Sequence record: MW812339.1
DNA: 64,000 nucleotides
Strand: one strand, 5' to 3'
In this document: positions 1 to 64,000 of the stretch, piece after piece
Layout of the letters: the number at the start of each line of letters is the position of its first letter
Numbering within the stretch: position 1 is the stretch's first letter
Notes under the pieces: generated by a model
Told to the model about the DNA's origin: nothing
What the model saw: only the letters and a program-made list of their open reading frames with translations
Database searches by the model: none
Position numbers and translations under genes: made by a program

Positions 1-276
1 ACACGTCGTCCCGTAATAATGCAACGGGATAACCTTCTCATCGCCCCACATTCCACGGAGTTGTGAAAGGATAAGCGTTGGGTCGGGTGGAATGAACGTC
101 AGGAAATTTTCGCCTTTGCCCAGTCCCGTAACAATAGACTTTACGGTCTGCTCGGCGTAACTCGCCAGAAACAAATAAGCAACAGCGGGCTCGACCTCGC
201 TAGTATCAGCAAGTTCGGCCCGATGCAGTAATGACTCCTGCTCGAAGATTTCAGCAATAGTCAAATATAGTTTCAT
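1..276 (-). CDS. Hypothetical protein, 5' part (runs off window)
   Basis: ATG at 276 overlaps the stop of 273..827 (ATGA); frame open to position 1 (MKLYLTIAEIFEQESLLHRAEL...). Confidence 0.7.
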   Translation of the reverse strand, partial: MKLYLTIAEIFEQESLLHRAELADTSEVEPAVAYLFLASYAEQTVKSIVTGLGKGENFLTFIPPDPTLILSQLRGMWGDEKVIPLHYYGTTC

Positions 277-827
277 TCGCAGATTAACACCACATCATTG
301 AACGCATCCCCAACGTGGGTAAAGTATCGCCCTGGATACAGAGACTCTATCAGTCCAGCGAACCCGGTGAGAAGCGTCAGTTCCTTTTCCAGTAACGCCG
401 CAGCGGCTTCAAACGCCAGTGCATGTTGTTCGTCACTGCCCTCGGCGGTTAAGAACGTCGATACCCCAATCTCGCCTTTCGCAAACTGGTCAGTAATCAC
501 CAGATTGTTCATATCGAGTCCCAAGGTCTTTTCAGGCGGCTCAGTCTGGAGAATCGTTAGCCCCGAATCATCCGTCACGTCCTGCCAATCGCCTAATGGG
601 TCATAGGTATCTTCCGTCAGCAGCTCAAGCATCTGCTGAGGGTCGCGGGTCTTTACACCGATGATGTATGCATACGCAAATCGCTGGTAGAAGTCACGGA
701 TTGTGAACTCATTCAGCTCGAGGTTACTTGCCTCCAACACAGCCAGCGTCGCTTCACGAACTTGCTCGTAAAACTTGCTGGCACCGTACTGATTTGCGAT
801 GTCCGCCACGTCAAACATTACTCTCAT
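273..827 (-). CDS. Hypothetical protein, 184 aa
   Basis: Part of a tightly coupled minus-strand operon; GGAGG SD upstream. Confidence 0.75.
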   Translation of the reverse strand: MRVMFDVADIANQYGASKFYEQVREATLAVLEASNLELNEFTIRDFYQRFAYAYIIGVKTRDPQQMLELLTEDTYDPLGDWQDVTDDSGLTILQTEPPEKTLGLDMNNLVITDQFAKGEIGVSTFLTAEGSDEQHALAFEAAAALLEKELTLLTGFAGLIESLYPGRYFTHVGDAFNDVVLICE

Positions 828-1330
828 AACACGCCTCCGAGATTTCCGATAAGCAGGTCGATTACCGGAAGCAGTTGTGGGGTAATGTGTTCGTAAGCCT
901 GCGGATTATTCCAGTCTGGAAACTTTAACCCCTGACTGTAATCCAACAAGAACTCAACCGAACTTGGGTCATGCGTGGTGTACTGCGCAGCCACCCAGCG
1001 GCCATAGTGCGTGAACCAGTATGGGGAACTGGATACCGCGGTCATATACGCACGTCCTACAGATTGGATAGCTGCTCCGTAGGTGATGACCTGATCGTTC
1101 TCCAGGATGACACCGAGTGCATTCAGTTCACGAGCCACGTAATTAAACGTACCATTCATCATGAACTTTAACTCGCCGACGGTACCCTCCTGAACAAACT
1201 GCATCGCGGTGTTAATGATACCATTCAAATCATCATTAACCTCGCGGAGAATATCGTTCGGTGGCAGTTCCGTTAAAGGCCCCGCCAGGAACAGATACTC
1301 TGGGATGAGAAAGTGCGATCGTTCAAGCAC
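824..1330 (-). CDS. Hypothetical protein, 168 aa
   Basis: Overlapping start/stop coupling with neighbours. Confidence 0.7.
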   Translation of the reverse strand: MLERSHFLIPEYLFLAGPLTELPPNDILREVNDDLNGIINTAMQFVQEGTVGELKFMMNGTFNYVARELNALGVILENDQVITYGAAIQSVGRAYMTAVSSSPYWFTHYGRWVAAQYTTHDPSSVEFLLDYSQGLKFPDWNNPQAYEHITPQLLPVIDLLIGNLGGVL

Positions 1331-1724
1331 AGTAAGAAACCCCTGTAGTTAACATTTTCCAGATACCGTCTCCTACATGCCAGAGGAGAAAGTCGGATTG
1401 TGGGAGGAACGTCATGTCACGGTGAACAGCCCACCAGATACCGTGATCTACTTTCAACGTGTCCTCCAGCAGATGCAACAACCAATACTTGTCAGTGGTG
1501 CTGGTAGAAAACAACGGATTGTCACGAACATAGTCCATGAAAAGACTGCGAACAATGCCATCAACAATACCGTATTTTTTCTCGAGCACATGGAGTCGAA
1601 CTATCTGCTCAATGTACCCATCTATCTCAACCGCCGCATCCACGTAATCGAGGTCTGCGACGTTCTTGAGTATTCCCAGCAGTTTCCCAGTGAGTTCAGG
1701 AAACTCAGCGTATACTGTCATCAT
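1323..1724 (-). CDS. Hypothetical protein, 133 aa
   Basis: Coupled ORF in the same operon. Confidence 0.7.
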   Translation of the reverse strand: MMTVYAEFPELTGKLLGILKNVADLDYVDAAVEIDGYIEQIVRLHVLEKKYGIVDGIVRSLFMDYVRDNPLFSTSTTDKYWLLHLLEDTLKVDHGIWWAVHRDMTFLPQSDFLLWHVGDGIWKMLTTGVSYCA

Positions 1725-2079
1725 AAACGTCTGTAACCTTTCGTGGAATGAAACGGAGGATTCTGTCCACCTGATTAAAGTGATACCTAAACCCTTTGGG
1801 AGGAATGCCCATTTCCTCGCAGATGGATCGGTGGACGTGACATGAGATCATATGCACATCACGTGGCGTAGATTTTGGACGATACGACTTCACGATTAAC
1901 GCAGCAACCTGAGCATCCCAGGTTCCGTGCTCGTTGAACGTCGGTATCATGTGCTCAATCAAAACCAGGATGATGTGCTTGAGTCCCGTCGACATGTCGT
2001 AGCCCGTAAAGTACACATCGGATGGGTCATTCAGAATCTTCAGGTAGGCGGTCGAGGCGATGTGATCTATCAACACCAT
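1705..2079 (-). CDS. Hypothetical protein (start uncertain; ATG 2079 chosen)
   Basis: ORF track 1705..2142; internal ATG reduces overlap with upstream gene. Confidence 0.55.
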   Translation of the reverse strand: MVLIDHIASTAYLKILNDPSDVYFTGYDMSTGLKHIILVLIEHMIPTFNEHGTWDAQVAALIVKSYRPKSTPRDVHMISCHVHRSICEEMGIPPKGFRYHFNQVDRILRFIPRKVTDVYDDSIR

Positions 2080-2590
2080 TCGGACGGTACCGCTTGTTAG
2101 GGAAGCATTGTCTGTAGTGGATGAATCTGATGTCTTCTCCAATTTGCAGCTCCAACTGTTGAATCTGCCCGCGGTGTGTTACATGTGGTTCTAACTTCAC
2201 AGTCGCGTAACGGTTATAAGGATGCTTGGCGGTTTTCAAACTGTTCTCCACCAATGCGGCGACATTATCCACAAAGGCGTTGTAACAATCTTCAAAGGCC
2301 AACCCGATAAGATATTGCGTTGAACGTAAAACGGCTACGGTCTGTCGCTCTTTCGAGATAGGGGCACCCAGTCCTTCACTTGAAACGTAAGTCCGCTGTG
2401 TTTCCACCATCTTCGGTGGCAGTATCAGCTGGTCTGCAACAAGCATCATGGTGAGATCGAATGCGTCAGTATAAGGTTCCAACAAAGGTTCCAGTCGTGC
2501 GTTAGGCATTTCTGGTACCGAATAGAAAATGTCTTCCAGTGCTGTATGCAGTAGTTGTACAGTTACGGCTTCACGTTCCTTTTGGCTCAT
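2027..2590 (-). CDS. Hypothetical protein, about 187 aa
   Basis: ATG 2590 overlaps stop of 2587..2904 (ATGA), preferred over ORF-track start 2788. Confidence 0.7.
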   Translation of the reverse strand: MSQKEREAVTVQLLHTALEDIFYSVPEMPNARLEPLLEPYTDAFDLTMMLVADQLILPPKMVETQRTYVSSEGLGAPISKERQTVAVLRSTQYLIGLAFEDCYNAFVDNVAALVENSLKTAKHPYNRYATVKLEPHVTHRGQIQQLELQIGEDIRFIHYRQCFPNKRYRPNGVDRSHRLDRLPEDSE

Positions 2591-2904
2591 CCGCAGAGCG
2601 GTAGCGTATTGGGTAGCGTCGACAGCCCCCCAGAAGCTAGAATGAACTTCAGCTGGTTCGAGGTATATTCTGACCACGTTTGCACAACTCCGTTTTTGTA
2701 GTATAAAGGAGAACGATGATGTCGTCCCAAAGCTGAGATGACAAACCACGCCTCCGTGCCAAAGTGAGTTTCCGCAATCGATAACCACTCACGCGGTATC
2801 TCATGCGTCCCCGGATAGATAAGTTCTTGCATTGCGTTCAAGATGAACTCTGCAGGCACGTCATTATCTCGTCCGGGATAAAAGTTAAAGAACATGCGCG
2901 TCAT
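2587..2904 (-). CDS. Hypothetical protein, 105 aa, first gene of operon
   Basis: AAGGAG SD; preceded by the repeated promoter-like motif at 2928-2946. Confidence 0.7.
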   Translation of the reverse strand: MTRMFFNFYPGRDNDVPAEFILNAMQELIYPGTHEIPREWLSIAETHFGTEAWFVISALGRHHRSPLYYKNGVVQTWSEYTSNQLKFILASGGLSTLPNTLPLCG

Positions 2905-2927
2905 CGAAAATGCTCCTTAAGGATAAT

Positions 2928-2946
2928 TCACGAAGATAATATCTAT
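2928..2946 (-). promoter_or_regulatory. Putative early phage promoter motif (ATAGATATTATCTTCGTGA)
   Basis: Near-identical copies at 5897-5918, 8385-8404, 15374-15388, 62200-62216, all upstream of minus-strand non-structural genes. Confidence 0.65.
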
Positions 2947-3067
2947 GCAAAAATTCTTCGAGTGGTGGTGCGCACATAAAGGTCAGGAAACGTATTTTAA
3001 TGCATATCCGTGGGTTAGCATTACCCGATGGTATGAACTGTCCTACGTGCTTTATAGGAGCTTTAGA

Positions 3068-3880
3068 ATGAACGTCATTGATTACTGTCTGCGGAAGATT
3101 CGCCGCGACATTCCCGAGCCCATTCTACGGGCAGCATTTGTACCCGACAATCTAAAGCTGCTGGGTATTGCAAGTTCCGTAGATGATCAGGTTCAACAGA
3201 AGGTGATTCGCGAGTACCTGATACCGGAAGTTTCTCGACTCGGCCAGTATCAGGAAGTTGACTTAGAGGGTATCCCTTGGGACAACGACACACAGGATTA
3301 TTTTAGCCGTATCTATTACTTAGACGACATCAAAACAGGTGGACGTCCAATACTCGATGCGCATATCGCCGTCACTCCGGTCGCCGGACAGGCGTACACA
3401 TTGCCACCAGCAGGTTCCTATCTCGATGGGGCTACCTCAGGGGTACTGGCATCCACTCAACAAGTGGTTGACAGTCAGTCAGCATTCCCACGTATCGCTT
3501 CTCCGGAAGTGGATGTCCTGGGGCCTAACACGATTCGTATCAAAGACCCAGGGATGTTCGTTTACTCAACCAAACTTGCGGTTAAGTACGAACTGTCTCC
3601 TGAGCTGAACGAAATCAAACCGGCCTTCTATCCTCTGGTCGCTGATCTGGCGGTGTTTGCTACCAAGCAATACATCTACAACAAGCTTATCTTCGACATG
3701 GACTCCGGGAAACTGGAGAACGGTATGGAGTTCGGGGCGTTCAAGAACGTTATCGAAAACTACTCTGATGCCGGCCAGATGTTCGACGACAGTGTGCCGA
3801 AGCTGCAACGTGGTCTGGTGCACAACGACAACATCGGCAACCGTTGGAACTACATGTCCGGTGGTCGCTTCAAATCTTAA
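3068..3880 (+). CDS. Conserved jumbo-phage protein, probably virion-associated, 270 aa
   Basis: AGGAG SD before ATG 3068 (MNVIDYCLRKIRRDIP); own terminator; virion role is inference from recalled phiKZ-family homologs. Confidence 0.6.
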   Translation: MNVIDYCLRKIRRDIPEPILRAAFVPDNLKLLGIASSVDDQVQQKVIREYLIPEVSRLGQYQEVDLEGIPWDNDTQDYFSRIYYLDDIKTGGRPILDAHIAVTPVAGQAYTLPPAGSYLDGATSGVLASTQQVVDSQSAFPRIASPEVDVLGPNTIRIKDPGMFVYSTKLAVKYELSPELNEIKPAFYPLVADLAVFATKQYIYNKLIFDMDSGKLENGMEFGAFKNVIENYSDAGQMFDDSVPKLQRGLVHNDNIGNRWNYMSGGRFKS

Positions 3881-3896
3881 GAAAAAAAAAAGACTA

Positions 3897-3922
3897 TACC
3901 TCTACTCATCCGAGTAGAGGTA
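3897..3922. terminator. Bidirectional rho-independent terminator
   Basis: TACCTCTACTC-ATCC-GAGTAGAGGTA, A-run on left, T-run on right, between convergent genes. Confidence 0.85.
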
Positions 3923-3932
3923 CTTTTTCTTT

Positions 3933-4331
3933 TTAACTGGCTGGACCCAACACATCCTTTAAGTGATGGGTAATGCCTGATGTCCAGGCATCGCCTTCGC
4001 GTACAGTCTCTGGCTGGGCGTTCACCAGGCGACGGAGCGAAATGGTGTGCTCTGCCAATCCTGCTACCGGCAACACAGGTCGTACGGTGGCTTGCTTAAC
4101 GTAGTCGACCACGTCATCAAATCCCTCTTTAGATGACCAGTCAATCTCTACGCCGTCACACACATCCAGTTGACGTGTGTTATTTTCTTCATCGGGGTGG
4201 AATGTAAAACCCCAATTGATGGTATCCAGGAGACCGCGGTCAAGGTCATTGACCACTTTAATTTTCGCGAGGGTATCCGGATGCGCCATAATCACGTCCA
4301 GTGGACGCAGTTTACTTTTCATGCTTAGCAT
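3933..4331 (-). CDS. Hypothetical protein, 132 aa
   Basis: AGGAG SD, ends at terminator. Confidence 0.7.
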   Translation of the reverse strand: MLSMKSKLRPLDVIMAHPDTLAKIKVVNDLDRGLLDTINWGFTFHPDEENNTRQLDVCDGVEIDWSSKEGFDDVVDYVKQATVRPVLPVAGLAEHTISLRRLVNAQPETVREGDAWTSGITHHLKDVLGPAS

Positions 4332-4392
4332 CTCCTATGGAATCTATTACAGCACAGACTCCCTACAGGATAGGCTGGTGCCGTAAAAAAGG

Positions 4393-4803
4393 TCAGTGTT
4401 CAGTGCCGAGGGTTTTATAATGCTTATAGTTCAACGTGTGTAGGGCATCCAACACGATGGCGAATACTTCCTCATAAGGAAGTATTTTATTTGTCATGGA
4501 ATAACACATGGAATGAAACAGCGATGGAACCAGCTTAGGAGAATCGGCAAGATTCATCACTTCACTTCTTGAGAGGCATTCACGGGTAGCAACTACCGGA
4601 ACCTCTTCCCCATCGTACACTGCGCGCACTTCGACAATGTCCATTGTGTCGAACCACGGTCTGAATTGTGGCAGGTCAATCATCACGGCAAAAACGTCAC
4701 TGGCCAACTGGCCACTGTACGCACCGTTTACAACTAAGACTGCGGGTATCTTTCCCTGACGCAAACATTCAAAAAAGTTTAACGGGTCCGGATTTACTTT
4801 CAT
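4393..4803 (-). CDS. Hypothetical protein, 136 aa
   Basis: AGGAGG SD. Confidence 0.7.
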   Translation of the reverse strand: MKVNPDPLNFFECLRQGKIPAVLVVNGAYSGQLASDVFAVMIDLPQFRPWFDTMDIVEVRAVYDGEEVPVVATRECLSRSEVMNLADSPKLVPSLFHSMCYSMTNKILPYEEVFAIVLDALHTLNYKHYKTLGTEH

Positions 4804-4855
4804 CGATTATTCCTCCTATATTAACCTGGAAGAGTCGTGAAAAATCAAAAAAAAA

Positions 4856-4875
4856 GAGGGAACCGAAGTTCCCTC
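4856..4875 (-). terminator. Rho-independent terminator
   Basis: GAGGGAAC-TTCG-GTTCCCTC followed by long U-run on minus strand. Confidence 0.85.
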
Positions 4876-4889
4876 AAAAGCATCGACTA

Positions 4890-5843
4890 CTAACCAAAAG
4901 CTTTAACCCATTCCTCACGCGGGAACAGGTCGTATACGTTTTGCGGAATCGTTAGGACGTAGTTCTGGGCGGAACCTTCACGAATCCAATATTCAACGGA
5001 CGGATAAATCTCCGCGGGATTGGGGCCCGTCAAGTCTCTACTCGTCATCAGGATATTTTTATCACCCAGGTACTGGCCATCAGGTAAACGAATCAACGGT
5101 AACCATTTATGTACGAGCTGTACAGTTCCGGTAGACAGCCCGTTGTTAGATACCAGAGTGTCCAAGTCTAATCGAGTTGGGTCGAGTTGTTTACACAACG
5201 TTTGGAACAACGCTTTGTTGTACGGGTCTACCTGGATAAACAATCGGTGCCAGGTGCCTGTACCGAACGGATTGTAAATGTTATTCCATTCAGACCAACC
5301 TGCACGCAATGCATTTATTGCCTTCATCGGTGTATCGATTTTTGTCGGCAGGTTGAACGGTGTTAATGCGTAGTCCCTAGTAGGCGCTTCACCGGTAGCG
5401 CGTTCGTAGGCTTCACGTAAGCGGCGCATCTTGATACGCAAAGCATCGCCCACGTAGACCAGCAGGCGACCTTCATCAGGGTTACTGCTACGTTCGGTAT
5501 AGAGAGCATCACCAAAGTGTCTGACGAACTCTATAGCCAGGAATCTGGTGTGGTACGTTGGTGAGACGTACTCGATAAAGTCATTCGGTTGGAAATGGAA
5601 GTGGGGTAACGATTCACCGCTCGCCCATTTGTGCATGAACTTGAATTCAAATCGGCTATACTGCATGGCGTCTTCTACTGCGCGGACTGCTTCCCAGGCA
5701 TGGATGTTCGTACGGAACATCGAACCGAATGGATAGAACCTGCGAGGAAGGAATGGGCGAATACGAGTGGCTTCTTCTAAAGAGAAACCGTCCTGGTGCA
5801 TACCTTCAATAGCACTCACGTTGTTGCGATGGAAATGTTGCAT
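4890..5843 (-). CDS. Hypothetical protein, 317 aa
   Basis: Long ORF with upstream promoter motif and downstream terminator. Confidence 0.75.
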   Translation of the reverse strand: MQHFHRNNVSAIEGMHQDGFSLEEATRIRPFLPRRFYPFGSMFRTNIHAWEAVRAVEDAMQYSRFEFKFMHKWASGESLPHFHFQPNDFIEYVSPTYHTRFLAIEFVRHFGDALYTERSSNPDEGRLLVYVGDALRIKMRRLREAYERATGEAPTRDYALTPFNLPTKIDTPMKAINALRAGWSEWNNIYNPFGTGTWHRLFIQVDPYNKALFQTLCKQLDPTRLDLDTLVSNNGLSTGTVQLVHKWLPLIRLPDGQYLGDKNILMTSRDLTGPNPAEIYPSVEYWIREGSAQNYVLTIPQNVYDLFPREEWVKAFG

Positions 5844-5896
5844 AGTCGAATACCTTCTAGTCGAATAGGATAAGATTGTGATGAGGCTTTCTCATC

Positions 5897-5918
5897 TCAC
5901 GTAGATAATATCTATCTG
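5897..5918 (-). promoter_or_regulatory. Putative early phage promoter motif (CAGATAGATATTATCTACGTGA)
   Basis: Repeated intergenic motif, about 55 nt upstream of 4890..5843. Confidence 0.7.
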
Positions 5919-5952
5919 TCTTATTTTCGAATACAAAAAAAGAAAAGGAGTT

Positions 5953-5976
5953 GTCCTCACTCCGAAGAGTGAGGAC
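5953..5976 (-). terminator. Rho-independent terminator
   Basis: 10-bp stem GTCCTCACTC/GAGTGAGGAC, UUCG loop, U-rich tail on minus strand. Confidence 0.8.
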
Positions 5977-6075
5977 TTCCCTGGGTGTTGGCATGTAAAT
6001 CTACAAAGGTCTTACACAGGTCAATCAGACGAGGGCTAATCGTCAGGAACTTAGCTACTGGGCGTTAGCTAATCT

Positions 6076-6552
6076 TTAACGCAGGGTGTCAACAGTTCGA
6101 CCGTGACTGTTCGTAACAAACACCTGGTCACCCGGATAGAAGAACTCGTAACGCACCGTATTGGCGCGATACCCTGGGTCTTCTTCATCCCGGAATTCTG
6201 GTAAAGCATACGTCAGCACACCGATAGCATCATCCAGTGGATTAATGCCTTTAACGTTGGCTACCGCAATAGATTCTTTCGGCAGATGGCCATCACCGTT
6301 ATCGTGCACTGTTATTTCAACGCAGCTGATTTGGTGTGCCACAGATGCCGTTTCTTCATCAGTACCGATAAACGCAGTACCGGTAGAAACGACCTTGCCA
6401 TGTCCGTCTGTAGGCAGCGGAACAGGGCTAGACGATTCTTTCACCAATGCCAAAGCATCAGAGAAGACCGCAGAGGTATGATCGCCGAGTGTGTACTCTT
6501 CCAGTTCGAGTGGGGAGCGATTACCTTTCACATTACGCATGATCGTAAACAT
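6076..6552 (-). CDS. Hypothetical protein, about 158 aa
   Basis: ATG 6552 (MFTIMRNVKG) behind AAGG and a CAA-rich unstructured leader. Confidence 0.65.
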   Translation of the reverse strand: MFTIMRNVKGNRSPLELEEYTLGDHTSAVFSDALALVKESSSPVPLPTDGHGKVVSTGTAFIGTDEETASVAHQISCVEITVHDNGDGHLPKESIAVANVKGINPLDDAIGVLTYALPEFRDEEDPGYRANTVRYEFFYPGDQVFVTNSHGRTVDTLR

Positions 6553-6641
6553 GATTGTTACCTTTTTGTTGCTATTGCTTCTATTGTTGTTGTTCCGTGT
6601 CATTTCCCACACGGGTGGGTTCGGTTGTTAGCCGAATAAGT

Positions 6642-6920
6642 TTTTCCGGGATGGTATTACACATCAACACACCAGGCATGGATAGAAGTTGGCTTCCATC
6701 CCGGAAAAGAGGTCACAGACCGAGGGCTCGTGAAGGCTCGATGGATAAGCGTCAATAAAAACCCTTTCAGCCTCTGGTCTGTATTAGGTCCAAAGTCCCC
6801 GTGCGGAGGAGCAGCCCATGCAGGTAGGCGGCAATTGACACGGAGACTAAGGATAGGTTTTCGTGTTACCCTGACCGGATGAATGGATGTCTTCGGAACG
6901 TCTTCAGGATAGGGTAACAC
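6642..6920 (-). ncRNA. Four tandem 55-70 nt stem-closed structured units (ncRNA candidates)
   Basis: Closing stems 6642-54/6696-6708 (13 bp perfect), 6715-25/6771-82, 6794-6803/6839-48, 6863-72/6911-20 (10 bp perfect); no credible ORF. Confidence 0.5.
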
Positions 6921-6925
6921 AAAAG

Positions 6926-7030
6926 TGGTGCTGTGTACTGGGGACTCGAACCCCAGGAACCCTTAGGGTGTTCAGTGGTGAGCTTTTACCTCACGACCTA
7001 CTTAGGTTTGGCCACTTCCTTACACACAGC
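6926..7030 (-). ncRNA. Non-canonical tRNA-like RNA, 105 nt, encoded CCA
   Basis: GCTGTGTG/TACACAGC acceptor, type-II-like D arm, GGTTCGAGTCC T arm, long variable arm, extended bulged anticodon arm, ACCA end. Confidence 0.7.
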
Positions 7031-7039
7031 ATTGTAATG

Positions 7040-7112
7040 CGACTCTGGCAGGACTTGAACCTGCGACATATGGATTAACAGTCCACCGTTCTACCGACTG
7101 AACTACAGAGTC
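7040..7112 (-). tRNA. trnN: tRNA-Asn(GUU)
   Basis: Canonical cloverleaf GACTCTG/CAGAGTC, loop CTGTTAA, T loop TTCAAGT; CCA not encoded. Confidence 0.95.
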
Positions 7113-7120
7113 CTAATAGG

Positions 7121-7195
7121 CGAGCACCGAGCGGGAATCGAACCCGCGAATATCCGATTATGAGTCGGGTGTTAACCAGCTTAACAGCCGGGCTC
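7121..7195 (-). tRNA. tRNA with CAU anticodon (Ile2-like loop) and irregular acceptor stem
   Basis: Loop CTCATAA in CCCGA/TCGGA stem, T arm GCGGG-TTCGATT-CCCGC; acceptor GAGCCCGG/TCGGTGCTC has an extra pair and a bulge; G discriminator. Confidence 0.75.
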
Positions 7196-7196
7196 T

Positions 7197-7261
7197 TGTC
7201 CTTGATGGATTTGAACCATCCTCGTCATTTGACTGACGACCCCAGACCGACCGGGAAAGAC
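7197..7261 (-). ncRNA. Minimal tRNA-like element, 65 nt
   Basis: Intact T arm GATGG-TTCAAAT-CCATC, 6-bp acceptor GTCTTT/AAGGAC, 6-bp anticodon-like stem with 6-nt loop GTCAAA, shortened D arm. Confidence 0.55.
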
Positions 7262-7265
7262 CATT

Positions 7266-7355
7266 GTGGGGCGAGGGAACGTCCAGGCTTCCGCCCAGAG
7301 ACATGGGGTGCGAATCCGTCATGTCTGTCATCACTGATGGTGACAACGCTCCCAC
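7266..7355 (-). ncRNA. Four-way-junction structured RNA candidate, 90 nt (not a tRNA)
   Basis: Closing stem GTGGGAGCG/CGCCCCAC; arms TGTCA/TGACA, GACATG/CATGTC, TCTGGGC-GGAA-GCCTGGA (GNRA loop). Confidence 0.55.
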
Positions 7356-7359
7356 TGTT

Positions 7360-7440
7360 TGGCTCCGTGATGTGGAGTTGAACCACACTTCTCTCTAGCC
7401 GGTGGAGACGTAAGAGAATCTAAGCCGACTTAGTCACGGC
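7360..7440 (-). ncRNA. Non-canonical tRNA-like RNA, 81 nt, encoded CCA
   Basis: GCCGTGA/TCACGGA acceptor (G1-A72 mismatch), GCCA end, T arm TGTGG-TTCAACT-CCACA, 5-bp D stem with 4-nt loop, elongated bulged anticodon arm. Confidence 0.65.
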
Positions 7441-7448
7441 AATACGGT

Positions 7449-7518
7449 CGTCGGTTATGGGATTCTAACCCACCTAGTCTGGTCGCGAGCCCAGTGCATC
7501 ACAGTTTTGCTTACCGAC
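7449..7518 (-). ncRNA. Degenerate tRNA (CGC-like anticodon, 8-nt loop, mutated T loop)
   Basis: GTCGGT/ACCGAC acceptor, GCA/TGC D stem, CTGG/CCAG stem with loop GCTCGCGA, T loop TTAGAAT. Confidence 0.55.
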
Positions 7519-7587
7519 ATGGAAATAGAAGGAGTAGGCGTGTAACGACGCCTCGTGTTAGTTGCTCGTCCGTAGACGCTACCCTTA

Positions 7588-7660
7588 GGGCATCCTGGTG
7601 AGGAGTCGAACCTCAACCGTTTCCTGCATAAGCCGGATACGGTGTTCCACAACCCAGGCG
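7588..7660 (-). ncRNA. Non-canonical tRNA-like RNA with extended anticodon arm
   Basis: T arm TGAGG-TTCGACT-CCTCA, acceptor CGCCTGG/CCAGGATG with bulge, 3-bp D stem, long CGT..TCC/GGA..ACG arm. Confidence 0.55.
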
Positions 7661-7665
7661 ACTGA

Positions 7666-7815
7666 AGTCGTACCCCTAAGGCTCTCCTTAGGAAAAGGGT
7701 GACACCCCTCCGAATTTCACGGAGTTCTCAAGGCTGCACTAGCTGAACGATTTACGAACCGCTGTAAGGCTGCCAGTTATCTTCGCTGCTCATTGGCGGC
7801 GAGTAACCAGTGTCA
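7666..7815 (-). ncRNA. Multi-hairpin structured element downstream of the HNH gene
   Basis: TGACAC/GTGTCA closing pair, CTCCG/CGGAG and TCGC/GCGA arms, CCTAAGG-AGAG-CCTTAGG hairpin. Confidence 0.35.
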
Positions 7816-7821
7816 TTGTTC

Positions 7822-8358
7822 TTAAGCTGCTTTGGCCTTGTGTGTCTTAGAAAGATACCGTGCCGGGTTTTGGCGAATATCCACAATTGTGGAGTGGTGC
7901 ACGCCGTACTTCTCACCAACAGAACGAACCGTGCCATGTTCATTCTCTAATATCTCTCGGACATCAGAACCAGAGAGCTTGATATTTCTCGAACCATCCG
8001 GTGGGACAAACAACCCTTCTTCTATCGCGTGGATAGTATTCTCACGATGCGTTACCCATTCCAGATTGACTGCCCTAGGGTCAGTCTTCTTTCCGTTTTT
8101 GTGGTTTACACACGGTTTGTTTTCTGGATTAGGCACAAAGGCAGTGGCCACTTGGATGTGCGTTTTGAGAACGACGTTTGTTCCTTTTCTTCCACCGACC
8201 TTGGAGATGTGCCCAGGATACCCATTGATTAAGTTCTGACGCACAGGTCTGTTGCTGCGTTTTGAGAACATAACACCATCTTCATTAACTAGAAAATGGT
8301 CTGGGCAACTCACACAGTCTTTCCACTCGCCGGCTGGAAGGTTTAACTCTTTACTCAT
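7822..8358 (-). CDS. Free-standing HNH homing endonuclease (NUMOD4-like N-terminus, HNH_3-type core)
   Basis: VNHKNGKKTDPRAVNLEWVTHRENTIHA matches the HNH_3 pattern; C-terminal HTH-like segment. Confidence 0.9.
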   Translation of the reverse strand: MSKELNLPAGEWKDCVSCPDHFLVNEDGVMFSKRSNRPVRQNLINGYPGHISKVGGRKGTNVVLKTHIQVATAFVPNPENKPCVNHKNGKKTDPRAVNLEWVTHRENTIHAIEEGLFVPPDGSRNIKLSGSDVREILENEHGTVRSVGEKYGVHHSTIVDIRQNPARYLSKTHKAKAA

Positions 8359-8384
8359 TGTAACCTCTCAAACAGATTAGATTA

Positions 8385-8404
8385 TCACGTAGATAATATC
8401 TATC
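8385..8404 (-). promoter_or_regulatory. Putative early phage promoter motif upstream of HNH
   Basis: GATAGATATTATCTACGTGA, identical core to the 5897 copy. Confidence 0.7.
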
Positions 8405-8421
8405 CGAGATTTAATAGGTAT

Positions 8422-8504
8422 TGGGGAAGGGTGGATTTGAACCACCGAAGGCCGAAGCCGACAGATTTACAGTCTGTTCCATTTAACCGCTCTGGAACTT
8501 CCCC
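8422..8504 (-). tRNA. trnY: tRNA-Tyr(GUA)
   Basis: GGGGAAG/CTTCCCC acceptor, loop CTGTAAA, long variable arm with UUCG loop, T loop TTCAAAT. Confidence 0.95.
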
Positions 8505-8510
8505 TGAAAG

Positions 8511-9230
8511 GGTGCCGGTGCATCCCAGCTTACGTTCGGCGCTTTCAGCTCCCTCGGGCTTATTAGCAATGAACACTTACCGGGCGCACCGACATATACC
8601 ACAGTAACCTCGTTGGAAGTCACTCTGGTATTGCTCGTTGCATACTACTGTGTTTACACGTAAATGATTTAGCGAGTGCCTATTAATTATATTAATTAAC
8701 CTAAATTAAGAATGAGGGTGATGGACTTCTTCTTCTGAGCCAGGGTATCCCCCGGTCTTAGCGTCTCCAAGCACCACCCTCTTTCACATTACGCATTGGT
8801 AGCTCTCTTGACTACCGGTGGCCGTTGCCACCCTAACACTGGGAACCTAATCCCATTCGGTCATCAGATTGTAGTTTACAGGCGTAGCGAGTCGGCTTAA
8901 TGGGCCGGTGCTTGCCTGTCCGATTTGGACGGTTGTCGTGGTGACGCTAGTCTGTAATCGGGTCCCTTGCGGGTAAACCCATCGCCTGTAACTCGAACGT
9001 GACTAAATACCCAGAACCGCCAACCAGCGAAGAGCTGGCTAATGAGTCTGAATATTTCACGCATAATCATCTCTCGTATCGAATGAGGTCATGACCGGTC
9101 AGATACCCAGCAACGTGAACGCCCTGGTCTTTTGTGTATCTGGCTGCTACGGATTTAGGGGTGCACCGTAGGTCTACGCTGCGTTACAACTGCTACCGGC
9201 CCATGTGGGACATCAACCCACACAGCAATC
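8511..9230 (-). ncRNA. Run of structured ncRNA candidates upstream of tRNA-Tyr
   Basis: Units 8511-8590, 8596-8631, 8714-8781, 8807-8856, 8876-8991 (GCAA tetraloop), 9093-9174; mismatches on plus strand become G-U pairs on minus strand. Confidence 0.5.
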
Positions 9231-9292
9231 AGAAGGTTCACCAAAAGCCCGTCAATCCCAACCACAGGACCACCGGTTACAACAAAGAGGGT

Positions 9293-9310
9293 GGTGGGCC
9301 GAAGCCCACC
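9293..9310 (-). terminator. UUCG hairpin after small ORF (terminator or processing stem)
   Basis: GGTGGGC-TTCG-GCCCACC; U-tract weak. Confidence 0.5.
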
Positions 9311-9312
9311 GT

Positions 9313-9555
9313 TTAGCCAGCATTGAACGATTCATGAACGACGGTCCCAGCAGGAAAGTGCGTGGTACCAACCAGAGTGGCGGTCAGGGTTAACCCTTCA
9401 TCCCAGCGCTCTTGTGGTTCCCATCGGCAGTCCTTCCAATGACCACGGTCGGGCGGAATTGCACACGCAGCTTGCTCCGAGGGAGCCGCCACGATTATGG
9501 AATCAAATTCGTCATACCCGATATCGTCAGTTCGTTCTAGCAGATACAGATTCAT
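9313..9555 (-). CDS. Hypothetical protein, 80 aa
   Basis: GGAG SD before ATG 9555 (MNLYLLERTDDIGYDEFD). Confidence 0.7.
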   Translation of the reverse strand: MNLYLLERTDDIGYDEFDSIIVAAPSEQAACAIPPDRGHWKDCRWEPQERWDEGLTLTATLVGTTHFPAGTVVHESFNAG

Positions 9556-9619
9556 GATGTTCTCCAACAGTTGACAAATCTGTGTCTTCTGTGTTGAACG
9601 TGAACCTGTTGGCCAAATG

Positions 9620-9695
9620 TGGCAGGGGCACAAGGATTCGAACCTTGGACACCCGGTTTTGGAGACCGGTGCTCTGCCAGCTGAGCTATGCCCCT
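9620..9695 (-). tRNA. trnW: tRNA-Trp(CCA), CCA end encoded
   Basis: Canonical cloverleaf AGGGGCA/TGCCCCT, loop CTCCAAA, GCCA end. Confidence 0.97.
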
Positions 9696-9704
9696 AAAAA
9701 TCTT

Positions 9705-10244
9705 TTACTGGTCCAGGTAGCGGAACAGTTTTCTTCGTGATGGGTCTTCAGGTTGTAACCCGAGGTCAAGTTCCTGAATCTCACCACCGCTGTTGATATC
9801 GTAACGGATTGCGACTTTCACCGCATCCGTAGCAGAGACACCTGCAGCCATTGCACCGATGGCGAATTCGCAACCGCTGCCGACTGCCATAGGCGGTTCG
9901 ACTTTCGCAATCCATGGAACGGCTTTCTCGACTTCCTGGCCACCTGTGTAAACTTCACCATCAACGGTGATAACCAGGTAAGACATCGAGATACCTTCCG
10001 GCCAACGAGTGTGGGCTGCAAGGCCCATTGTGTCGCCGTGACCGGCCAGAACATTGCGCAGAATCTGTTGGGATTCGATACCGCCAGCAACGCCAAACGC
10101 GATTGCTTGCTTGCCATCAACGAACCAGGTCTCGCCTTCCGGACACTTGAAGATTTTCTCAGTGCGGAGGTCGAGGCGATACTGCGCTTGAGTCATCTGG
10201 CTGTCAGATGCCAGAGATACACCGTCAAAAGCAATCGTGGTCAT
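9705..10244 (-). CDS. HslV/proteasome-beta-like Ntn hydrolase (putative threonine peptidase)
   Basis: N-terminal MTTIAFDG..LASDSQ, K near residue 30, and AVGSGCEFAIGAM (GSG motif). Confidence 0.75.
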   Translation of the reverse strand: MTTIAFDGVSLASDSQMTQAQYRLDLRTEKIFKCPEGETWFVDGKQAIAFGVAGGIESQQILRNVLAGHGDTMGLAAHTRWPEGISMSYLVITVDGEVYTGGQEVEKAVPWIAKVEPPMAVGSGCEFAIGAMAAGVSATDAVKVAIRYDINSGGEIQELDLGLQPEDPSRRKLFRYLDQ

Positions 10245-10411
10245 TTGGCGTCTCCGAATACGTTCGGGTCAACGTCGCTACCCTGGTTTGTTGCCTGGGC
10301 GGCTGTAACCTGTTGGTCATGCTCCTCGATAACACTGGCCAATGCGCCTTGGGCTTTGGCTGTGCGGTAATCGAGTTCGGTGCGTTTGCGTTGTTCTTGT
10401 TCTGGTGTCAT
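10241..10411 (-). CDS. Small hypothetical protein, 56 aa (below ORF-track cutoff)
   Basis: GGAG SD, MTPEQEQRKRTELDY...; stop overlaps start of HslV-like gene. Confidence 0.65.
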   Translation of the reverse strand: MTPEQEQRKRTELDYRTAKAQGALASVIEEHDQQVTAAQATNQGSDVDPNVFGDAK

Positions 10412-10448
10412 TTCGAATTCTCCGTTGGGTTTATCACATACCCAACGG

Positions 10449-10763
10449 CTAACCCGTAAATTTTACCGGTTCACCGTAGCGAACGTAGCGCTGGATAGCC
10501 AGCGTCAGTAATCCAGGAATGGCATCGACGGCTTCGCAACCAGGCAGAACGCGGTTCGCTTCGCAAAGCAGGTAACCGTACTTCGGCTTGAGTTTAATCG
10601 CACAGCCTACCGCAGAGAGTGCAGGCATGGTCGAGAATTCGATGGCTTCGGCGTGAACCTCCAGCCAAGACAACACCCCAGTTGGGTCCTGCAAGTTCGA
10701 GCCTCCGAGGAGAACTCGCATATCTTCAACGGTCTTAACACCGATAAGATTGAATTCTGACAT
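10449..10763 (-). CDS. Hypothetical protein, about 104 aa
   Basis: GGGAG SD before ATG 10763. Confidence 0.65.
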   Translation of the reverse strand: MSEFNLIGVKTVEDMRVLLGGSNLQDPTGVLSWLEVHAEAIEFSTMPALSAVGCAIKLKPKYGYLLCEANRVLPGCEAVDAIPGLLTLAIQRYVRYGEPVKFTG

Positions 10764-10805
10764 AACAAACACTCCCGTGATTGAATTTGGTTTCAGCCAG
10801 GTGCT

Positions 10806-11670
10806 AACGCTTCACAGTGTGGGCACCCACCCCTCTCGTCTTCCCGAGCCGCCAAGATAAACCAGATCACCTCCAGTTGGAGTCTCCCCCAAGCTTGCGG
10901 TTAGCAACACACAAGCCACGCTCCGACGCAACGCCGAATTCGTTTTGATTTTGGCCACACCCACAGAGCGGATCGCTGCACGACTGACCCGGAGGTAAGT
11001 TCAACGGCGTCGTACTCCCCGCTCTGGGGCTGCCACGGCTAACTCAGTATCCGCGTAAGCCGCCTTCCCGCAGGTTGGGCGACAATGCCGCGAGTAAACC
11101 CACAGCTGCAACTGAGTACCTGAATGGGTGGTGAAGCGTTGGAATCCCCGCCTACGCTCACCGGTTCTGTTTCCACGGCGAAGTTTCTCAGAACATACTA
11201 AACAAAAATCAAGTGTTAGATTGAATTTTCGTTTTATCGAAGGCACCCACGGTAGGTACTCTCGAAAAAACGTCCTGGGCAATCAACCCAGGACTGGAGC
11301 CCCGACATGCAGGGTTTAAAAAAGCGATTGTCCATGGCGCGGTCAATCAGCTATTCGCATAATACAACACACTCGTGTAAAAAAATTCCCGGCCGAGGAA
11401 CCATGTCTAAATCCCAAGGCCGGGGAGTACACACAGCAGTCGCCCCTCAGGTGGGGGCTTGGTGGAATTACAGGAGTCTGTCGTGGAATAAAATTACCTC
11501 CCAGGCTCTGGTCGACTTGTCAGAGTTCCGAACCTGGGAGGTGACCACCGAATCTACGGCATGTGGACATCGGAGGGTGGTCTGAACACACGATAACCCA
11601 ACCACGTAAAAAATCCGCATAACTCGACTCCACCCTCGGGCTGATCCCGATCGCCTGGCGCACACTCGTA
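10806..11670 (-). ncRNA. Large structured non-coding RNA candidate(s)
   Basis: Nested long-range helices in 10806-11140 plus many 7-10 bp hairpins in 11270-11650; no ORF with SD. Confidence 0.5.
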
Positions 11671-11689
11671 ATAAGGATCACGCGCGTTT

Positions 11690-11816
11690 TAATATACTAC
11701 TACGTAGTAGTATAATTATAATATATTTAATTATATCCCTACGGGATATATATTTAATTATATTATTTATATTCTTTTAAAAGATCCTGTAGGAAACACA
11801 TACGCGTACGTACGCG
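11690..11816. other. AT-rich palindrome/direct-repeat cluster (origin, pac or strong promoter candidate)
   Basis: 22-bp perfect palindrome 11693-11714, 16-bp direct repeat 11721-36/11748-63, palindromes 11773-84 and 11803-16. Confidence 0.5.
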
Positions 11817-12437
11817 GTAATGAAGGGATTTTCAATCCCGTTAAGATCAGGATCAAAACCTACCCCGCCGAAGGGCGGGTAAGTCTCTGTTTTAAAAAAG
11901 AATTTTTGATTTTTTGAAGTGTATATCCCCTGGAGGGGGATACTTGAGAAGTTTAACCCCCAGAACAGACCTCGTAAGTATCCGACAGAGAGTGTCGGAT
12001 ACAAAACGATCCAGTTTAATCCCCCTAAGTGGCACGTAGTGCTACCCAACGTACGATCGTCGCGTCGGTCAGCGAAGCGGCTTGGCGATGGTGCTCAGGC
12101 TTCGTCAGCGGCTCGCTGTTGCGATGAACGGGGGCGGGGAACCCACATGTACCAGGTCGATAGTAAATCGATTCAGAATCGTTTCTGTGACGTTTTTAAT
12201 GATTGGTTAAAAAATAAACAACCCGCACCCCTCCAGGGTGGAGGTATCTCGCCTCGTTGAAAATAAATTCCTCAGATTCACCTCCCAACCCCCTCAAATT
12301 CGCACGTAAACAACCCCACACGCTTTTCAAATCCCAAAAACGCCCTACCCTACTTGAGTAGTAACCCGCACCCTTCTGTCGGTTCCTAGGCCCCTTAAAT
12401 TTGCTGGTTAAAAAATATACAAAAAACAAAAAAAAGA

Positions 12438-12457
12438 TAGGGGACCGAAGTCCCCTA
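12438..12457 (-). terminator. Rho-independent terminator
   Basis: TAGGGGAC-TTCG-GTCCCCTA followed by U-run on minus strand. Confidence 0.85.
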
Positions 12458-12468
12458 CTGTTCAGTTA

Positions 12469-13068
12469 TCACATCACACGGTAGACACAACCGACATGAC
12501 GGTAACCGCGTTTTCTCGCCAGTTCTCGATACTCATCAGTCAGCATTGAAGAGGTGACAGAGACATACGCAGTGTCCTCCTGCTCAGCTTCTGGATAATT
12601 TGATTCTCGGTTGACGACATTGGGAAGAAAGGCAGGTTGTTCGACATGTGAATAGAGCGCGGCCATGAGATTGCAGCTTGCTTGCTCTAAACCCTTCACT
12701 GGAACTTCCCAGATATCAGCGATTAATTGACCGTTGGAAACAGTAATCTCCGGACGGACAAAATAATCGTAACGGTTTACTTTGTCCAACTTCGCGATTC
12801 GCTTAACAGCGGTATTGATGTCGGCCTGTGTCAGTGTTTCGTGGAATAGGTTGAAGCGAAGTGTAGTCTGTCTGAAACCGCCGCGAATTGCCGTGTGAAT
12901 AAATATTGGATTACGGCCGTTTTTATCTTTGGTTTCGACAATGAAGATACGGTCTTCTGAACCACGTATTAGACTCAGTAGGTTCTCTTCGTAGTGATTC
13001 CAGTTTGCTGCTTTTTCGATGCGGTGATTGCGAATGAGTTCAACTCCACCAATTGCAAAACGTAACAT
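12469..13068 (-). CDS. Hypothetical protein, about 199 aa (paralog of next gene)
   Basis: AAGGAG SD before ATG 13068; shares KAANW motif with 13095..13625. Confidence 0.7.
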   Translation of the reverse strand: MLRFAIGGVELIRNHRIEKAANWNHYEENLLSLIRGSEDRIFIVETKDKNGRNPIFIHTAIRGGFRQTTLRFNLFHETLTQADINTAVKRIAKLDKVNRYDYFVRPEITVSNGQLIADIWEVPVKGLEQASCNLMAALYSHVEQPAFLPNVVNRESNYPEAEQEDTAYVSVTSSMLTDEYRELARKRGYRHVGCVYRVM

Positions 13069-13094
13069 GCTAATGCTCCTTAAGATTGTGAAAC

Positions 13095-13625
13095 TTAGAA
13101 AGTGTAAACTTGATTGCCGATGGTAAAACCGAAACCACGAAGTTCTTTGTAGTTCTGGGTAGTGAACGCGCCTGCGATTTCCATATTGACGATTGTCCCC
13201 GGTTTCGCTTCGTCCCGCCACTTGATGTACAGGTCAGCATCCAGCGGTGCGAACATGCGAATGGTGTCGTCTGTAACTGCGTCGGTGATGTTTATCATCA
13301 GGCTCTTGAAACGCAGCTCAGGCAACAGAATAAGTTCCTGGAACTTGGTCAGTATCAGCACGGTATCGAGCAACCCCATGCCATTCAGAATTTCCTGCAG
13401 CCCTCTGATTGAGATAATCGTCAGGACATCCTCAGCGTAAAGGTACGTGGTGTTATCGACGGTGCTAATCTGAAAGATGAAATAGACCCCGTCTTTTTTC
13501 TCCCAGGTGATGTAGCAGTTGCTCCCATGAACATTAGAACGTTCGATAGTTTTCCAGTTAGCAGCCTTCTGTACATCCAGGCCACAGTTAGTTAATTCTT
13601 GAAAGTTTTTGTGCAGTTTGAACAT
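13095..13625 (-). CDS. Hypothetical protein, 176 aa
   Basis: AAGGA SD; KAANW motif. Confidence 0.7.
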   Translation of the reverse strand: MFKLHKNFQELTNCGLDVQKAANWKTIERSNVHGSNCYITWEKKDGVYFIFQISTVDNTTYLYAEDVLTIISIRGLQEILNGMGLLDTVLILTKFQELILLPELRFKSLMINITDAVTDDTIRMFAPLDADLYIKWRDEAKPGTIVNMEIAGAFTTQNYKELRGFGFTIGNQVYTF

Positions 13626-13657
13626 GGTTAAGATTCCTTAAGAATTTAAAAGTAGGT

Positions 13658-13685
13658 AGGCGTACTCCCCGAAGAGAGTACGCCT
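13658..13685 (-). terminator. Rho-independent terminator
   Basis: AGGCGTACTC/GAGTACGCCT 10-bp stem. Confidence 0.7.
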
Positions 13686-13689
13686 TGGT

Positions 13690-14199
13690 TTAGCACTTAA
13701 TCGTTACACCATCGATCCCCAGATGTACGGGTTTAACCCATAGCCCTGGCTCCCCAAAGATATTCAGGTCGTAAGTCTGATAGTACATGATTTTAGGCGG
13801 CACATGCACACCCATTCTTTGCAAGAACTCCCAAACGGCGGTATAGCGTTCGCGGGTGATAAACAGCAAACCCGAATCGAACCCTGACCCGATGTCCAGG
13901 AAATTGCCAAGAGTGTTGTCAAAACTTGACACGCCGTCTTGGGTAAGCGCCACCAACCCCTTGGTAAGATCGTGGTGGTTCTCGATGAACTCACACAAAT
14001 CCACCACGGTGAACTGGCCGAAAATGCGACGAAGGACGGCTGCGACCGCCAGGATTTCGCTGGTATTTCCGTAGTCACCTAATGGGTTATGGTCGACCAT
14101 TGCTGTAATTATGCTTGTGTCACACAGCTCCATCAAGCGGGCATCCTGGCACACTACTTGAAGTCTCTGTCCTACATGCATGGTTGGCGCAGTAAACAT
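13690..14199 (-). CDS. Hypothetical protein, about 169 aa
   Basis: GGAG SD before ATG 14199. Confidence 0.7.
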   Translation of the reverse strand: MFTAPTMHVGQRLQVVCQDARLMELCDTSIITAMVDHNPLGDYGNTSEILAVAAVLRRIFGQFTVVDLCEFIENHHDLTKGLVALTQDGVSSFDNTLGNFLDIGSGFDSGLLFITRERYTAVWEFLQRMGVHVPPKIMYYQTYDLNIFGEPGLWVKPVHLGIDGVTIKC

Positions 14200-14209
14200 A
14201 GGAGGCTCC

Positions 14210-15340
14210 TTAAGTTTCCACTGACTGTGAAGTTGAGTTGGCATAGTGAAGCCCAATGCGTTGTAAGCTCATGCCCGTCGCATAGAAGATTTGATCGCTT
14301 ATGCAAGTAACCAATGCGTCTGGGTCAATAGCGTCCACCGCGAAGTCGGACTCAAAATGCCAGTTCTCTATGGCTCCACCCTTTTCAAAGGTCGCGGCAT
14401 ACATACCGGGTTTAACACCCTGCCTAAACGAAAAGAGCTTCGCATCAGACTCGCCGTCCTCCCCATAAATTTCCCCGTCCACACGTTTAATGGCAGCACG
14501 TTTGCAGCGTGTCACTGTGAGTAGTGCACGACTAACGGACGCTTGCGATTTAAACGGATAGGGGCCATCGTATGATGGGACGGTCGACTCGCCCATAGAG
14601 TCCAGGGCAATACTTCGGTAAACAACCGGAGATTTAAAGTTGCACAGTCGATTCCCTTCTGTATACATTGTATATTCCACCTTAACGGTTGTCCCGATAA
14701 GGTCTGCAGGTCGCACACCGTAATGCGCTAGTTGGGCCTGCACTCGGCGGGAAAGCATCGATGCCAGGAACGTTTGGTCTGCCTGTGTGCGCAGGACATA
14801 ACCATACTCTGTACAGTCGATAACGGTCGCGTCCATACGCCTAACCGGTTCCAGCCGATAAGTGGTATCCCCAGCTTCGATAAGAAACTGGCTAATACCG
14901 CGGTCACGGGATTTTTGTTTGATAGCTTCAAACACGTCACCCGCTTTTAACAAGGCCGGTTCTATCACATTCACCTGGAACGGCAATGGCTTCGTTGGAA
15001 GCTGCCCCATAGTGGTGACAGTGATGGACCGTAACCTTGAATCATCTTCGGTGGGCTCGTTCGATAACCAGTGCGTTAACCACCGAGATAAGTTTTGAGG
15101 TATTGTTGCGGTTGAGAAAAGAATCACGGTTCCCATTATTCCTGCATCGGCTAATAGCCGCGCCAGTACCGTGTTCATCGAATCGTACTTTCCGTTTCGC
15201 AGGATAGGCATCCCGCTGACCGTGACCATCTCGCAGATGACGCCATGGGGCAACACCCACATCTTAACTTGTTGGTCGTTCTTCACTACGCCACTGCGTA
15301 AGTGGTTCTGCCAAACTATCTTACGTTCATAATTCATCAT
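14210..15340 (-). CDS. Conserved protein with degenerate ATP-dependent DNA ligase-like motifs
   Basis: AAGGAG SD before ATG 15340; motif order LPHGV..LRNGK..RMDATVID..LIGTTVKVEY..SPVVYR parallels ligase NTase+OB domains, without the KxDG lysine. Confidence 0.45.
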   Translation of the reverse strand: MMNYERKIVWQNHLRSGVVKNDQQVKMWVLPHGVICEMVTVSGMPILRNGKYDSMNTVLARLLADAGIMGTVILFSTATIPQNLSRWLTHWLSNEPTEDDSRLRSITVTTMGQLPTKPLPFQVNVIEPALLKAGDVFEAIKQKSRDRGISQFLIEAGDTTYRLEPVRRMDATVIDCTEYGYVLRTQADQTFLASMLSRRVQAQLAHYGVRPADLIGTTVKVEYTMYTEGNRLCNFKSPVVYRSIALDSMGESTVPSYDGPYPFKSQASVSRALLTVTRCKRAAIKRVDGEIYGEDGESDAKLFSFRQGVKPGMYAATFEKGGAIENWHFESDFAVDAIDPDALVTCISDQIFYATGMSLQRIGLHYANSTSQSVET

Positions 15341-15373
15341 GGGTAAAATCTCCTTTAGGTATACGCTCATTAT

Positions 15374-15388
15374 GATAACATCTATCTG
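15374..15388 (-). promoter_or_regulatory. Variant of the putative early promoter motif (CAGATAGATGTTATC)
   Basis: One mismatch to the core; upstream of 14210..15340. Confidence 0.55.
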
Positions 15389-15411
15389 TAAATTATTAGA
15401 GGTTCACCGCC

Positions 15412-16788
15412 ATGTCTGACTTGCTTTATGATTTCTCAGCCGGTTGTTACCGCGAGACCGGCTTAAAGGTCGCAGTCGAATCGGCTGGCCGTGACCCGTT
15501 CTTCGATGACGAAGAATTCTCCACAGGACTCTATTACGATTACGGTTTTGGCGGCTATGTCCCAATGGGGCTGAAAGTTGCAGCCGAAGCGATGAAGAAT
15601 GACTCGTTACGCAAAGCGTTCGATGGGGTCTTCAGCAAGATAACCATTGATCGTCGACTGGCCTCCAGGATTCGCCACTACGTAAACGGTATCCTCTCTC
15701 GTGAAGGTAATGTAGAGTGGTTGGGTTCTAACCTGCTCGGGGTACACACCATTCGCTTTTACGATTCCGACCGTAACAAGCTGTTTGACGAAGTCCTGAT
15801 GATTGACGAGGACTACCTGGCCGAGATTATCAAAGACACCAAAGCCATCAACACCGACTGGGCCGTTGCGGGTGACACATTCAACCTGGCAGTGGTGTAC
15901 CTGATTCATCTCCTGATGCCCAAGTTCTCAGACAAGGAAATTTATAACGCGGGCGTTGACTGCGTAACGTTGCTCCAGTTCAAGTTCTACTCCAGTATCT
16001 ACTATCACTTCTTCCCGAAACCAGTAGACATGCCGGCAGCGGAAGCCACCTATTCGATGTTATCATTGAAGTTTGACATCCGTCGTCTGGGTAACTGGGG
16101 CCTGCACATGCAGGAACGTTCTGAGTATTTCTGCTCCACCGAATACCCGAACTATGACGCGGTGAAACGGTTCGATACCCCAGACCTGATTCTGCGTTTT
16201 ATCACTGACCTGAACACCCGTACCAAACAGACCGTGAAAGACTATTACGCGGTACTGGACAAAGTTCGTCGTGACAACAGTCGTGTGGTATCGCAGTCCA
16301 CTCGTATCGAATTGGATGGCGAATCTATCATCCGTGATAAAGTCGGGGCGTTGGATATCGCGAAGCAGAACTTGTTCGATGCCTCGTACGACATCAACAA
16401 CCTGTACAAAGAACAGCTGGCGAAAGTGGTACTCGAGTTAGTCCCGAAAGCTTCACCTGCCGCGCTGAAAACGTTGCTGATGTATATCGCGTCCTTGCCG
16501 CTCGGTAAGAAACGTGACGAGATTAACGCCATCATGGAAGACACCCTGTCCCACGCGTTTGACGAGGTCGTGACTTCACGACTTAACTTTAACGATGCGA
16601 CAGTCGTCCTGCAACGTATGCGCGCGTTGTACCAAGCATCTAAGTCCCCTAACCCGTACGTGTTGTCCTTGCGTCAACGGATTGAGAAACTAGCTGCTAA
16701 AGAAACACACATTCGTCACGAATCTGCACTCGCTGCTCTGCGTAATGCCTTGCTTCTGTACTTCCTGATTCGTTCTCTGCAGAAATAA
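15412..16788 (+). CDS. Putative virion head protein, 458 aa, with duplicated N-terminal propeptide
   Basis: GAGG SD; two 21-aa repeats each ending in an A-x-E protease-type site (AVE-23, AAE-59). Confidence 0.65.
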   Translation: MSDLLYDFSAGCYRETGLKVAVESAGRDPFFDDEEFSTGLYYDYGFGGYVPMGLKVAAEAMKNDSLRKAFDGVFSKITIDRRLASRIRHYVNGILSREGNVEWLGSNLLGVHTIRFYDSDRNKLFDEVLMIDEDYLAEIIKDTKAINTDWAVAGDTFNLAVVYLIHLLMPKFSDKEIYNAGVDCVTLLQFKFYSSIYYHFFPKPVDMPAAEATYSMLSLKFDIRRLGNWGLHMQERSEYFCSTEYPNYDAVKRFDTPDLILRFITDLNTRTKQTVKDYYAVLDKVRRDNSRVVSQSTRIELDGESIIRDKVGALDIAKQNLFDASYDINNLYKEQLAKVVLELVPKASPAALKTLLMYIASLPLGKKRDEINAIMEDTLSHAFDEVVTSRLNFNDATVVLQRMRALYQASKSPNPYVLSLRQRIEKLAAKETHIRHESALAALRNALLLYFLIRSLQK

Positions 16789-16796
16789 AATAAAAC

Positions 16797-16824
16797 GCTA
16801 CCACCCCAGAAACGGGGTGGTAGC
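16797..16824. terminator. Terminator between convergent genes
   Basis: GCTACCACCCC/GGGGTGGTAGC 11-bp stem, A-run on left. Confidence 0.8.
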
Positions 16825-16857
16825 TAACTCGTATTATTTCGTGTCGACTTTTTAAAC

Positions 16858-17097
16858 TCAGGCAACTCCTGATACAGCGATTTGGTGCAAGGTATACACC
16901 GTGTGTAAGCCAGCCGTGGAGAGACCCCCGACGACCAGAACGCCAAAGACAACAACCATCTGTCCCACTCGAAGAGTACGACTGGTAACATTGTTCTCTA
17001 GTGCGTGCTGACGAATCACTGCAATGGTGTGCCGTACACCGTAGTATAGGCAAATCCACATTAACAGAACTATGCAATAGTAGAGTTGAGTCATCAC
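16858..17097 (-). CDS. Small membrane protein, 79 aa, two hydrophobic segments
   Basis: Coupled to terminase stop; segments LYYCIVLLMWICLYY and VVVFGVLVVGGLSTAGL. Confidence 0.55.
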   Translation of the reverse strand: MMTQLYYCIVLLMWICLYYGVRHTIAVIRQHALENNVTSRTLRVGQMVVVFGVLVVGGLSTAGLHTVYTLHQIAVSGVA

Positions 17098-19205
17098 TTC
17101 ATCCTCTGTCGTTGGATCAGCTCTTTCAAGCTTTCCATCGATGCGACATTTCTCATGTCGGTGTTGAGTTGAGAAACGAGGGCTTGGATGCGACTTCGGT
17201 AGGACAGCTGTTGAACCGGGTCGACGGCCAACTGCGCCTGCTTGATCATCACCTCAATGTCCCCCATCAGTTTTTGTTGCTTTTCTTCTTCCTCGACTGC
17301 AGCCTCTTCATCGAAATCACCCTCACCTCCTCCTAACAAGTTGCGGTTACGCATCATCAGTCGGCTGTTACTTATTCCGTAATGACCTAAGTTGTGACCG
17401 AAGAGAAGCAACCACATTGCTAAGAGCCAGGAGATTACAAGGTCATCGTGTCCGGACGCGCGGTGGTCAATACGGCCGTTACGCTCGACGAGACCGAGGA
17501 TTTGGTCGATTAATTCACCTGACCGCAAAAGGTCTGCAGACAGTCGTAGCGCCGTGGTGAATACCTCACCATACAACTTACGGCGTTTATCCTGGTCGGT
17601 TGAGAAACCGATGTACTTGCGGAATTTATCCCAGAAGCGTTCCGCACTACCCACAGGGCCTCGATGGAACTCTTTGAATAGATCATCGTTACGGGAGTAG
17701 TCCTGGGTAATTCTGACGTACAAGCGACAGTGCAAATCGCGAACCTTAGATTGCAGCTGCAGAATGATTGCATCTGCTACCGAGGAGCCGGTAGACCGTC
17801 GTTCCAGAATGAGAACCGTGTTCGGATACTTAATCATGAAGTCGGCGAGGTGAATCGCAAACCCGATGACGTTCGTTTCATTCACGGTAAGTTTGCCGGC
17901 GTATTCGCCGTTAACCGAGTTGACGATGGACATTGCAATGGCGTCACGACCAACGGCTTCGGACGTATCCAAACCGATGATGTGGCGGTCTTGCATTTTA
18001 AGCGCCATCTGTTCTTCCGGGTAATACCAATCCGTTACATAATTCGATGCAGAAATATCTTTCCACACCGCTCGCATCCTCGAGCCATTCATCCGTCGAG
18101 CATCGTCTCCGGAGAAAGGTTTGTTGTAGCCACCGGTAGTCCACTCACCACCAAAGTCACGGCGGATTTGGTCAGGAGTACCTGGGGCGTTCGCAATCAT
18201 ATCTGCAAGTTCCTCATCCGTCGTACCTAACTGACGGTGATTGTACTTGATGTAGAACATGATGCGTGGAATCTTCGCTGTGGAGCCTCTACGAATGATT
18301 TCAATAAGTTGGGCACGAGTCGGCACATCGATGAAACGTTCGTCCCACATAATCCCTGACGTCATCAGCTCGTACATGTACGCGCCTTCTTCGGTCGCTA
18401 AGTCCCCTGGCGTTGTTGCGAAGACGTTCCCATAAGGAACACCTTCTGCTTCGTTGATACGACGCGCCGCCGTACCCGATGCCAGTGCAGCCGGAAGGAT
18501 GTGGTGAATGTTATTCGTAAACGGACCTTCATCCGAGAACAGACGGCCGGCAGTCAGACCACGACCTACGCCGTTCGCTGCTTCTTTGTCGTTCTGTCCG
18601 ATACCGGTAATAAGTTTATTACCTTGTGCCAAACAGGCAAACGTTTCACGGTTGTCGGGGTCGTCTGGATGATGAGGCCAGAGGTAATCCGGCAGCGCGT
18701 TACGCAGCTGTTTCATTTTGTTAATTGTTTCTTCACGCAGGGCTGGGCCCTTTGTAATAAGAATCGTACGCGAGTTCTCCAGGAAGCGCAGCAGCCACAG
18801 CAACAACGCTGCCATACCGACGGTCTTACCATGCTGACGGAGGAACTCTACCGCGGCATCGATGTTGTTAAAGAACACCCAATACATCGAGAAGTTACCA
18901 CGGTCGATACGAAACGGCATACCGTTCTTCGTACCATCCGCAGGGACACGGACACATTCGCGGAAGAAATACCAGGGGTTTTCTGCACACTCCGCGATGA
19001 CCATCGCTTTTTGTTCCAGCGTTAGGTCAGGGTTAAACGGATCGACCATCCGTAGTTCGGGATTGAGCAGTGCTAAATGGCAGTACCAATGCTGGACACC
19101 CAGGCCTTGTAAGGTTGCGGCAAACTGGGTGAAGTTGGTGTTAGGCGTCAAATCATCCACGAGTGCACCAGGATAATGTCGCCAATCACTTTGTCGTAGT
19201 ATCAT
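17094..19205 (-). CDS. terL: Terminase large subunit (phiKZ gp25-like), about 703 aa
   Basis: GGAG SD before ATG 19205; Walker A LRQHGKT, Walker B FSDE, nuclease IIGLDTSEAVGRD and HDDLV motifs. Confidence 0.92.
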   Translation of the reverse strand: MILRQSDWRHYPGALVDDLTPNTNFTQFAATLQGLGVQHWYCHLALLNPELRMVDPFNPDLTLEQKAMVIAECAENPWYFFRECVRVPADGTKNGMPFRIDRGNFSMYWVFFNNIDAAVEFLRQHGKTVGMAALLLWLLRFLENSRTILITKGPALREETINKMKQLRNALPDYLWPHHPDDPDNRETFACLAQGNKLITGIGQNDKEAANGVGRGLTAGRLFSDEGPFTNNIHHILPAALASGTAARRINEAEGVPYGNVFATTPGDLATEEGAYMYELMTSGIMWDERFIDVPTRAQLIEIIRRGSTAKIPRIMFYIKYNHRQLGTTDEELADMIANAPGTPDQIRRDFGGEWTTGGYNKPFSGDDARRMNGSRMRAVWKDISASNYVTDWYYPEEQMALKMQDRHIIGLDTSEAVGRDAIAMSIVNSVNGEYAGKLTVNETNVIGFAIHLADFMIKYPNTVLILERRSTGSSVADAIILQLQSKVRDLHCRLYVRITQDYSRNDDLFKEFHRGPVGSAERFWDKFRKYIGFSTDQDKRRKLYGEVFTTALRLSADLLRSGELIDQILGLVERNGRIDHRASGHDDLVISWLLAMWLLLFGHNLGHYGISNSRLMMRNRNLLGGGEGDFDEEAAVEEEEKQQKLMGDIEVMIKQAQLAVDPVQQLSYRSRIQALVSQLNTDMRNVASMESLKELIQRQRMK

Positions 19206-19217
19206 ACAATCTCCATG

Positions 19218-19241
19218 CCTCCACCCCCGAAGGGGTGGAGG
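19218..19241. promoter_or_regulatory. Stable UUCG hairpin immediately 5' of the terL SD
   Basis: CCTCCACCCC-TTCG-GGGGTGGAGG on minus strand; no U-tract on that strand. Confidence 0.6.
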
Positions 19242-19251
19242 ACGGTTTTTA

Positions 19252-20898
19252 TTACTCGATGTGGTGCGCCAGCATTGGCGTGGCCGCAAGGTTAAGGGTA
19301 TCCGTAGGAGTGCGACGAATCCAACGAATGACCAGAGAGTCATCCAGAGCCACGCGGTAGTCCACAGGCAGAGCCGTGTTCATCCACTGGTCAACGTCAT
19401 AGGTGTAAACCTTGCCGCCGACATGCACTTCGAAGTGCGTTGGTTCTGGTGCTTCTGATTCGTTACGACGGTCGTACAACGGATAAACCGGTTTGTACAG
19501 TGCGTCGAGCCACTCTTGTTTCGAAGCAGCTTTACAGCTGACATCGAGCGTTGAGTAGTTGACGTTAGAGTATTTGAACTCTGCCCAGATTTCATTACCG
19601 TACACCAGACCGTCAGGCAGGTATTCGATGAGGAAGTTGGTGTTGAGTTCGTTACCCGGATTGACCAGCGTAATAGCAAACGACTGCGCCTGGATGAACG
19701 CACGGTACTGCGAGTTGACTTTGCTGATGTCAACTTGTACGTTCAGACGTTGTTTCACACCCATCAACAGCGGGTCAAAGGTTGTCCCACTGGTGTACTG
19801 GATGGCAGCCGTTGCATCGTACACCTGACCACGTGTCAGGTTATACAGCAGGAACGACAGACGGAAGCCACGGTTCGCATCAAGCCAACGTGGTACCACG
19901 AACAGTTTCATCGAGTACGCCCCATCGACCGTTTCCGTCACAGCGGTATAGTCTTTGATGATGGTGTTCCCGGTGATGTCTGTCCCGCCGTAGGTTTCCC
20001 CTTTGGCTAACTGATAGCTCAGCTGGCACGGCAGTTCGTTACCGGCATTCGAGGAGATGTAGAACGTGTCATGTGCACCAGAGTTGCGCAGACCGTTGAA
20101 CTTCACACGGGAGCCGTCGATTGGCAGACGTTTGGTACCGTCGCTATACTGAATATCGCACCACAGCGGAATGGATTCCAGCGGCAGGTTGATAGGCAGT
20201 GTCAGCGTCAGGCCATTGTCGTCGACCAGGAACGGAGACACCAGCTTAATACCAAGAACGGTACGCGCTGGAGTTTCCTGTGCCATGACCAAGTTGGTTT
20301 TGATGATGTGGGCGTGCATAATCTGCACCACGTTACCCACGTCAGAGTAAACCAGCAGCATACACTCTTCGCCGTTTTCCACCTCAGCCAAACAGCTACC
20401 CGGCACCGTCTGTTTAACGACTGTGTCGGCACCTTCGGCAGAAATGGTTTGCACCGGCAGGTAAGTGTACTTGAGTTTCCCGTCTTTGTAATAGCCCGAG
20501 AGAATCTCTGCGCTGTCCGATACTGACGTGCCGCGTAATACACGCACACCGTCGATGTCCGGGCCGTTAAAGGTGATGGCATCATCGAACACCATTGTCG
20601 GCGGCAGCTTCGTGCTGTCCACGTAGACGCGGTATTTGTCAGAACGCAGAGAGTAGTGGCCGTTTAAACGACCATCCTGGTTTGCCACACCCACACCGCC
20701 GAACGGCTCGACTTCCCAGCTAGGGGTGGTGTAGTTCACGCTGACTACGCGATCAAAACCTTGTGATAAATCGTTAACGATTAAGTCTCTCGGGTTTGGG
20801 ACGTAGCCCGTCGGTTTATTGATTTCGTACAATTCACTGGGGTCCCAGACTTCAAACCCGCGATCCTTGTCGACTAATTTGGTCGCAATCTTGGCCAT
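19252..20898 (-). CDS. Virion structural protein (phiKZ gp26-like, probable tail/baseplate), 548 aa
   Basis: Conserved position between terL and sheath in phiKZ-like phages; beta-rich sequence. Confidence 0.65.
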   Translation of the reverse strand: MAKIATKLVDKDRGFEVWDPSELYEINKPTGYVPNPRDLIVNDLSQGFDRVVSVNYTTPSWEVEPFGGVGVANQDGRLNGHYSLRSDKYRVYVDSTKLPPTMVFDDAITFNGPDIDGVRVLRGTSVSDSAEILSGYYKDGKLKYTYLPVQTISAEGADTVVKQTVPGSCLAEVENGEECMLLVYSDVGNVVQIMHAHIIKTNLVMAQETPARTVLGIKLVSPFLVDDNGLTLTLPINLPLESIPLWCDIQYSDGTKRLPIDGSRVKFNGLRNSGAHDTFYISSNAGNELPCQLSYQLAKGETYGGTDITGNTIIKDYTAVTETVDGAYSMKLFVVPRWLDANRGFRLSFLLYNLTRGQVYDATAAIQYTSGTTFDPLLMGVKQRLNVQVDISKVNSQYRAFIQAQSFAITLVNPGNELNTNFLIEYLPDGLVYGNEIWAEFKYSNVNYSTLDVSCKAASKQEWLDALYKPVYPLYDRRNESEAPEPTHFEVHVGGKVYTYDVDQWMNTALPVDYRVALDDSLVIRWIRRTPTDTLNLAATPMLAHHIE

Positions 20899-20900
20899 GA

Positions 20901-23414
20901 TTAACCCTTGATCATCAGATACTGGTTAAGCTGCACTTCGCCATTCAGATACCGCGCATTCACACGGTCTAAGAATGCAAAGCCCAGTTCGTTAATTTCT
21001 ACCGTTTCGTATTTCACATGCGGATGCAGTTTAACGAACGCTTTATCGTAACCGATATACGCCGGGTCGAACGGCAGGAGGTCTTTATAACGCTCCATGA
21101 TTTCGTCCAGCTGCGTTGTCGAAATACGGTAATCCGGATCATCCTCCCGCAGAATCAGAATCCCTTGCAGGTAGTCCCACAGGATTTTGTTCAGGGTTGG
21201 TGAATACAAGTGATAACGATACGGCAGTGGTACCGGGTTAACCGGTGGTGGTGTTGGGAACCAGTTGGTCAGGTACGCCTCCACACGTTCGTCTAAGTCA
21301 CGAGCAGTGTCACGCAGGTCATACGTGCTCCCCGAGACCAGAGTACGCAGTGGAATGGTCGGGTCATCAACCGAGTACGGGAAACCGTCCTGCACGACAT
21401 CAACGCCGATAGCGTTATCTTCACGGAAGACGACTTCTTCACGCAACAGTAATGAACCACCCCCAACGACACGGATGACTTTATCGTCACGTGCATCGTA
21501 CTGGTCGTTATTTGACAGCAAGCCACTGGAAACGAATCCGTGCTTCGGTACACGAAGCGTACCCGTCACACCGCGACAGCGCACCGAGACCATGTTGCTG
21601 TTCCCGTCACTCATCCAGGCTTTGCAAACCACAACCAATTCAGGCCAACGAACCGTGTAGTCGATACCGTGAACCAGCGGATGACCATTTAGCCACACCT
21701 CCACTGTTTCCATCGGCAACCACAGCGTACGTTGCTGACCGTCCTGGTTACGCACCAGAATAGGGACACGAATCTGCCCTTCGTTGACCGCCACATCCTG
21801 CTCAAAGAACAAGTGGATGTCATCGTAAATCACCGTTGGGTGACGACGGGTACGGTCGACTGTCCAGACAATCTGGTTGTTCTCCCGCAGATAGTCCGTG
21901 CCTTCTTCCGCTTTGTAATAATCGTTCTGAGGAACTTCCCCAACAACCATGCGAATCCACAAGCCGACGTTCTGCCCTTCTTCGATAACGAAGTCTGGTG
22001 CATTGTCAACAATGTGGACCGCGTCGGAGTAATCCCCTGCAATGGCTTCGATGATACGAGCGTCGGTATTACGCGCTTTGTAGATGTCGTAACCCTGATT
22101 ACGATGCTTCTCGAGCAGTATCCCATCAGCATCATACTCGTACACCGTCGAGAACGACGCCAGAAGGTCTGGGAGCACCGCTTGATAACCACCCTGTGTC
22201 AGCGTCAGCCTTTGCGGCGTATCGGCGCTATAGCGCGCTACGGCGTTATAACCGTATGCATCGGTTGCCAGGTCACGAGTAATGTTTCGTAACTTAGCCG
22301 CAGCCACTTTGTTCGCTGCCGACTCTTCGAGATTGGCCGCCTGCCATTCGGTCACGTTCGCATTGGCCCCAACCATCGCATCAATGATTAAATCATCAGA
22401 CAGACGATACAGGTCGTGCGTGTGGGACGAGTTGTAAAGCGGTTTCAAATCGAGATAGTCTTCGCGAATCAGTAAGCGAATCGTCAACCCGTCGATGTCG
22501 TTCATCGTGGTCGAGAACGCATTGCGGTATTTCGAAATACGCTCGGACGGAATCGACAAATCGTTCCAGGTTAGCTGACGCATTGCACGGTGACGATGAC
22601 GGTGGTAATAACGACCTTCCCCGTTCCACAGCAACTGAATCTCACAGTCGTTGTTGAAAATCCATTCCCCATCCCCTTTCGGAATGTGGAGCAGATACTT
22701 ACGGGTTTGGTCGAGGGTCGAGTAGAACGTGTGCAAATCGCCGCAGCGATAATCAATCACACGACGTACTCGCCCATCCACACGAATCTCAACATCATCC
22801 CACGCCTTGATGTTCGCTGGCTTCGGGTCGACAATCAACTTACCGTTAACCCAGAAGTCCACGTACCCATTCTTCTGCGATTTCAACAGATTGTAACGAT
22901 CCAGGATAACCTGGATCTGTTGTGGGTTCGGCGGCGCGTACGACTCAATCGTGGTCGGCTTAATCACCGGTGCGTTATCACCGCCGGTATAGCCGGCGTA
23001 AATACGCAGATAGCATGGCGTGTCATCCAACCACTTGTAGCGGTCAGACTGTGGAATCGCCATGTAAATCTGGCCGGAGATAGTCCGCCAGAAATAAACG
23101 GACGACCCAGGAACGGTCGTACCGTCTTCGTTATAGACCTGCATCCACGAATGAAAGTTGTTGACACAGGTGGTCAACTTCTTCCAACGCTCGACAGGAA
23201 TGCTTAGGTTACCGTAGTTCAAATGGAGTTTATCGATAGCATATGCGTGCCACCAACCTGATCCAGGTAACGGTATCGGATTACGCCCGTGCTTGAAAAA
23301 GCCGATCGCCCCGGTCTTTTCGGTTAATCGATAAGGCGCAATATTCAACACCCCATCGAGATACGGACGCTGCCACGCGTTCTTGACGGCGTGGGCGACC
23401 AGCCAGTTCTCCAT
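20901..23414 (-). CDS. Virion structural protein (phiKZ gp27-like, probable baseplate), 837 aa
   Basis: Synteny and size. Confidence 0.65.
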   Translation of the reverse strand: MENWLVAHAVKNAWQRPYLDGVLNIAPYRLTEKTGAIGFFKHGRNPIPLPGSGWWHAYAIDKLHLNYGNLSIPVERWKKLTTCVNNFHSWMQVYNEDGTTVPGSSVYFWRTISGQIYMAIPQSDRYKWLDDTPCYLRIYAGYTGGDNAPVIKPTTIESYAPPNPQQIQVILDRYNLLKSQKNGYVDFWVNGKLIVDPKPANIKAWDDVEIRVDGRVRRVIDYRCGDLHTFYSTLDQTRKYLLHIPKGDGEWIFNNDCEIQLLWNGEGRYYHRHRHRAMRQLTWNDLSIPSERISKYRNAFSTTMNDIDGLTIRLLIREDYLDLKPLYNSSHTHDLYRLSDDLIIDAMVGANANVTEWQAANLEESAANKVAAAKLRNITRDLATDAYGYNAVARYSADTPQRLTLTQGGYQAVLPDLLASFSTVYEYDADGILLEKHRNQGYDIYKARNTDARIIEAIAGDYSDAVHIVDNAPDFVIEEGQNVGLWIRMVVGEVPQNDYYKAEEGTDYLRENNQIVWTVDRTRRHPTVIYDDIHLFFEQDVAVNEGQIRVPILVRNQDGQQRTLWLPMETVEVWLNGHPLVHGIDYTVRWPELVVVCKAWMSDGNSNMVSVRCRGVTGTLRVPKHGFVSSGLLSNNDQYDARDDKVIRVVGGGSLLLREEVVFREDNAIGVDVVQDGFPYSVDDPTIPLRTLVSGSTYDLRDTARDLDERVEAYLTNWFPTPPPVNPVPLPYRYHLYSPTLNKILWDYLQGILILREDDPDYRISTTQLDEIMERYKDLLPFDPAYIGYDKAFVKLHPHVKYETVEINELGFAFLDRVNARYLNGEVQLNQYLMIKG

Positions 23415-23424
23415 AGTGGGCCTC

Positions 23425-24330
23425 TTACTTGACGTTCAGCGGTTTGGTGTTCTGGTTCATGACCAGGTTGTACGTGAAGCTGAATTTGTCAGCGCGTTTC
23501 GCTGTATCAGATTTCTTCACGAGGCCACCTAAACGACTGCGGTTAAACATGTTGTTATCCAGACAAGCCTTAATCATAACGAAGAGACTTGGCGGATACT
23601 CGATGGCGCTGGTCGAGAGCTGCTTCTCGTAGCTCACCCCGAAGAAGCTGGTATTCAGCATCTGCTGCAGGGAGACCACGTTCAAATCGTTTACTCGCGG
23701 AGTGATGCTCGCGGCCTGTACCATCTCGATAAATTCTTCGATGTTGCGCGGGAACAGATATTCTGTGTGCCCCGTTACTGACTCGAAGATTTCAGCCGGC
23801 ACGTTCAAAACGCTTTCCAGCATCTGCTGTAAACGCAGTGCTTTCATGTCATCTTCCACGTTGTTGTAGAACTGCCCAACAGAGAACAAACCGGCCAAGG
23901 CTTTGATTTGTTCACTTTGATATGGAGCAAGTGCAAACGTGTGGGTGACGGCATCCGCAACCCATTTGCTAAAAATCTCATGGTGGTAAGGCAGCTGAGC
24001 CATCAGTGCAGCGTGTTTACCATTGTTCCGTTTCCACACTAATTCCCAGCGAGCCTGGTCGAGACGCAGCGCGTGTTCGACTGGGTTTCGTATTTTTAGC
24101 TCGCCGGTCTTATCCAGCGTGGTAAATGTGCGTGCGTCTACATACACGTCGTCGCCGATTACAATCGGCAAAGGAAACGGTTTTACATCGGCAGTCGCAA
24201 TGACGTAGTGAACTTCATCGGACTGCTCAACAGTTTGGTTGAGTTTACGGGCAAGTTCTAAGTCCGCCTTGATGCGGGTCAGATCAAGGACATTAAAGGG
24301 ATTTCCGCTGTAAGCGTTTTCGAGTGCCAT
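23425..24330 (-). CDS. Virion structural protein (phiKZ gp28-like), about 301 aa
   Basis: ATG 24330 (MALENAYSGNPF) avoids overlap with sheath; synteny. Confidence 0.65.
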   Translation of the reverse strand: MALENAYSGNPFNVLDLTRIKADLELARKLNQTVEQSDEVHYVIATADVKPFPLPIVIGDDVYVDARTFTTLDKTGELKIRNPVEHALRLDQARWELVWKRNNGKHAALMAQLPYHHEIFSKWVADAVTHTFALAPYQSEQIKALAGLFSVGQFYNNVEDDMKALRLQQMLESVLNVPAEIFESVTGHTEYLFPRNIEEFIEMVQAASITPRVNDLNVVSLQQMLNTSFFGVSYEKQLSTSAIEYPPSLFVMIKACLDNNMFNRSRLGGLVKKSDTAKRADKFSFTYNLVMNQNTKPLNVK

Positions 24331-24390
24331 GAGTTTTGATACCTTAGTATGACCATCTGGTCTTTTAAGACGAATATATGGAGACGTTCC

Positions 24391-26436
24391 ATGACTTTTA
24401 TTCCACGAAACGGCGCGCCGTTGAATAACAAGCAAGGATGGCAGGATAACTCTGTCCCCGAGCTTGTGCGCACCCCTACGGGTGACGCAATTCATAAGCC
24501 GCTGATCTTCACCTTTGCCGCGCGCGGGGTAGACAACGAGGCGTTCCCGTTAACCGGGGATAATGCACTGTCTCTGCTTGGTCGCAATATCTTTGATTTG
24601 CGTGGCCCGTATGCGACGTTCAACACGCCTTATCAGGCGATGTTCAACGCCAACGGCAACGAGTGTATGTATCAGCGTCTGGTTCCGGATGATGCGAAAG
24701 TTGCAAACATCCGTGTTTTTGCTGACGTACTCGAAACGAAAGTTCCGGCCTACGAGCGAGACGATAACGGGATTGTCCAGTATGATAATACTGGCAAACC
24801 TAAGGTCAAAGAGCAGATTGACGGACTTGTAGTCGTCTTCCGTTCTGTGATTATCGATGACACTACCCCGGCGTTCGGCGCAGGCGTGGCTATCGATGGC
24901 ACGATGACAGGCGAAGGCGGCACGAAATCGAAGCTGTATCCGCTGTTCGACATCGCTGGCCCGTACGCGGGTGCTGATGTGAACGGTTTCGGTTTCAAAC
25001 TGATCCCACTCAACGAGAAATCCAGCCCGGCACTGACCTCCAGCTATCAAACGACAGTTGGCGGCCGTGTGTACACCCTCCAGTGGTTCGAAACCCTGGC
25101 TGGCGTGACTTCACCGGTAGTCTGGAAAACTCTCAACGGCATGAGCAGCATCAATTTCAGCTTTAAGCCCGATGCATACTATCAGCCGATGAAAACGCAA
25201 CTCGACTTCGATGTTATCGTTGCCGACGCGTATCGCAAGGTTCAGCCGGACATCGGACAGCTCCCGGACTACGGTCCATTCGAGCAGTTCTTCGTGTACC
25301 GCGACAACCTCGAAACAGTTCTGGGTCTGGCACAAGCCGCCATCAGCACTGACTCTCCGGCCGACCCGTATATGGTCGATCTGTTCGGCGGTACCGACCT
25401 CGTCGGTCAGCCGTACGATGGCCTGCAGGTTAACCCAGCTACCGAAACCGGTAAGATGGTGTTCTCCGCCTCCAACATTCACTACCTGCAAGGTGGTAAT
25501 GACGGTACCATGGGCGACGCGAAATACGACGAACTCGTACGTCGCGAAATGTCCCTGTTCCCGGACGGCGGTAAAGTCCGTTATGACAACGAGCTGAAAT
25601 ACTCGCTCGGTTGCTTCTGGGACTCCGGCTTTAGCTTCGACACTAAAGCTGCGTGCGTGAACTTCATTGGTCGTTCACGTAATACCTTCCTGACTCTGGC
25701 TACTCACGTCTTCGACCAAGGTCGTAACGACGAGCAGACCGAAGAAGGGGCAAAAGTTGCGCTGATCGAACTCATCACTGCGGTTCCGGAATCTGCCTAC
25801 TACGGCACTCCTGCAGCTCGCGGTATGGTAACCGGTCAGTCTGCGTTCATTAAGAACTCTTCCTACAAGAAGCCAGTTCCAATGAACTACTCCCTGGCGA
25901 ACTTCTTCTCCAAGTACCTCGGTGCTGGTGAAGGTCGTGCGAACCCGGCATATCGTTTCAGCCGTGGTGAACTGACCATCATCGAAGATTTGACTGACCT
26001 GAGTATGCCGTGGAAAGGCAATGAAGTGTACGCGTCCGACTGGGATGTGTCGCTCATCACTGCCCGCTCCTACGACTACTATCGTCTGTTCATTCCGGCG
26101 ATTCAGTCTATCTACAGCGAAGATCGTTCTGTACTGAACAATGCGCTGTTCAACTTCCTGATGACCTACGTCTATCGCGTATCTGACCGTGTTTGGGCAG
26201 ATATGTCTGGCGAAGCGTCCATGACGGATGACGAACGTGCGAAGATGGTCGAGAACAAAGTTATTGAACGACTGGAAGGTCGCCTCGATAACGTTGCGAA
26301 CGTCACTCCGCAGGCGTACTTCACCGCAGACGATAAATCCAACGGCTACTCCATTACGCTGGACTTGATCGCTGAAGGCGGTGTGCTGCTCACCCAGTTC
26401 AACACCACTATCAAAGTTTACCGTCGGGAGAGCTAA
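24391..26436 (+). CDS. Contractile tail sheath protein (phiKZ gp29-like), about 681 aa
   Basis: GGAG SD before ATG 24391; YLQGGNDG, FWDSGFS, PESAYYGTPAARG motifs; divergent from terL block and followed by tube gene. Confidence 0.88.
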   Translation: MTFIPRNGAPLNNKQGWQDNSVPELVRTPTGDAIHKPLIFTFAARGVDNEAFPLTGDNALSLLGRNIFDLRGPYATFNTPYQAMFNANGNECMYQRLVPDDAKVANIRVFADVLETKVPAYERDDNGIVQYDNTGKPKVKEQIDGLVVVFRSVIIDDTTPAFGAGVAIDGTMTGEGGTKSKLYPLFDIAGPYAGADVNGFGFKLIPLNEKSSPALTSSYQTTVGGRVYTLQWFETLAGVTSPVVWKTLNGMSSINFSFKPDAYYQPMKTQLDFDVIVADAYRKVQPDIGQLPDYGPFEQFFVYRDNLETVLGLAQAAISTDSPADPYMVDLFGGTDLVGQPYDGLQVNPATETGKMVFSASNIHYLQGGNDGTMGDAKYDELVRREMSLFPDGGKVRYDNELKYSLGCFWDSGFSFDTKAACVNFIGRSRNTFLTLATHVFDQGRNDEQTEEGAKVALIELITAVPESAYYGTPAARGMVTGQSAFIKNSSYKKPVPMNYSLANFFSKYLGAGEGRANPAYRFSRGELTIIEDLTDLSMPWKGNEVYASDWDVSLITARSYDYYRLFIPAIQSIYSEDRSVLNNALFNFLMTYVYRVSDRVWADMSGEASMTDDERAKMVENKVIERLEGRLDNVANVTPQAYFTADDKSNGYSITLDLIAEGGVLLTQFNTTIKVYRRES

Positions 26437-26439
26437 CAG

Positions 26440-27315
26440 ATGGCAATCAAAGATCGCATGATTTTGCCTGACCAGGGCCTTCACGTTGACGGTGGTAGTT
26501 ATGACATGGTCAACCCATTCGCATCGGGCCAGAACGGCCCGGTCGGACAGGTTGGTAAGTTTGTAACGAACGCCCACCGTCTGCGTCGTAACGTCATTGC
26601 GCGCGTCATGGAATTCCCTCGTTGGGTGGATTACATGCCGAACCCGCAGATGTGGCGTCAGGCTATCAAGTCCTTTATCGAGGTTCACACCACGATTACT
26701 GGTCTGGATAAAACCCTGAACCACGAAGCCGTGCAAACGCAGCAGGGTCGTAACAACCGCGTCCAGTATGAAGCTGGCCTGGTAACGGAAGCTATCTCTT
26801 CTGTTACTCACACCTCTCCGGATAAACTCGGTAAGGTGTACCAGAACATGCTGTGGGCGTGGCTCGTATACGGTGTTTGTGATCCGCAGACTGGTCACCC
26901 AGGCCTGGCGGCTATCAACCCGAACGTGCCTGACCACCTGCCAGACATGTACAGCATGACCGTGCTGTATATGGAACCAGATGCGTATCAGCGTAAACCG
27001 CAGAGCGCCTGGTGGCTCACCAACATGATTCCTGAAACCTCTGGCCAGGATATCGGTGAGCGTGACCCGAACACCGGTCCTCAGACTAACGAACTGTCCA
27101 TCACCTTCACCTCCCAGCAATGGACAGGTTGGGGTCCGATGCAGGCCGCTGAGAAAGAGCTGCAACGTATGAAGCTGTACGGTCTGCGTCCTTACGAACG
27201 CAAACTGTGGCTGACTCCGTCTCAGCAGACCGATGGTATCAACCCGGACGTCAATGCGACTCCTGGTGGTTACAATTCGGTGTCCGACGAGCAGATGGCC
27301 AACCAGCTGCGCTAA
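26440..27315 (+). CDS. Tail tube protein (phiKZ gp30-like), 291 aa
   Basis: Directly after sheath; WWLTNMIPETSG and ELSITF motifs. Confidence 0.82.
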   Translation: MAIKDRMILPDQGLHVDGGSYDMVNPFASGQNGPVGQVGKFVTNAHRLRRNVIARVMEFPRWVDYMPNPQMWRQAIKSFIEVHTTITGLDKTLNHEAVQTQQGRNNRVQYEAGLVTEAISSVTHTSPDKLGKVYQNMLWAWLVYGVCDPQTGHPGLAAINPNVPDHLPDMYSMTVLYMEPDAYQRKPQSAWWLTNMIPETSGQDIGERDPNTGPQTNELSITFTSQQWTGWGPMQAAEKELQRMKLYGLRPYERKLWLTPSQQTDGINPDVNATPGGYNSVSDEQMANQLR

Positions 27316-27336
27316 GGCAAAAAAAAAACAAGACGT

Positions 27337-27362
27337 TACCTCTCTCCTTTCGGAGAGAGGTA
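27337..27362. terminator. Bidirectional terminator
   Basis: TACCTCTCTCC/GGAGAGAGGTA stem, A-run left and T-run right. Confidence 0.85.
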
Positions 27363-27367
27363 CGTTT

Positions 27368-27985
27368 TTATTTTTTCTGTGGTTGTTGAGGCGGTTGTGG
27401 ATGTTTCTTTTCGTTCGTCCCCACAGCATTCTGCGCAGCGGCACGGATGACCATGTTCTTGATTTGCATCATCAGCAGGTAAGTTGTCAGGATGTCGTAC
27501 GTTGACGGTGGTTTAACATCTCCGAGATTTGGATACGCAACACTCCACAGGGTAAGCGGTGGATTATAGCCTTTCCCACTCTCTGCAGCAATAACATCGT
27601 TATCGGACATGGTGATCAGTTCTTTTTCTAATGCAGACAACACATCATCACCTAACTCAATCAGCAGCAGATTCTTAAAGCGGATGATAAAGCCCGCGAT
27701 GATTGCACCTGATGTCCCTTTGGTGATGCTGTCGAGGAAACGTTGATAACCGTTGATGGTGTGCGGGATGATCTCCGCAGGGAACTCAGCGGTGCCCTTG
27801 AACGAAGTTTCGTCCAGATGGTCGCTTAATGCTAACGTGAACACGTCGCCTATCTGATTAATCAGACGAACGATTTCTTCACGGTGCATTTGGGTAGTCA
27901 ATAAGAAGCCACCCTTAGGCCCACCTTTCGGATTGGTAGGGTCTTGGGAAGCGGGAACGTTGAGTAACGGATTGTTATCGGCCAT
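27368..27985 (-). CDS. Hypothetical protein, 205 aa
   Basis: GGAG SD; ends at terminator. Confidence 0.7.
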   Translation of the reverse strand: MADNNPLLNVPASQDPTNPKGGPKGGFLLTTQMHREEIVRLINQIGDVFTLALSDHLDETSFKGTAEFPAEIIPHTINGYQRFLDSITKGTSGAIIAGFIIRFKNLLLIELGDDVLSALEKELITMSDNDVIAAESGKGYNPPLTLWSVAYPNLGDVKPPSTYDILTTYLLMMQIKNMVIRAAAQNAVGTNEKKHPQPPQQPQKK

Positions 27986-28014
27986 TTTCTAGCTCCAGAA
28001 ACAAAAAAAAATAA

Positions 28015-28032
28015 GGCGGTCATAAGACCGCC
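28015..28032 (-). terminator. Rho-independent terminator
   Basis: GGCGGTC/GACCGCC stem, U-run on minus strand. Confidence 0.75.
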
Positions 28033-28054
28033 CTGATGTTTAATTTACAGACGA

Positions 28055-28543
28055 TTATTCTTCGTCTTCGTCATCTTCGTCAGACGCCATCATGTCTTTG
28101 GCGAAGTCGCGACGCAGTTTGCCTTCCAGCGCCTTAGATTTCGGCGTACCGAAACCGTAAGAGATGGACGCTGCCCATTCTTTCTGAGTTGGGTTTTCCG
28201 TTACCGGGCGAGAGAACACAGTCGAGAACGATGCATTACCGATATCCAGAGTCAGGTCGAGTGCTGCGATGTCCTTGTTGTCTTTCGCAGCACCCAGGAT
28301 GAGACCATTGGCCACACCACCGAACAGCTCACCGAAGTTCGCATCATGCTGACGCAGTGCATCGGCATCTTCCAGCGTGAAGCGATAGTCCACATCGCCG
28401 ACTTTGGTGGTCGGTAAGGTTTCGGTGTACAGCTTGATCATTGGCTCTGCTTTCAGCGCCATATCCTCAGCCAATACCGCTGGTGCTTCTTCCAGCTCGG
28501 CCAGGATTTTGTTCAGCTGTTTCATTGAGGTTACTTCTGCCAT
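28055..28543 (-). CDS. Hypothetical protein, 162 aa, acidic C-terminus
   Basis: AAGGA SD; strongly biased codons suggest high expression. Confidence 0.75.
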   Translation of the reverse strand: MAEVTSMKQLNKILAELEEAPAVLAEDMALKAEPMIKLYTETLPTTKVGDVDYRFTLEDADALRQHDANFGELFGGVANGLILGAAKDNKDIAALDLTLDIGNASFSTVFSRPVTENPTQKEWAASISYGFGTPKSKALEGKLRRDFAKDMMASDEDDEDEE

Positions 28544-28575
28544 TTTTAGTATTCCTTAAGGTTTATTGAGATTTC

Positions 28576-29247
28576 TCATGAGAGACGACTTTCGAGGTCG
28601 TCGATAATTTCTCTCGTAAAGTAATCGGTATCTAACTGCTCTACGAAATCGCGACGCTCCAGAATACGTTCTGCGAACATAACGTTATACCATTCTGGGA
28701 CGTTGCTTTTTCCATTTCTGCCAAACTTGTCTTGCACATGACGAATGGCGTGGAATTTGGAATCGGTGATGTTCTTGTTGTGCTCGCGTGCGAACAGGTA
28801 AGAACGATGCATGTAGTTCGTGACATCATCCACAGACGGGATGCCGCGATCTGCAGCAGCGACAATCTCCGACACGATACCGTTGTAGTTACCTTTGTGG
28901 GAGCTACGATGTTCCAGTACCGCATGGGCAATCGTCAGACAATCTTCATCGGTCAGTTTGTACTTACGTTTCAGCACCGGCTTGTTATCCAGTACCCAGT
29001 TATACGCCTTGATGTGGTGCGATGCGCGGTCTTCTTTGGTGGAGAAGATGTCGTGTGCGGCAATCGCAATCAGCGCCAACTTCAGGTGTTCCGGTTTACC
29101 CAGCATGTAAGCGATGCGTATTGCATTCGACTTCACAGCCTGGATGTGGTCGATACGGTGAGCCGCATCCGTGTAGTAGTAAAAGTCACGGAATTGACGC
29201 AACAGTTTTTCCCACAGTGTATTAATTTCGGTGCCCTGCATGAACAA
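28576..29247 (-). CDS. HD-domain phosphohydrolase
   Basis: H..H (AAHRIDH), HD (AAHDIF), EH, and AADR motifs in canonical order. Confidence 0.85.
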   Translation of the reverse strand: MFMQGTEINTLWEKLLRQFRDFYYYTDAAHRIDHIQAVKSNAIRIAYMLGKPEHLKLALIAIAAHDIFSTKEDRASHHIKAYNWVLDNKPVLKRKYKLTDEDCLTIAHAVLEHRSSHKGNYNGIVSEIVAAADRGIPSVDDVTNYMHRSYLFAREHNKNITDSKFHAIRHVQDKFGRNGKSNVPEWYNVMFAERILERRDFVEQLDTDYFTREIIDDLESRLS

Positions 29248-29271
29248 TCCTCACTTTAAATGGTCGAGTAA

Positions 29272-29670
29272 CTACTTAGAAAACGTGAAATAACAACGAG
29301 TTAGCGTGATGCGTACATCTTGCGCTGCGGTGTTGGTGTTGTGTAGCGTAGGCCAGATGATGTTGTCCTTGGCTAACACAGCCGCTAGAGCTTCTACTAG
29401 CTCAGGTAGCGTTTTGCCTTTGAGAGTGTGTTCACTCCGCCAGGACTTGGAACAGAGGCGAGACAGTACCACGAGCTGTGGGTCGAATTTGTTCGACATC
29501 TCTTTCTGTTCCTGAATGCGTTCTTCTTCACTGACGATGTACGCCTTTAGTGCTTCCGGGTCTCTGACGAGCGTCGGGAATTTCTCATCCCGACGCAACA
29601 TGCAAAGCGTCCACAATGTGAACGGGTCGCGACACATCTCAGTAAGCTCAGATGGTACCTTCATCGACAA
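29272..29670 (-). CDS. Hypothetical protein, 132 aa (paralog of 29648..30058)
   Basis: Shares E-x-C-R-D-P-F-T N-terminal motif. Confidence 0.7.
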   Translation of the reverse strand: MSMKVPSELTEMCRDPFTLWTLCMLRRDEKFPTLVRDPEALKAYIVSEEERIQEQKEMSNKFDPQLVVLSRLCSKSWRSEHTLKGKTLPELVEALAAVLAKDNIIWPTLHNTNTAAQDVRITLTRCYFTFSK

Positions 29671-30058
29671 GCTCCGTCAATTTCTTGGTTGCCCCATCGA
29701 ACATCTCTTTAAGAGTGAGAAGTTCTTCGCCATCACCCAACAACGCTTTCATGTGCTGGTCTTCGGTAATGAGATTGCCGAGACGATAACTCAACTGGGC
29801 GATGGTGCCTGGTAATGGATTGCGTTCACGCCACGCTTCATCGGTTAATAGTTCGATGAAAATGGCACCGTCGGCGTTACCGATTTCGACTGCCAGATTT
29901 TCAGCGCGCGCAGCCTGTAAGCGTTTATCACGCTCACTGACCAAATAGTCTTCGTCTGTCAACAGACGGATTAAATCCGGTTCGTTGCTTTCTGCTTTGG
30001 ATGCGACAAGGAACATTGTGAACGGGTCACGGCATAGTTCTAAAATACTTGATTTCAT
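29648..30058 (-). CDS. Hypothetical protein, 136 aa
   Basis: AAGGAG SD; ELCRDPFT motif. Confidence 0.7.
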   Translation of the reverse strand: MKSSILELCRDPFTMFLVASKAESNEPDLIRLLTDEDYLVSERDKRLQAARAENLAVEIGNADGAIFIELLTDEAWRERNPLPGTIAQLSYRLGNLITEDQHMKALLGDGEELLTLKEMFDGATKKLTELVDEGTI

Positions 30059-30165
30059 TATAAATTCTCCTTACGGGTTAATAGTCGGTTAAGAGATTAA
30101 CATTGTAATCTCACTTAAGTAAAATATATCTGTGATATTTTGGAATGGGATCGAAAAGAAAAACG

Positions 30166-30196
30166 GGGTAGTCCTATCCGAAGATGAGGACTACCC
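30166..30196 (-). terminator. Rho-independent terminator
   Basis: GGGTAGTCCT/AGGACTACCC stem with UUCG-capped extension. Confidence 0.7.
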
Positions 30197-30205
30197 TAGT
30201 ACAGT

Positions 30206-30754
30206 CTAGATCTGCAGTAGTGTGCCCGAGTGTGATATCGGGTCGTTATAGAAGGCTTCACATTGAAGACAGATAGCTTCAATCTTCGGTTCTTCAGTAC
30301 GCGACCAAATCGCGCCACCACCTTGCAGAATCCATTCACGACAGTTACGACCATAATCGTCGACAAGCAAATTCCCCCGTGAGGCGTACGATGCTTTCTG
30401 CCCTGAGTTCTCAGTGACAATTACCTTGTCAGCTGGTACCCCAAAGTGTTTCAAGAACCAACGTTGTTTCGAATCTACTACGAGCTGATGATCGTAATGA
30501 TCTTCAGACCCAGAAGTCAAAATCGCCCAACTGTCGCACAGTCTATCGACCGTTTCCAGAATACGCTGCACACCCTCGATTGGCTCGAGTTTGTAGAACA
30601 GGTCTGGGTCACGCTGATACATCTCGCGTGTCAGACTACGACGCCGCAGTTCAGGTATTGCATTGAACTGCTTAATCGTCATTCCTGGAAAATGAGTTGA
30701 CAGAACATACTTGCGCCAGCGGGCAAACACGCCATCGCTATCCAGATAAAACAT
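30206..30754 (-). CDS. HAD-family 5'(3')-deoxyribonucleotidase (NT5C-like)
   Basis: FYLDSDGVF (DxD), KQRW, QKA, LLVDD motifs. Confidence 0.82.
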   Translation of the reverse strand: MFYLDSDGVFARWRKYVLSTHFPGMTIKQFNAIPELRRRSLTREMYQRDPDLFYKLEPIEGVQRILETVDRLCDSWAILTSGSEDHYDHQLVVDSKQRWFLKHFGVPADKVIVTENSGQKASYASRGNLLVDDYGRNCREWILQGGGAIWSRTEEPKIEAICLQCEAFYNDPISHSGTLLQI

Positions 30755-30805
30755 TTTCTATTCCTTAGAGTTCCCCAACACATGAAAAGAGCTTCATGTA
30801 AAAAA

Positions 30806-31105
30806 TTACATCTGTTTAATAGACATGCTAAAACGGTAGGGCTCAGTGAGCAAGAAATACGTACGGCTGTAGTCAATCGTGACACTCGCTTCTTTGAGGT
30901 CACAATAGAACTGCGCGATATCCTGCGAATGGATACCTGCAACGACATTGTTAATTTTGCGCTTCGTATCGAACCGACCCGCAAGAATCTCGGCAAGCAC
31001 TTCCTTACCAGCCCTTCCTTGGATGGCGTAGATCGCTAACGCTTTCAGTTCTTCCGGCGTCAATGTTCTAAGGGTCGGAGGTATTGCGATGTTAACGACC
31101 TTCAT
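30806..31105 (-). CDS. Hypothetical protein, about 99 aa
   Basis: GGGGGA SD before ATG 31105. Confidence 0.6.
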   Translation of the reverse strand: MKVVNIAIPPTLRTLTPEELKALAIYAIQGRAGKEVLAEILAGRFDTKRKINNVVAGIHSQDIAQFYCDLKEASVTIDYSRTYFLLTEPYRFSMSIKQM

Positions 31106-31156
31106 GCTTCCCCCTAATGCGGTTGATTGTGATTTGCAGACCACGAACCACCAACA

Positions 31157-31786
31157 CTACGGTGAAACGACGTATTCGTTAAGTGCGTTATCAAACCCAG
31201 TGCGCGGTGTCTCCACCGCATCGGAGACTTTCACTTCCCCACTCTCCCAGTCGATGCTAACCTGCAGCCGATAGAACTGGTCGGCTTTCAGCAACTGACT
31301 TGTGGATAAACGAATGTCTTGACCGAAGCAAAGATGATAAATGAAGATATGGCCTTCACCCCGCAATTCCGACAGGCGCATCTCACCCAAGTAAATAGGC
31401 TTGATATCCCAGTTGGACATACGGTGCGGGACAATCCATACTTCACCCGCCCGATTCGGTTCCTCAGTGAGGGAAACCGAAGGCTGCACCACTGCACGTT
31501 CGTGGAAGCCGTACAGATACAACCGAGTCGGAATCTCGATTGCTGAGAAGTTGTGACGTGCCCCTTTGATACAGCGCTCTAAATCGACCGAGCAGCAAAT
31601 ACGAGGAACAGTCTTATCTTCATCCGGTGCAGCAGAAAGTGGGATACGGGGTGAGAACGCCGGTATCTTACACTTGCTCAAATGAAGCGGTTGGTCATTC
31701 AGCATCCGCAGAGTCATCTTTTTAGCGACTCGCGGCATTTGCCGTTCTGCCCAACGCTCTAATGACGGGTCGAGTGTGTCGGCCAT
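31157..31786 (-). CDS. Conserved jumbo-phage protein, 209 aa
   Basis: Coupled to protease; EDKTVPRICCS motif and GEVW. Confidence 0.7.
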   Translation of the reverse strand: MADTLDPSLERWAERQMPRVAKKMTLRMLNDQPLHLSKCKIPAFSPRIPLSAAPDEDKTVPRICCSVDLERCIKGARHNFSAIEIPTRLYLYGFHERAVVQPSVSLTEEPNRAGEVWIVPHRMSNWDIKPIYLGEMRLSELRGEGHIFIYHLCFGQDIRLSTSQLLKADQFYRLQVSIDWESGEVKVSDAVETPRTGFDNALNEYVVSP

Positions 31787-32590
31787 TTACCAGCTCCCTT
31801 TCCCCAGTCCCATGACACGCAGGTTGGAGACTCTCGGGGCCAGGTGCAGGTACTCCTGTGCAATTGCTTGCAGAGCACCGCGACGAGACTCGGTAGCGAC
31901 CGCGCTGGTTGCTTTCGGGTTGTAGATGATGTCTTCCAGCACCTCACGACTGATTGGACGGTCGATGTAAGTACGGGTAGATTCTTGTGCGACTTTACTA
32001 CCGCGCTGGATGGCGGAGTATTTGTTGCAAATCTGCAGACCGTCTTCGATAACCCAGTCAAAGGTTACCAGTTTGTCGATGCGACGAACGACCATCCCAC
32101 CTAGACGCCCTTCACGAACAATGGCACGCAGAGAGAAGCACACGTTTTGATGTGGGTTCTCCAGTGCTTCCGCTAACAGCGGACCACGTTCACGGTTAGG
32201 CTTCACCCAACCCCAGATTTCCATTACCGGCAGACCGTTGCACGTCTGGTCAGTCGGCTTGACCTCCACTTCACGAATATGCATACACACATTCTTAGTT
32301 TCGATCCATTCGTTACGTTCGATCCACTGAGCCTCGCTCATGCCTTGCTCGTACGGAGGGTGGTCTTCTTCACCGAAGAGATTACCCGCCTGCACTTTGC
32401 GCATGAACACATTGGAGCGCTCAAAGACGTGCTTTGATTCGTTATAGGCGTAGTAGATATTCTCAGAGTTGAAAATATTCAGTGCGCCTAACAGGACGTA
32501 GTAATAACCGTCCGCATCTTTTTGCAGCGTTGCCCCTTTGTTGACCCCAGCGAGTGCCACGCAGTTATAGCGTAGTGACATGTTTTCCAT
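31787..32590 (-). CDS. Prohead protease (phiKZ gp175/T4 gp21-like)
   Basis: LFGEEDHP (catalytic His), FSLR (catalytic Ser region), TFDWV; C-terminal AQE-S and ATE-S candidate autocleavage sites. Confidence 0.85.
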   Translation of the reverse strand: MENMSLRYNCVALAGVNKGATLQKDADGYYYVLLGALNIFNSENIYYAYNESKHVFERSNVFMRKVQAGNLFGEEDHPPYEQGMSEAQWIERNEWIETKNVCMHIREVEVKPTDQTCNGLPVMEIWGWVKPNRERGPLLAEALENPHQNVCFSLRAIVREGRLGGMVVRRIDKLVTFDWVIEDGLQICNKYSAIQRGSKVAQESTRTYIDRPISREVLEDIIYNPKATSAVATESRRGALQAIAQEYLHLAPRVSNLRVMGLGKGSW

Positions 32591-32608
32591 TGGTTTCCCC
32601 AGTTTGTT

Positions 32609-32878
32609 TTAACACCAGTGAATGCCGTTATCGCGAATCCAGTAATGCGACTTGCAAGGTATTTGATAACTCCCAATCGATGGAGACAGGGAAACCACTC
32701 CCTCCTGGTTCGTCATCTTCCATTGGGTTGGACCCAACGGCGTTACCACCTCAATTCCGCAGCCACACGCACACAAGTGAATGGCGGTGTTATAGCGAGT
32801 CGAGACGTAAAGTATCCCTTCGCGTAAGTCGCGCGGGATAACCTCCACAAATTGCGGTTTCATCATCGTTAACGGCAT
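32609..32878 (-). CDS. DUF6527-family small Cys/His metal-binding protein
   Basis: FVE.IP..L.EG.LYVS..Y.TAIHLCACGCG.EVVTPL.P..W...VSL.PSIG....PC.SHYWIR matches the DUF6527 pattern across its full length. Confidence 0.82.
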   Translation of the reverse strand: MPLTMMKPQFVEVIPRDLREGILYVSTRYNTAIHLCACGCGIEVVTPLGPTQWKMTNQEGVVSLSPSIGSYQIPCKSHYWIRDNGIHWC

Positions 32879-32883
32879 ACCGG

Positions 32884-33606
32884 TTACCTCATAAACAGAT
32901 CTTCAAGCGGCTCGGCACGTACGGGGTCGACTTGCAACGCAGAGCGGATACCCTGTTTGAGTTCCACGTCCGCCAGTTTCGCCAACCGAGACGTTTTGTT
33001 GAGTGAACCACTGCGCAGTGGAATGAACTGCACACGATTCATCAAATCACTGTCTTTCTTCAAGGTGTAACGGAAGTACGAGCGAGGGTCGCCTAACTTA
33101 CGCTGCGTGTGGGCAGCGTAACAGTCGGCGGTAATCTGGTCGGCGAAGACCTGGAAACCGTTCCACGTTTTCGTTTCAGACAACAGCTCAGCATCGTCTA
33201 TTGCCGTGAACCAGAACGGACGATTCCCGAAGTCGTAGATGTACGACGCGATGTTGTACACCGGACCAGACAGAACCTGCAGCTGACGGTTAGGGAACAC
33301 AACCGTGCCGGGGTCGAATCGGAACTCGTAGTACGGCTCACCATGAATGTCGACTTCCTCAAACGCAGACGGGGTAATTTCGATAAACGTTGTCACGTTC
33401 GAAACCCCGTAGGTTTTGCGGTCAGTGGAGATAGCAAACAGGCCCACGATTTCCACCTGAGAAGAAATCACCGCCAGCTCTTTAGCCACGAAGCCAACGG
33501 GGATGTAAATGTAACACCCCCCTTTGGTGAGAGTGGCCGTGCCTTGGTCCACTAAATCGGCATGAATTTTCGTCGGGTCACGACGAGCAGTTTCAATGGC
33601 GCTCAC
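32884..33606 (-). CDS. Virion protein, probable small virion RNA polymerase subunit (phiKZ gp176-like)
   Basis: Position between protease and vRNAP genes; RNAP role recalled from SPN3US gp244, not verifiable here; GTG start with AGAGAGG SD. Confidence 0.5.
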   Translation of the reverse strand: MSAIETARRDPTKIHADLVDQGTATLTKGGCYIYIPVGFVAKELAVISSQVEIVGLFAISTDRKTYGVSNVTTFIEITPSAFEEVDIHGEPYYEFRFDPGTVVFPNRQLQVLSGPVYNIASYIYDFGNRPFWFTAIDDAELLSETKTWNGFQVFADQITADCYAAHTQRKLGDPRSYFRYTLKKDSDLMNRVQFIPLRSGSLNKTSRLAKLADVELKQGIRSALQVDPVRAEPLEDLFMR

Positions 33607-33622
33607 GACCACCTCTCTTTAG

Positions 33623-35098
33623 TTAAACGCGATGTGGAACGTGAATGCAGACACCGCCGCAAATCCAGTTAAGGACGTACTCGATCATCCAGTCAGTTGC
33701 CACTTCGTCAGCCTGACGTCCCGCTACCATACCGTTGTGCACAGACAACATCAGGTTAGACAGGTCATACTCGCCGAACACTTCACCACACGCATAACGG
33801 ATAACGAAAGCTGTGATGTCGGTGCAGTCGCTAGTGAACAGATGGTCGATGGCTGAAGCCACGCCCAGTTTCACATCAGCCGGCGCACGCAGGTTACCCT
33901 CTGGGAAGGTACGCAGGTAATCTGGATCGAGCGTGTCGATGGCCAGATTGAACGCCTGTTTCAGAGACTGACGGTTACGAGTCAACCAATCAGCATCGAG
34001 CTTAGCACGCTGGATAGAAGTACGACGTGACCAAGCGGCCATGTAGTCTTTCTGATTTTCCAGCAGAGTACCCACACGGGTAGAAGCATTCTGGTCGCCA
34101 TCGTCAATCAGGTAGATAGCACCCAACAGCGCTTCGACACTACCACCTTTTTCCAGGTAGTCGGTCATCACATCCTGACAGATGTAAACGCGTTTTTCGG
34201 AACCGTCATAACCGAAGACAATGTTACCGGTTTTGATACGGGTGACGATCTGCTGCGTGTACGCATAGACCCAACCAACATAGCTGTAGTGCAGCGGCAG
34301 CATTTCGCCTTTCCACTGAGCAGTACCCATGCCGGAGTCTTTCCATGGCACTTCGACGTAGAAGCCGGAGAGCAGCATGAACAGAATGTTCTTTTTCAGG
34401 TTGTGTGGTGCCTGGTCAGAAATCGGGGACAGCATGTTACCTTCCAGCATCGTTCGGACGGCTTCATTGATGTTCCAACCCAGATCATTCAGCAGTGTAC
34501 GTACCAGTTCGTCGTACGCCTTGGTACCGGTTTCCGGTACTTCGATGTCGGACGGTACGTTGGCTTTCACCGCAGCATGAGTGGTGCCATTACCCAGCGG
34601 GTTTTGCACGGAGTCAATCAACGCCTGGACAACCGGAGAGTTCAGCGCGTCATCCATCCCGACCGGCACCAGCGCCCAGTCTTCAGTAACCGCTTCGTTA
34701 TTAGCGGCCTGGTTGTTCTGGACGACCAGTTGCACGAACGGCTGAATCACGTTACGGGCAAAGTCGAGCATCCCGTTACAACGCTGTACGGCCATACGCT
34801 TCAGTTCGAACAGCGTCGGTTCGTGGTCTTCCACGTTCAGGGCTTCTGCACCGGCAGCGGTATCCACAACCACGGACGCTTCACCGGTACCCGCCTGTGG
34901 CGTTTTCAGCGCAGTCATATCTGGCAGCGACTGGAAGAACTCTTCGTCGGTGATTTTGGTATCGAAGACGCTGTGCTGGTTAGTGGCTTTTGTCAGCAGA
35001 CCAACCGGGCTGTCTTCGTCGACATCCAGACGCACTTGACTCTGCTTGCAGAGTTTCATTGCATTGGTGACGGCGTTAAGCGAATATAAGTTGATCAT
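33623..35098 (-). CDS. Virion head protein, 491 aa
   Basis: Synteny in protease-vRNAP block. Confidence 0.55.
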   Translation of the reverse strand: MINLYSLNAVTNAMKLCKQSQVRLDVDEDSPVGLLTKATNQHSVFDTKITDEEFFQSLPDMTALKTPQAGTGEASVVVDTAAGAEALNVEDHEPTLFELKRMAVQRCNGMLDFARNVIQPFVQLVVQNNQAANNEAVTEDWALVPVGMDDALNSPVVQALIDSVQNPLGNGTTHAAVKANVPSDIEVPETGTKAYDELVRTLLNDLGWNINEAVRTMLEGNMLSPISDQAPHNLKKNILFMLLSGFYVEVPWKDSGMGTAQWKGEMLPLHYSYVGWVYAYTQQIVTRIKTGNIVFGYDGSEKRVYICQDVMTDYLEKGGSVEALLGAIYLIDDGDQNASTRVGTLLENQKDYMAAWSRRTSIQRAKLDADWLTRNRQSLKQAFNLAIDTLDPDYLRTFPEGNLRAPADVKLGVASAIDHLFTSDCTDITAFVIRYACGEVFGEYDLSNLMLSVHNGMVAGRQADEVATDWMIEYVLNWICGGVCIHVPHRV

Positions 35099-35388
35099 TC
35101 CTGACCCCCGTTTTCGGTGCTAATGGCTTCCTGAATACGGTAGGCTACACGAGCACCTACCAGGTCTGCGATATCACGTTTCAGCAAACGCTGATCGCCC
35201 GTGCGGTCAGTCAGACCGTTACCGCCTTTGAGCAGAGCATGGATTACTTCGGTGGCCACTTCGACAGTGTTGCCAAGAACCACAAAGTTCATGCGCTGTT
35301 GTGGGGAATAGCCTTCCGTTTCCGGATTGGTGCTATTGCGACCCACCGGAATCCCGTTCTGCTGCTTGAGCGTATCTAAAATACCCAT
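35095..35388 (-). CDS. Small conserved protein, 97 aa
   Basis: GGAG SD; coupled to next gene. Confidence 0.65.
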   Translation of the reverse strand: MGILDTLKQQNGIPVGRNSTNPETEGYSPQQRMNFVVLGNTVEVATEVIHALLKGGNGLTDRTGDQRLLKRDIADLVGARVAYRIQEAISTENGGQE

Positions 35389-35413
35389 TATTAACTCCGG
35401 AGTTTAATGTTCC

Positions 35414-35432
35414 GGGCGGGAGCGACCCGCCC
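35414..35432 (-). terminator. GC-rich hairpin after vRNAP beta gene
   Basis: GGGCGGG/CCCGCCC stem; no clear U-tract. Confidence 0.45.
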
Positions 35433-35436
35433 TACG

Positions 35437-38400
35437 TTAGTTAATTTTAGCCGGCAAGGCTGGGACGCTTTCGCCGTCCAAGATGCGCCCGATGTTGACA
35501 CCCGCCTGAATACCGCCTGCGTTAGCAGTGCCGATACGCATAATGGAACCAACGATACGAGCATCAACTGAATCACGACCGAAGATAATGTCCAGGGGCT
35601 CACCGTTCTCGGTTTCATTTCTCCCGTACATCACTTCTTGAACCGTGGTCTTCAGCTGGTTCGCGATAACCATCTTATCCGCTGCAGCCATCTCCACCCG
35701 GTGTGTAATGTAGAAACGAACACACAGGCTGTTGTAAGCTAACGGCACCCCTTCAACGCGGAAATCGCCATTGACTCGACCGGACTGTGGGTCACCACGA
35801 CCAACGGCTAACGCTGCCTTCCGACGGATACGGTCGTATTTACGAACCAGCTCTGCCAGAGACGGCGTCATGTCTTCGATTTCGCCGTGATACACCACTT
35901 CGATTTTGTCAATAACACCACGAACACCTGAACGCGGAGCATACGAACTCAGCTCCTGCAGGGTTGCAGCTGCTTCTTTACTGAACCCACTCATATCGCC
36001 AGTCAGGTTGTCGGTGAAGGTGCATAGAATTGAATCCACGTCTACGTGGTCGCCTTCTTTCGCAATCTCCAACAGGTTCTGCGTAAAGGTCAGCGTTGGT
36101 TCTTTCAGTTTGGTAACATCGGCTTCAGCCTTAGCAGCGAACCGCTCACTAATGGCATTGGAGTCCTCAAGTACCTCTTCTGCTTCAATCAACGCGACTG
36201 TTGCCGCAATACCGTTTTTCCAGCTGACTTGAGTCCGGTCGTAAATGTCCGGTTCAAAGTGTTGGTCGTTGTAAGTGATAACCGCGCCCGCAGGCAGCTT
36301 ATCACCTGCCTTCCAACGGGTGGTCAGGGTGTGCGGATAGTAGGTGCCTTCATGAGCGCCGAACCAGCGTCCCAATGGAAATGCTTCCTCTTCTCCGTCC
36401 TCGTATTTGATTTTGATGTGGTCATCAGAGATTTCGGTAATCTTGCCAGCTTTGTCAATCACACGTGCGTGCTTAACGCTCGTACGGTGAGCAACGAGTT
36501 TCTCCTGTTCAGTACGGTATGGGGTGGTGGTTGCCCCGATACATGACATAGCGGAACCCATCTGAATACCCACGAAGTTCTGACGCTTAGCATCATCCAT
36601 CAGAGTGTCCGGTACCAGCCCGTCGATAAACGACAGTGCTTCCCCGGCAGTCAGTTTGTCTGGGTCTTTCTTAAAGGTGGTGCCATCCACAGTGTCGAAC
36701 CGTGGGTTATTGGTTAAGAACGCGGTGATACCTACGTCACCGTTATCGACCGTGTTACCGGAAACGATACCGAGGTCAGACGGTTGGAACTCACGAGTGT
36801 GATAGACCATCGTCTTACGGTTACGACCACCAGTACCACCCATCGTGACTACGTCGCGTTCCTTGATAGGTTGAACTGGGTTAGCGCCCGGAGCCAACAA
36901 CACAGACGGGTCGGAGTTGATCGCACCCCAGATCATGTCCTGGGTCAACTCAAACTTACGATTACTGTTCGGGGCGTTGTTGTAGTTACGCATCGCACGC
37001 ACCATCGCGGTGTAGATGTGATACGAAATACGTTGGTTTCCGATGAACATCATTTCGTCGCCGTTAATCTCTGGCAACGTGTGGTCAATCTGGAGTAGTT
37101 CGTTAGAACGTTCCAGCAGGCCGATGAAAGTCTCAGGCTCACCCATCTTCCGGAGGATACGTGCGTGCATGTCATCAACAAATGCGGTCCGCATCTGCTT
37201 CAGCTCTTTGATGTAACGTGGTGTTAAACCATCTGCATCACGGATCAAGTTCAGGTAGATGTCTTCGCGGTCGACTTCCGACTCGGTATAGGCAGTAAAG
37301 TGTTTCACGTAACGGTCAAGACCGTTTACAATCATGCGCTGTTGATCGTTCTCACAGACAATCACGAACTTCGCGTCCTGTAGACGGATAATCGAATCGT
37401 ACTGCGACTTATCAACTCGCTGACCCACCGGGAGAATATCGTAACTGATACCGAAATTCTTCAACATCCCGGTCAGACCAAGATAGTAGGAGAACACAAA
37501 GCCCAGAGACAACGATTTGCCCATCAGGGAAAGCTCGGTCATCTCACGTGGAGCTTTGGCAGTATCAACGCCCAGAATTTCAGCCAAGGTACCCAGTGGT
37601 TCGGTTTTCTCCTTGTCCACTTTGTACACTTGGGATTTGTTATCCATGGCCAGGATGACAGTGCTTCGAGGTTTCTTCGCCACCGGTATCAGCTCAACGC
37701 GGTCCGCGTCTGCCAATTGCCCTTCGTTGAAGAACTCACCTTTCTGCTTAATGTCAAAGCACCACTGATAACCAATCGCGTTAAAGGACGCAACGCGACG
37801 AGCCACTTCGGTATACTGACGAGGCAGTTTCGCGAGTGGGTCGAACACGTTGGCCAGTTTGGCATCGGTCACTTCGGTGTTTTTCGGGTCAACTGCACGC
37901 GTGATGATAGCGTTCGTTAACCAACGACCGTAGTCGTTTACTACTTTGTCACTGCGACGGACAAAATTCTTACCATAAGCGGTAGTCAGTGCAACGGTAT
38001 CGTAGTCAACCTTACGGATAGGCTTATCGACACGTTGACGACGCATGGTGTACTCAACGCCGTTCGCTACCCAAGTACCGTCTTCGGTCAGGGCAGGAAT
38101 GGAGAAACGCACAGTTGTTGGTTCACCGCCAATTGGCTGTACCCGCAGGGTGTGGTGTTCCACGTTACCGGTCACGGAGACTTCTTTCTCAACAGTGTGG
38201 TTGTGGATTGCCAGACCCAGACGCTGTGAAGAGGCGACTGCCGCCAATACGTCTTTCGGGAACATGGTTTTGTTGTACTGTTTGATAATCTGGTCGGTGC
38301 TGTTCTCAGCCCAAGACGCATCAGTTACCAAACGTTCGATTTTCTTCGGTTCGACCTTGATATCGATGTCTTTCTTCACGTCGATGGTCAGCGCTTCACC

Positions 38401-39609
38401 GTACGTCTCTTTCGGGTTGTACGGGTTAGGTAGACTAACGAAACGCTTAGAAGAATCGTTCAGGAACTGGTATGCCTTCGCAGACACACGCCCGGCTTCT
38501 GCCAGACGCTCCACTTCCTGTTTAATCACGGCATCGTGGGCGATGACTTTCTCAACGACGATAGTGGTCGGTTTGACATCTTCTTTCGGTGCAGCGATGA
38601 CCAGGTCTTCTTTCTCATCGAAAGCATTATCATCGACAACGTCAGCAGAATTGCTCACGTCTTCATCGTCAACAACATCCACCTCGTCTTCCGGCTCACG
38701 GTCGCCGATAACGACACGTTCGTCGCCTTCTGGAGTCAGGAACTCTGCGTCGTACTCTTCAGATGGAGGAGTGGTCATTACCGCAGTCAGGGTACGGTAG
38801 AACATGCGGCTCATTTGGTCGTCGGTTAAACGACCGCCTGAGGATTTACGCATGGTCTCAACCAGACCCATGTTCATGGACGTGAAACCGTTGTTGTGCA
38901 CGAAGATAAAGTTCATGCGGGACATCTGGGTCATGTCCATGCCATCGAACAGAGAGTCCTTCTGGTGCCCGTAGGCCCACGCAAAGATTTCCAGCAGCCA
39001 TAACAGGTTAAAGTCACGGAAACGCTCCAGCTTCGTTTTAACGCGGTCCTGGAAGGTATTCTTAAACTTGTCGTAGGCTGGCAGGGTAGAACCCAGGTTG
39101 ATGATGTAGTAGTTCTGACGCGGATACTCTTTGGTATCGTACTTCATCTGGTTGGTCATTGTCAGCTGCACGTTGCGCAGACGGTCGTACCAGGCCAACT
39201 GGGTTTCTGGATAAATGTAGTGCGACAGCATCGGGGTGTAGTTCTCGATGAGCAGCACTTTCAAATCAGAACGTACCGCGTCGTCGGTATTCAAACGACG
39301 GATACGACGGTTCTCACGGTGGTATTGGAAGATTTTGCGTTCTTGGCCCTGTACCGGCTTGTTGCGCGGATGGCCGGAGATACCATCCTCCGGCAGTTTG
39401 AAGTGGTGGCGAATCATCGCTGGCTTTTCCAGTTCCCCGAAGTACGGAGTCGTCACTGGTGGAGCCAGCACCACCTGGTCTAAATCGACCGTATGGTATA
39501 CAGATCCACGCGGGAGCTGTAGCTTCTCAAGAGGAATGATGCGCGGCGAACCGAACTCATTCGTCTTACGCACCGAGAAGCGCTGGTTAAACTGTTTAAT
39601 CAGTAACAT
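35437..39609 (-). CDS. Virion RNA polymerase beta-like subunit, N-terminal part (phiKZ gp178-like), 1390 aa
   Basis: RpoB-like motifs DDAKRQNFVGIQM, EDSNAISE, ADKMVIANQLKT, PLDIIFG..S...R. Confidence 0.9.
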   Translation of the reverse strand: MLLIKQFNQRFSVRKTNEFGSPRIIPLEKLQLPRGSVYHTVDLDQVVLAPPVTTPYFGELEKPAMIRHHFKLPEDGISGHPRNKPVQGQERKIFQYHRENRRIRRLNTDDAVRSDLKVLLIENYTPMLSHYIYPETQLAWYDRLRNVQLTMTNQMKYDTKEYPRQNYYIINLGSTLPAYDKFKNTFQDRVKTKLERFRDFNLLWLLEIFAWAYGHQKDSLFDGMDMTQMSRMNFIFVHNNGFTSMNMGLVETMRKSSGGRLTDDQMSRMFYRTLTAVMTTPPSEEYDAEFLTPEGDERVVIGDREPEDEVDVVDDEDVSNSADVVDDNAFDEKEDLVIAAPKEDVKPTTIVVEKVIAHDAVIKQEVERLAEAGRVSAKAYQFLNDSSKRFVSLPNPYNPKETYGEALTIDVKKDIDIKVEPKKIERLVTDASWAENSTDQIIKQYNKTMFPKDVLAAVASSQRLGLAIHNHTVEKEVSVTGNVEHHTLRVQPIGGEPTTVRFSIPALTEDGTWVANGVEYTMRRQRVDKPIRKVDYDTVALTTAYGKNFVRRSDKVVNDYGRWLTNAIITRAVDPKNTEVTDAKLANVFDPLAKLPRQYTEVARRVASFNAIGYQWCFDIKQKGEFFNEGQLADADRVELIPVAKKPRSTVILAMDNKSQVYKVDKEKTEPLGTLAEILGVDTAKAPREMTELSLMGKSLSLGFVFSYYLGLTGMLKNFGISYDILPVGQRVDKSQYDSIIRLQDAKFVIVCENDQQRMIVNGLDRYVKHFTAYTESEVDREDIYLNLIRDADGLTPRYIKELKQMRTAFVDDMHARILRKMGEPETFIGLLERSNELLQIDHTLPEINGDEMMFIGNQRISYHIYTAMVRAMRNYNNAPNSNRKFELTQDMIWGAINSDPSVLLAPGANPVQPIKERDVVTMGGTGGRNRKTMVYHTREFQPSDLGIVSGNTVDNGDVGITAFLTNNPRFDTVDGTTFKKDPDKLTAGEALSFIDGLVPDTLMDDAKRQNFVGIQMGSAMSCIGATTTPYRTEQEKLVAHRTSVKHARVIDKAGKITEISDDHIKIKYEDGEEEAFPLGRWFGAHEGTYYPHTLTTRWKAGDKLPAGAVITYNDQHFEPDIYDRTQVSWKNGIAATVALIEAEEVLEDSNAISERFAAKAEADVTKLKEPTLTFTQNLLEIAKEGDHVDVDSILCTFTDNLTGDMSGFSKEAAATLQELSSYAPRSGVRGVIDKIEVVYHGEIEDMTPSLAELVRKYDRIRRKAALAVGRGDPQSGRVNGDFRVEGVPLAYNSLCVRFYITHRVEMAAADKMVIANQLKTTVQEVMYGRNETENGEPLDIIFGRDSVDARIVGSIMRIGTANAGGIQAGVNIGRILDGESVPALPAKIN

Positions 39610-39627
39610 ACATGAGCCTTATGGGTG

Positions 39628-41241
39628 TCATTTCAACAGGGCTGCGACAGCACGCTTAATCACGTTGTTCATTGGACTAACCTTGAACTTCTTATCTGTC
39701 GAGAACCAGTAGTTTTTCGAACGAACCCACTTCCTATTCTCTTCGAGGGCTTCCGTCGACATCGGGCTGTTCGCCGAGCCGGTATCGCCGTCGTAGTCAC
39801 CACCCAGACCGTTTAATCGGGACGGGTGAGGTGCCATCGACTCCACAAAGGTTTTCACGTTACGGTCAGGGAAGCTCACAGCCCCCTTCGGTTTCGTTGT
39901 TACCCAGTCATCTTCCAGTTCGTGCAAATATAAGGAAGAGGTGGTGGTCTCCAATCTTATGGTCGAGGAGTAAGTCGATCCACGACCCGTCACCGGGTAT
40001 CGTGTAATGAATGAGAAGTAGTCGTTCCAAATATCGTAACCAGACAAGTAAAGCAATTCCGCCAAACTCAGTCCGCGGACGAGTGAACGGTCTTTGTCTT
40101 TAGGTAACTCGTCAATGTCAAAGAAGACCTTGAACGTTTTCTTGTCTTGGTAAATCAGTGCCACGAAGTGATTAGAATCAATCATTAATGGGCGATGGCG
40201 GACTGCGCGAGCCTCCATGCGGTTAATGAGTGTTTCAATCCCGTCGTCGGTCGTAAAGGTGTCGTACACACGGCCAGACACTTCCAAGAATTCGCGTTTA
40301 AGCGTCTTGGTGTTTACGCCATAAAGGTTGCCATCCCCTGCACGGATATTACTGAGGTAACGTTCGCGAATGTGATACTGCGCCACTGGCAGCAGAGCTT
40401 TCAGGGTTTGGAACAAACCAATACGAGTGTCTGTAGGTCGGACGGCATCTTCACGTCCCATTACCTTCGAACCGGTGGAGAACGAGGACAGTACGTTACG
40501 TGTCCCGTTCATCAGTTTACGCGATGTCACTTTACGACGGGCGAAACCACCTTTCCCGTCTTGGATGTTAAAGAAGTACATCCAGATATCGTTAAAGGTT
40601 TGCTGGAGCTTCCAGCGAACTGGGTCAGTCAGTTCCGTTCGCGCACCGCGGTCGGGGATAGCGCGAGCCAGAGAAATCAGACGACGGTACAATCCGCCAA
40701 TGTCTTCTTCCTGGTCACGGCCGTCCTGACGAATGACCAAGTCACGTAACCCCGCAGGGAGAATCAGCACATATTGGCTGAGACTGACCGGACGGAACTT
40801 ATTGAAGAAATCCACTGTCTCGTCACGGCGCATCGATTCATTGCGCCCTGGCTGCAGTTGCTCGTAGTAGCGTAAGAAGAAGTTAAAGCCGGTGTCTGCA
40901 CCTTTATCACTGGGCAGCGCTGGCTCAAAGTCTTTTTCTTTCTCATTCCAGATAGCGAACCGCTTCCCGGAACAGATTTCTTCGTACAACTGTTTTAACT
41001 GGAACAACGCCAGACACACCGTGGGGGAGATGATGTCGAGTTTAATGTCGACGTACGAGAACGTTGAGTCTCGTGCTTCACTCCCAGTCAGGCCGAAAAT
41101 TTCGGTTGAGTACAGTCCTTCAGGGTGAAAGTTTTTCGTCATTCCCGAAAAGGTGTCAGTGCTCGTTACTGGTTTTAATTGCGACACCAGGGACTTGTTG
41201 ACGTTTAACAAATAAAAGTCAACCCAGTTTAGCTTTTTCAC
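39628..41241 (-). CDS. Virion RNA polymerase beta'-like catalytic subunit (phiKZ gp180-like), 537 aa
   Basis: GLYSTEIFG, LPAGLRD, RYP and catalytic GGDYDGD (cf. NADFDGD). Confidence 0.92.
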   Translation of the reverse strand: MKKLNWVDFYLLNVNKSLVSQLKPVTSTDTFSGMTKNFHPEGLYSTEIFGLTGSEARDSTFSYVDIKLDIISPTVCLALFQLKQLYEEICSGKRFAIWNEKEKDFEPALPSDKGADTGFNFFLRYYEQLQPGRNESMRRDETVDFFNKFRPVSLSQYVLILPAGLRDLVIRQDGRDQEEDIGGLYRRLISLARAIPDRGARTELTDPVRWKLQQTFNDIWMYFFNIQDGKGGFARRKVTSRKLMNGTRNVLSSFSTGSKVMGREDAVRPTDTRIGLFQTLKALLPVAQYHIRERYLSNIRAGDGNLYGVNTKTLKREFLEVSGRVYDTFTTDDGIETLINRMEARAVRHRPLMIDSNHFVALIYQDKKTFKVFFDIDELPKDKDRSLVRGLSLAELLYLSGYDIWNDYFSFITRYPVTGRGSTYSSTIRLETTTSSLYLHELEDDWVTTKPKGAVSFPDRNVKTFVESMAPHPSRLNGLGGDYDGDTGSANSPMSTEALEENRKWVRSKNYWFSTDKKFKVSPMNNVIKRAVAALLK

Positions 41242-41270
41242 TTTTAAGCTCCTGAATTGGAAGAATCATT

Positions 41271-44200
41271 ATGGCAAAAAGAGGCAAAGACGGTTTCGAT
41301 GATATCGATCTTGACAGTCTTGACGATTGGGACGACTTCGGTGAGCCCCCACGTTCCGACGATAAGAAACGAAACCCGATACTGAATACCCTGAAGACTG
41401 CCAGGAAGTCTGCACTGTCCACTATCTGGCCGGAAGGGAAACGCGACCAGGTCATCCTGAAAGGGATGCCTAAGCCAGCCGCTGATGCCTATCAAGGCTA
41501 CCAGTCGGCAGCAGACGCGACAAAGGACATTTACGCCCATACGAAAGGGGAGCTTGAGAAGACTGAGCGTACGCTCAAACAACAGGCTCGCCAGCTGGGC
41601 CCAACGATGCGTAAGTATCTGCCGGACGCCGTCACTAAGCGTATCGACAAATGGGCGAAGTCAGACGACCAACAGTATCAGCAGTACGACGCCAACCAGG
41701 CGATGATGGATCGTGAACTCAACGACGTCTTCGCAGGTCAGAGCGTTCCACAGTCGGCCGAAGAACAACGGGCGATGCAGCAGCAGATGACGGAAGACAA
41801 ACTGCGTGACAGCATCAAGGACATGAAGTCCGATGCGTTACACCAGACCGTCATTGGCATGGCAAAAGACATCAACCTGTTAACCGGGTTGAATCGTGGG
41901 GTCTTCTTAAACATCGAGCGTAAGAAACTCGAGTTACAATACCGAACGTTGTTCGCGTTGCAAGACCTCTCGAAACTGAAACAAACTGAGTTCGACCGAA
42001 ATACCCCTGCCCTCGAAGCTATCGTAAAGAACACGGCGTTGCCGGACTATGCGAAAGAAGACTTCTCTGAGGTGCGTTGGGCTAACGTGAAACGTCAGGC
42101 AGCGGAATGGATGAACCCATTGCGTTACGCCGAAGGTTTCATGGACATGATTCGCGAAAACACCAAAAAGAAAATCACTGGTGCGTTCAGCGAAGGTCGC
42201 GGTCTGCTCGAATCGTTTCTCAGCATGGGCATGGAAGACGACTTCGGCATGGAGGACAGTTCGTCCCTTACCGCCGATAAGCGTAAAGGCAATGCCCGTG
42301 ATAAAGCGGTGGGTTGGGGCTCCGGTTTCTTGGCTAAGAAACTCTTAGGGCCACAAATCGAGAAACTCCAGAAGTACACTCGTGAACAACTGGAGAAGAA
42401 TCCAGAAGCGATGAAGCGCCTACATAAAGGCAGCTACGCGTTTCAGAATCTCTCGTCACTCTCTAACTCGGCCATTGCCGGGGAATCGAGTGGCCCACTG
42501 GCAAGTTTGTTTCAGGCATTAAACGAACTGGGTATCATTACTCCGCATGGTCGCGAGAAAGCATTCCTCGATGAACGTAGTGGCGAGTCTCTCAGTCGTT
42601 CGGCGAAGTTTGACCGTAAGGCGTACTTAAGCCTGGTTGAAGTGATTCCGGCCTGGTTATCTGAAATCAACAAATCCATTCGTCGAGGTTATGGTGAACA
42701 CGCGGACTTGGAATATGATATTTCTGGTCGTGGCTTTGTTGATCGCAAGGTGGTCGGTAATCGTATTCGGAAGGCAGTCGCTAACGATGATCAGCGTCTC
42801 CGCTTACAGAAGTCAATTAACGGCACAGTTGACTTCGTTGACAAGGGTAAGCAATTAAACTCGAAAGACCGTCAACACTTAGCTGACTATATCGAGTCAC
42901 GTGCCTCCCAAGGTCGTGCATTCGACGTAGAAGCGATTCTAAAGGACCCAACGCATTTATCTAGGCATATGCCCTCCTCAGCTGCTGAACGCATCCACGC
43001 AGCGTTACAGAGCCACTCAGATAGTCTTACGGGTGGTTCAGGGGAGCTGAGCAACCATATCGCCCACAAAATCTCGACTGTGCAGTCGTCTATCTCGCAA
43101 CGTCAGGCATTAATTGATGAAGCGGTGAATATCTACGGCGAACGTGCACTTCGTGATGCGGGTATCTTCCACTACGATGAGAAGTCCGATACTTTTGGTG
43201 TCGATAAAGACCTCTCTGACCCGTACACCATGTTTAACGACTTGGCGATGGGGAAAACGCGTAGCGGTCGTGCATTAACGCGTGACCAAGAGATTGCCCG
43301 TAAGATGCAAAACGGTTCGGCGTTAGGGGATTACCTCAAACGCATGAACCAGGGTGGTAGTGGTGCACAGGATGACTCGTCTTTACCTCCTGCCTTACGT
43401 GGCGGTAAAGGTGGTCGGGGTATGTCACCTCGTCAGTTGGCTGCTGTACTCTACGGCGAAACCTCCACGAACTTTGTGGAGTTGCTGAGTCAGCGTAACC
43501 AGCAAGACCCTGCCAACACCGGCGGTCAAGACCGCGTGGTAGACGCTATCCGTGAAAGCAATAACGCTTCACTGATTCAGCAAATCCTTGACCATGTGAA
43601 AAGCATGGATGAAGAAGGGATTCTGCTGGCCTCCCTTGCGGGCGGCAGCGATGGTGGTGGTTCTGCAGGTGCCGACGAAGAGATGGGTCCTCCACGCCCT
43701 GGACGTCGCAAAGGGAAACGTCGTCGAATCGTTATCGGTGAAGATGGCTTACTGCGTCGTTGGGGTGGTGTGTTGTTTGACTCCGCGTCCGGCGTAGGTA
43801 GCTTTGCGAAGAAAGGAGTAAAGGGTGCCTGGAATAAACTGAATCAGTTCGGTGGCTGGGCACGCGGTAAGATAAGCGGAATGGGTGGCGGGGAAGGTCC
43901 TGGGTTGTTCAGTAAACTGTCTGGCCTGGTTGGCGGTACAGTGAAGGACGCTTTCGACTCTGCAACGGCATTCGGTAAAGGTGTACTGGGTATTCGGGAC
44001 ATCTACGACGAACACGGTAACGTGGTGCTGCAAGGTGCCCGTTTAAGTGCGGGGGAATACTATCAGGTCAGCTCTGGCCAAGGTGGTAAGCTCAAGCAAC
44101 TGACCTCCCTGGACGATATCCGTCTGGGTCGTGACATCGTGGATGCGGAAGGCAACCTGATTCTGTCTGCGGCTGATTTGGCGAAAGCCGGTAAGCTGCG

Positions 44201-47200
44201 TTATTACAAAGGCGGGCGTGTTCAGGCATTAACCGAAGTCTTAGCCGGTAAAGTCGGCATGGGCTTTAATAAGGTTATCAAGTTGCCGAAGAAGTTCTTG
44301 GACTTCCTCTCCCCGAAAGCCGGTACTGTTGTTACGAAGATTAAGGACTGGTTGAACGAGATTCCGGAAGGTGAGGAGAAATCCCGCCTGTCGAAAGCCT
44401 TCGGTCGCATCACCAGTCTGCCGGGTAAAGCATGGAACTTCGCCAAGACCGGCGTCGATAAGTTGAAAGACATCATTACCGATAATCCACTGACTCGTTG
44501 GTGGAAAGGTCGGAGTGATGGCGGTGGTGGCGGTTTCAGTCTGTTCTCCACAGGACGCAAAACCAACCACATTCTGATTCGCATCTATAAACTCTTGAAC
44601 AAACGCTTGCCAGGTGATCCGGAAGACGAAGGTTGGACGGAGCAAATGGAGAAAGGGACAGGTGGCGGTTCGAAGATTGGGGATGCTGCTTCACGTCTGA
44701 TGCGTAAAGCGAAAGTGATGGGACGTCGTCGCTTTGGTGGTCGCTGGGCAGGCATGAAGGCGGCCTTTGGTCGTGGCCGTTCACGCTTGGGTGAATGGTT
44801 CGGTGGTTTCCGTGGACGCGCTTCTGATGTGGCTGATTCGTTCCGTGGTGCTCGTCATGACATTGCAACCCGTTATGAAATTGAACGCCATCTGGCGGGA
44901 CGTGATGACGACGTTGCTGATTTCTACCGTAGCCACCTGAACGCCCGTGGTGGTATCTCTGGTAAGAAAGTCTACGGTGCCGCGAAGGATGATCTGGAGA
45001 CCGCACGCGATGCAGCGGGTCGTGTCATTAACAAAGGTGCCGGCGCTGCGAAGTCTGCCGGTGCAAAACTCTTCGAACGCTTAGACCGCATGATTGGGTT
45101 GCAGGAAATGTCATGGTTTAACACCATGCGTGAATCGGTTGCCCAAGCCGGCGGTTCCAGCGGAATGATGCGCACCATGTTCGCCAAGTTCGGCCGCCGT
45201 AATAAGCCGGGTGAGAACGACGAGAAACGGGATTACTTCCAGTTCTTCCGTCGTTGGCGTGACAAGCGTGAAGAGAAAGGTAAGAAAGCAGCCTCCGGCG
45301 GTAAGAAAGTCGGTGGTCTGATGGACATGCTCAAAGGTCTCCCGTTAATCGGGCCGCTGGTGAGTATCCTCAGCACCGTCGGTACTGTTCTGGGTACGGT
45401 TGCGAAATGGGGTATCTTCAAACCCGGTAAGTTGTTAGCCCAAGGTGCATGGCAAGTTGGTAAGTTCGCAGCAACGCGTCTTGCAGCGCCTGCTATCACC
45501 GCAGTTGCGTCAGCCGCGTCTGCGGTTGTTGCGGCGGTGGGCTGGCCCGCGATACTGATTGGCGGGGCAATCATTGGGGCCGGTTATGCGGCGTACAAGA
45601 TTGCAACCACGACGTATACGCAGTACCTGGATAAGTTGCGTTTAGCACAGTACGGTTTCCAAGACTACGACAAGTGGTCATCGGATGACGGTGCAAAAGC
45701 TCGCTACTTAGAAGATGCCTTACACGAGTATGTCAGCTATACGGAAAATGGTCAGGCCAGTATTCGTGGTCTGGGCGCTAAGGATGTACAGAAATTGGCA
45801 GAAGGCTTCGGTGTGCAGGTCGAGGAAAAAGGTGAGATGCTCGCCTTCCAGGCTTTCATGCTTCAACGCTTCATGCCAATCTATCTGCGCTGGATTACTG
45901 CACTGAAATCACTGGACAATGACGTTCAGTTGAAAGATGTAGGCGATCCGAAGAAAACAACCAAAGCGGATATGCAAGCGATTTTTGCCAAGGTCAAGAT
46001 GACGAAGGACGCGAAAGAGTTCACGGCATTAACTGACCCACGTAACGTTAACCAAGGCTTCTTCTCTAAAGCCTGGGACTTCGTGACCTTTACTTCTCCG
46101 AATCTGTTGGATGCGGACGATGTAATGGATGTGCAAACTCAAGTCGAGCGTTCCATTAAATTCCGTCTGGATGACAAGACGTCACAACGCAAGGGTTATT
46201 CCGAAGCTGTCGATGGTATTAAATCTGCGGGTGTGTCGGAAGCCATGAACAAGCTAACCCAACTGGACGGCGAACGTAATCAGAACGTCGCTAAGGTGGA
46301 AGGTTGGGAGGACGGGACCGAGCAAGTACAGATTCAGGTGGACTACAACTCCATCCTCGACCAGAAAGACATTAATGCGCTGGAGTCGGTTCGTTGGAAG
46401 GCCTACGGTCTTATCAACATCGACCAAACAGCGAAGACCATGATGTCCCTGTTCGAGAAAAACGTTATCAAAGATATCGACGTGAAAACCAGCAGCTATA
46501 AAGGCGACTGGAAGAAAGCGATTGTCGCGATAGCGCCAGATGCGATTGGTACACCGAATGAAGACCGAATGAAGCTGTGGTTCTTCAGCCGCTTCTTGCC
46601 GGTATTCATGACCTACCTGGTTGGGGTAAAACGTTATACGCCTACGGCCGACCCGTTGAACCTGAAACTGACCGGGGGTTATCTGTACGAACTGGGTCTG
46701 ATGATGCGTGGGGCGTACACCCTGAAAGGTGGGGTACGTCAGTCGGTGTGGGAAATCAAAGTGAACCCGTTAGGCGGGGAAGCGAACACCGATCCAAGTT
46801 CTGTCCGTGCAGAACTCGAAACACTCCACGTACTGTCCAAAGAAGCTGACCTTGCCGTGCGTAACATGCTGAAAGAAACACAATCGGCAGGGAAACGTGC
46901 GAAATGGCAACGTCGTGATAAGAACGTGAACTTCCTGCAAACGTCTGGGGAAGAAGATGATCCGAATATCAGTTCTGGCGATACACTGTCAGCAGCTGGC
47001 CAGCGGGCATCCGGGTATATTGGCACACCAGGCAGCAGTGGTGTACCGAATGACCTGTCTCAGTCGGTCGATACCGTCGGCGGGATAGAAAACTATGCGA
47101 AGATGACCACCGGACAATCCACCATTAACTTGAGTGAAGTCCAGGATGGCGACTATAAGTCCTTTGCGCAGAAATACCCGCTGGAGTCTCTGGGTAGTCG

Positions 47201-48404
47201 GGGTGCGATGAACACGCCGAAGATTAAAGAGATGATTATCGACGCAGCGAAAATGATGGGGGTTCCACCGGCGGTGGCTCTGGGGATGGCGAAAGCTGAA
47301 TCCGGATTCAACTACTTGGCGAAGAACCCGTATGCTTCTGCCTCGGGTCTGTTCCAGTTTGTGAACGGTACCTGGAAAGGGATGATGGACAAATACTCGC
47401 GTAAGTTTGGTATTCCGCGTGTAGGACAGCAAGACCCGTGGGCGAACACCATCCTCGGTCTGCAGTTCATCCGTGACAATATCCAACAGGCCCAGCGTGA
47501 CCTTGGCGGTAAAGCGCCACCACCGGCCGTTGCGTATCTGTACCACTTCTTAGGCCCAGGCGGCGGTAAATCGTTCCTGAACGCGTGGATGAAGAACCCG
47601 AATGCACCAGCCAGTTCAGCTCCAGGCATTACTCGTCAGATTCTGGCAGGTAACAAAGGGGTGTTCTACGATGGACAAGGCCGTATGCGTTCCATCGATG
47701 GTGTGATTCAGGAACTGAACCGTCGTATCGGTGCGGTCTCGGCGAACCAAATGGCTTCGTCCCCAGGCCAAACCGGTGACATGAAAGCTAACCTGTCGCC
47801 GACGAGTCCGACTAACCCAGCACAAGCAATGGGTGCGGGTGCTGCTAATGACCCAAGTCTGTCTCCAACCGATAACCTCCCTGCCGATAACGCAGCACGT
47901 CGTGATGACGTACTGGCGCAGAAAGGGGCTATGGGTGCACAAGACGCCATGGCAACCTCCGCTTCTGGCCCGGCAGCTCCAACGCCGGACGGTGGTGCAG
48001 GTCCAGGGTCGTCTGATGCGGATACTACCGCAGACAGTGTAGCATCTCAGGCTGCAGCAGATGGTCTGTCAGCAACTGATGTGGCGAAAGTGAAAGCCGG
48101 GGCGCAAGCACAGGTTTCCGCGAATGCAAAAGCGCCTGCAGTGGTGACGTCGGATGCTACGGCTGATACACCGACATTGAACGGTGAGCCGATTGATGCG
48201 CAGCAATTGAAAGTCTTGATTCAGTCTCGCGATTACTTGAAAGAGATTCGTGACCTGATTAAGGCGAACCCAGGGGCCGCTAATCAGTCATCGGGCGGGA
48301 GCGTTCAACAGCAAGCGGGGGTGGCACCACCAGGCTCCTCTTCCCGTAAGCAAGAGATAACCCAACCGACACCGACTTTGAACGTGAGTCGTAAAGCAAG
48401 CTAA
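41271..48404 (+). CDS. Tape measure / tail-associated lytic transglycosylase (phiKZ gp181-like), 2377 aa
   Basis: Very long helical Gly/Ala-rich ORF; C-terminal SLT motifs AKAESGFN..A.N..ASASGLFQF..TW. Confidence 0.9.
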   Translation: MAKRGKDGFDDIDLDSLDDWDDFGEPPRSDDKKRNPILNTLKTARKSALSTIWPEGKRDQVILKGMPKPAADAYQGYQSAADATKDIYAHTKGELEKTERTLKQQARQLGPTMRKYLPDAVTKRIDKWAKSDDQQYQQYDANQAMMDRELNDVFAGQSVPQSAEEQRAMQQQMTEDKLRDSIKDMKSDALHQTVIGMAKDINLLTGLNRGVFLNIERKKLELQYRTLFALQDLSKLKQTEFDRNTPALEAIVKNTALPDYAKEDFSEVRWANVKRQAAEWMNPLRYAEGFMDMIRENTKKKITGAFSEGRGLLESFLSMGMEDDFGMEDSSSLTADKRKGNARDKAVGWGSGFLAKKLLGPQIEKLQKYTREQLEKNPEAMKRLHKGSYAFQNLSSLSNSAIAGESSGPLASLFQALNELGIITPHGREKAFLDERSGESLSRSAKFDRKAYLSLVEVIPAWLSEINKSIRRGYGEHADLEYDISGRGFVDRKVVGNRIRKAVANDDQRLRLQKSINGTVDFVDKGKQLNSKDRQHLADYIESRASQGRAFDVEAILKDPTHLSRHMPSSAAERIHAALQSHSDSLTGGSGELSNHIAHKISTVQSSISQRQALIDEAVNIYGERALRDAGIFHYDEKSDTFGVDKDLSDPYTMFNDLAMGKTRSGRALTRDQEIARKMQNGSALGDYLKRMNQGGSGAQDDSSLPPALRGGKGGRGMSPRQLAAVLYGETSTNFVELLSQRNQQDPANTGGQDRVVDAIRESNNASLIQQILDHVKSMDEEGILLASLAGGSDGGGSAGADEEMGPPRPGRRKGKRRRIVIGEDGLLRRWGGVLFDSASGVGSFAKKGVKGAWNKLNQFGGWARGKISGMGGGEGPGLFSKLSGLVGGTVKDAFDSATAFGKGVLGIRDIYDEHGNVVLQGARLSAGEYYQVSSGQGGKLKQLTSLDDIRLGRDIVDAEGNLILSAADLAKAGKLRYYKGGRVQALTEVLAGKVGMGFNKVIKLPKKFLDFLSPKAGTVVTKIKDWLNEIPEGEEKSRLSKAFGRITSLPGKAWNFAKTGVDKLKDIITDNPLTRWWKGRSDGGGGGFSLFSTGRKTNHILIRIYKLLNKRLPGDPEDEGWTEQMEKGTGGGSKIGDAASRLMRKAKVMGRRRFGGRWAGMKAAFGRGRSRLGEWFGGFRGRASDVADSFRGARHDIATRYEIERHLAGRDDDVADFYRSHLNARGGISGKKVYGAAKDDLETARDAAGRVINKGAGAAKSAGAKLFERLDRMIGLQEMSWFNTMRESVAQAGGSSGMMRTMFAKFGRRNKPGENDEKRDYFQFFRRWRDKREEKGKKAASGGKKVGGLMDMLKGLPLIGPLVSILSTVGTVLGTVAKWGIFKPGKLLAQGAWQVGKFAATRLAAPAITAVASAASAVVAAVGWPAILIGGAIIGAGYAAYKIATTTYTQYLDKLRLAQYGFQDYDKWSSDDGAKARYLEDALHEYVSYTENGQASIRGLGAKDVQKLAEGFGVQVEEKGEMLAFQAFMLQRFMPIYLRWITALKSLDNDVQLKDVGDPKKTTKADMQAIFAKVKMTKDAKEFTALTDPRNVNQGFFSKAWDFVTFTSPNLLDADDVMDVQTQVERSIKFRLDDKTSQRKGYSEAVDGIKSAGVSEAMNKLTQLDGERNQNVAKVEGWEDGTEQVQIQVDYNSILDQKDINALESVRWKAYGLINIDQTAKTMMSLFEKNVIKDIDVKTSSYKGDWKKAIVAIAPDAIGTPNEDRMKLWFFSRFLPVFMTYLVGVKRYTPTADPLNLKLTGGYLYELGLMMRGAYTLKGGVRQSVWEIKVNPLGGEANTDPSSVRAELETLHVLSKEADLAVRNMLKETQSAGKRAKWQRRDKNVNFLQTSGEEDDPNISSGDTLSAAGQRASGYIGTPGSSGVPNDLSQSVDTVGGIENYAKMTTGQSTINLSEVQDGDYKSFAQKYPLESLGSRGAMNTPKIKEMIIDAAKMMGVPPAVALGMAKAESGFNYLAKNPYASASGLFQFVNGTWKGMMDKYSRKFGIPRVGQQDPWANTILGLQFIRDNIQQAQRDLGGKAPPPAVAYLYHFLGPGGGKSFLNAWMKNPNAPASSAPGITRQILAGNKGVFYDGQGRMRSIDGVIQELNRRIGAVSANQMASSPGQTGDMKANLSPTSPTNPAQAMGAGAANDPSLSPTDNLPADNAARRDDVLAQKGAMGAQDAMATSASGPAAPTPDGGAGPGSSDADTTADSVASQAAADGLSATDVAKVKAGAQAQVSANAKAPAVVTSDATADTPTLNGEPIDAQQLKVLIQSRDYLKEIRDLIKANPGAANQSSGGSVQQQAGVAPPGSSSRKQEITQPTPTLNVSRKAS

Positions 48405-48407
48405 TCG

Positions 48408-48429
48408 TAGGGGGAGGCAACTCCCCCTA
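48408..48429 (+). terminator. Hairpin terminator with GCAA loop
   Basis: TAGGGGGAG-GCAA-CTCCCCCTA. Confidence 0.65.
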
Positions 48430-48451
48430 TCATCTTACAGAGAGGTTAAAC

Positions 48452-50659
48452 GTGGACGCAAGAGAACTAAAAGATTCGGGATGGGTGACTGGCCTGTTCG
48501 GTGGGACTGTCTCCCAGCGTGATGAACGCTTCCTGGGTTTGCGTCGTTATTCTAACGCGATGCTCTCGTTTGAAGATACCACGATGGGTGGTTCGCAAGC
48601 GTTGAATGCGCCGCCTCAGTTTACGATGTTTGCTGACCCCTCTTCTACAGGGGCATTAGCCCAACCTGATTTAGGCGGGGCTTCCTATCAAGCGTACTTA
48701 GAAGGCCAAGACCTGAAAGGGTCGTACCGTCTGGGTACTTACTACTACGAATCCATCAACCAAAATGGATTCTACTTGCACTGTCGTTTTGGTAAGCCAC
48801 GTTACATCGGTGTCGCTGCGTTCTTCGCGAACATGTACGATTCGAACCTGGCTTATCTGGCCCGTACCGGCGACTATCCGGGAATGCTGCGCAGTATCGG
48901 TACGTACGTTACCGCTGCGGCAATTTGGGCTGCTGTGGGGACGGTAGCATTTGCTGTTATCCTGATTACCCCACGTATCTTGAAGATGGTGCTGAACAAG
49001 CAGACTTCGCGATACTATTATGTGAAACCGACAATGCATCTGTACTTGCGTGCAGTGCAGAACATCGTAAACACGCAGCTTGTTTATCGTCGGTTAGTCC
49101 CGACTGGGGTGCTCAATACCTTCCAGTTGAACAACACCGTCGATGGCACCGAAAACAAATACAACGGTGACCGTAGCGAGTGGTACTCCATGCTTCCAGA
49201 CATCTGGAAGTCAAACGGCGAGTTCGATATCTATCGCATGATTAACCGCTATCAGACCTTGGCGAACTATCAGTCGAAGACCATCGATAAAATCCGTAAA
49301 GAGTCCAGTGACGAAGACGATTTCGCACGTCGTCTGCGTAACTTCTATCTCGAAGCCACGTACTCTACAAAACATGTCAATGAAGCGGCAAGCTACGAGG
49401 TCTCCCTACAGAACCTCGAGTACGTTGCTCGTACCGGCACCGGTTACGATGCTGGATTTGAAAATGCCGATTCTCAGGAAGACCAACTCGTCGCTGGAAT
49501 GAATGGGGGCATCAGTGACGCGCAGGATGCGGGCGGTACTTCAACTGACATGCTTAACTCTGCCGAAGCCAAGCGGAAAGATTTGAAGGATCGGATGGAT
49601 ACTATCCAGAAGAACCAAGATAACGCCGCGAAGAACCAGACTGATGCCAACTCGATAGATGAGAACAATCTCGACATCGGGAAGATTGAAAACTGGATGG
49701 CGCAGGGCCAGAAAGAAACCGTGGGTGAAGTCTTCAAAGGCTACATCGACATGGCGGAAACGGCCTTGAAAAATATGGGTACCAACGCAGCCGCAGAAAT
49801 TCGTAACGGCTCGCAATGGATTACCTGGCGTGTCGAAGGGCGCGACACAGTATCACGCTCGTTCTCGAACACAACCAAAGAACCGGAAATTTCAGGTACC
49901 GTTAACTCGGCTACACAAAAGGCCCGCTCTCTGGAGGTTAACCTTTCTGGCGGTAAGACCGGTTTCGACGCTGTCGACGGTTTAATCACCGGTTTAAAAT
50001 CTGCCTTCACAGGCGCGCTCGACTTCCTACATCTCTCGGGGATTATGTCACTGTACAACTCGTCAGTGATTGACTTCCCGGAAGTTTGGGATTCGTCTGA
50101 CACGTCTGGGGATGATATCTCGCTGAGTATCCCGCTACGTTGCTGGTCGGGAAATGATCTCGATGTATTTCAAGATCTGATAGTACCAATGTCGTTTTGG
50201 TTAGCCTCAGTGTGTCCGCTCGCAACCGGGAAACAATCGTTTACCCATCCGTTCTATTTGGAGTGCTACTCTCGTGGACGTTATTCAATGCGTAATGCAA
50301 TGGTGACGAACTTGAGCTTGCAGTTCGGTACGGGTGGTCTCGGATGGCGTGCTGATGGTCTGCCGCTTTCGTGTGATATTCAAGTGACTATCCGCGACTT
50401 ATCTCGCGTCATGTACATGCCTATTGTAACAGACGTCGGGGTATTTGATGATGATAATAAGTTCAGCGAGTTTATGGCTGTCCTTGGGGCTGCAACGCTG
50501 TATGAACGCACGAATGGTATCGCACAGGCAAAAATCAATGCCTCCATTTGGGCGCAGAACTGGCGCAGTGCATGGTCACAGGGCAGCATCATTAACGCCG
50601 CATTGGACGTAATACCTGCACGACAAATCGCGAATATCTTCCTGCCACAAGCCCGTTAA
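48452..50659 (+). CDS. Tail/baseplate structural protein (phiKZ gp182-like), 735 aa
   Basis: Follows tape measure; PEVWDSS and GWRADGLPL tube-like C-terminal motifs. Confidence 0.7.
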   Translation: MDARELKDSGWVTGLFGGTVSQRDERFLGLRRYSNAMLSFEDTTMGGSQALNAPPQFTMFADPSSTGALAQPDLGGASYQAYLEGQDLKGSYRLGTYYYESINQNGFYLHCRFGKPRYIGVAAFFANMYDSNLAYLARTGDYPGMLRSIGTYVTAAAIWAAVGTVAFAVILITPRILKMVLNKQTSRYYYVKPTMHLYLRAVQNIVNTQLVYRRLVPTGVLNTFQLNNTVDGTENKYNGDRSEWYSMLPDIWKSNGEFDIYRMINRYQTLANYQSKTIDKIRKESSDEDDFARRLRNFYLEATYSTKHVNEAASYEVSLQNLEYVARTGTGYDAGFENADSQEDQLVAGMNGGISDAQDAGGTSTDMLNSAEAKRKDLKDRMDTIQKNQDNAAKNQTDANSIDENNLDIGKIENWMAQGQKETVGEVFKGYIDMAETALKNMGTNAAAEIRNGSQWITWRVEGRDTVSRSFSNTTKEPEISGTVNSATQKARSLEVNLSGGKTGFDAVDGLITGLKSAFTGALDFLHLSGIMSLYNSSVIDFPEVWDSSDTSGDDISLSIPLRCWSGNDLDVFQDLIVPMSFWLASVCPLATGKQSFTHPFYLECYSRGRYSMRNAMVTNLSLQFGTGGLGWRADGLPLSCDIQVTIRDLSRVMYMPIVTDVGVFDDDNKFSEFMAVLGAATLYERTNGIAQAKINASIWAQNWRSAWSQGSIINAALDVIPARQIANIFLPQAR

Positions 50660-50713
50660 TGGGTATCATTTAAAATGGTTGCTTGTAATAACCAATGATA
50701 GAGGAACGACCGA

Positions 50714-51283
50714 ATGAGTCTGTTTGGAAAAAGCGCGAAAGAACTGGTCTATGATTTAATCGTATCCCAGAATCCAGGGTTAGCAGACAAAGGGATTACG
50801 ATTGACAAGCTGCAATTTGCCACACCGTCAAACGTTACTGCGCCCGATCCAGATCTAGAGAAATACACCCGGCTGAATACCACGCTGGCTGTGACTGGCA
50901 TCGTGGACAAAGGGGCGTTCGGTAAGATCGGTTTGACGTATCGCCGTCTGTTCATGGACCATCTGTTTGAAAACGTTGTTATCTCGGTTGATGGTACCGG
51001 TGTAACCAAGGCGTCTGAACTGCTGCCGTTGATTCAAGCGAAGTATAATCTGATTATTGACCCGTCAGAAGTCTACGCTACAGAATCAATGACAACCCCA
51101 GAGAAACACAACCTCCGCTTTAACGGCAGTTCTCTGGCCTGGATTGGTACGCTGGAAGTTTACCTGAGTGAAGTACCGTCCGATTCAGTGGATATTACCA
51201 AACTCATCACCGTTACCGAACTCGACGGCCTCACCTACGATATTTCCGATATCACTGGTGCGGCTGCACGCAGCGCGAGTTAA
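50714..51283 (+). CDS. Virion structural protein, 189 aa
   Basis: YRRL motif typical of phiKZ-family tail paralogs; GAGG SD. Confidence 0.6.
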   Translation: MSLFGKSAKELVYDLIVSQNPGLADKGITIDKLQFATPSNVTAPDPDLEKYTRLNTTLAVTGIVDKGAFGKIGLTYRRLFMDHLFENVVISVDGTGVTKASELLPLIQAKYNLIIDPSEVYATESMTTPEKHNLRFNGSSLAWIGTLEVYLSEVPSDSVDITKLITVTELDGLTYDISDITGAAARSAS

Positions 51284-51301
51284 CAAAAAAAGAAAGAGTA
51301 T

Positions 51302-51325
51302 CGAGTACCCCAAATGGGGTACTCG
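51302..51325. terminator. Bidirectional terminator
   Basis: CGAGTACCCC/GGGGTACTCG stem between convergent genes. Confidence 0.85.
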
Positions 51326-51336
51326 TTTTCTCTTTT

Positions 51337-51762
51337 TTATCGCAAATCGAACTCGAAGAAAATGCGCACAGTGTTGTCGGGCAACATGGACACCAGCAGC
51401 GTATTCTCGCCCAAGTCTTTTGGCCAGTCGGTAAGATAGGCCATGTCTGTACCGTAAAGGCTCGACAACTTCAGCACGTTACCTGGAGAGAAACAACCGC
51501 CCCGCCAGTTATGGGTGTAGAGAACCTTCTGCATGAACTCCGGCACCACTTGCCAGGAGAATAAGTTACGTCGGTCGGTCCAGACGTTCTCAGGGATTAG
51601 CCGGTCACTGATGACAAACTCAAATCCACCCCGCTTCTCCGACATCTGCTTCAGCCTGAACATCTGCTGCAGGGTCAAGCCGACGTCACCCCAGTCTTCA
51701 CCGTTTACTGTCAGGCGATTGCCATCCGCGACAAAGTCGAGGTCGTGCAACACTTTCGCCAT
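51337..51762 (-). CDS. Hypothetical protein, 141 aa
   Basis: Coupled to MazG-like gene. Confidence 0.7.
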   Translation of the reverse strand: MAKVLHDLDFVADGNRLTVNGEDWGDVGLTLQQMFRLKQMSEKRGGFEFVISDRLIPENVWTDRRNLFSWQVVPEFMQKVLYTHNWRGGCFSPGNVLKLSSLYGTDMAYLTDWPKDLGENTLLVSMLPDNTVRIFFEFDLR

Positions 51763-52610
51763 TAGGCGTCAGCTTCTTTGATGAAGATACCGTCGGCATT
51801 CAGGAAACCTTTACGGTCTTTGATTTCGTCCCAGGCCAGAGAGAAACATTTCTCCAGCGTCATGTCGTACGCATTGGCCAATGCGTTAGCATAACGAATC
51901 ATTTCTTCGTAATGGTATTCGATGTTGGTACAAACGGAGTTGTCAAAGCGTTTGAAGTCAAGCTTTTTCGGTGAATCGATGCCAGCTTCGTCCCACAGAT
52001 AGTCGATCGCATTGGTGATGTGGAAACGCATTTTGTGGAACAGGTAATGTGCGTTGCCAATAGGCGCTTCTTCTCGACGAACACCATCGACCATGCAGGC
52101 AATTTCAAGCGCTTCATAGCCGGTTAGTTCCATCAGATTAACCAGCACCACGAGTGCGTCTCCCACACCGTCCATGATGTCGTTGTGGCGACTCTTGCCA
52201 ACGCCTGTAGCGGCTTCACCGTCTTCTTCGTAAAGTTTGGTTCCCTGGGTGTACCAGATGCCGTTTTCCAGAATACCACGGGCCTTAGACCACTCTACAA
52301 CATTGTGAACGCAACCGGCGATGGTATAAAGAGGGATATAACGTGGGTGTGTGGTGGTCGCGCCAGTAAACTCGGCACGTTTCATGTCGAGTTTAATTTC
52401 GCAATCCGAAATATCTAAACGGCTGTCTTCACGTTTAACTTTACCTTCAACACGCACCTTACCGGTCGTGGTGTTAAGCGCCATCGCGTAGATGGATTCG
52501 AATTCGATATTGCCGCCCATTGCTTTAATAGCAGGATTGACCTGGTACAACATATCTTCGTTAATGATCATTACGTTGTAAGGAATTTGGATAGAGAAAG
52601 TCTCGCCCAT
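51762..52610 (-). CDS. MazG-like NTP pyrophosphohydrolase with N-terminal extra domain
   Basis: W...RG...KLYEE.GE...DIMDGVGDALVVLVNL...CFSLAWDEIKDRKG....G.FIKE. Confidence 0.82.
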   Translation of the reverse strand: MGETFSIQIPYNVMIINEDMLYQVNPAIKAMGGNIEFESIYAMALNTTTGKVRVEGKVKREDSRLDISDCEIKLDMKRAEFTGATTTHPRYIPLYTIAGCVHNVVEWSKARGILENGIWYTQGTKLYEEDGEAATGVGKSRHNDIMDGVGDALVVLVNLMELTGYEALEIACMVDGVRREEAPIGNAHYLFHKMRFHITNAIDYLWDEAGIDSPKKLDFKRFDNSVCTNIEYHYEEMIRYANALANAYDMTLEKCFSLAWDEIKDRKGFLNADGIFIKEADA

Positions 52611-52647
52611 GATAACAGCTCCGTTTGGTTAAAAAAAATAAGAGAGG

Positions 52648-52672
52648 TAGCCTCTGCCATAAGCAGAGGCTA
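52648..52672 (-). terminator. Rho-independent terminator
   Basis: TAGCCTCTGC/GCAGAGGCTA stem, U-run on minus strand. Confidence 0.8.
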
Positions 52673-52676
52673 ATCT

Positions 52677-52865
52677 TTAAATTTTGCACGCCCCGCCAGG
52701 ACAGCTTTCGTCATCCTTTGCTGCGTCCACGCCACCTTCAACGGTGAGGTTTGGGTCTAAGCCCGGTAGAGAGAATTCATCTTCTTTCTGCATCGGAACA
52801 TCAACACCCAAGCCATCGACGTGCATGAAAGTCGTGGTTTGCCCACGGCCTAATTCTCCAGCCAT
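52677..52865 (-). CDS. Small acidic protein ending in a ribonucleotide-reductase-like redox tail (CxxxxC)
   Basis: GAGG SD, own terminator; C-terminus DDESCPGGACKI vs E. coli NrdA DDGCESGACKI. Confidence 0.75.
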   Translation of the reverse strand: MAGELGRGQTTTFMHVDGLGVDVPMQKEDEFSLPGLDPNLTVEGGVDAAKDDESCPGGACKI

Positions 52866-52875
52866 TGTAAATACC

Positions 52876-53328
52876 TCAGTTAATCAAGTGAATCACCACA
52901 TCCGATTCTACCATCGTGGCTAGACTTCGGAAAATCTTATCGTAGCTAAACTTGTGGAAGAAGAAGCTGGCTTCATCAACGAGTACCAGCCCGTACTTCT
53001 GCCCCTGCCAGTTTTCTGGCAGATAACCGCAAAGTGATGTCAGACTACTGATACCTGTGCTTTTCTTGGTATATCGTCTTACCACATCGTCCCGCAAACT
53101 CACATTGTGAATCAGATAAAGGACGTGGCCATCAAACTTCGCAGCCATATCAACTGCATGGGTTGTAACGCCCTTCTGACGACCGGCACCATAACGAATT
53201 GTGCGGAATTCGCTAAGCGCGATATGCGGCATCATGTTACAGCTCTTTGCGATATCAGAATCCAGGGCAATAAGACCTTTGGACAGTTCTTTCACCACAA
53301 CATCATAATCGATAGGGGTCATAGACAT
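52876..53328 (-). CDS. Small degenerate P-loop NTPase-like protein, 150 aa
   Basis: GRQKGVTT (Walker-A-like, Lys replaced) and LVLVDEA (Walker B). Confidence 0.5.
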   Translation of the reverse strand: MSMTPIDYDVVVKELSKGLIALDSDIAKSCNMMPHIALSEFRTIRYGAGRQKGVTTHAVDMAAKFDGHVLYLIHNVSLRDDVVRRYTKKSTGISSLTSLCGYLPENWQGQKYGLVLVDEASFFFHKFSYDKIFRSLATMVESDVVIHLIN

Positions 53329-53342
53329 CTGTTGTACCTCTG

Positions 53343-54107
53343 TTAGAATTTAACCATACGGGGATTACCATCTGCACCAATCTTGACGGTAGAGTTACTG
53401 GCTTCCTCGCGAACCCAGGCAGGCAGTTCTTCGCGGAAAGCCGGATTCAGGAACCAGACCTGTTCGTAGCGTCCATCGATCTTCTCGACCACACGTTCCC
53501 ATCCTTCAACATAAGTCAGCGAGAACCATTTGAAACGAGCCTGGCGGGCCCAGTAGTGATATTCAATGGCACGTCCAACATACGTCAGGACATTGATCAG
53601 AACCTGATAGAAGCTCGGTTTGCCGACGAACCGGGTGCATTCATAGCAAACCGTTTCTTCACCCGGAAAGAAATAATCCTCGAAATTTTTCTGCGTCGTT
53701 ATTGGTATCAGCACGGAGTCGTCATTGGCACACAAGAGCCAGTGATTGGTTGTGAATGGTTCTACGCCCGCAGGGAAACGTGCCCAGCGATAGTTTTCTA
53801 TCGGTACCCCAATATTCGGACGCAATCCCGCCACGACCGTTTCGATCTTTCCAGGGTTCACTGGTGTGTATACCAGACAATCGATTTTGACGTTCTCTTT
53901 CTCCCGCTCGGGTTCGGCAGGACGTGAACGACGACCTAATAACAGAATCCCATCGAGGTCAGTTTGCCCGATTTCGATGATGTCGAGTTCTGACGACGGA
54001 AGTTGTCGTTGAGCATCTTCCATGTCCGCAGCGCCCAACAAACCATATTCGTAGTCATCGAATTCCACCGTGTAGAACTCGTCAGAAAACGCGAACAGCT
54101 TTTGCAT
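53343..54107 (-). CDS. Hypothetical protein, about 254 aa
   Basis: GGAG SD before ATG 54107. Confidence 0.7.
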   Translation of the reverse strand: MQKLFAFSDEFYTVEFDDYEYGLLGAADMEDAQRQLPSSELDIIEIGQTDLDGILLLGRRSRPAEPEREKENVKIDCLVYTPVNPGKIETVVAGLRPNIGVPIENYRWARFPAGVEPFTTNHWLLCANDDSVLIPITTQKNFEDYFFPGEETVCYECTRFVGKPSFYQVLINVLTYVGRAIEYHYWARQARFKWFSLTYVEGWERVVEKIDGRYEQVWFLNPAFREELPAWVREEASNSTVKIGADGNPRMVKF

Positions 54108-54108
54108 G

Positions 54109-54360
54109 TCAGTTCTCCATCGCTTTAAATAAGACGTCGACGCCGTCCCGTAGCACAGCCAACTCGTCTTCCTTTTTCTGTAGCAGCATTGCAGGGGCGT
54201 TTTTCGCAAACTCTTTCAACGCCATCTGAACGACATGCGAATCTGTTTCCGCAGGAAACAATGCTTTCAGAGCTACCCACTCTTCTGCGGTAAACACATC
54301 ACCTTTTCTGACATTACGCTGTTGTGGCAGGCGTATCGTTTTAGTTAAACGTTCAGTCAT
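54109..54360 (-). CDS. Hypothetical protein, about 83 aa
   Basis: ATG coupled to stop of upstream gene. Confidence 0.6.
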   Translation of the reverse strand: MTERLTKTIRLPQQRNVRKGDVFTAEEWVALKALFPAETDSHVVQMALKEFAKNAPAMLLQKKEDELAVLRDGVDVLFKAMEN

Positions 54361-54911
54361 ACTTCCACCCAAATCAGTTTGAACTCGTTGCCGTCCTGGC
54401 CGATGGGATGAATAATCATCGCTTCTTTGTACTCTGGCTCATCTTCAAGAATGCGATGTTCCGCAGTCAGTTCAGAAAGTTGCATGTACAAATCGTCAGG
54501 CATGTCGCCGTTAAACGAAGACGTCAGGATGAACGGGATAGCTTCCGCTAACGACATCATCGTCTGTTTACTGATAACCAGCTCAGCGCTACGACGTCGG
54601 TCCATCCAACTACCCTGTTCGTGGATGTGTGGGTCGGTGTTGATGTACAGCATGTGGTCTGAGTTAGCACCAACGTTACGCGACATTGTACGGAAAGCAA
54701 TCAGTGTCCACCAATCCAGCTCACCGATAGGGAAGCGGATAGTTTTCAGGGTACCATCCGGTTGGGGAATGTTAAACTCCCCGAGATGTTGGTCGTTGAG
54801 CGATACAACAGAACCGCCACCTTCGAGTGGGATGAAAGGTGCTTCATCCACAAACTCGAGCACACGCTCTTCAGGAGCTTTAGGTTTGAACTGAACGACA
54901 TTGTCGGTCAT
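54357..54911 (-). CDS. Hypothetical protein, 184 aa
   Basis: GAGG SD, coupled. Confidence 0.7.
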   Translation of the reverse strand: MTDNVVQFKPKAPEERVLEFVDEAPFIPLEGGGSVVSLNDQHLGEFNIPQPDGTLKTIRFPIGELDWWTLIAFRTMSRNVGANSDHMLYINTDPHIHEQGSWMDRRRSAELVISKQTMMSLAEAIPFILTSSFNGDMPDDLYMQLSELTAEHRILEDEPEYKEAMIIHPIGQDGNEFKLIWVEV

Positions 54912-55072
54912 GGCTTCACCTCAATCGCGTTAAGTTTAGCTTCGTATTTCTTAGGGACAAGTAGAATGTTGTGCCCGTGATGCGTTCCGCGTCGGCACTT
55001 CACCCACATCCCGTTAATGACCACCCAACGATGAGTGGCCGTATCTTTTCTCTTGCCCCTAGGAAGACTCAT
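54908..55072 (-). CDS. Small basic protein, 54 aa (below ORF-track cutoff)
   Basis: [16 protein letters not shown]...; fills the gap with overlapping start/stop on both sides. Confidence 0.6.
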
Positions 55073-56214
55073 ATTGCTACCGGTGCCTTAATTGGTGCGT
55101 CGCATTCGTAACCGACTACTTCGAAATCATCGAATTCATAATCGAAGATAGAGTCGGGTTTACGTTTGATGCGCAGCGTAGGAAGTTTGTGCGGAGTACG
55201 CGTAAGCTGCAGCTTCGCCTGCTCAACGTGATTGGAGTACAGATGGACATCACCGCCTGTCCAGACGAAATCGCCTACTGCCATGTTAGCCTGTTGTGCA
55301 AACATGTGCACCAACAACGCGTATGAAGCAATGTTGAACGGCACGCCCAGGAACATGTCAGCGCTGCGTTGATACAGCTGACAAGACAATACACGCTCTG
55401 GAGTGTTCGCCATGATGTAATTGAAACGTTCGCCTTCAAACGCGTTACGATCGAGATTTTGTTTTTCGAGATTTGACATGAACTCTCTAAACTTATCTTG
55501 GTCGAGATTATCGAAGAACCAAGATTCGCGTTCTTCGAAGTCCATTTCCCGCGTGTAAAACTGGAAGAATGCGTGACACGGCGCTAACGCCATTTTATCC
55601 AGTTCACCAACGTTCCAGGCACTAACAATTATGCGTCGATTGTCCGGGTCGTTCTTCAGCTGTTCCATAACGTTGGCGATTTGATCGTGATGTCGACCAT
55701 CCGGACCAACCCAGTCACGCCACTGCTTACCGTAGATAGGACCTAACTCACCATCGGCTTTGATGGTGATAATTCCTACCCTTGGAACCTGGTGCACATC
55801 CAGGATGGCCATGATTTCGGCATCAGTTTTCTCTTTTAGCCCGGCTTCCCAGTCCAGATAAAATTGAGAAACGCCAGTTTCGGTGGTGTTCATGTCACGG
55901 AAGATGGCCAGGCGATAATCGACGGGAAGCTCGCCTTCTTCTTCAGAGACTATTCTTTCCCCTGCCCACTCGTCCCAAATGGTGACGTTGTGTTCATGCA
56001 AATAGGCAACGTTGGTGTAGCCCTTCAGGAACCAGATCAGTTCGTGAACAATAGAACGTAAATGGCAACGCTTGGTGGTGACAATCGGGAAACCCTCTTG
56101 CAGGTTGAAACGCATCTGCGGGCCAAACAGCGAAAGGGTGCCTGTGCCGGTACGGTCGGCCTTTGGATGCCCTTGCTGCAGAACATTTTGGAGTAAATCA
56201 AGATACTGATACAT
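55069..56214 (-). CDS. thyA: Thymidylate synthase with two insertions, 381 aa
   Basis: [59 protein letters not shown]. Confidence 0.97.
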
Positions 56215-56217
56215 TGG

Positions 56218-57096
56218 TTATAAATCCTTCTTCAATTCATTTATGATGAAGAGCAAATCTTCGTTCATCTTGGCCGCTATAGTACCGTCGCTATAACTGA
56301 CAGCGATTGCGGGGACGCGTTCAAATAACAGACCGTGCCATTTCGTGTCGTGGCGAATGTACTTTTCCATCGCCTGGTCAATCGCGTCATTGACTTTGCG
56401 ATTGATGTCGTCGAGTTTACTCTCATCGAACGGTGCATGTTTATAGCGTTCAAGTGACGACGCCAGACATTGACTCAATGCGGATTCGATGTAGAATCGT
56501 GTTGTTGCACCCGATGCGTAAATATCCCCGGCAAAGTCACCGATAGATCCATCACGCTTTACAGAATCAGGCGCAGGCATGAACATTCCAAATTCGTTCA
56601 TTTCGCCTTTCTTGGCAATCAGTGCCCGATGGCCGTTGTAGACTACGCGGTCGAACTCCAAACCACACGACCGGGCCAATCCATTCAGAGCCGTTAAGAA
56701 ACCGTTGAATGATTGCAGGAAAGAGTAGTAATCAATCGCTTCGGTTTCTTCCGTGTTGCTGAGCAAGTCCATCATGTTCAGCGCAACAGCGTGAAGCATT
56801 TGATGTTTGTTGGACGGTTTGGTTTTCAGTGCGATGTTGTGATCAAGCGCATGGGTGAGGTCAATCTCACGCCCTTTCAGACTGAACTGTATCAAACCGA
56901 AGTATGCCCAAATTAGACTACCGATGCCTGCCGCAACTTGCAGGTTGTCGCTCTTCTGCACTCCGTGGGAAACATCCCCGAAGCAACGGTAGATTTTGGA
57001 GCGCTGTAAACTGTAATCGCCGTGTTCGAAAACACGGGCGTCATGATACCAGCCGTTTACGGCATAAATTTGAACCTGGGCATTAGGCAGCTGCAT
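56218..57096 (-). CDS. Degenerate MazG-like paralog, 292 aa
   Basis: Aligns by eye to the 51762 MazG domain, with acidic metal ligands replaced. Confidence 0.5.
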   Translation of the reverse strand: MQLPNAQVQIYAVNGWYHDARVFEHGDYSLQRSKIYRCFGDVSHGVQKSDNLQVAAGIGSLIWAYFGLIQFSLKGREIDLTHALDHNIALKTKPSNKHQMLHAVALNMMDLLSNTEETEAIDYYSFLQSFNGFLTALNGLARSCGLEFDRVVYNGHRALIAKKGEMNEFGMFMPAPDSVKRDGSIGDFAGDIYASGATTRFYIESALSQCLASSLERYKHAPFDESKLDDINRKVNDAIDQAMEKYIRHDTKWHGLLFERVPAIAVSYSDGTIAAKMNEDLLFIINELKKDL

Positions 57097-57508
57097 GTTC
57101 GGCCTCGTAAGCGTAGCAGATAGAGAAGTTCAGTGGGTCATCCTGGCCAGCCGACACAACAAGCACCACTTGCTGATTAGCAATGCTAGAAGGCAAACTA
57201 CCCTGCTTGACTTCACGTCCAGCGGCTTCACTGACACGACCTAACAGTTTCCAGCTCCACACACGGCTGGTGAAGTGACTGTTCTGCAAAAAAGAAGATG
57301 CTACGGAATATGGGATATTGAACCCCGCGAACTCTGGGCCGGCCTGAGCCATTGCCCCGTTCAACGGAAGTTCGTTGGTTACCGATACGGAAACCTTCTT
57401 ACCGGAAAGACGTAGCACCATCGCTTCCCAGTTAGCGCTGTCTGTTCCTGGAATGAGAGTTTCGTTAACAATCAGACCAACACCTTTTTCGAATGCTAAA
57501 TTGTTCAT
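57083..57508 (-). CDS. Hypothetical protein, 141 aa
   Basis: ORF in operon. Confidence 0.7.
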   Translation of the reverse strand: MNNLAFEKGVGLIVNETLIPGTDSANWEAMVLRLSGKKVSVSVTNELPLNGAMAQAGPEFAGFNIPYSVASSFLQNSHFTSRVWSWKLLGRVSEAAGREVKQGSLPSSIANQQVVLVVSAGQDDPLNFSICYAYEAEHAAA

Positions 57509-57558
57509 TATAATTGTTCCATGCGGGTGGTTTACATACCTACACCCGCGTCTGTAAA

Positions 57559-57927
57559 TTATCGTAGGACAGTCAACTGGTAACGGATGTCAAGCGCATC
57601 CGGATGATGAATGTTCGGTAATAAGCTCTTCGACACTGGCGGGTTGTATTGCAACAATACCTCACCCAATCTACGCCCGTCATCACCTGAGACAATGGCC
57701 ATGTGTGTCTCCCCCGCTGGGAAGCCCATGAAACCCACACGCATGTTCTCTGCGTTAGTGAAACGTTGGGTCAGCCACATCTTCTGGTCAATAAACACCG
57801 CGAGCTTTTCTTTCCACTCTTCTATTTCTTCCGGCGTCAGTTTTAAGCTGTATATCCGCCGCCCATTCACTGCTACCCCCGACACAAACACAATGCCCCG
57901 GTGATTGAAAAAGAATCCGACTAACAT
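57559..57927 (-). CDS. Hypothetical protein, 122 aa
   Basis: AAGGAG SD. Confidence 0.7.
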   Translation of the reverse strand: MLVGFFFNHRGIVFVSGVAVNGRRIYSLKLTPEEIEEWKEKLAVFIDQKMWLTQRFTNAENMRVGFMGFPAGETHMAIVSGDDGRRLGEVLLQYNPPVSKSLLPNIHHPDALDIRYQLTVLR

Positions 57928-57953
57928 AAATGCTCCTTACGAAAAAATAAAAC

Positions 57954-57977
57954 TACCCACTCCCGGAGGAGTGGGTA
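57954..57977 (-). terminator. Rho-independent terminator
   Basis: TACCCACTCC/GGAGTGGGTA stem, U-run on minus strand. Confidence 0.8.
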
Positions 57978-57981
57978 CAGC

Positions 57982-58641
57982 TTAGATGCGGGTGTCGTTA
58001 TCCCAGTAGTTACGAATCACTTCCTGGTCGTCCGCGTTAGACGGATTGCCCGGAATAGCGTCTTCTACGGCAAACGGCAGCACATCTTTGATAGAGGTCA
58101 GCTCGAAACGTTCCACTTCCAGCTCAACTTTGACCCATTCACCAAATGAGGTAGAGTCGCGCAGTTCACCAACTACAGCTTCGAAGTCAGCTTGGGAGTC
58201 GATGACCGGGTGACCGGTCATCATGAAGAACATATCGATGTCCCAGTGCTTGGCACCCTGTTCTGCCAACTCACCCGGCTCCAGACTTAAACGACGTACC
58301 AGGTGTGCCAGATTACCGTCACCGTAGAATGTCAGACCGGTAGCAAAACCGATGTCTGAGTTCTCTTCGATACGACCATCGGACGCTTGACGTTTCAGGG
58401 TCAGTACCGCTTTCCCCTCACTGGTAAGGCGTACACGACGTTTACCGTTCGCTACCGGCATAATCACATCTAAGAACACACCACCTGCTTGTTCGAACAG
58501 CCAGTTCCAACCTTCTTCGGTTGGCTTGACCCACATGCAGTATTCGCGCTCTTTCTCCGTAGAGATTGACTCACGCGCAACAGTAATGACTTCTTTTTCC
58601 TGCTGCTCGTCGAGGTTCTTTAATACATCAAACAGTCCCAT
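57982..58641 (-). CDS. CYTH-like (triphosphate tunnel metalloenzyme) protein
   Basis: EKERE, RVRL, LTLK, EENS, WDIDMF, KVELEV in CYTH order. Confidence 0.7.
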   Translation of the reverse strand: MGLFDVLKNLDEQQEKEVITVARESISTEKEREYCMWVKPTEEGWNWLFEQAGGVFLDVIMPVANGKRRVRLTSEGKAVLTLKRQASDGRIEENSDIGFATGLTFYGDGNLAHLVRRLSLEPGELAEQGAKHWDIDMFFMMTGHPVIDSQADFEAVVGELRDSTSFGEWVKVELEVERFELTSIKDVLPFAVEDAIPGNPSNADDQEVIRNYWDNDTRI

Positions 58642-59476
58642 GATCGATTCCTAATTGGGCGAAGACAGACAGACGGTCAAATGTCGTCGCTTCTGGGTCA
58701 ATACATTCCGCAATCATGATTATCAGGTTGGGCAACCAATCCCAATGCGCCGGATACATACGTCTGCCCTGAGTCATGTAGTAGTGCTTAAGCGGTACGT
58801 TGGATTGAACAATCTCAGCGTAGATATTGCCTAAGCACACACCATCGATGGTCAGGACATACAGTTTATTCACCAGAGCAACGATGAAGCACTCTTCGGC
58901 CTCTGCTGTGAAGCTGCCAGGACGATACGAAGTTCCGCCGTAGACCTCAGATTTAATCTGACGCCCCAGACGAATACATTCCGAACCGTCCGTCGCACGC
59001 AGGTGTTCAATCGCCGGGAACTCTGCCGTTAAACGACGCATGGCGTTGAACTCTGTTACCCGATTGCGCGTCTCATCGTTACGTACTACCCAGTCCACCA
59101 AACGCAGGTAATGGTAATACCCCTCGAGCGTCAGGAACGGACCGTGGGGAGTGATGAAATACTCTCCGGTACGGGAATAAAAGTTGCTGCCCATCCGTCC
59201 AATCTCGGTACGGCCCGCTGAATAGATGTTGTAGTGATTCAGCCCATCGGTAGACGGGGTGATGTCGTTCAGAGCGTTATGGAAACCTTTGCGTCGCAAA
59301 TAGCGAACGTAGGCTTCTTTCTCTTCTGGCGTAAAGACGATGTGCAATACCGGAGCACACGTAGGTTGTCCGGGCTCAACAAAGCCTAAGGTTGCAGCGA
59401 TTGCACCCTCAGAACTGCCATCGTTGCGGACACGTTCTAACGCATCACGCAAAAACTTACCTTCATCTTTCGGCAT
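58628..59476 (-). CDS. NADAR / T4 gp30.3-like protein, about 282 aa
   Basis: HYNIYSAGRTEIGRMGSNF...PHGPFLTLEGYYHYL resembles the gp30.3/NADAR N-terminal SNF..F.S.E motifs. Confidence 0.6.
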   Translation of the reverse strand: MPKDEGKFLRDALERVRNDGSSEGAIAATLGFVEPGQPTCAPVLHIVFTPEEKEAYVRYLRRKGFHNALNDITPSTDGLNHYNIYSAGRTEIGRMGSNFYSRTGEYFITPHGPFLTLEGYYHYLRLVDWVVRNDETRNRVTEFNAMRRLTAEFPAIEHLRATDGSECIRLGRQIKSEVYGGTSYRPGSFTAEAEECFIVALVNKLYVLTIDGVCLGNIYAEIVQSNVPLKHYYMTQGRRMYPAHWDWLPNLIIMIAECIDPEATTFDRLSVFAQLGIDHGTV

Positions 59477-59486
59477 ACTCGATACC

Positions 59487-60743
59487 TTAAACGGGGAAAT
59501 AGGTTTGTACCAGCGAACTGGCTGATTGGTATTGAACGCTACCACCGGCAATAACGTAAGGACGCTTCTCAGTGGTGAGGAGTGCCTGAATTGCGTTACT
59601 ATTTGCGTAGGTGTAGAGTTTCAGCTCGACCATGCTCGGAATCGTTTTAGAGTGATCCCAGTTTGGGTCTAAGGCATTGAACAATGCCAGAAGACGCTGG
59701 CCGTAGCTGCGGTAACCAACCCCAGTTTCCACTTGCAGATTTTGCAGCAGGTTTTGAATCACGGTATCCGCCAACTCTGCACCCTGATAAGGTTGCAATT
59801 TAGGCAGATAATATTCGACAGAAGTCAGATTCCCTGCGGCAGCAGCCTGTACCATCAGCTCCCCGTACAACGCTTGTTGTGCGACTGGGTCAGTGACAGC
59901 CTGAATCATCGGGTCAACCTTGTCAGGTAAACCGTACTGGTTCAGTTTCGTGGAAATGCCGTAAATCAACGCAGAGGACGTGTTAATGTCCAGCGAAGAA
60001 AAACTGTCGCTGCCTTTAAAGCTGTCGATGATAGTGTCGATAGACAGATAGTCATCTAAGTCTTTAAAGCTGTCGAATGTGTGAGTAACGCCATCAATCA
60101 ACGAGGTGACTTCGTACTTAGCCGAGTTCACCATGTCCATGTAGCTGCCCACTTCCTGCGCAACCTCGTTCGGCAACTTCGCCAGTTGCCCAGCGATGTT
60201 CATCGTCGATTCCAGACGTGACTTCACCGATGCGTAGTCAGTGCCGATGGCAGATAACGCGCTGTCGCGAATATCCATCAGGCTAGACCAGCCTTTACTT
60301 AAGAGGCTTCCTGCACCACCCGGCGACAGATAGCTTAAAGCATTCTGCCCTGCCTGGTTGATTTTCTGAAACGGTTCAGAGACATCCCGCTTCTGCGGGT
60401 CAAGAACCGGTAATGCATTTTTGGTGTCGGAGGCGAATGTTGGAATACGTTGTGCAGGAGAAACACCGGAGGCTGAGGAGCCCGCGGTCTTAACACCACC
60501 TACAGAGGCAGTATCACTACCACCAAACAGGTTACCAATCTTTTCACCTAACCCACCACCACTGGCCAGTTTGTTAAACGTTTCACCGGCTTTAGACGCA
60601 AGACTACTGACCGTGTCTTGCGCTTGCTGAATCCCACGCTCTGCATCCGACACCGTGCTTTGTACACGGTTAGTCGCGGTGCTGACGCTGTTCTGCACAT
60701 TGCCAATTTGACTGGTGATCCCGTCAAGGTTGTTCAGTTTCAT
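59487..60743 (-). CDS. Putative virion protein, 418 aa, Ser/Gly/Ala-rich N-terminus
   Basis: GGAG SD; composition typical of phiKZ-family tail-associated proteins. Confidence 0.55.
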   Translation of the reverse strand: MKLNNLDGITSQIGNVQNSVSTATNRVQSTVSDAERGIQQAQDTVSSLASKAGETFNKLASGGGLGEKIGNLFGGSDTASVGGVKTAGSSASGVSPAQRIPTFASDTKNALPVLDPQKRDVSEPFQKINQAGQNALSYLSPGGAGSLLSKGWSSLMDIRDSALSAIGTDYASVKSRLESTMNIAGQLAKLPNEVAQEVGSYMDMVNSAKYEVTSLIDGVTHTFDSFKDLDDYLSIDTIIDSFKGSDSFSSLDINTSSALIYGISTKLNQYGLPDKVDPMIQAVTDPVAQQALYGELMVQAAAAGNLTSVEYYLPKLQPYQGAELADTVIQNLLQNLQVETGVGYRSYGQRLLALFNALDPNWDHSKTIPSMVELKLYTYANSNAIQALLTTEKRPYVIAGGSVQYQSASSLVQTYFPV

Positions 60744-61602
60744 TGGAACTCCAGAATTGATATTCCGCTAATGGCACTTCGACCATGGCCTCATAGCACA
60801 GGTCGCCGCGACACACTTTGAAGGTAATCTCGAACTTACGTACGTCCATTGCCTGGAGAATGATTAAGAACCATCGCCAAGTGATTGCTTCGGTGTGGCG
60901 TAACGCCTGTTTCATGTTGTTGCGACGGTCGCCGCGTTTAGAGGAGGTACCGGGACACAGCTTCGGGTTATTAACGTAGTTGGTTGACCAACGTTCCCAG
61001 TTGTCGGGTGTGATGCCATACCCAGCCACCAGGCGATAGATAATCCGGAGCAAAGGATGTTTCATTACGTGGGTGTACGTATACACCGGGTCAATCATGT
61101 AGACGTTAACGTCCTTTGACGCGGTGTTGTCGAAACGCTCCTTACGCTTACGTTTGTTTTCGTCACGCAGGTTCTTGATGAAGTCTGGGCGTACCCAAGT
61201 TCCATCCGTCACCTTACAAACGGAGTCGAAATTCCCGCGCTTGGTTTCGATGGTGATGATCAGTTGTTCCTGTTTCATCACCGCCAAGCCTTCAATAAAA
61301 CGCTTCCAGGTCAAGTCCGCAGGAAAGTCCTGAGAACTACCGCCAGTCAACGCTGTCATCAAACGGTTAGTTCGGTCGATAACGGTGGTGCGTTTACTGT
61401 CACGGAACTGCTTCAAGTACATCGGATCATTGACATGATCTTTCAGCATCTCACGCCACATTCCCGAAGAAATCTTCTGCGCGAGTATTAAATCCCAGAA
61501 AGCAGCTTGTAGCGGTCGACCCGCTGGGTTGATTGGTGGTCTCTCGCCATCCATGAGCATCTTAAAGTTGCTCAGACGACGAGACTTTTTCTCATCTTCC
61601 AT
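60724..61602 (-). CDS. Hypothetical protein with internal two-fold repeat, 292 aa
   Basis: Two copies of W....YVN.P...R...AL...TW..F...L..M. Confidence 0.7.
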   Translation of the reverse strand: MEDEKKSRRLSNFKMLMDGERPPINPAGRPLQAAFWDLILAQKISSGMWREMLKDHVNDPMYLKQFRDSKRTTVIDRTNRLMTALTGGSSQDFPADLTWKRFIEGLAVMKQEQLIITIETKRGNFDSVCKVTDGTWVRPDFIKNLRDENKRKRKERFDNTASKDVNVYMIDPVYTYTHVMKHPLLRIIYRLVAGYGITPDNWERWSTNYVNNPKLCPGTSSKRGDRRNNMKQALRHTEAITWRWFLIILQAMDVRKFEITFKVCRGDLCYEAMVEVPLAEYQFWSSNETEQP

Positions 61603-61633
61603 AGATCACCTTGTTACAAGGGAACGAAATGAG

Positions 61634-62167
61634 TTAGAGGTAGTGTTCCACTATAGTTTCTAACTCACGGAGGATATGCGCAGCTTGATTCGTCAAAACG
61701 TCTTGATCATTCGTCTGACGTTCAGTGAAGGCATTACGGTACGTGTCTAACAAAGCAAAAACATACAACATCTTGTCACGAGCAACCTCAGGGTCGGACG
61801 TACCAAAATATTGGTCGAGCCAACGTGGACTAATTCCCTCACCTTTCCGTTTAAGGTGGTCAGGGAACTCGAGCCACTGTTGATTAGGACGTGCGCTACT
61901 GGTAACGCGATTATACTCATCAATGAGAAACTTTAACCGCTCCACGAGCGTGTCGAAATTACGAACTTGTAATTCCATCTGACCACGCAGCGTAATAGGA
62001 CGATATTCTGTACCATTATATTCCAGAGGCTCTGTAATGAGTTCTAAGCCTGCCATAACACGTGTAAAGGTATTATGGGTATTCTTATGAAACTCAGCCT
62101 CTAAAGAGCGTCTGCGGCCTTTAACGGCACTGCGACGCAGGAGTGTTGAAAGCCATTTAAAAAGCAT
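61634..62167 (-). CDS. Hypothetical protein, about 177 aa
   Basis: AGGA SD before ATG 62167; promoter motif upstream; avoids overlap with 62243 gene. Confidence 0.7.
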   Translation of the reverse strand: MLFKWLSTLLRRSAVKGRRRSLEAEFHKNTHNTFTRVMAGLELITEPLEYNGTEYRPITLRGQMELQVRNFDTLVERLKFLIDEYNRVTSSARPNQQWLEFPDHLKRKGEGISPRWLDQYFGTSDPEVARDKMLYVFALLDTYRNAFTERQTNDQDVLTNQAAHILRELETIVEHYL

Positions 62168-62199
62168 AGGTGTTATCCTAAATGAGAGATTGTCTCGGA

Positions 62200-62216
62200 T
62201 AGATAATATCTGTCTG
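62200..62216 (-). promoter_or_regulatory. Putative early promoter motif (CAGACAGATATTATCTA)
   Basis: Matches the repeated motif; 33 nt upstream of ATG 62167. Confidence 0.65.
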
Positions 62217-62242
62217 AGTTCTTTTTGAGATGAGGTTATCCC

Positions 62243-62713
62243 ATGAGCGAAGAAGTGAAATACCAAGCGTTCGACGGAGATGTGGACAACGAAGATTCGC
62301 TTCTCCGCCAAACCCAACAGCTGCGTGTCAAGATAGTTACCGACATGACCAACGAAGCTGGATTCCACACAGACCTGAAAGCAATTGACCGTGTCGAGCG
62401 TTTAATTAACGGTATCGATAAACAGGTCATGACCAAGCGCAAGATTAAGGCGGCCGAGAAAGGTGCAGAGGCAACTTCCGATTTGGCAAACAGTCTGAAC
62501 GGCTTCTTAATGCAGCGCGGCGGCTTACACATCGGACGCCACGACGATACCCCAGAGGATTTAAATGGTGGGTACCAACCCGTCATCCCGGAAATAGTCG
62601 CAGCGCGACCTACCAAAGACGGCGAGTTGGCACCAGTAGGCGAAAAAGTAGACGTAGACTCCATCATGGCAGCTGCGTTTAAGAGTCGCCCTCAGGATGA
62701 CGACGAAGACTAA
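62243..62713 (+). CDS. Hypothetical conserved protein, 156 aa
   Basis: GAGG SD; acidic termini. Confidence 0.7.
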   Translation: MSEEVKYQAFDGDVDNEDSLLRQTQQLRVKIVTDMTNEAGFHTDLKAIDRVERLINGIDKQVMTKRKIKAAEKGAEATSDLANSLNGFLMQRGGLHIGRHDDTPEDLNGGYQPVIPEIVAARPTKDGELAPVGEKVDVDSIMAAAFKSRPQDDDED

Positions 62714-63389
62714 ACATCGCAGTGTCTTTGACATCGGTAGTAACGTATTGCGCGAGATAACGAGTGGACTCCTTAAAGGGGTTCGCTCCATCTCTTTTTA
62801 TTAACGCAATTGTTTCCGCAGTCAATTCGCTGGTCAGCATACTCGGTCGTGTTATCGTGAACTCAGGGATTGGTTTCCCAAACCCGTTAGCGTGTTTCTT
62901 AATCCACGGATACCAGTCGTACATGACCCAGCCGTCCCATGCCGAAGCAAGGCGACCAGGGGTCAGTTCGTCGTGGGAGATACACACAACTTCGACGTTC
63001 ACCATGTGATAATACGCACGCAGGTTCTCCAGAAATGCCTGACGCTCTTCGTCATTCAAATCCATGTACGGCCACAGGTTAAAGGTCAGTTGCGGTCGTT
63101 CAATGGGGGAATGCATCTGAATGCTCAACAGCATCGCCTGCACTTCGTTCTTCAGCGTCAGTAAGAACTCGGTAGGCCCTGCGGTCTGCAACGCCCGCTT
63201 GTCCCGCTTCGCAAACACCTCATCCCAATTCTGAATCCCCACCACTTCTGCCCACGCATCAGTAAACCTTCTCCGATAAATCTCCAAATCCAGTTTATCC
63301 ATTACGTCAGGCTGTAACACCTGTGCTAACCCTAAACGGGTATCAAACAGTGTATCAATGTCAACTAAGAAGCGGCGACCCAATCTCAT
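62679..63389 (-). CDS. HAD-like conserved protein, 236 aa
   Basis: N-terminal FLVDIDTLFDTR (DxD); coupled to RNAP gene. Confidence 0.55.
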   Translation of the reverse strand: MRLGRRFLVDIDTLFDTRLGLAQVLQPDVMDKLDLEIYRRRFTDAWAEVVGIQNWDEVFAKRDKRALQTAGPTEFLLTLKNEVQAMLLSIQMHSPIERPQLTFNLWPYMDLNDEERQAFLENLRAYYHMVNVEVVCISHDELTPGRLASAWDGWVMYDWYPWIKKHANGFGKPIPEFTITRPSMLTSELTAETIALIKRDGANPFKESTRYLAQYVTTDVKDTAMFSLRRHPEGDS

Positions 63390-64000
63390 TCTGGACGTCC
63401 TATGTTGTTACCGATGTGCATCGCCTTGAAGTAAGACGACCAGGTACGAGTGGCTTTCGAACTGGTGCGCTCGGCACCCTCTAAACCAATACGACCTTTA
63501 CCGGTCTGACGCAGCGACTGATAGAACGCACGCTGCAAAGTGTCGTTGCCCCCACGCGCCCACAGGAACTCTTGCAATGTAGAGTCGTGACCATCGGAGA
63601 ACATGATGTACGCTTCGGGGAACGACACGCCCGATGCTTTAGAAGGACCCACAACCTGACCAGACAGTTTGTCGCGCACTTTGTCGTTCTTCGCTACAGC
63701 CATCTTCTTCTCTTGCATCTGCGTCTGACGACGTGCAGGCAGAGTCATAACCAGATGGGGGTAACGGGTACGCTGTAGGATACCGGTTTTCGGTTCCGTA
63801 AGCCACAGGCGCTGGCAAAGCTCCAGTCCCATGGCGCTACAAATCTTGATGTTGCGCATATGGTCAATCTTGACCTTACCGCCAGTCGGGTTGTAGATGG
63901 GAACCCCATCACGCAGACGCACAAACTCATCGTCTGACATGCGTGCAAAGGCACGCTTCGCTGCTTCAGCGTTAATCCCGGTCGGGTCTACCAACTTCAA
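63386..64000 (-). CDS. Virion RNA polymerase beta-like subunit, C-terminal part (phiKZ gp149-like), 3' portion only
   Basis: DKLSGQVVGPSKASGVSFPE....TLQEFL..RGG parallels RpoB C-terminus (TQQPLGGKA..GQRFGEME...TLQEML); start lies beyond the window. Confidence 0.8.
   Translation of the reverse strand: MKLVDPTGINAEAAKRAFARMSDDEFVRLRDGVPIYNPTGGKVKIDHMRNIKICSAMGLELCQRLWLTEPKTGILQRTRYPHLVMTLPARRQTQMQEKKMAVAKNDKVRDKLSGQVVGPSKASGVSFPEAYIMFSDGHDSTLQEFLWARGGNDTLQRAFYQSLRQTGKGRIGLEGAERTSSKATRTWSSYFKAMHIGNNIGRPE

Follow-up and report, generated by a model that had tools for sequence, protein, structure and literature searches.

What function is served by a cluster of perfect palindromes that occupies the most AT-rich stretch of a jumbo phage's DNA, in an interval that appears to contain no genes? 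The window that raises this question, the whole 64,000-nt stretch of DNA that was analysed, comes from Erwinia phage pEa_SNUABM_29 (MW812339.1; pEa29 hereafter), an SPN3US-like jumbo phage of the genus Seoulvirus. Positions given below are those of the window, to which 124,000 is added to obtain those of the record, and genome-wide rankings refer to the 248,836-bp genome as rebuilt from five pieces. An earlier, sequence-only reading of the window had proposed a DNA-unwinding element that carries binding sites for dimeric proteins, with a role as an origin, a packaging (pac) site or an attachment site for the nuclear shell. From the wider comparison described here, the site emerges as a conserved cis-acting DNA element that is present once in the genome, is non-coding and has a length of some 250 bases. 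As regards its function, an origin of replication for the phage DNA is the likeliest reading, in the form of a methylation-sensitive unwinding element, albeit that this assignment is made by analogy and is a tentative one.

The element lies within the interval 10773-12468, which is the largest gene-free stretch of the pEa29 genome and is enclosed by two minus-strand genes, with an operon upstream that a strong terminator closes and an HslV-like gene and a tRNA cluster downstream. The interval shares 67-77% nucleotide identity with the relatives SPAsTU, the SPFM phages and SPN3US, and among the records that match it SPAsTU alone has an annotated feature under the match, the SPFM phages and SPN3US having none. 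In pEa29 itself a 92-aa ORF, pEaSNUABM29_00166, is annotated on the plus strand (11307-11585) within conserved non-coding sequence. This ORF is disrupted in SPAsTU, the closest relative, and the homologous lengths differ by non-multiples of three; judged from these alignments, it is probably not a real gene. The earlier description of a 1.7-kb gene-free interval thus stands with respect to genes, the sole annotated ORF not being kept open, but not with respect to emptiness, as promoters, a terminator and covarying hairpins are all present. In the right half of the gap (11860-12460), for instance, there are conserved covarying hairpins such as that at 11978-12002, along with the block ...TAAGT...GTTTTAAAAAGAATTTTTGA, likewise conserved, and a pair of GGTTAAAAAA modules at ~12204 and ~12403.

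At the centre of the element is an AT core of 94 bp and 17% GC (11685-11778), which is the candidate unwinding element. The site had already been described as the most AT-rich in the window, and with 16% GC per 100 bp against a window mean of 50.6% it is indeed so; nor is any other stretch of the genome richer in AT at scales of 60, 100 and 200 bp. By nearest-neighbour stability the site is the least stable of all: its 100 bp come to -98.7 kcal/mol, where the genome averages -142.0 (sd 5.7) and the second-weakest 100 bp reach -111.4 kcal/mol. The palindromes and repeats that had been listed from the sequence were each found in their places. They comprise a perfect 22-bp palindrome (hairpin 1, 11693-11714); a second hairpin with an 8-bp stem and a 3-nt loop (hairpin 2, 11732-11750), the stems of which are overlapped and flanked by the two copies of an AT-only 16-nt direct repeat (11721-11736 and 11748-11763; 0 matches expected in shuffles); the palindrome TCTTTTAAAAGA at 11773-11784; and the 14-bp palindrome CGCGTACGTACGCG at 11803-11816. 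By length, the 22-mer ranks fifth among the perfect palindromes of the whole genome. Since the four longer ones are GC-rich, occur at convergent gene ends and look like two-way terminators, it is the longest palindrome without a terminator explanation. The four themselves (L005:42991, L007:41037, L007:49876 and L008:39174 in the genome pieces) are perfect 24-26 bp palindromes around CCCTAGGG, sit exactly between convergent genes, and are probably two-way terminators.

The core is held between two short boxes, and it is in these that the element is conserved at the level of sequence. The left box TAATAAGGATCACGCG (11669-11684), which has a GATC (11676) and in which a CG-alternating run begins, is identical in eight of nine aligned relatives, having diverged in ChrisDB. 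The right box (11773-11794) is made up of a TTTT|AAAA palindrome and GATCCTGTAGGA, has a GATC at 11783, and includes the most conserved part of the whole element, TTAAAAGATCCTGNAGGA, which is invariant in nine of nine aligned sequences. The GATCCT of the right box is the inverted partner of the AGGATC at 11674 in the left box, and in a single-strand fold the two boxes pair with each other and close the core (-22.2 kcal/mol, z -2.88), none of 200 shuffles being as stable. Of the nine aligned relatives, all but ChrisDB, which is without the left box, have this pair of boxes with a core of 93-119 bp and 13-19% GC between them.

Within the core it is structure that is retained. The position of hairpin 1 holds the 22-mer in pEa29, AACTC-GAA-GAGTT in L015, AAACCC-GTA-GGGTTT in L020, ATATCT-AA-AGATAT in Erskinevirus and a different palindrome again in ChrisDB, and the stem of hairpin 2 covaries among lineages as CCC/GGG, ACC/GGT and ATC/GAT. 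The centres of the two hairpins are 37-38 bp apart, with the TTTT|AAAA dyad a further 37.5 bp along in pEa29, and for both of these GC-containing core hairpins the complementarity and the 37-38 bp spacing are kept despite the change in sequence. Because the core hairpins change sequence yet stay complementary, selection appears to act on a hairpin or cruciform structure and not on fixed protein half-sites. In other words, the alignments indicate that what is conserved in these hairpins is their structure. In this regard, the proposal that the palindromes are sites for dimeric proteins is only partly right, given that the two GC-containing core palindromes vary in sequence while pairing is kept; the conserved sequence is that of the flanking boxes.

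Around the core and its boxes is a ring of GATC sites. No 4-bp palindrome is more depleted in pEa29 than GATC (377 observed, 1261 expected, ratio 0.30), and yet the element is the densest GATC cluster of the genome, with six per 250 bp where the mean is 0.38 and the next best place has four. The outer left edge of the cluster is formed by a small hairpin with two GATC (11640-11654; sites at 11643 and 11649), which is retained with a different sequence in SPAsTU, and the outer right edge by two sites at 11845 and 11851 (11845-11854). In the aligned phages the sites flank the ~100-bp core in two groups, three or four on the left and two to four on the right, making six to eight in all, and their contexts differ from phage to phage (CTGATCC, AGGATCA, AAGATCC and others). 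Avoidance of GATC is seen across the genomes of pEa29, SPN3US, Asesino, G001, ChrisDB and CR5, with observed/expected ratios of 0.17-0.40; CTAG is also low, at 0.38.

The phage encodes a full-length Dam methylase, the gene for which lies outside the window at record positions 32564-33382 (PF02086, 7.6e-57; TIGR00571, 2.9e-75). The closest solved relatives of this protein are E. coli Dam (2g1p, 1.3e-53) and the DpnII methylase, both of which are GATC-specific. Dam was present in six of the six relatives first tested and is encoded by SPN3US, Asesino, SPAsTU, G001, G002 and ChrisDB, and in five genomes no homologue of MutH, DpnII or SeqA is encoded.

Next to the right box is a GC-rich tract of 21 nt (11796-11816) in which purines and pyrimidines alternate perfectly, and which includes the 14-bp palindrome at 11803-11816. 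No other run of perfect purine-pyrimidine alternation in the genome is as long and, being GC-rich as well as alternating, the tract would be prone to adopt the Z-DNA form. The longest alternating tract is found at the homologous site in other genomes too (23 nt in SPN3US, 21 in Asesino and 19 in G001), its sequence differing from phage to phage with the alternation kept. This Z-DNA-prone tract, the GATC cluster in a GATC-depleted genome and the phage Dam are the most informative features of the site, and all three had escaped the sequence-only reading.

Three further whole genomes were compared, those of SPN3US, of the Erskinevirus phage Asesino and of G001, a 237-kb metagenomic relative from IMG/VR. 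In each of them no other 100 bp is as AT-rich as the homologous site (4-17% GC, as against 24-26% for the runner-up), and nowhere is GATC denser (6-8 per 250 bp, the genome-wide ratios being 0.27-0.40), such that the extremes of AT content, GATC density and alternation coincide there in three of three genomes. From left to right the order of parts is two or three GATC, the left box, the core, the right box, the alternating tract and one to three GATC. Machinavirus (ChrisDB and Caitlin) keeps the core, both hairpins and the right box, and the core is the AT-richest spot in ChrisDB; the left-box GATC is lost, however, only two or three GATC remain, and there is no long alternating tract. Since the core is kept in this form even though ChrisDB has a Dam, the GATC ring is a common but not an indispensable part of the element.

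Further from pEa29 the picture changes. CR5 (Derbicusvirus) has no recognisable adenine methylase, and its syntenic gap is without the element. Here too GATC is densest at the AT-richest 100 bp, with 8 per 250 bp where the mean is 0.18 and the ratio for the whole genome 0.17, the site being situated in a 311-bp gap directly after the DNA polymerase gene (L116:13081-13391, Cronobacter phage CR5); this island was rejected as a homologue of the pEa29 element, there being no sequence similarity between the two. Goslar and Simmy50, which are distant relatives, have neither a coincidence of AT and GATC extremes nor a PF02086 Dam-family methylase, and their GATC ratios are mildly low (0.69) and normal (0.98), respectively. 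A search of IMG/VR with the right box added two Machinavirus records only, the other 33 matches being set aside as lacking an upstream AT-rich stretch (<25% GC). In Rfam there was no family, be it at the gathering score or with E relaxed to 5, a match to Baculoviridae_NAE at E 2.1 being noise.

With regard to function, the hallmark of E. coli oriC and of P1 oriR is a GATC cluster beside an AT-rich unwinding element, and it is this analogy which makes a replication origin the most economical reading. Like these two origins, the pEa29 element is single-copy and non-coding, has Dam available to it, and places an AT-rich unwinding region in a dense GATC cluster, with six sites per 250 bp at the least stable 100 bp. 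In the mechanism that is proposed, the core, ~95 bp of almost nothing but A/T between the inverted boxes AGGATC/GATCCT and short CG-alternating tracts, would melt or extrude two small hairpins under negative supercoiling, and the Z-DNA-prone tract to its right might serve to buffer or switch supercoiling. The six to eight GATC around the core could be marked by the phage's own Dam methylase; N6-adenine methylation, in lowering duplex stability, would then aid the opening of the core. A phage initiator protein would bind to the conserved boxes, and the opened core would allow the loading of helicase and primase. The anatomy of the element, its uniqueness and conservation, the covariation of its hairpins, the presence of Dam and the lack of promoter motifs in the core are what the sequences show; that the core melts in vivo, that the GATC sites of the element are methylated and that the element has any part in replication is what we infer.

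Several lines of evidence argue for an origin. The extremes of AT content, stability, GATC density and alternation coincide at one place, and those of AT content, GATC density and alternation do so also in SPN3US, Asesino and G001; the phage and its relatives encode Dam; the hairpins covary, and the single-strand fold is more stable than that of shuffled sequence (z -2.88). Moreover, the element occupies the largest gene-free interval, no second copy of it was found genome-wide (neighbours at the level of 11-mers are scattered singly), and the AT/GATC island of CR5 comes directly after a DNA polymerase gene. The earlier suggestion of a DNA-unwinding element is thus borne out as regards composition and conservation, and an origin and a pac site, both drawn by analogy, would be the two leading readings of its function. 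There is also some likeness to the herpesvirus oriS/oriL-type origins, in which an AT-rich palindrome lies between inverted initiator boxes, as the AT-rich and imperfectly palindromic centre of the pEa29 element lies between the short inverted boxes AGGATC/GATCCT. This is analogy only; sequence and host are unrelated, and no initiator homologue has been identified for the phage element.

Other observations count against an origin. Over the region 11400-12100 there are no matches to the DnaA box (TTATNCACA) with up to one mismatch, none to the AT-rich 13-mers of oriC (GATCTNTTNTTTT) with up to two mismatches, and none to the IHF consensus WATCAANNNNTTR. Iterons, in the sense of at least three direct repeats of ~18-22 bp, are absent, what is present being two 16-nt AT-only copies and scattered (C/T)ACGCG hexamers. 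Neither a known initiator nor SeqA or MutH is among the phage's gene products. The element further departs from oriC and oriR in its covarying hairpins and Z-prone tract, and the phage replicates inside a protein shell that is expected to exclude host initiators. Cumulative GC skew over the whole genome, a check that had been put forward with the original proposal, follows gene orientation, and in none of four genomes is there a step at the element in GC3 or AT3 skew when co-oriented genes are taken; skew composition therefore neither supports nor excludes an origin. The Machinavirus genomes, in which the GATC ring is not indispensable, also weigh on this side, as does the ability of T4-like phages to replicate largely by recombination without a dominant origin. 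The T7 primary origin and T4 oriF/oriG consist of a promoter with a downstream AT-rich unwinding element, at which replication is primed by an R-loop. pEa29 resembles these phages in having RNA polymerases of its own and an AT-rich meltable segment near phage promoters, but the recognisable promoters by its core fire away from it and none of more than 7 bits fires in.

A packaging initiation site similar to P1 pac, in which terminase would act at GATC boxes to either side of a bendable, AT-rich centre and make its first, Dam-licensed cut there late in infection, with headful packaging to follow from that point, is an unlikely but serious alternative to an origin. P1 pac has seven TGATCA/G hexamers in a 4+3 arrangement, with an IHF site between the two groups. 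The pEa29 element is like it in that two GATC groups flank a centre of ~100 bp, in that the phage encodes Dam, and in that packaging is headful. Moreover, the large terminase gene (17094-19205, minus strand; PHROG terminase large subunit, E 2e-58) is ~5.3 kb to the right of the element in pEa29, the spacing is the same in SPN3US and ChrisDB, and throughout Seoulvirus, Erskinevirus and Machinavirus the position of the element, ~5 kb downstream of this gene, is constant. It also speaks for a pac site that neither this nor a small terminase is known for the phage family; a 2026 review of jumbo-phage biology mentions no origin, pac site or small terminase for these phages, and no paper was found that describes the element, an origin or a pac site in them. 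Against this, there are no TGATCA/G hexamers (0 TGATCR in 11400-12100) and no IHF consensus, the element lies outside any gene for a terminase subunit, and the analogous island of CR5 is beside the DNA polymerase gene and not the terminase gene. The large terminase is, furthermore, T4-like, and T4-type headful packaging has no need of a pac site (PMC5694885).

The starts of the sequence records bear on the same issue. The records of SPN3US, SEGD1, EC001, SPFM17, SPFM16 and SPFM2 start inside or beside the core, and three unrotated SPFM assemblies (LR535914.1, LR535915.1 and LR535921.1) have their first base within it. That these starts are physical DNA ends was considered and rejected, since they are explained by the choice of base 1 through alignment to the family (PMC6256631) and by the assembly of the SPFM genomes with NexteraXT/SPAdes (PMC6614189). 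The same SPFM relatives are reported to be circularly permuted (PMC6614189), which, along with this explanation of the record starts, counts against a pac site. For the SPFM starts in the core, a drop in coverage of AT-rich DNA in NexteraXT libraries is a likelier cause than a real DNA end. A hairpin-telomere or concatemer-junction resolution site was likewise rejected, as the flanks are unrelated unique sequence and not inverted copies.

A role in transcription has to be weighed against the promoters of the phage, of which two classes were derived de novo. The first is an early-type motif, TTTCAGATAGATATTATCTACGTGAG, with ~25 sites genome-wide at 25-36 bits, all on the coding strand; those in the window are at 5922, 8410 and 15392 on the minus strand, with ~22 more genome-wide, and the sites are often followed by a small hairpin and then by ...AACCGACTAT. 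AT-rich early promoters have been described for jumbo phages with their own RNA polymerase (PMC7598289), with which this motif agrees. The second class, T6AC-N15-T(A/G)TG, is on the coding strand in nine of nine strict matches and in 31 of 40 refined sites, and usually comes directly after a terminator; its sites in the window, all on the minus strand, are at 11617, 11388, 8671 and 4394, with ~35 more genome-wide. It resembles the TATG late promoters of phiKZ (PMC7598289).

Two predicted promoters of the second class are found 75-300 bp to the left of the core, at 11583-11617 (22.2 bits; predicted start ~11587; conserved in relatives) and at 11354-11388 (22.8 bits; predicted start ~11358). Both are on the minus strand and directed leftwards, away from the core. 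An intrinsic terminator hairpin for leftward transcripts is present at 11272-11294, the minus-strand sense of which is supported by a G-to-A change in SPAsTU that preserves a G-U pair on that strand only. Within the core itself, the best score for the early class is 2.2 bits, as compared with 25-36 at real TTTCAGATAGATATTATCTACGTGAG sites, and the best score for a second-class promoter into or within the core is 6.7 bits, as compared with 14-29 for accepted sites, these being the two classes derived here, with a third and unrecognised class conceivable. The promoter reading of the core is rejected as far as these classes go, as the core matches neither; the idea that the site could turn out to be only a promoter, which had been named as the case that would overturn the original proposal, is not borne out by scores of at most 2.2 and 6.7 bits where real sites have 14-36. 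Since the core scores low and the flanking promoters fire away from it, the element is situated among non-coding transcription units without itself being a recognisable promoter.

A less direct part in transcription is nevertheless conceivable. The element could be a control element of a non-coding RNA island, whether as a boundary, an atypical terminator, or an upstream region sensitive to methylation or supercoiling, which would either tune the two leftward promoters (11617 and 11388) or keep them apart from transcripts that come from the right. Enterobacterial promoters such as pap and mom are indeed regulated by GATC clusters, and two strong T6AC-N15-TRTG promoters lie 75-300 bp away. The gap has nine terminator-like hairpins where 2.7 would be expected, conserved structured RNA candidates are found on either side of the element, and hairpin 2 with its T-rich run passes a loose terminator scan on the plus strand. 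This hairpin has just three GC pairs, however, and is unlike the phage's usual terminators, the core hairpins being AT-rich and without the GC stem and T-run that are typical of these. In addition, the core matches neither promoter class, the upstream operon is already ended by its strong terminator (12437-12458, minus strand) at the right edge of the gap, and a simple boundary needs no joint extreme of AT content, GATC density and alternating tract. Transcriptional control of this kind is accordingly judged to be improbable.

Another role at the level of DNA, be it the anchoring or organising of the genome inside the capsid or the phage nucleus, or a hot spot for recombination or topoisomerase action that works through cruciform and Z-DNA, would accord with a symmetric, cruciform- and Z-prone architecture that has dyads evenly 37.5 bp apart and is unique in the genome, but it has no known partner protein and no precedent in the phage family, a DNA-binding lead on a neighbouring 169-aa protein (13690-14199, minus strand) was not confirmed, and it must be thought very unlikely. 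That protein, a homologue of SPN3US gp002 and the product of the last conserved gene ahead of the gap, scores 0.93 against DUF772 transposase N-terminal clusters in Atlas features (a language-model similarity); seven homologues gave no Pfam match even at E 10, and the AlphaFold model is of low confidence (mean pLDDT 54.5).

A replication origin thus remains the preferred reading of the element, and its implications go beyond the one phage. It is possible, if on balance doubtful, that the element is the first mapped cis-acting replication origin of the nucleus-forming Chimalliviridae, marked by methylation and responsive to supercoiling, with its opening set by a competition between cruciform extrusion, a B-to-Z transition of the neighbouring CG tract and GATC sites weakened by m6A, and with a phage-specific initiator at TTAAAAGATCCTGNAGGA. 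In the search for the sites at which nucleus-forming jumbo phages start replication and packaging, the element offers a short, conserved and unique target. Should it prove to be an origin, it would open the way to a search for the initiator and for the manner in which replication is organised within the phage nucleus, and it would help in the engineering of these phages, which are biocontrol agents against fire blight and Salmonella. Finally, the element would supply a functional reason for the presence of a phage-borne Dam in a genome that otherwise avoids GATC.

Follow-up and report, generated by a model that had tools for sequence, protein, structure and literature searches.

Bacterial operons formerly designated '6E/DUF6527' have been renamed Bub and were found to conjugate the ubiquitin-like protein (Ubl) BubA via oxyester intermediates (Ye, Gong, Chambers, Corbett 2024, bioRxiv 10.1101/2024.11.21.623953). 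The DUF6527 protein of these operons, now called BubE, was identified in the same study as a new kind of serine protease, which in Citrobacter possesses a Ser-His dyad (S92/H102) and a C4 zinc site (C57/C59/C61/C99). Citrobacter BubE cuts a BubA-GFP fusion in vitro, and BubA-target conjugates are nearly abolished by BubE in cells; the enzyme is regarded by its authors as the negative regulator of the Bub pathway. Citrobacter BubE is nevertheless a very weak enzyme in vitro, with very slow turnover, and the substrates demonstrated for the family are BubA fusions and conjugates only. A flexible hydrophobic extension at the N- or C-terminus has been described as conserved across BubE proteins, and it has been proposed to restrain or localize the cellular enzyme. 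Engineered removal of this extension from Citrobacter BubE yielded insoluble protein, and no structure of a BubE has been solved, while AlphaFold3 (AF3) models predict that cellular BubE binds the C-terminal β-grasp domain of BubA. No Bub operon was found to protect E. coli against phage (Ye et al. 2024, bioRxiv 10.1101/2024.11.21.623953).

Erwinia phage pEa_SNUABM_29 (MW812339.1), which was isolated on Erwinia amylovora, belongs to the genus Seoulvirus; it is a jumbo phage of 248.8 kb, SPN3US-like and phiKZ-related. The stretch of DNA analyzed here (the window; 64,000 nucleotides) is 100% identical to this record and contains an 89-codon ORF with an ATG start and a TAA stop, whose product is annotated in the databases as a hypothetical protein only (Table 1). 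A first-pass annotation had placed this protein in DUF6527, and profile searching confirms the assignment, with Pfam PF20137 (DUF6527, now BubE) matching at E = 1.7e-22 and 79.5 bits (cut-off 23.6) over profile positions 2–63 of 63. The protein was also described as full-length, which is correct for the Pfam domain but not in comparison with cellular BubE, which is ~54 aa longer. That annotation treated DUF6527 as a family without an assigned function, a view superseded by the identification of BubE as a protease (Ye et al. 2024, bioRxiv 10.1101/2024.11.21.623953).

The motifs quoted at that stage (of the type HLCACGCG, PSIG and PCKSHYW) are all present in the 89-aa protein, as H34-x-C36-x-C38-x-C40, P66-S67-I-G69 and C75-K-S-H78-Y-W. 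The residues H34, C36, C38, C40, S67, C75 and H78 all fall in family-invariant alignment columns; the columns of H34, C36, C38 and C40 are invariant in alignments of 24, 83 and 162 sequences, and those of C75 and H78 are invariant in the cellular homologues (best 80 of at least 575 loci). The spacing of the Ser, a Cys eight residues later and a His three residues beyond it parallels the S92/C99/H102 region of the Citrobacter enzyme. Based on these alignments, C36, C38, C40 and C75 are predicted to form a C4 zinc site, and S67 and H78 are predicted to form the Ser-His dyad. Searches of PHROGs, PADLOC and NCBIfam gave zero matches to pEa_SNUABM_29 BubE, indicating that the BubE family is absent from these phage- and defence-specific libraries. 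The final residue of the protein is a Cys (codon 32612–32614). Of the 76 viral short forms, 34 end in Cys, pEa_SNUABM_29 BubE among them, compared to 2 of 78 cellular forms (best 80 of at least 575 loci), where this residue is usually Ala or Ser.

Table 1. Features of the bubE locus of pEa_SNUABM_29, with positions given in the window
Feature	Position	Strand	Description
bubE-like gene QVW55228.1	32609..32878	-	89 aa, core-only DUF6527/BubE serine protease domain
H34-x-C36-x-C38-x-C40 codons	32759..32779	-	three of the four predicted zinc-site Cys; by spacing, equivalent to C57/C59/C61 of Citrobacter BubE
Ser67 codon	32678..32680	-	predicted catalytic nucleophile; equivalent to S92 of Citrobacter BubE (role from Ye et al. 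2024)
C75-K-S-H78 codons	32645..32656	-	predicted fourth zinc Cys and predicted catalytic His; equivalents C99 and H102
Segment absent from relatives	32605..32887	.	net insertion of ~275–280 bp into a 15–62 bp spacer
Prohead (head maturation) protease, Peptidase_S80	31787..32590	-	downstream neighbour; PF20034 E = 4.5e-87, phrog_3014 E = 6e-109
Virion structural protein of phiKZ-like phages	32884..33612	-	upstream neighbour; phrog_2926 E = 1.9e-94
Shine-Dalgarno-like GAGGT	32886..32890	-	7 nt 5' of the bubE ATG; overlaps the stop codon of the upstream gene

The fold of pEa_SNUABM_29 BubE was modelled with AlphaFold2 from an 83-sequence alignment. The model has a pLDDT of 95.0 and a pTM of 0.85 and contains eight β-strands, a predicted core that matches the published eight-strand topology of BubE. 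In the model of a cellular long form (P0002, 139 aa), this core leads into a helix predicted with confidence (residues 94–116) and a terminal helix of low confidence (residues 123–133). Foldseek comparison of the phage protein with the PDB returned nothing below E = 0.88, and a sequence search of the PDB found no relatives. The fold search of BFVD returned the self-match and one marginal entry only, A0A7S5UXZ9 (88 aa; E = 3.6e-3, TM 0.59, 24% identity), which may be a very distant phage relative of BubE.

The gene had been described as inserted in the head-morphogenesis module, and the related phages bear this out, pointing to a recent insertion. The structural gene and the protease gene are separated by 15–62 bp, with no intervening gene, in SPAsTU (85% identical), SPN3US, phiEaH2 and Asesino, and in alignments with SPAsTU and SPN3US conservation ends at approximately 32604–32609 and restarts at 32888. 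The flanking genes are, on one side, a prohead protease (PF20034, phrog_3014), as first reported, and, on the other, a conserved virion protein (phrog_2926); the latter has tblastn matches in 223 phiKZ-like phage records, including those of ~280-kb Pseudomonas phages. As bubE is present in only 1 of 53 related phage records, that of pEa_SNUABM_29 itself, the gene is dispensable for this lineage. The gaps around bubE are 5 nt to the upstream gene and 18 nt to the protease gene, whose ribosome-binding site is preserved by the insertion. Because these gaps are so short and lie within the head gene cluster, bubE probably shares a transcript with the late head genes. Scans for sigma-70 promoters and intrinsic terminators gave counts at the level of shuffled sequence, with none beside bubE; such scans carry no information on expression in a phage with its own RNA polymerases. 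A foreign composition of the gene was considered and rejected, as its GC (0.504) and GC3 (0.60) equal the phage averages (0.509 and 0.575), and composition consequently offers no clue to the donor or to the age of the capture. The same gene cluster also encodes, three genes downstream of the prohead protease gene, a homologue of NT5C-type 5'(3')-deoxyribonucleotidases (30206–30754, minus strand; Pfam E = 1.1e-07, phrog_2643).

No E1, E2 or Ubl gene had been seen in the window, and this observation extends to the whole 248.8-kb genome. None of its 1824 six-frame ORFs matched home-made E1 and Ubl profiles built from 89 E1-like and 76 Ubl-like neighbour genes (best E values 0.19 and 0.58), and exactly one BubE was detected in the genome. 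The Ubl (BubA) and the E1 with E2 (BubBD, or BubAB and BubCD) that are co-encoded in a Bub operon are thus missing from pEa_SNUABM_29. A Bil system, marked by a BilC JAB/JAMM deubiquitinase with BilA, BilB and BilD, is not indicated at the locus: Pfam matches to JAB, ThiF or UQ_con domains were found neither in BubE nor in its neighbours, and there was no PADLOC hit.

The setting of the phage gene was compared with that of BubE copies in cellular and viral genomes. The cellular sample consisted of 80 loci from species-representative genomes (the best 80 of at least 575 matches; 79 complete ORFs) and over-represents Type II-like relatives of the pEa_SNUABM_29 query. The viral sample consisted of 79 IMG/VR loci (77 complete ORFs) on contigs that are predicted viruses. 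ORFs were rebuilt at each locus, and E1 and Ubl profiles were built from the neighbours in the operon of the closest relative. Among these best 80 of at least 575 cellular loci, a C-terminal extension of 23–91 aa (median 54) is found in 78 of 79 complete ORFs, a same-strand E1-type gene ends ≤100 nt upstream in 78 loci, and a Ubl is encoded in 71. In contrast, 70 of the 77 complete viral ORFs end 0–2 residues from the end of the core, and neither E1 nor Ubl was found near any of these 70. pEa_SNUABM_29 BubE follows the viral pattern, ending at the last residue of the core. The viral long forms, five in number, coincide exactly with the loci that have E1 or Ubl neighbours or lack the upstream flank, and they are probably whole Bub operons on prophage-like contigs. 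Conversely, the sole core-only copy in the cellular sample (L145:6001-6252, from an Arcobacteraceae MAG; best 80 of at least 575 loci) is flanked by a tail protein and an endolysin upstream and an integrase downstream, placing it in a prophage. In a test for an amphipathic helix, the hydrophobic moment of the cellular extension was 0.49 compared to 0.45 for shuffled sequence and was higher in 51 of 78 cases. The Ubl-like (Multi_ubiq) proteins encoded upstream of bubE in the Type II operons (L007 and L091–L170) end in T-[D/N]-[K/R]-S in 72 of 72 cases, so that the last residue is Ser rather than the Gly usual for ubiquitin-like proteins.

The first-pass annotation had named presence or absence among jumbo phages as a check on its proposal. 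Of 50,697 phage records, only two contain homologues besides pEa_SNUABM_29. These are short forms from the Burkholderia jumbo phage FLC9 (104 aa, 56% identity to pEa_SNUABM_29 BubE) and Dulem virus 40 (94 aa, 46% identity), and all three isolates encode a core-only BubE with no E1 or Ubl nearby. Ten BubE viral contigs are 184–394 kb in size, with a tail sheath (L048) or tail fibre (L057) gene in 2 of the 10 loci sampled. Five more short forms were found in protein databases (P0009, P0011, P0038, P0151 and P0183), none with E1 or Ubl; they occur among runs of small genes that share one orientation, on contigs of up to 238 kb, and the neighbours in this group include Macro, Tpt1-like, RNA-ligase, Cpn10 and methylase genes. 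On phage contigs, Macro, Tpt1-like (PTS_2-RNA) and RNA-ligase genes lie within a few kb of core-only BubE (L178:6379-6822 and 13561-14133; L179:2971-3942; L180:3441-4508). These gene types are often tied to the reversal of host-inflicted damage. A conserved partner gene was sought in a ~90-aa ORF that overlaps the start of phage bubE in several loci, and this candidate was rejected because the blastp and phmmer clusters join closely related contigs only. Outside pEa_SNUABM_29, phage bubE copies occur in unrelated gene contexts with no conserved partner.

Conservation of the predicted catalytic residues was followed in 76 core-only forms, a set that combines viral contigs with phage isolates and metagenomic contigs of phage-like character. 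The catalytic Ser is retained in 72 of 76 (78 of 78 in the cellular forms; best 80 of at least 575 loci) and the catalytic His in 70 of 76, while the His of the first motif and the three-cysteine knuckle are invariant in 76 of 76. Pairwise dN/dS values are 0.12–0.24 in three phage BubE clades, and the phage copies are under purifying selection.

Several variants were seen among these forms. The column of the fourth zinc Cys is Tyr in 22 of 76, which define a phage-only Y-H-A-H-Y subfamily with Tyr then His at the fourth-Cys site and an insertion of 2–3 residues before it (L047–L050, L054, L056, L058, L059, L061, L064–L067, L070, L072, L076, L078, L081, L082 and L089; match position about 10001–10280 in most). 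The zinc site in this subfamily may have been rebuilt as Cys3-His. Two further forms (L086/L087) have Cys in place of the Ser with the His retained, a possible swap of the nucleophile; two (L083/L084) carry Ser to Met and His to Arg replacements and look inactive; and two (L088/L090) end 18 residues early, before the catalytic His.

The origin of the pEa_SNUABM_29 copy was examined with a neighbour-joining tree of 147 unique cores, on which the short/long character switches 5 times compared to a mean of 48 in label shuffles (minimum 38). So few changes indicate a small number of old phage lineages and some separate events. The core of pEa_SNUABM_29 falls outside the large phage clades. When 410 unique cores were ranked by their score against it, the top 14 were long forms without exception, and in 871 of 1000 column bootstraps its best neighbour was again a long form. 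The expectation that DUF6527 relatives lie in operons with ThiF/E1 and Ubl genes was borne out as well, since the nearest relatives are directly downstream of Ubl and E2-E1 (ThiF) genes. The closest of them (63–67% identity) belongs to a Multi_ubiq, DUF6791-ThiF and BubE operon beside SIR2-HerA on a conjugative element. That the pEa_SNUABM_29 core is closest to these cellular operon copies suggests that it was acquired separately from a Type II Bub operon and lost the extension at the residue where other phage copies also end; with only 89 alignment columns, the support for this is moderate. No donor can be named, as the nearest cellular copies belong to unrelated phyla (Actinomycetota and Pseudomonadota MAGs) at ≤67% identity.

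Taken together, these results suggest, with a probability of roughly one half, that the pEa_SNUABM_29 gene encodes a catalytically competent minimal BubE that would cleave host Bub conjugates. In the proposed mechanism, a zinc-stabilized Ser67-His78 protease lacking the extension would be made during late gene expression, a timing that the position of the gene implies. This enzyme would cut the bond between host BubA and its attached target, thereby cancelling host tagging, so that the phage would supply the Bub pathway's own negative regulator in a free and unregulated form. The recurrent and exact loss of the extension suggests that this region restrains or localizes the cellular enzyme and that phages gain by losing it; its removal may free the enzyme from regulation or from tethering to the membrane. 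From the same pattern we infer that Bub tagging acts against phages. A role in counter-defence is the most reasonable reading of this lone insert, and to that extent the earlier proposal of a captured inhibitor of Ubl-based defence stands. Its dominant-negative component is not supported, as the zinc cysteines and the dyad are retained.

That component supposes that phage BubE binds the host Ubl or E1/E2 without catalysis and titrates the conjugation machinery. A lone small domain should still bind the C-terminal β-grasp domain of BubA (AF3, Ye et al.), the in vitro turnover of BubE is very slow, and phage variants that appear non-catalytic do exist (L083/L084 and L088/L090, described above). 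Catalysis is favoured over such binding, however, because the dyad is retained in pEa_SNUABM_29, together with all four Cys, and is conserved in phages. Retention of Ser in 72 of 76 and of His in 70 of 76 forms under purifying selection would be needless for a pure binder, and a decoy is very improbable. It is also improbable, if less so, that the gene is a passenger without selected function, that is, a fragment of a Bub operon acquired from the host or a mobile element via illegitimate recombination and not yet lost. The presence of bubE in only 1 of 53 related phage records would fit such an event, as would promoter and terminator signals that do not rise above chance. In opposition, the ORF is intact and trimmed exactly to the domain, a Shine-Dalgarno-like site of its own precedes it, the ribosome-binding site of the protease gene is left preserved, its GC and GC3 (0.504 and 0.60) match those of the phage (0.509 and 0.575), and the core-only architecture is found in more than 70 phage contigs under purifying selection.

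Alternatively, phage BubE could be an active protease whose substrate lies outside the Bub pathway, for example in another conjugation-based defence (Bil or type II CBASS), among host proteins or among the phage proteins of head maturation; this is unlikely, yet the likeliest of these three alternatives. The gene adjoins the prohead protease in the head gene cluster, no Erwinia entry stands in the published catalogue of Bub operons or among the plasmid matches listed, and the phage forms have diverged in ways that may signal altered specificity (the YHAHY subfamily; a terminal Cys in 34 of 76 viral compared to 2 of 78 cellular forms). Yet the close relatives all assemble heads without bubE, so the protein is not a component of head maturation, and in other phages the gene occurs in unrelated contexts without a conserved partner. 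Moreover, the nearest relatives are bona fide members of Bub operons, and BubA fusions and conjugates are the only substrates demonstrated for the family. The connection to Bil made in the first-pass annotation holds only by analogy: the peptidase of Bil is an unrelated JAB enzyme, and virion proteins have been shown to be Ubl targets for Bil (Hor, Wolf and Sorek 2023), not for Bub.

On the host side, the published catalogue of Bub operons includes E. coli, Salmonella, Citrobacter, Klebsiella and Enterobacter, with no entry for Erwinia or Pantoea. A plasmid search (157 matches) gave no Erwinia or Pantoea Bub operon among the matches listed, which are mostly from Acinetobacter, Ralstonia and rhizobia. 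To our knowledge, no Bub operon is known in E. amylovora. One enterobacterial copy among the plasmid matches listed, from Klebsiella, shares 53% identity with pEa_SNUABM_29 BubE, and the recognition of BubA by BubE may be specific to cognate pairs. As no Bub operon has been shown to protect against phage, there is at present no demonstrated defence for phage BubE to counter.

It is tentatively proposed, as a view that falls a little short of an even chance, that core-only orphan BubE constitutes a widespread, previously unreported family of phage counter-defence proteins captured from Bub operons more than once, each time without the helical extension. If true, phage BubE would be the first natural anti-Bub factor and, on comparative grounds, the first evidence that Bub pathways truly serve in anti-phage immunity, with pEa_SNUABM_29 as a recent, independent example in a late head-gene cluster. 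The occurrence of a lone, trimmed, dyad-retaining BubE in many phages, jumbo phages included, is the arms-race footprint expected if Bub tagging harms phages. No report of a phage-encoded BubE or DUF6527 protein was found in the literature examined, in which pEa_SNUABM_29 itself is only listed in a review. The BubE family is known, and the phage-specific core-only orphan class and its meaning for Bub biology appear to be new. Bub is a biochemically unusual Ubl pathway, and core-only phage BubE shows which phage-host pairs merit study. In addition, the phage proteins are natural core-only forms of 85–100 aa, and the very high confidence of the pEa_SNUABM_29 model points to a route to a structure.

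Among described systems, phage BubE is most similar to the BubE proteins of Type II Bub operons (e.g. E. coli ZDHYS365) and of the Type I operon of Citrobacter sp. RHBSTW-00271, which belong to the same Pfam family. It shares with cellular BubE the predicted eight-strand core, the C4 zinc cysteines and the Ser-His dyad. It differs from cellular BubE in that it has no extension and no E1, E2 or Ubl partner in its genome, and in that it is encoded by a lytic jumbo phage within a head gene cluster. The JAB/JAMM peptidases Cap3 (type II CBASS) and BilC (Bil) have the same proposed role, cleaving the Ubl-target or enzyme-target conjugates made by an E1/E2 machine. These enzymes are, however, metalloproteases with a fold unrelated to that of the Ser-His protease BubE, and no JAB domain was detected in the phage protein. 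Deubiquitinase (JAB/MPN) domains in the tail assembly proteins of siphophages have been speculated to be anti-Bil measures (Hor, Wolf and Sorek 2023). Like phage BubE, they are proposed deconjugases encoded with structural genes that would strip Ubl from virion parts. They differ in that they belong to another protease family and are fused to a structural protein, whereas phage BubE is a free protein of 89 aa; both roles are hypothetical. Eukaryotic viruses likewise encode deubiquitinases and deISGylases that undo antiviral Ubl conjugation by the host. Phage BubE has no sequence or fold kinship with these enzymes (nothing below E = 0.88 in the Foldseek comparison with the PDB), and the proposed logic is the same.

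What the first reader, a model, noticed from the sequence alone, without database searches (positions are those of the whole stretch)
52677..52865. Stand-alone peptide resembling the redox-active C-terminal tail of ribonucleotide reductase
Seen: a 62-aa acidic, probably disordered protein with good SD and its own terminator, ending DDESCPGGACKI. Established: E. coli NrdA ends DDGCESGACKI, and this CxxxxC pair carries electrons from thioredoxin/glutaredoxin to the active site and can act between subunits. No RNR body is encoded next to it; neighbours include MazG-like and thyA genes. Inference: a trans-acting redox shuttle that speeds host or phage RNR turnover, or a decoy that captures Trx/Grx or blocks RNR. 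I know of no described system like this.
Basis: partly seen in the sequence, partly recalled or inferred. Interest (0 to 1): 0.8.

Follow-up and report, generated by a model that had tools for sequence, protein, structure and literature searches.

The report
Free-standing copy of RNR's redox tail
A giant Erwinia phage that has no ribonucleotide reductase of its own makes a tiny acidic protein whose last dozen residues copy the electron-carrying tail of the host's reductase. The same uncharacterised mini-protein turns up in several unrelated phages and in some bacterial chromosomes.

Summary
Window 52677..52865 (-) encodes a 62-aa acidic protein ending DDESCPGGACKI. It has a GAGG ribosome-binding site and a strong 3' hairpin.

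**Likeness to NrdA.** A profile of its relatives, searched against all PDB sequences, returned only class Ia RNR alpha chains. Every match lay at their extreme C-terminus and included the NrdA peptide solved bound to glutaredoxin.

**Conservation.** The gene is conserved in at least four jumbo-phage genera and three other phage lineages. In each lineage it sits among dNTP-metabolism genes such as thyA or thyX, MazG, dCMP deaminase, dUTPase and dNMP kinase. Both cysteines and the G-A-C-K-[I/L] end are invariant while their codons vary.

**No phage RNR.** The window's phage, Erwinia phage pEa_SNUABM_29, has no RNR of any class. The gene is therefore neither a split nor a broken nrdA.

**Also bacterial.** The family also occurs in bacterial chromosomes. 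In Neisseriaceae it lies inside the isc operon, between iscS and iscU.

**Most likely mechanism.** It is a free redox arm recharged by host thioredoxin or glutaredoxin that acts on host NrdA. Whether it boosts or blocks the enzyme is unresolved.

No database family with a known function and no paper describes it.

The parts
52677..52865 (-). CDS of the 62-aa acidic peptide (QVW55239.1 in MW812339.1; orthologue of SPN3US_0234), stop codon included
   Evidence: PHROG 38753 at E 5e-30
52680..52715 (-). C-terminal tail module, residues 51-62 (DDESCPGGACKI). It has two Cys four residues apart and the chain ends two residues after the second Cys, the same layout as the last residues of E. coli and Erwinia NrdA.
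   Evidence: (Erwinia sp. NrdA end)
52725..52781 (-). Second conserved stretch, residues 29-47 (acidic/aromatic element, then L-P-G-L-D, then V-E-G-G-V-D in the window protein). It is shared with phage and Neisseriaceae homologues but absent from NrdA.
   Evidence: alignments; 96 of 120 family representatives have the V-E-G-G-like element
52874..52877 (-). Shine-Dalgarno GAGG, 8 nt upstream of the ATG
   Evidence: read
52648..52672 (-). 11-bp GC-rich hairpin immediately after the stop codon, followed by a T run (52631-52638): terminator-like or an RNA-stabilising 3' end
   Evidence: Equivalent hairpins with different stem sequences follow the gene in unrelated phage lineages.
51762..52610 (-). 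Context: MazG-like nucleotide pyrophosphohydrolase, the most constant downstream neighbour
   Evidence: PHROG 7855 at E 2e-124; present next to the peptide in 22 loci
52876..53328 (-). Context: 150-aa P-loop-like protein of unknown function, the usual upstream neighbour in jumbo phages
   Evidence: no Pfam or PDB hit
53343..54107 (-). Context: 254-aa protein of unknown function (PHROG 10453). In one metagenomic jumbo phage its homologue carries the tail module fused in frame at its C-terminus.
55069..56214 (-). Context: thymidylate synthase (381 aa, with insertions)
   Evidence: Pfam PF00303 at E 3e-112

Best explanation
The gene encodes a free-standing, flexible copy of the redox-active C-terminal arm of class Ia ribonucleotide reductase alpha (NrdA).

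Proposed mechanism:
1. The two cysteines are reduced by the host's thioredoxin or glutaredoxin 1, exactly as those enzymes reduce the tethered NrdA arm.
2. The reduced peptide enters the active site of host NrdA.
3. There it reduces the disulfide left after each turnover.

The phage has no RNR but must make about 250 kb of DNA per progeny genome. An extra diffusible arm would add a second route of re-reduction while the enzyme's own oxidised arm is away being recharged. This would raise dNTP output from the host enzyme.

Shown: the sequence identity of the arm, its conservation under purifying selection, the absence of a phage RNR, and the embedding in dNTP-metabolism gene clusters.

Inferred: the binding partners and the direction of the effect.
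For: 1. A profile of the family hits only RNR alpha C-termini in the PDB, including the NrdA peptide solved in complex with glutaredoxin. The likely host genus has the same NrdA end (Erwinia sp.).

2. In 19 relatives found by whole-protein similarity, both Cys and G-A-C-K are invariant, while the N-terminal half varies in length and sequence. Of 120 profile-retrieved cluster representatives, 118 end in the same eight-residue layout at the very C-terminus, and 115 have no other Cys.

3. The codons of the invariant residues vary freely: 4 Gly, 4 Ala, 2 Cys, 2 Lys and 2 Ile codons are used. Selection therefore acts on the protein.

4. The phage has no RNR of any class. Published gene lists for the SPN3US-like Salmonella phages name DHFR, thymidylate synthase and thymidylate kinase but no RNR (PMC6614189).

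5. In four phage lineages the gene sits among dNTP genes. These are thyA, MazG and dCMP deaminase in the jumbo phages; dCMP deaminase and thyA; dNMP kinase, ThyX and dUTPase; and dUTPase directly upstream.

6. Biochemical plausibility: with mouse RNR, giving the active site a second, direct dithiol route in addition to the tail route raised activity up to 3-fold. The authors reason that the oxidised tail must leave the site to be re-reduced (PMC4078304).

7. The stand-alone genes come from phages of, or chromosomes of, Gamma- and Betaproteobacteria. These are the groups in which a scan found NrdA with this same tail.
Against: - No interaction has been observed, and the direction of the effect (boost or block) is not addressed by any data here.
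- A free peptide competes with a tethered arm that has a very high local concentration, so a kinetic gain is not guaranteed.
- Homologues in Neisseriaceae lie in the isc operon, not near nrd genes. Other bacterial copies have unrelated neighbours.
- One phage fuses the module to a different protein, which hints at another client.
- The second conserved stretch (residues 29-47) has no counterpart in NrdA and is unexplained.
- RNR absence was verified genome-wide only for this one phage.
- Many loci were retrieved with a tail pattern, which inflates apparent tail invariance. The sets do not have this bias.
Confidence: 0.4

Rival explanations
1. Competitive blocker or decoy. The peptide occupies the site on NrdA where the enzyme's own arm must dock, or it soaks up reduced thioredoxin or glutaredoxin. 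Either way host RNR regeneration slows. This would work like the small disordered RNR inhibitors of yeasts.
For: It rests on the same mimicry evidence. The extra conserved stretch upstream of the tail could supply the added affinity a free competitor needs against a tethered arm. Chromosomal copies co-transcribed with stress-responsive isc genes could be a brake on replication. A paper title listed (Zhang et al. 2007) records that yeast Sml1 inhibits C-terminus-dependent regeneration; the details are from my own knowledge.
Against: The phage has no RNR of its own and carries the gene inside clusters otherwise devoted to increasing dNTP supply. Shutting down the only RNR available looks self-defeating. 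A substrate-like decoy would simply be reduced and released unless something re-oxidises it.
Confidence: 0.25
2. Generic portable thiol arm. The module is a thioredoxin/glutaredoxin-rechargeable dithiol that serves clients other than RNR. Candidates are a phage enzyme encoded nearby, or IscS/IscU (persulfide handling) in Neisseriaceae. On this view NrdA's tail is just the best-known fused instance of the module.
For: In Neisseria and Eikenella the gene lies between iscS and iscU. In one jumbo phage the module is fused in frame to the homologue of the window's 254-aa neighbour (BLASTP E 3e-14). N-terminal parts differ between subfamilies while the tail is fixed, as expected for one docking end and different client ends.
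Against: No candidate client with redox cysteines was found. A CxxC in the window's 254-aa protein is not conserved in the fused homologue. Bacterial neighbourhoods outside Neisseriaceae are unrelated to one another. Across phage lineages the constant theme is deoxynucleotide metabolism, whose only thiol-dependent step is RNR.
Confidence: 0.2
3. Precursor of a modified peptide (RiPP) or a small metal-binding or Fe-S-binding peptide that uses its two cysteines for something unrelated to RNR. The likeness to NrdA would then be convergent.
For: It is a short, Cys-containing, acidic peptide. The phage encodes a radical SAM enzyme. The Neisseriaceae copy lies in an Fe-S assembly operon.
Against: The radical SAM gene is 60 kb away and no maturase is adjacent in any lineage. 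There is no NCBIfam or Pfam precursor family hit. Identity to the NrdA end extends over about 11 residues, including the position of the chain terminus, which convergence does not readily explain.
Confidence: 0.05
4. Non-functional leftover of an nrdA gene, or a chance ORF.
For: The tail could have originated by capture of an nrdA 3' end.
Against: The ORF is conserved across at least four jumbo-phage genera, other phage lineages and bacteria. It keeps its own start, ribosome-binding site and 3' hairpin. The invariant residues show synonymous variation. Nothing upstream of the last 12 or so residues resembles NrdA. The pattern is expected 0 times by chance.
Confidence: 0.02

Closest known systems
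C-terminal redox tail of class Ia RNR alpha (E. coli NrdA residues ~747-761; the peptide in PDB 1QFN bound to glutaredoxin 1)
   Same: Same layout and nearly the same residues: an acidic run, Cys, four residues, Cys, two residues, then the chain end. The G-A-C-K-I end is identical. The region is flexible or disordered.
   Different: It is not attached to any RNR body. It is encoded as its own 62-aa gene with an unrelated N-terminal part and a second conserved stretch that NrdA lacks.
Small disordered RNR regulators of yeasts (Sml1, Hug1, Dif1, Spd1)
   Same: Short, probably disordered proteins proposed to act on the large RNR subunit. Sml1 interferes with C-terminus-dependent regeneration (title cited; mechanism from my own knowledge).
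   Different: No sequence relationship was detected. The yeast proteins do not copy the redox cysteine pair, are eukaryotic and are inhibitors. The direction of action is unknown here.
Dedicated RNR reductants: thioredoxin, glutaredoxin, NrdH, and the Grx domain fused to NrdB in Facklamia ignava (PMC6187632)
   Same: Accessory thiol-redox components of the RNR cycle that can be encoded separately or fused.
   Different: Those are folded thioredoxin-fold proteins with a CxxC site, and they reduce the tail. This peptide copies the tail itself and has no fold-family hit.
C-terminal peptides of the RNR small subunit used as competitive inhibitors of subunit association
   Same: The concept of an RNR tail peptide acting in trans on the large subunit.
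   Different: That is a different tail (beta, not alpha). I tested whether the acidic/aromatic part of the family resembles the NrdB C-terminus. The match was not significant against composition-preserving shuffles.
PHROGs 38753, 14561, 24014
   Same: The window protein is a member (E 5e-30, 9e-14, 1e-12).
   Different: These families carry no functional annotation.

Membership tests
Class Ia RNR alpha subunit (NrdA) | Catalytic ten-stranded barrel (Pfam Ribonuc_red_lgC/lgN) with active-site cysteines | tested here: not met
   The 62-aa protein has no Pfam hit. tblastn with Erwinia NrdA finds nothing in the whole phage genome.
Class Ia RNR alpha subunit (NrdA) | Flexible C-terminal tail with a Cys pair at the chain end | tested here: met
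   The profile matches NrdA 747-761 end-to-end, and the only PDB hits are RNR alpha.
Split or interrupted nrdA (tail encoded apart from a tailless body) | A tailless nrdA body elsewhere in the same genome | tested here: not met
   The phage has no RNR. Neisseria and Rheinheimera, which carry stand-alone copies, have full-length NrdA with its own tail.
Thioredoxin-fold redoxins (Trx, Grx, NrdH) | Thioredoxin fold with a CxxC active site | tested here: not met
   No Pfam, NCBIfam or PDB sequence hit. The Cys spacing is four residues. The C-terminal half is predicted to lack regular structure.
RiPP precursor peptides | Adjacent maturation enzyme and a recognised precursor family | tested here: not met
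   No maturase is among the neighbours in any lineage. The only radical SAM gene is 60 kb away. There is no NCBIfam hit.
Known anti-phage defence or counter-defence proteins (PADLOC) | Match to a PADLOC model | tested here: not met
   No hit for the peptide or for four neighbours.
PHROG 38753 (unknown function) | Full-length profile match | tested here: met
   E 5.3e-30 over residues 1-62 of 62.
Sml1-like RNR inhibitors | Binding to the large subunit and inhibition of tail-dependent regeneration | not testable with these tools
   No sequence relationship was found in any search. Binding cannot be assessed here.

The most novel reading that the evidence does not exclude
A widespread family of 40-100-aa proteins is a portable swinging arm: a thioredoxin/glutaredoxin-rechargeable dithiol that works in trans. 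On this reading, RNR-less phages use it to take over the redox cycle of the host's class Ia RNR. Some bacteria, such as Neisseriaceae with the copy in their isc operon, use it to couple thiol redox state or Fe-S biogenesis to RNR or to sulfur transfer. It would be the first natural trans-acting RNR tail and the first small-protein regulator of bacterial RNR.
Probability: 0.3. Interest if true: 0.9.

Novelty: new variant of a known kind. Interest (0 to 1): 0.8.

Why it matters
The RNR alpha tail is the obligatory last link between cellular reductants and DNA-precursor synthesis, and until now it has been known only as a tethered part of the enzyme. A conserved free-standing copy would be a new way for viruses to control host nucleotide supply. 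This applies to phages that lack RNR and keep the gene among their dNTP genes. It would also be a clear case of short-motif mimicry in bacteria.

The chromosomal copies, including one in every sampled Neisseria isc operon, suggest an unrecognised small protein in bacterial redox or Fe-S physiology.

The family is small, sharply defined and easy to recognise from sequence. That makes questions about how the tail docks to the active site and to Trx/Grx directly approachable by structural and expression data.

Tried and rejected
1. **Beta-tail mimicry.** I asked whether the acidic/aromatic part of the peptides copies the NrdB C-terminus. A position matrix built from 53 distinct NrdB ends was scored against 43 peptides and compared with 2000 composition-preserving shuffles each. 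Most p-values were above 0.05 (range 0.009-0.9). I rejected this as compositional similarity.

2. **Single-sequence searches.** phmmer against the PDB, Pfam, NCBIfam and PADLOC gave no hits. Only the family profile recovered NrdA.

3. **Word-indexed protein search with the single peptide.** It returned only itself. The exhaustive phmmer search and the profile search were needed.

4. **AF2 of the 254-aa neighbour.** The alignment was shallow and the model had mean pLDDT 43. It is unusable, so no fold search was run.

5. **tblastn of NrdA against all phage records.** The aim was to ask which peptide-bearing phages have RNR. I instead fetched the whole genome of this phage.

6. **Upstream ~250-aa genes in different lineages.** They are not detectably homologous to each other, so there is no conserved gene pair beyond the jumbo phages.

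7. **Literature.** I found nothing on SPN3US gp234, on a stand-alone RNR tail, or on a small ORF between Neisseria iscS and iscU. Two papers I wanted were not held.

8. **Recent horizontal transfer.** Local base composition is uniform.

Full report
**Source and observation**

The window is part of Erwinia phage pEa_SNUABM_29 (MW812339.1, genus Seoulvirus, 248,836 bp). Window position 52000 equals record position 176000. In that record every gene is annotated 'hypothetical protein'.

It has 62 codons, an ATG start and ends DDESCPGGACKI. By direct count it is strongly acidic, with 12 Asp/Glu against 4 Lys/Arg.

- A GAGG lies 8 nt upstream of the ATG.
- An 11-bp GC-rich hairpin begins 4 nt after the stop and is followed by a T run.
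- A degenerate DNA pattern for the eight-residue end occurs once in the window and never in 100 shuffles.

**Is the likeness to the RNR tail real?**

I did not rely on memory. The single peptide has no PDB, Pfam, NCBIfam or PADLOC hit.

A profile of 19 relatives (alignment A1) was searched against all 177,635 distinct PDB sequences at E<=10. It returned 14 sequences and every one is an RNR alpha chain. Each is aligned from profile position 46 or 48 to the last or second-last profile position, and onto the very last residues of the chain. E. coli NrdA matches at 747-761 with E 0.03-0.05.

One hit is 1qfn_B, the 25-residue NrdA C-terminal peptide. The tool's alignment shows E. coli NrdA ending DDGCESGACKI. 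NrdA of an Erwinia species ends the same way.

The phage peptide therefore shares four things with NrdA:
- the acidic run;
- both cysteines at the same spacing;
- the G-A-C-K-I end;
- the position of the chain terminus.

**Conservation**

tblastn finds the gene in 76 phage records. They include Seoulvirus (SPN3US, where it is SPN3US_0234), Derbicusvirus, Machinavirus and Alexandravirus. An exhaustive phmmer search of 1.84 billion representatives adds metagenomic relatives.

These sets were found by whole-protein similarity, so they are not biased towards the tail. In all 19 aligned members the columns for both Cys and for G, A and K are invariant. The last residue is Ile in 18 and Leu in 1. 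The N-terminal half varies widely in length and sequence.

Codon usage was tallied across 37 distinct genes:

| Invariant position | Codons used |
|---|---|
| First Cys | TGT 17, TGC 20 |
| Gly | four codons |
| Ala | four codons |
| Second Cys | two codons |
| Lys | two codons |
| Ile | two codons |

This is purifying selection on the protein. One caveat applies: part of that set was retrieved with a tail pattern.

A profile search of 5.8 billion proteins gives 286 clusters at E<=0.01. Of the 120 listed:
- 118 end in the same eight-residue layout at the very C-terminus;
- median length is about 50 aa;
- median net charge is -11;
- 115 have no cysteine elsewhere.

None has a Pfam domain or any name other than 'hypothetical protein'.

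**Not a broken or split nrdA**

I fetched the whole phage genome.

- tblastn with Erwinia NrdA and NrdB gives only chance-level matches (best E 0.17).
- Of the 40 ORFs of 450-1100 aa, the 38 scanned hit no RNR Pfam family of any class.
- No small ORF with an obvious redoxin-type CxxC site stood out.
- A paper on 21 SPN3US-like Salmonella phages lists DHFR, thymidylate synthase, thymidylate kinase and radical SAM genes as the metabolic genes of note and mentions no RNR (PMC6614189).

Nothing upstream of the last 12 or so residues of the peptides resembles NrdA.

**Genomic context in phages**

In the jumbo phages the order is thyA, several small genes, a ~250-aa protein (PHROG 10453), a ~150-aa P-loop-like protein, the peptide, then a MazG-like pyrophosphohydrolase. 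In Alexandravirus a dCMP deaminase is nearby.

Three other phage lineages carry the gene:
- A 95-kb contig has dCMP deaminase two genes upstream and thyA downstream.
- ~60-kb contigs have a dNMP-kinase-like gene next door and ThyX and dUTPase within 4 kb.
- A 154-kb contig has dUTPase immediately upstream.

No RNR lies within 10 kb in any of them. In most lineages the gene is followed by a strong GC hairpin plus a T run, with unrelated stem sequences.

In one metagenomic jumbo phage (L138) the tail module is fused in frame to the homologue of the 254-aa neighbour.

**Not phage-only**

Most are full-length nrdA of Gamma- and Betaproteobacteria, including Erwinia, Pantoea, Pectobacterium, Yersinia, Shewanella, Aeromonas, Neisseria and Pasteurellaceae.

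Some hits are stand-alone ORFs of 42-64 aa.

- In Rheinheimera, Alishewanella and Chromatiaceae the ORF lies between a pyrC-like amidohydrolase and an MFS transporter.
- In Neisseria, including N. meningitidis where it was seen on 104 contigs, it lies inside the isc operon in the order iscR, iscS, peptide, iscU, iscA, hscB.
- In Eikenella it likewise lies between iscS and iscU, with extra genes interspersed in that operon.
- Other copies sit next to LysR/LysE genes, mnmG with a YfbR-like nucleotidase, or purM.

These genera also have a complete NrdA with its own tail. The Neisseria and phage proteins share the second conserved stretch as well as the tail, so they are homologues.

**Mechanism**

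What is established from the literature: class I RNRs have a disordered C-terminal tail whose cysteine pair reduces the active site (PMC9669993). That tail is in turn reduced by thioredoxins or glutaredoxins (PMC4078304).

The stand-alone protein keeps every conserved feature of that tail, including the free carboxyl end two residues after the second Cys. The simplest inference is that it meets the same partners.

For a phage without RNR, whose copy of the gene sits among enzymes that increase dNTP supply, I favour a supporting role. The free arm would be recharged by host Trx/Grx and would reduce host NrdA while the enzyme's own oxidised arm is away. Supplying a second, direct dithiol route raised mouse RNR activity up to 3-fold for just this stated reason (PMC4078304).

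The opposite sign, a competitor or decoy, cannot be excluded. It is favoured by the extra conserved stretch, which could add affinity.

The isc-operon copies and the fusion in L138 keep open a third reading: a general thiol arm with other clients.

I put these at 0.40, 0.25 and 0.20. A RiPP or metal-binding role gets 0.05 and a non-functional remnant 0.02.

**Leads that failed**

- The idea that the acidic/aromatic part mimics the NrdB C-terminus did not survive a shuffle test.
- The AF2 model of the 254-aa neighbour was too poor to search with.
- The peptide model shows no regular structure in residues 27-62.
- A tblastn census of RNR across all phage records hit the record cap.
- Literature searches found no description of this protein.

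**Limits**

- RNR absence is proven genome-wide for one phage only.
- Several loci were ascertained by the tail pattern.
- E-values of the PDB hits are modest (0.03-0.5) because the match is only 13-15 residues. The weight of that result lies in the exclusivity and end-to-end register of the hits.
- No binding or activity data exist.

Among them were a C-terminal peptide of a herpesvirus RNR small subunit, a mammalian counterpart, redoxin active-site motifs and a kinase motif. All sequence statements above rest on tool output.

Noticed in passing
window 55069-56214 (-): The thymidylate synthase is 381 aa. The 266-position Pfam model spans residues 3-381, so roughly 115 residues are insertions relative to ordinary ThyA. 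The SPN3US orthologue is shorter.
   Followed up: no
window 51762-52610 (-) and 56218-57096 (-): Two MazG-like paralogues flank the nucleotide-metabolism block. The second (PHROG 10269) is only weakly similar to the MazG PHROG.
   Followed up: no
window 52876-53328 (-): A 150-aa protein with visible Walker A- and Walker B-like stretches, PHROG 2586, with no Pfam or PDB hit. It is the usual upstream neighbour of the peptide in jumbo phages.
   Followed up: partly
L138:5029-6093 (+) (IMG/VR UViG_3300011862_000001): The tail module is fused in frame to the C-terminus of the homologue of the window's 254-aa protein (53343-54107), and the P-loop gene is absent there. This is either a possible functional link or a lost stop.
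   Followed up: partly
L160-L164 (Neisseria meningitidis, Eikenella corrodens): A 42-48-aa homologue lies inside the isc operon between iscS and iscU. It is often unannotated or annotated with a longer start. The 'viral contig' L154 is this chromosomal locus beside a P2-like prophage, not a phage gene.
   Followed up: partly
L159:613-1974 (+) = MW812339.1 236649-237977 (outside the window): A 454-aa radical SAM protein with a CxxxCxxC motif and a Fer4_12 hit, 60 kb from the peptide gene.
   Followed up: no
downstream of the peptide stop in L002, L006-L008, L132, L135, L138-L140, L143, L146, L149, L151, L168, L169: A strong GC hairpin (-15 to -26 kcal/mol) plus a T run follows the gene in unrelated phage lineages, with different stem sequences. 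It is absent where the next gene overlaps, as in Derbicusvirus.
   Followed up: partly
Salmonella phage SPFM records (hits H50-H55, H58, H59); P0005, P0014: In eight SPFM records the peptide ORF is recovered in two tblastn pieces, and two database proteins are frame-shifted calls. That is one interruption each, probably sequencing error.
   Followed up: no
L086 (contig labelled Terrabacter sp., 778 bp): It carries a Neisseria-type peptide gene with masked bases. This is probably contamination of an actinobacterial assembly.
   Followed up: no
L077 (Psychrosphaera algicola): The nrdA reading frame is interrupted once near its 3' end, so the tail falls in another frame. This is either an assembly error or a pseudogene.
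   Followed up: no
window ~7039-9695 (record 131039-133695): A cluster of four phage tRNA genes (Asn, Ile2, Tyr, Trp) is annotated in the record.
   Followed up: no
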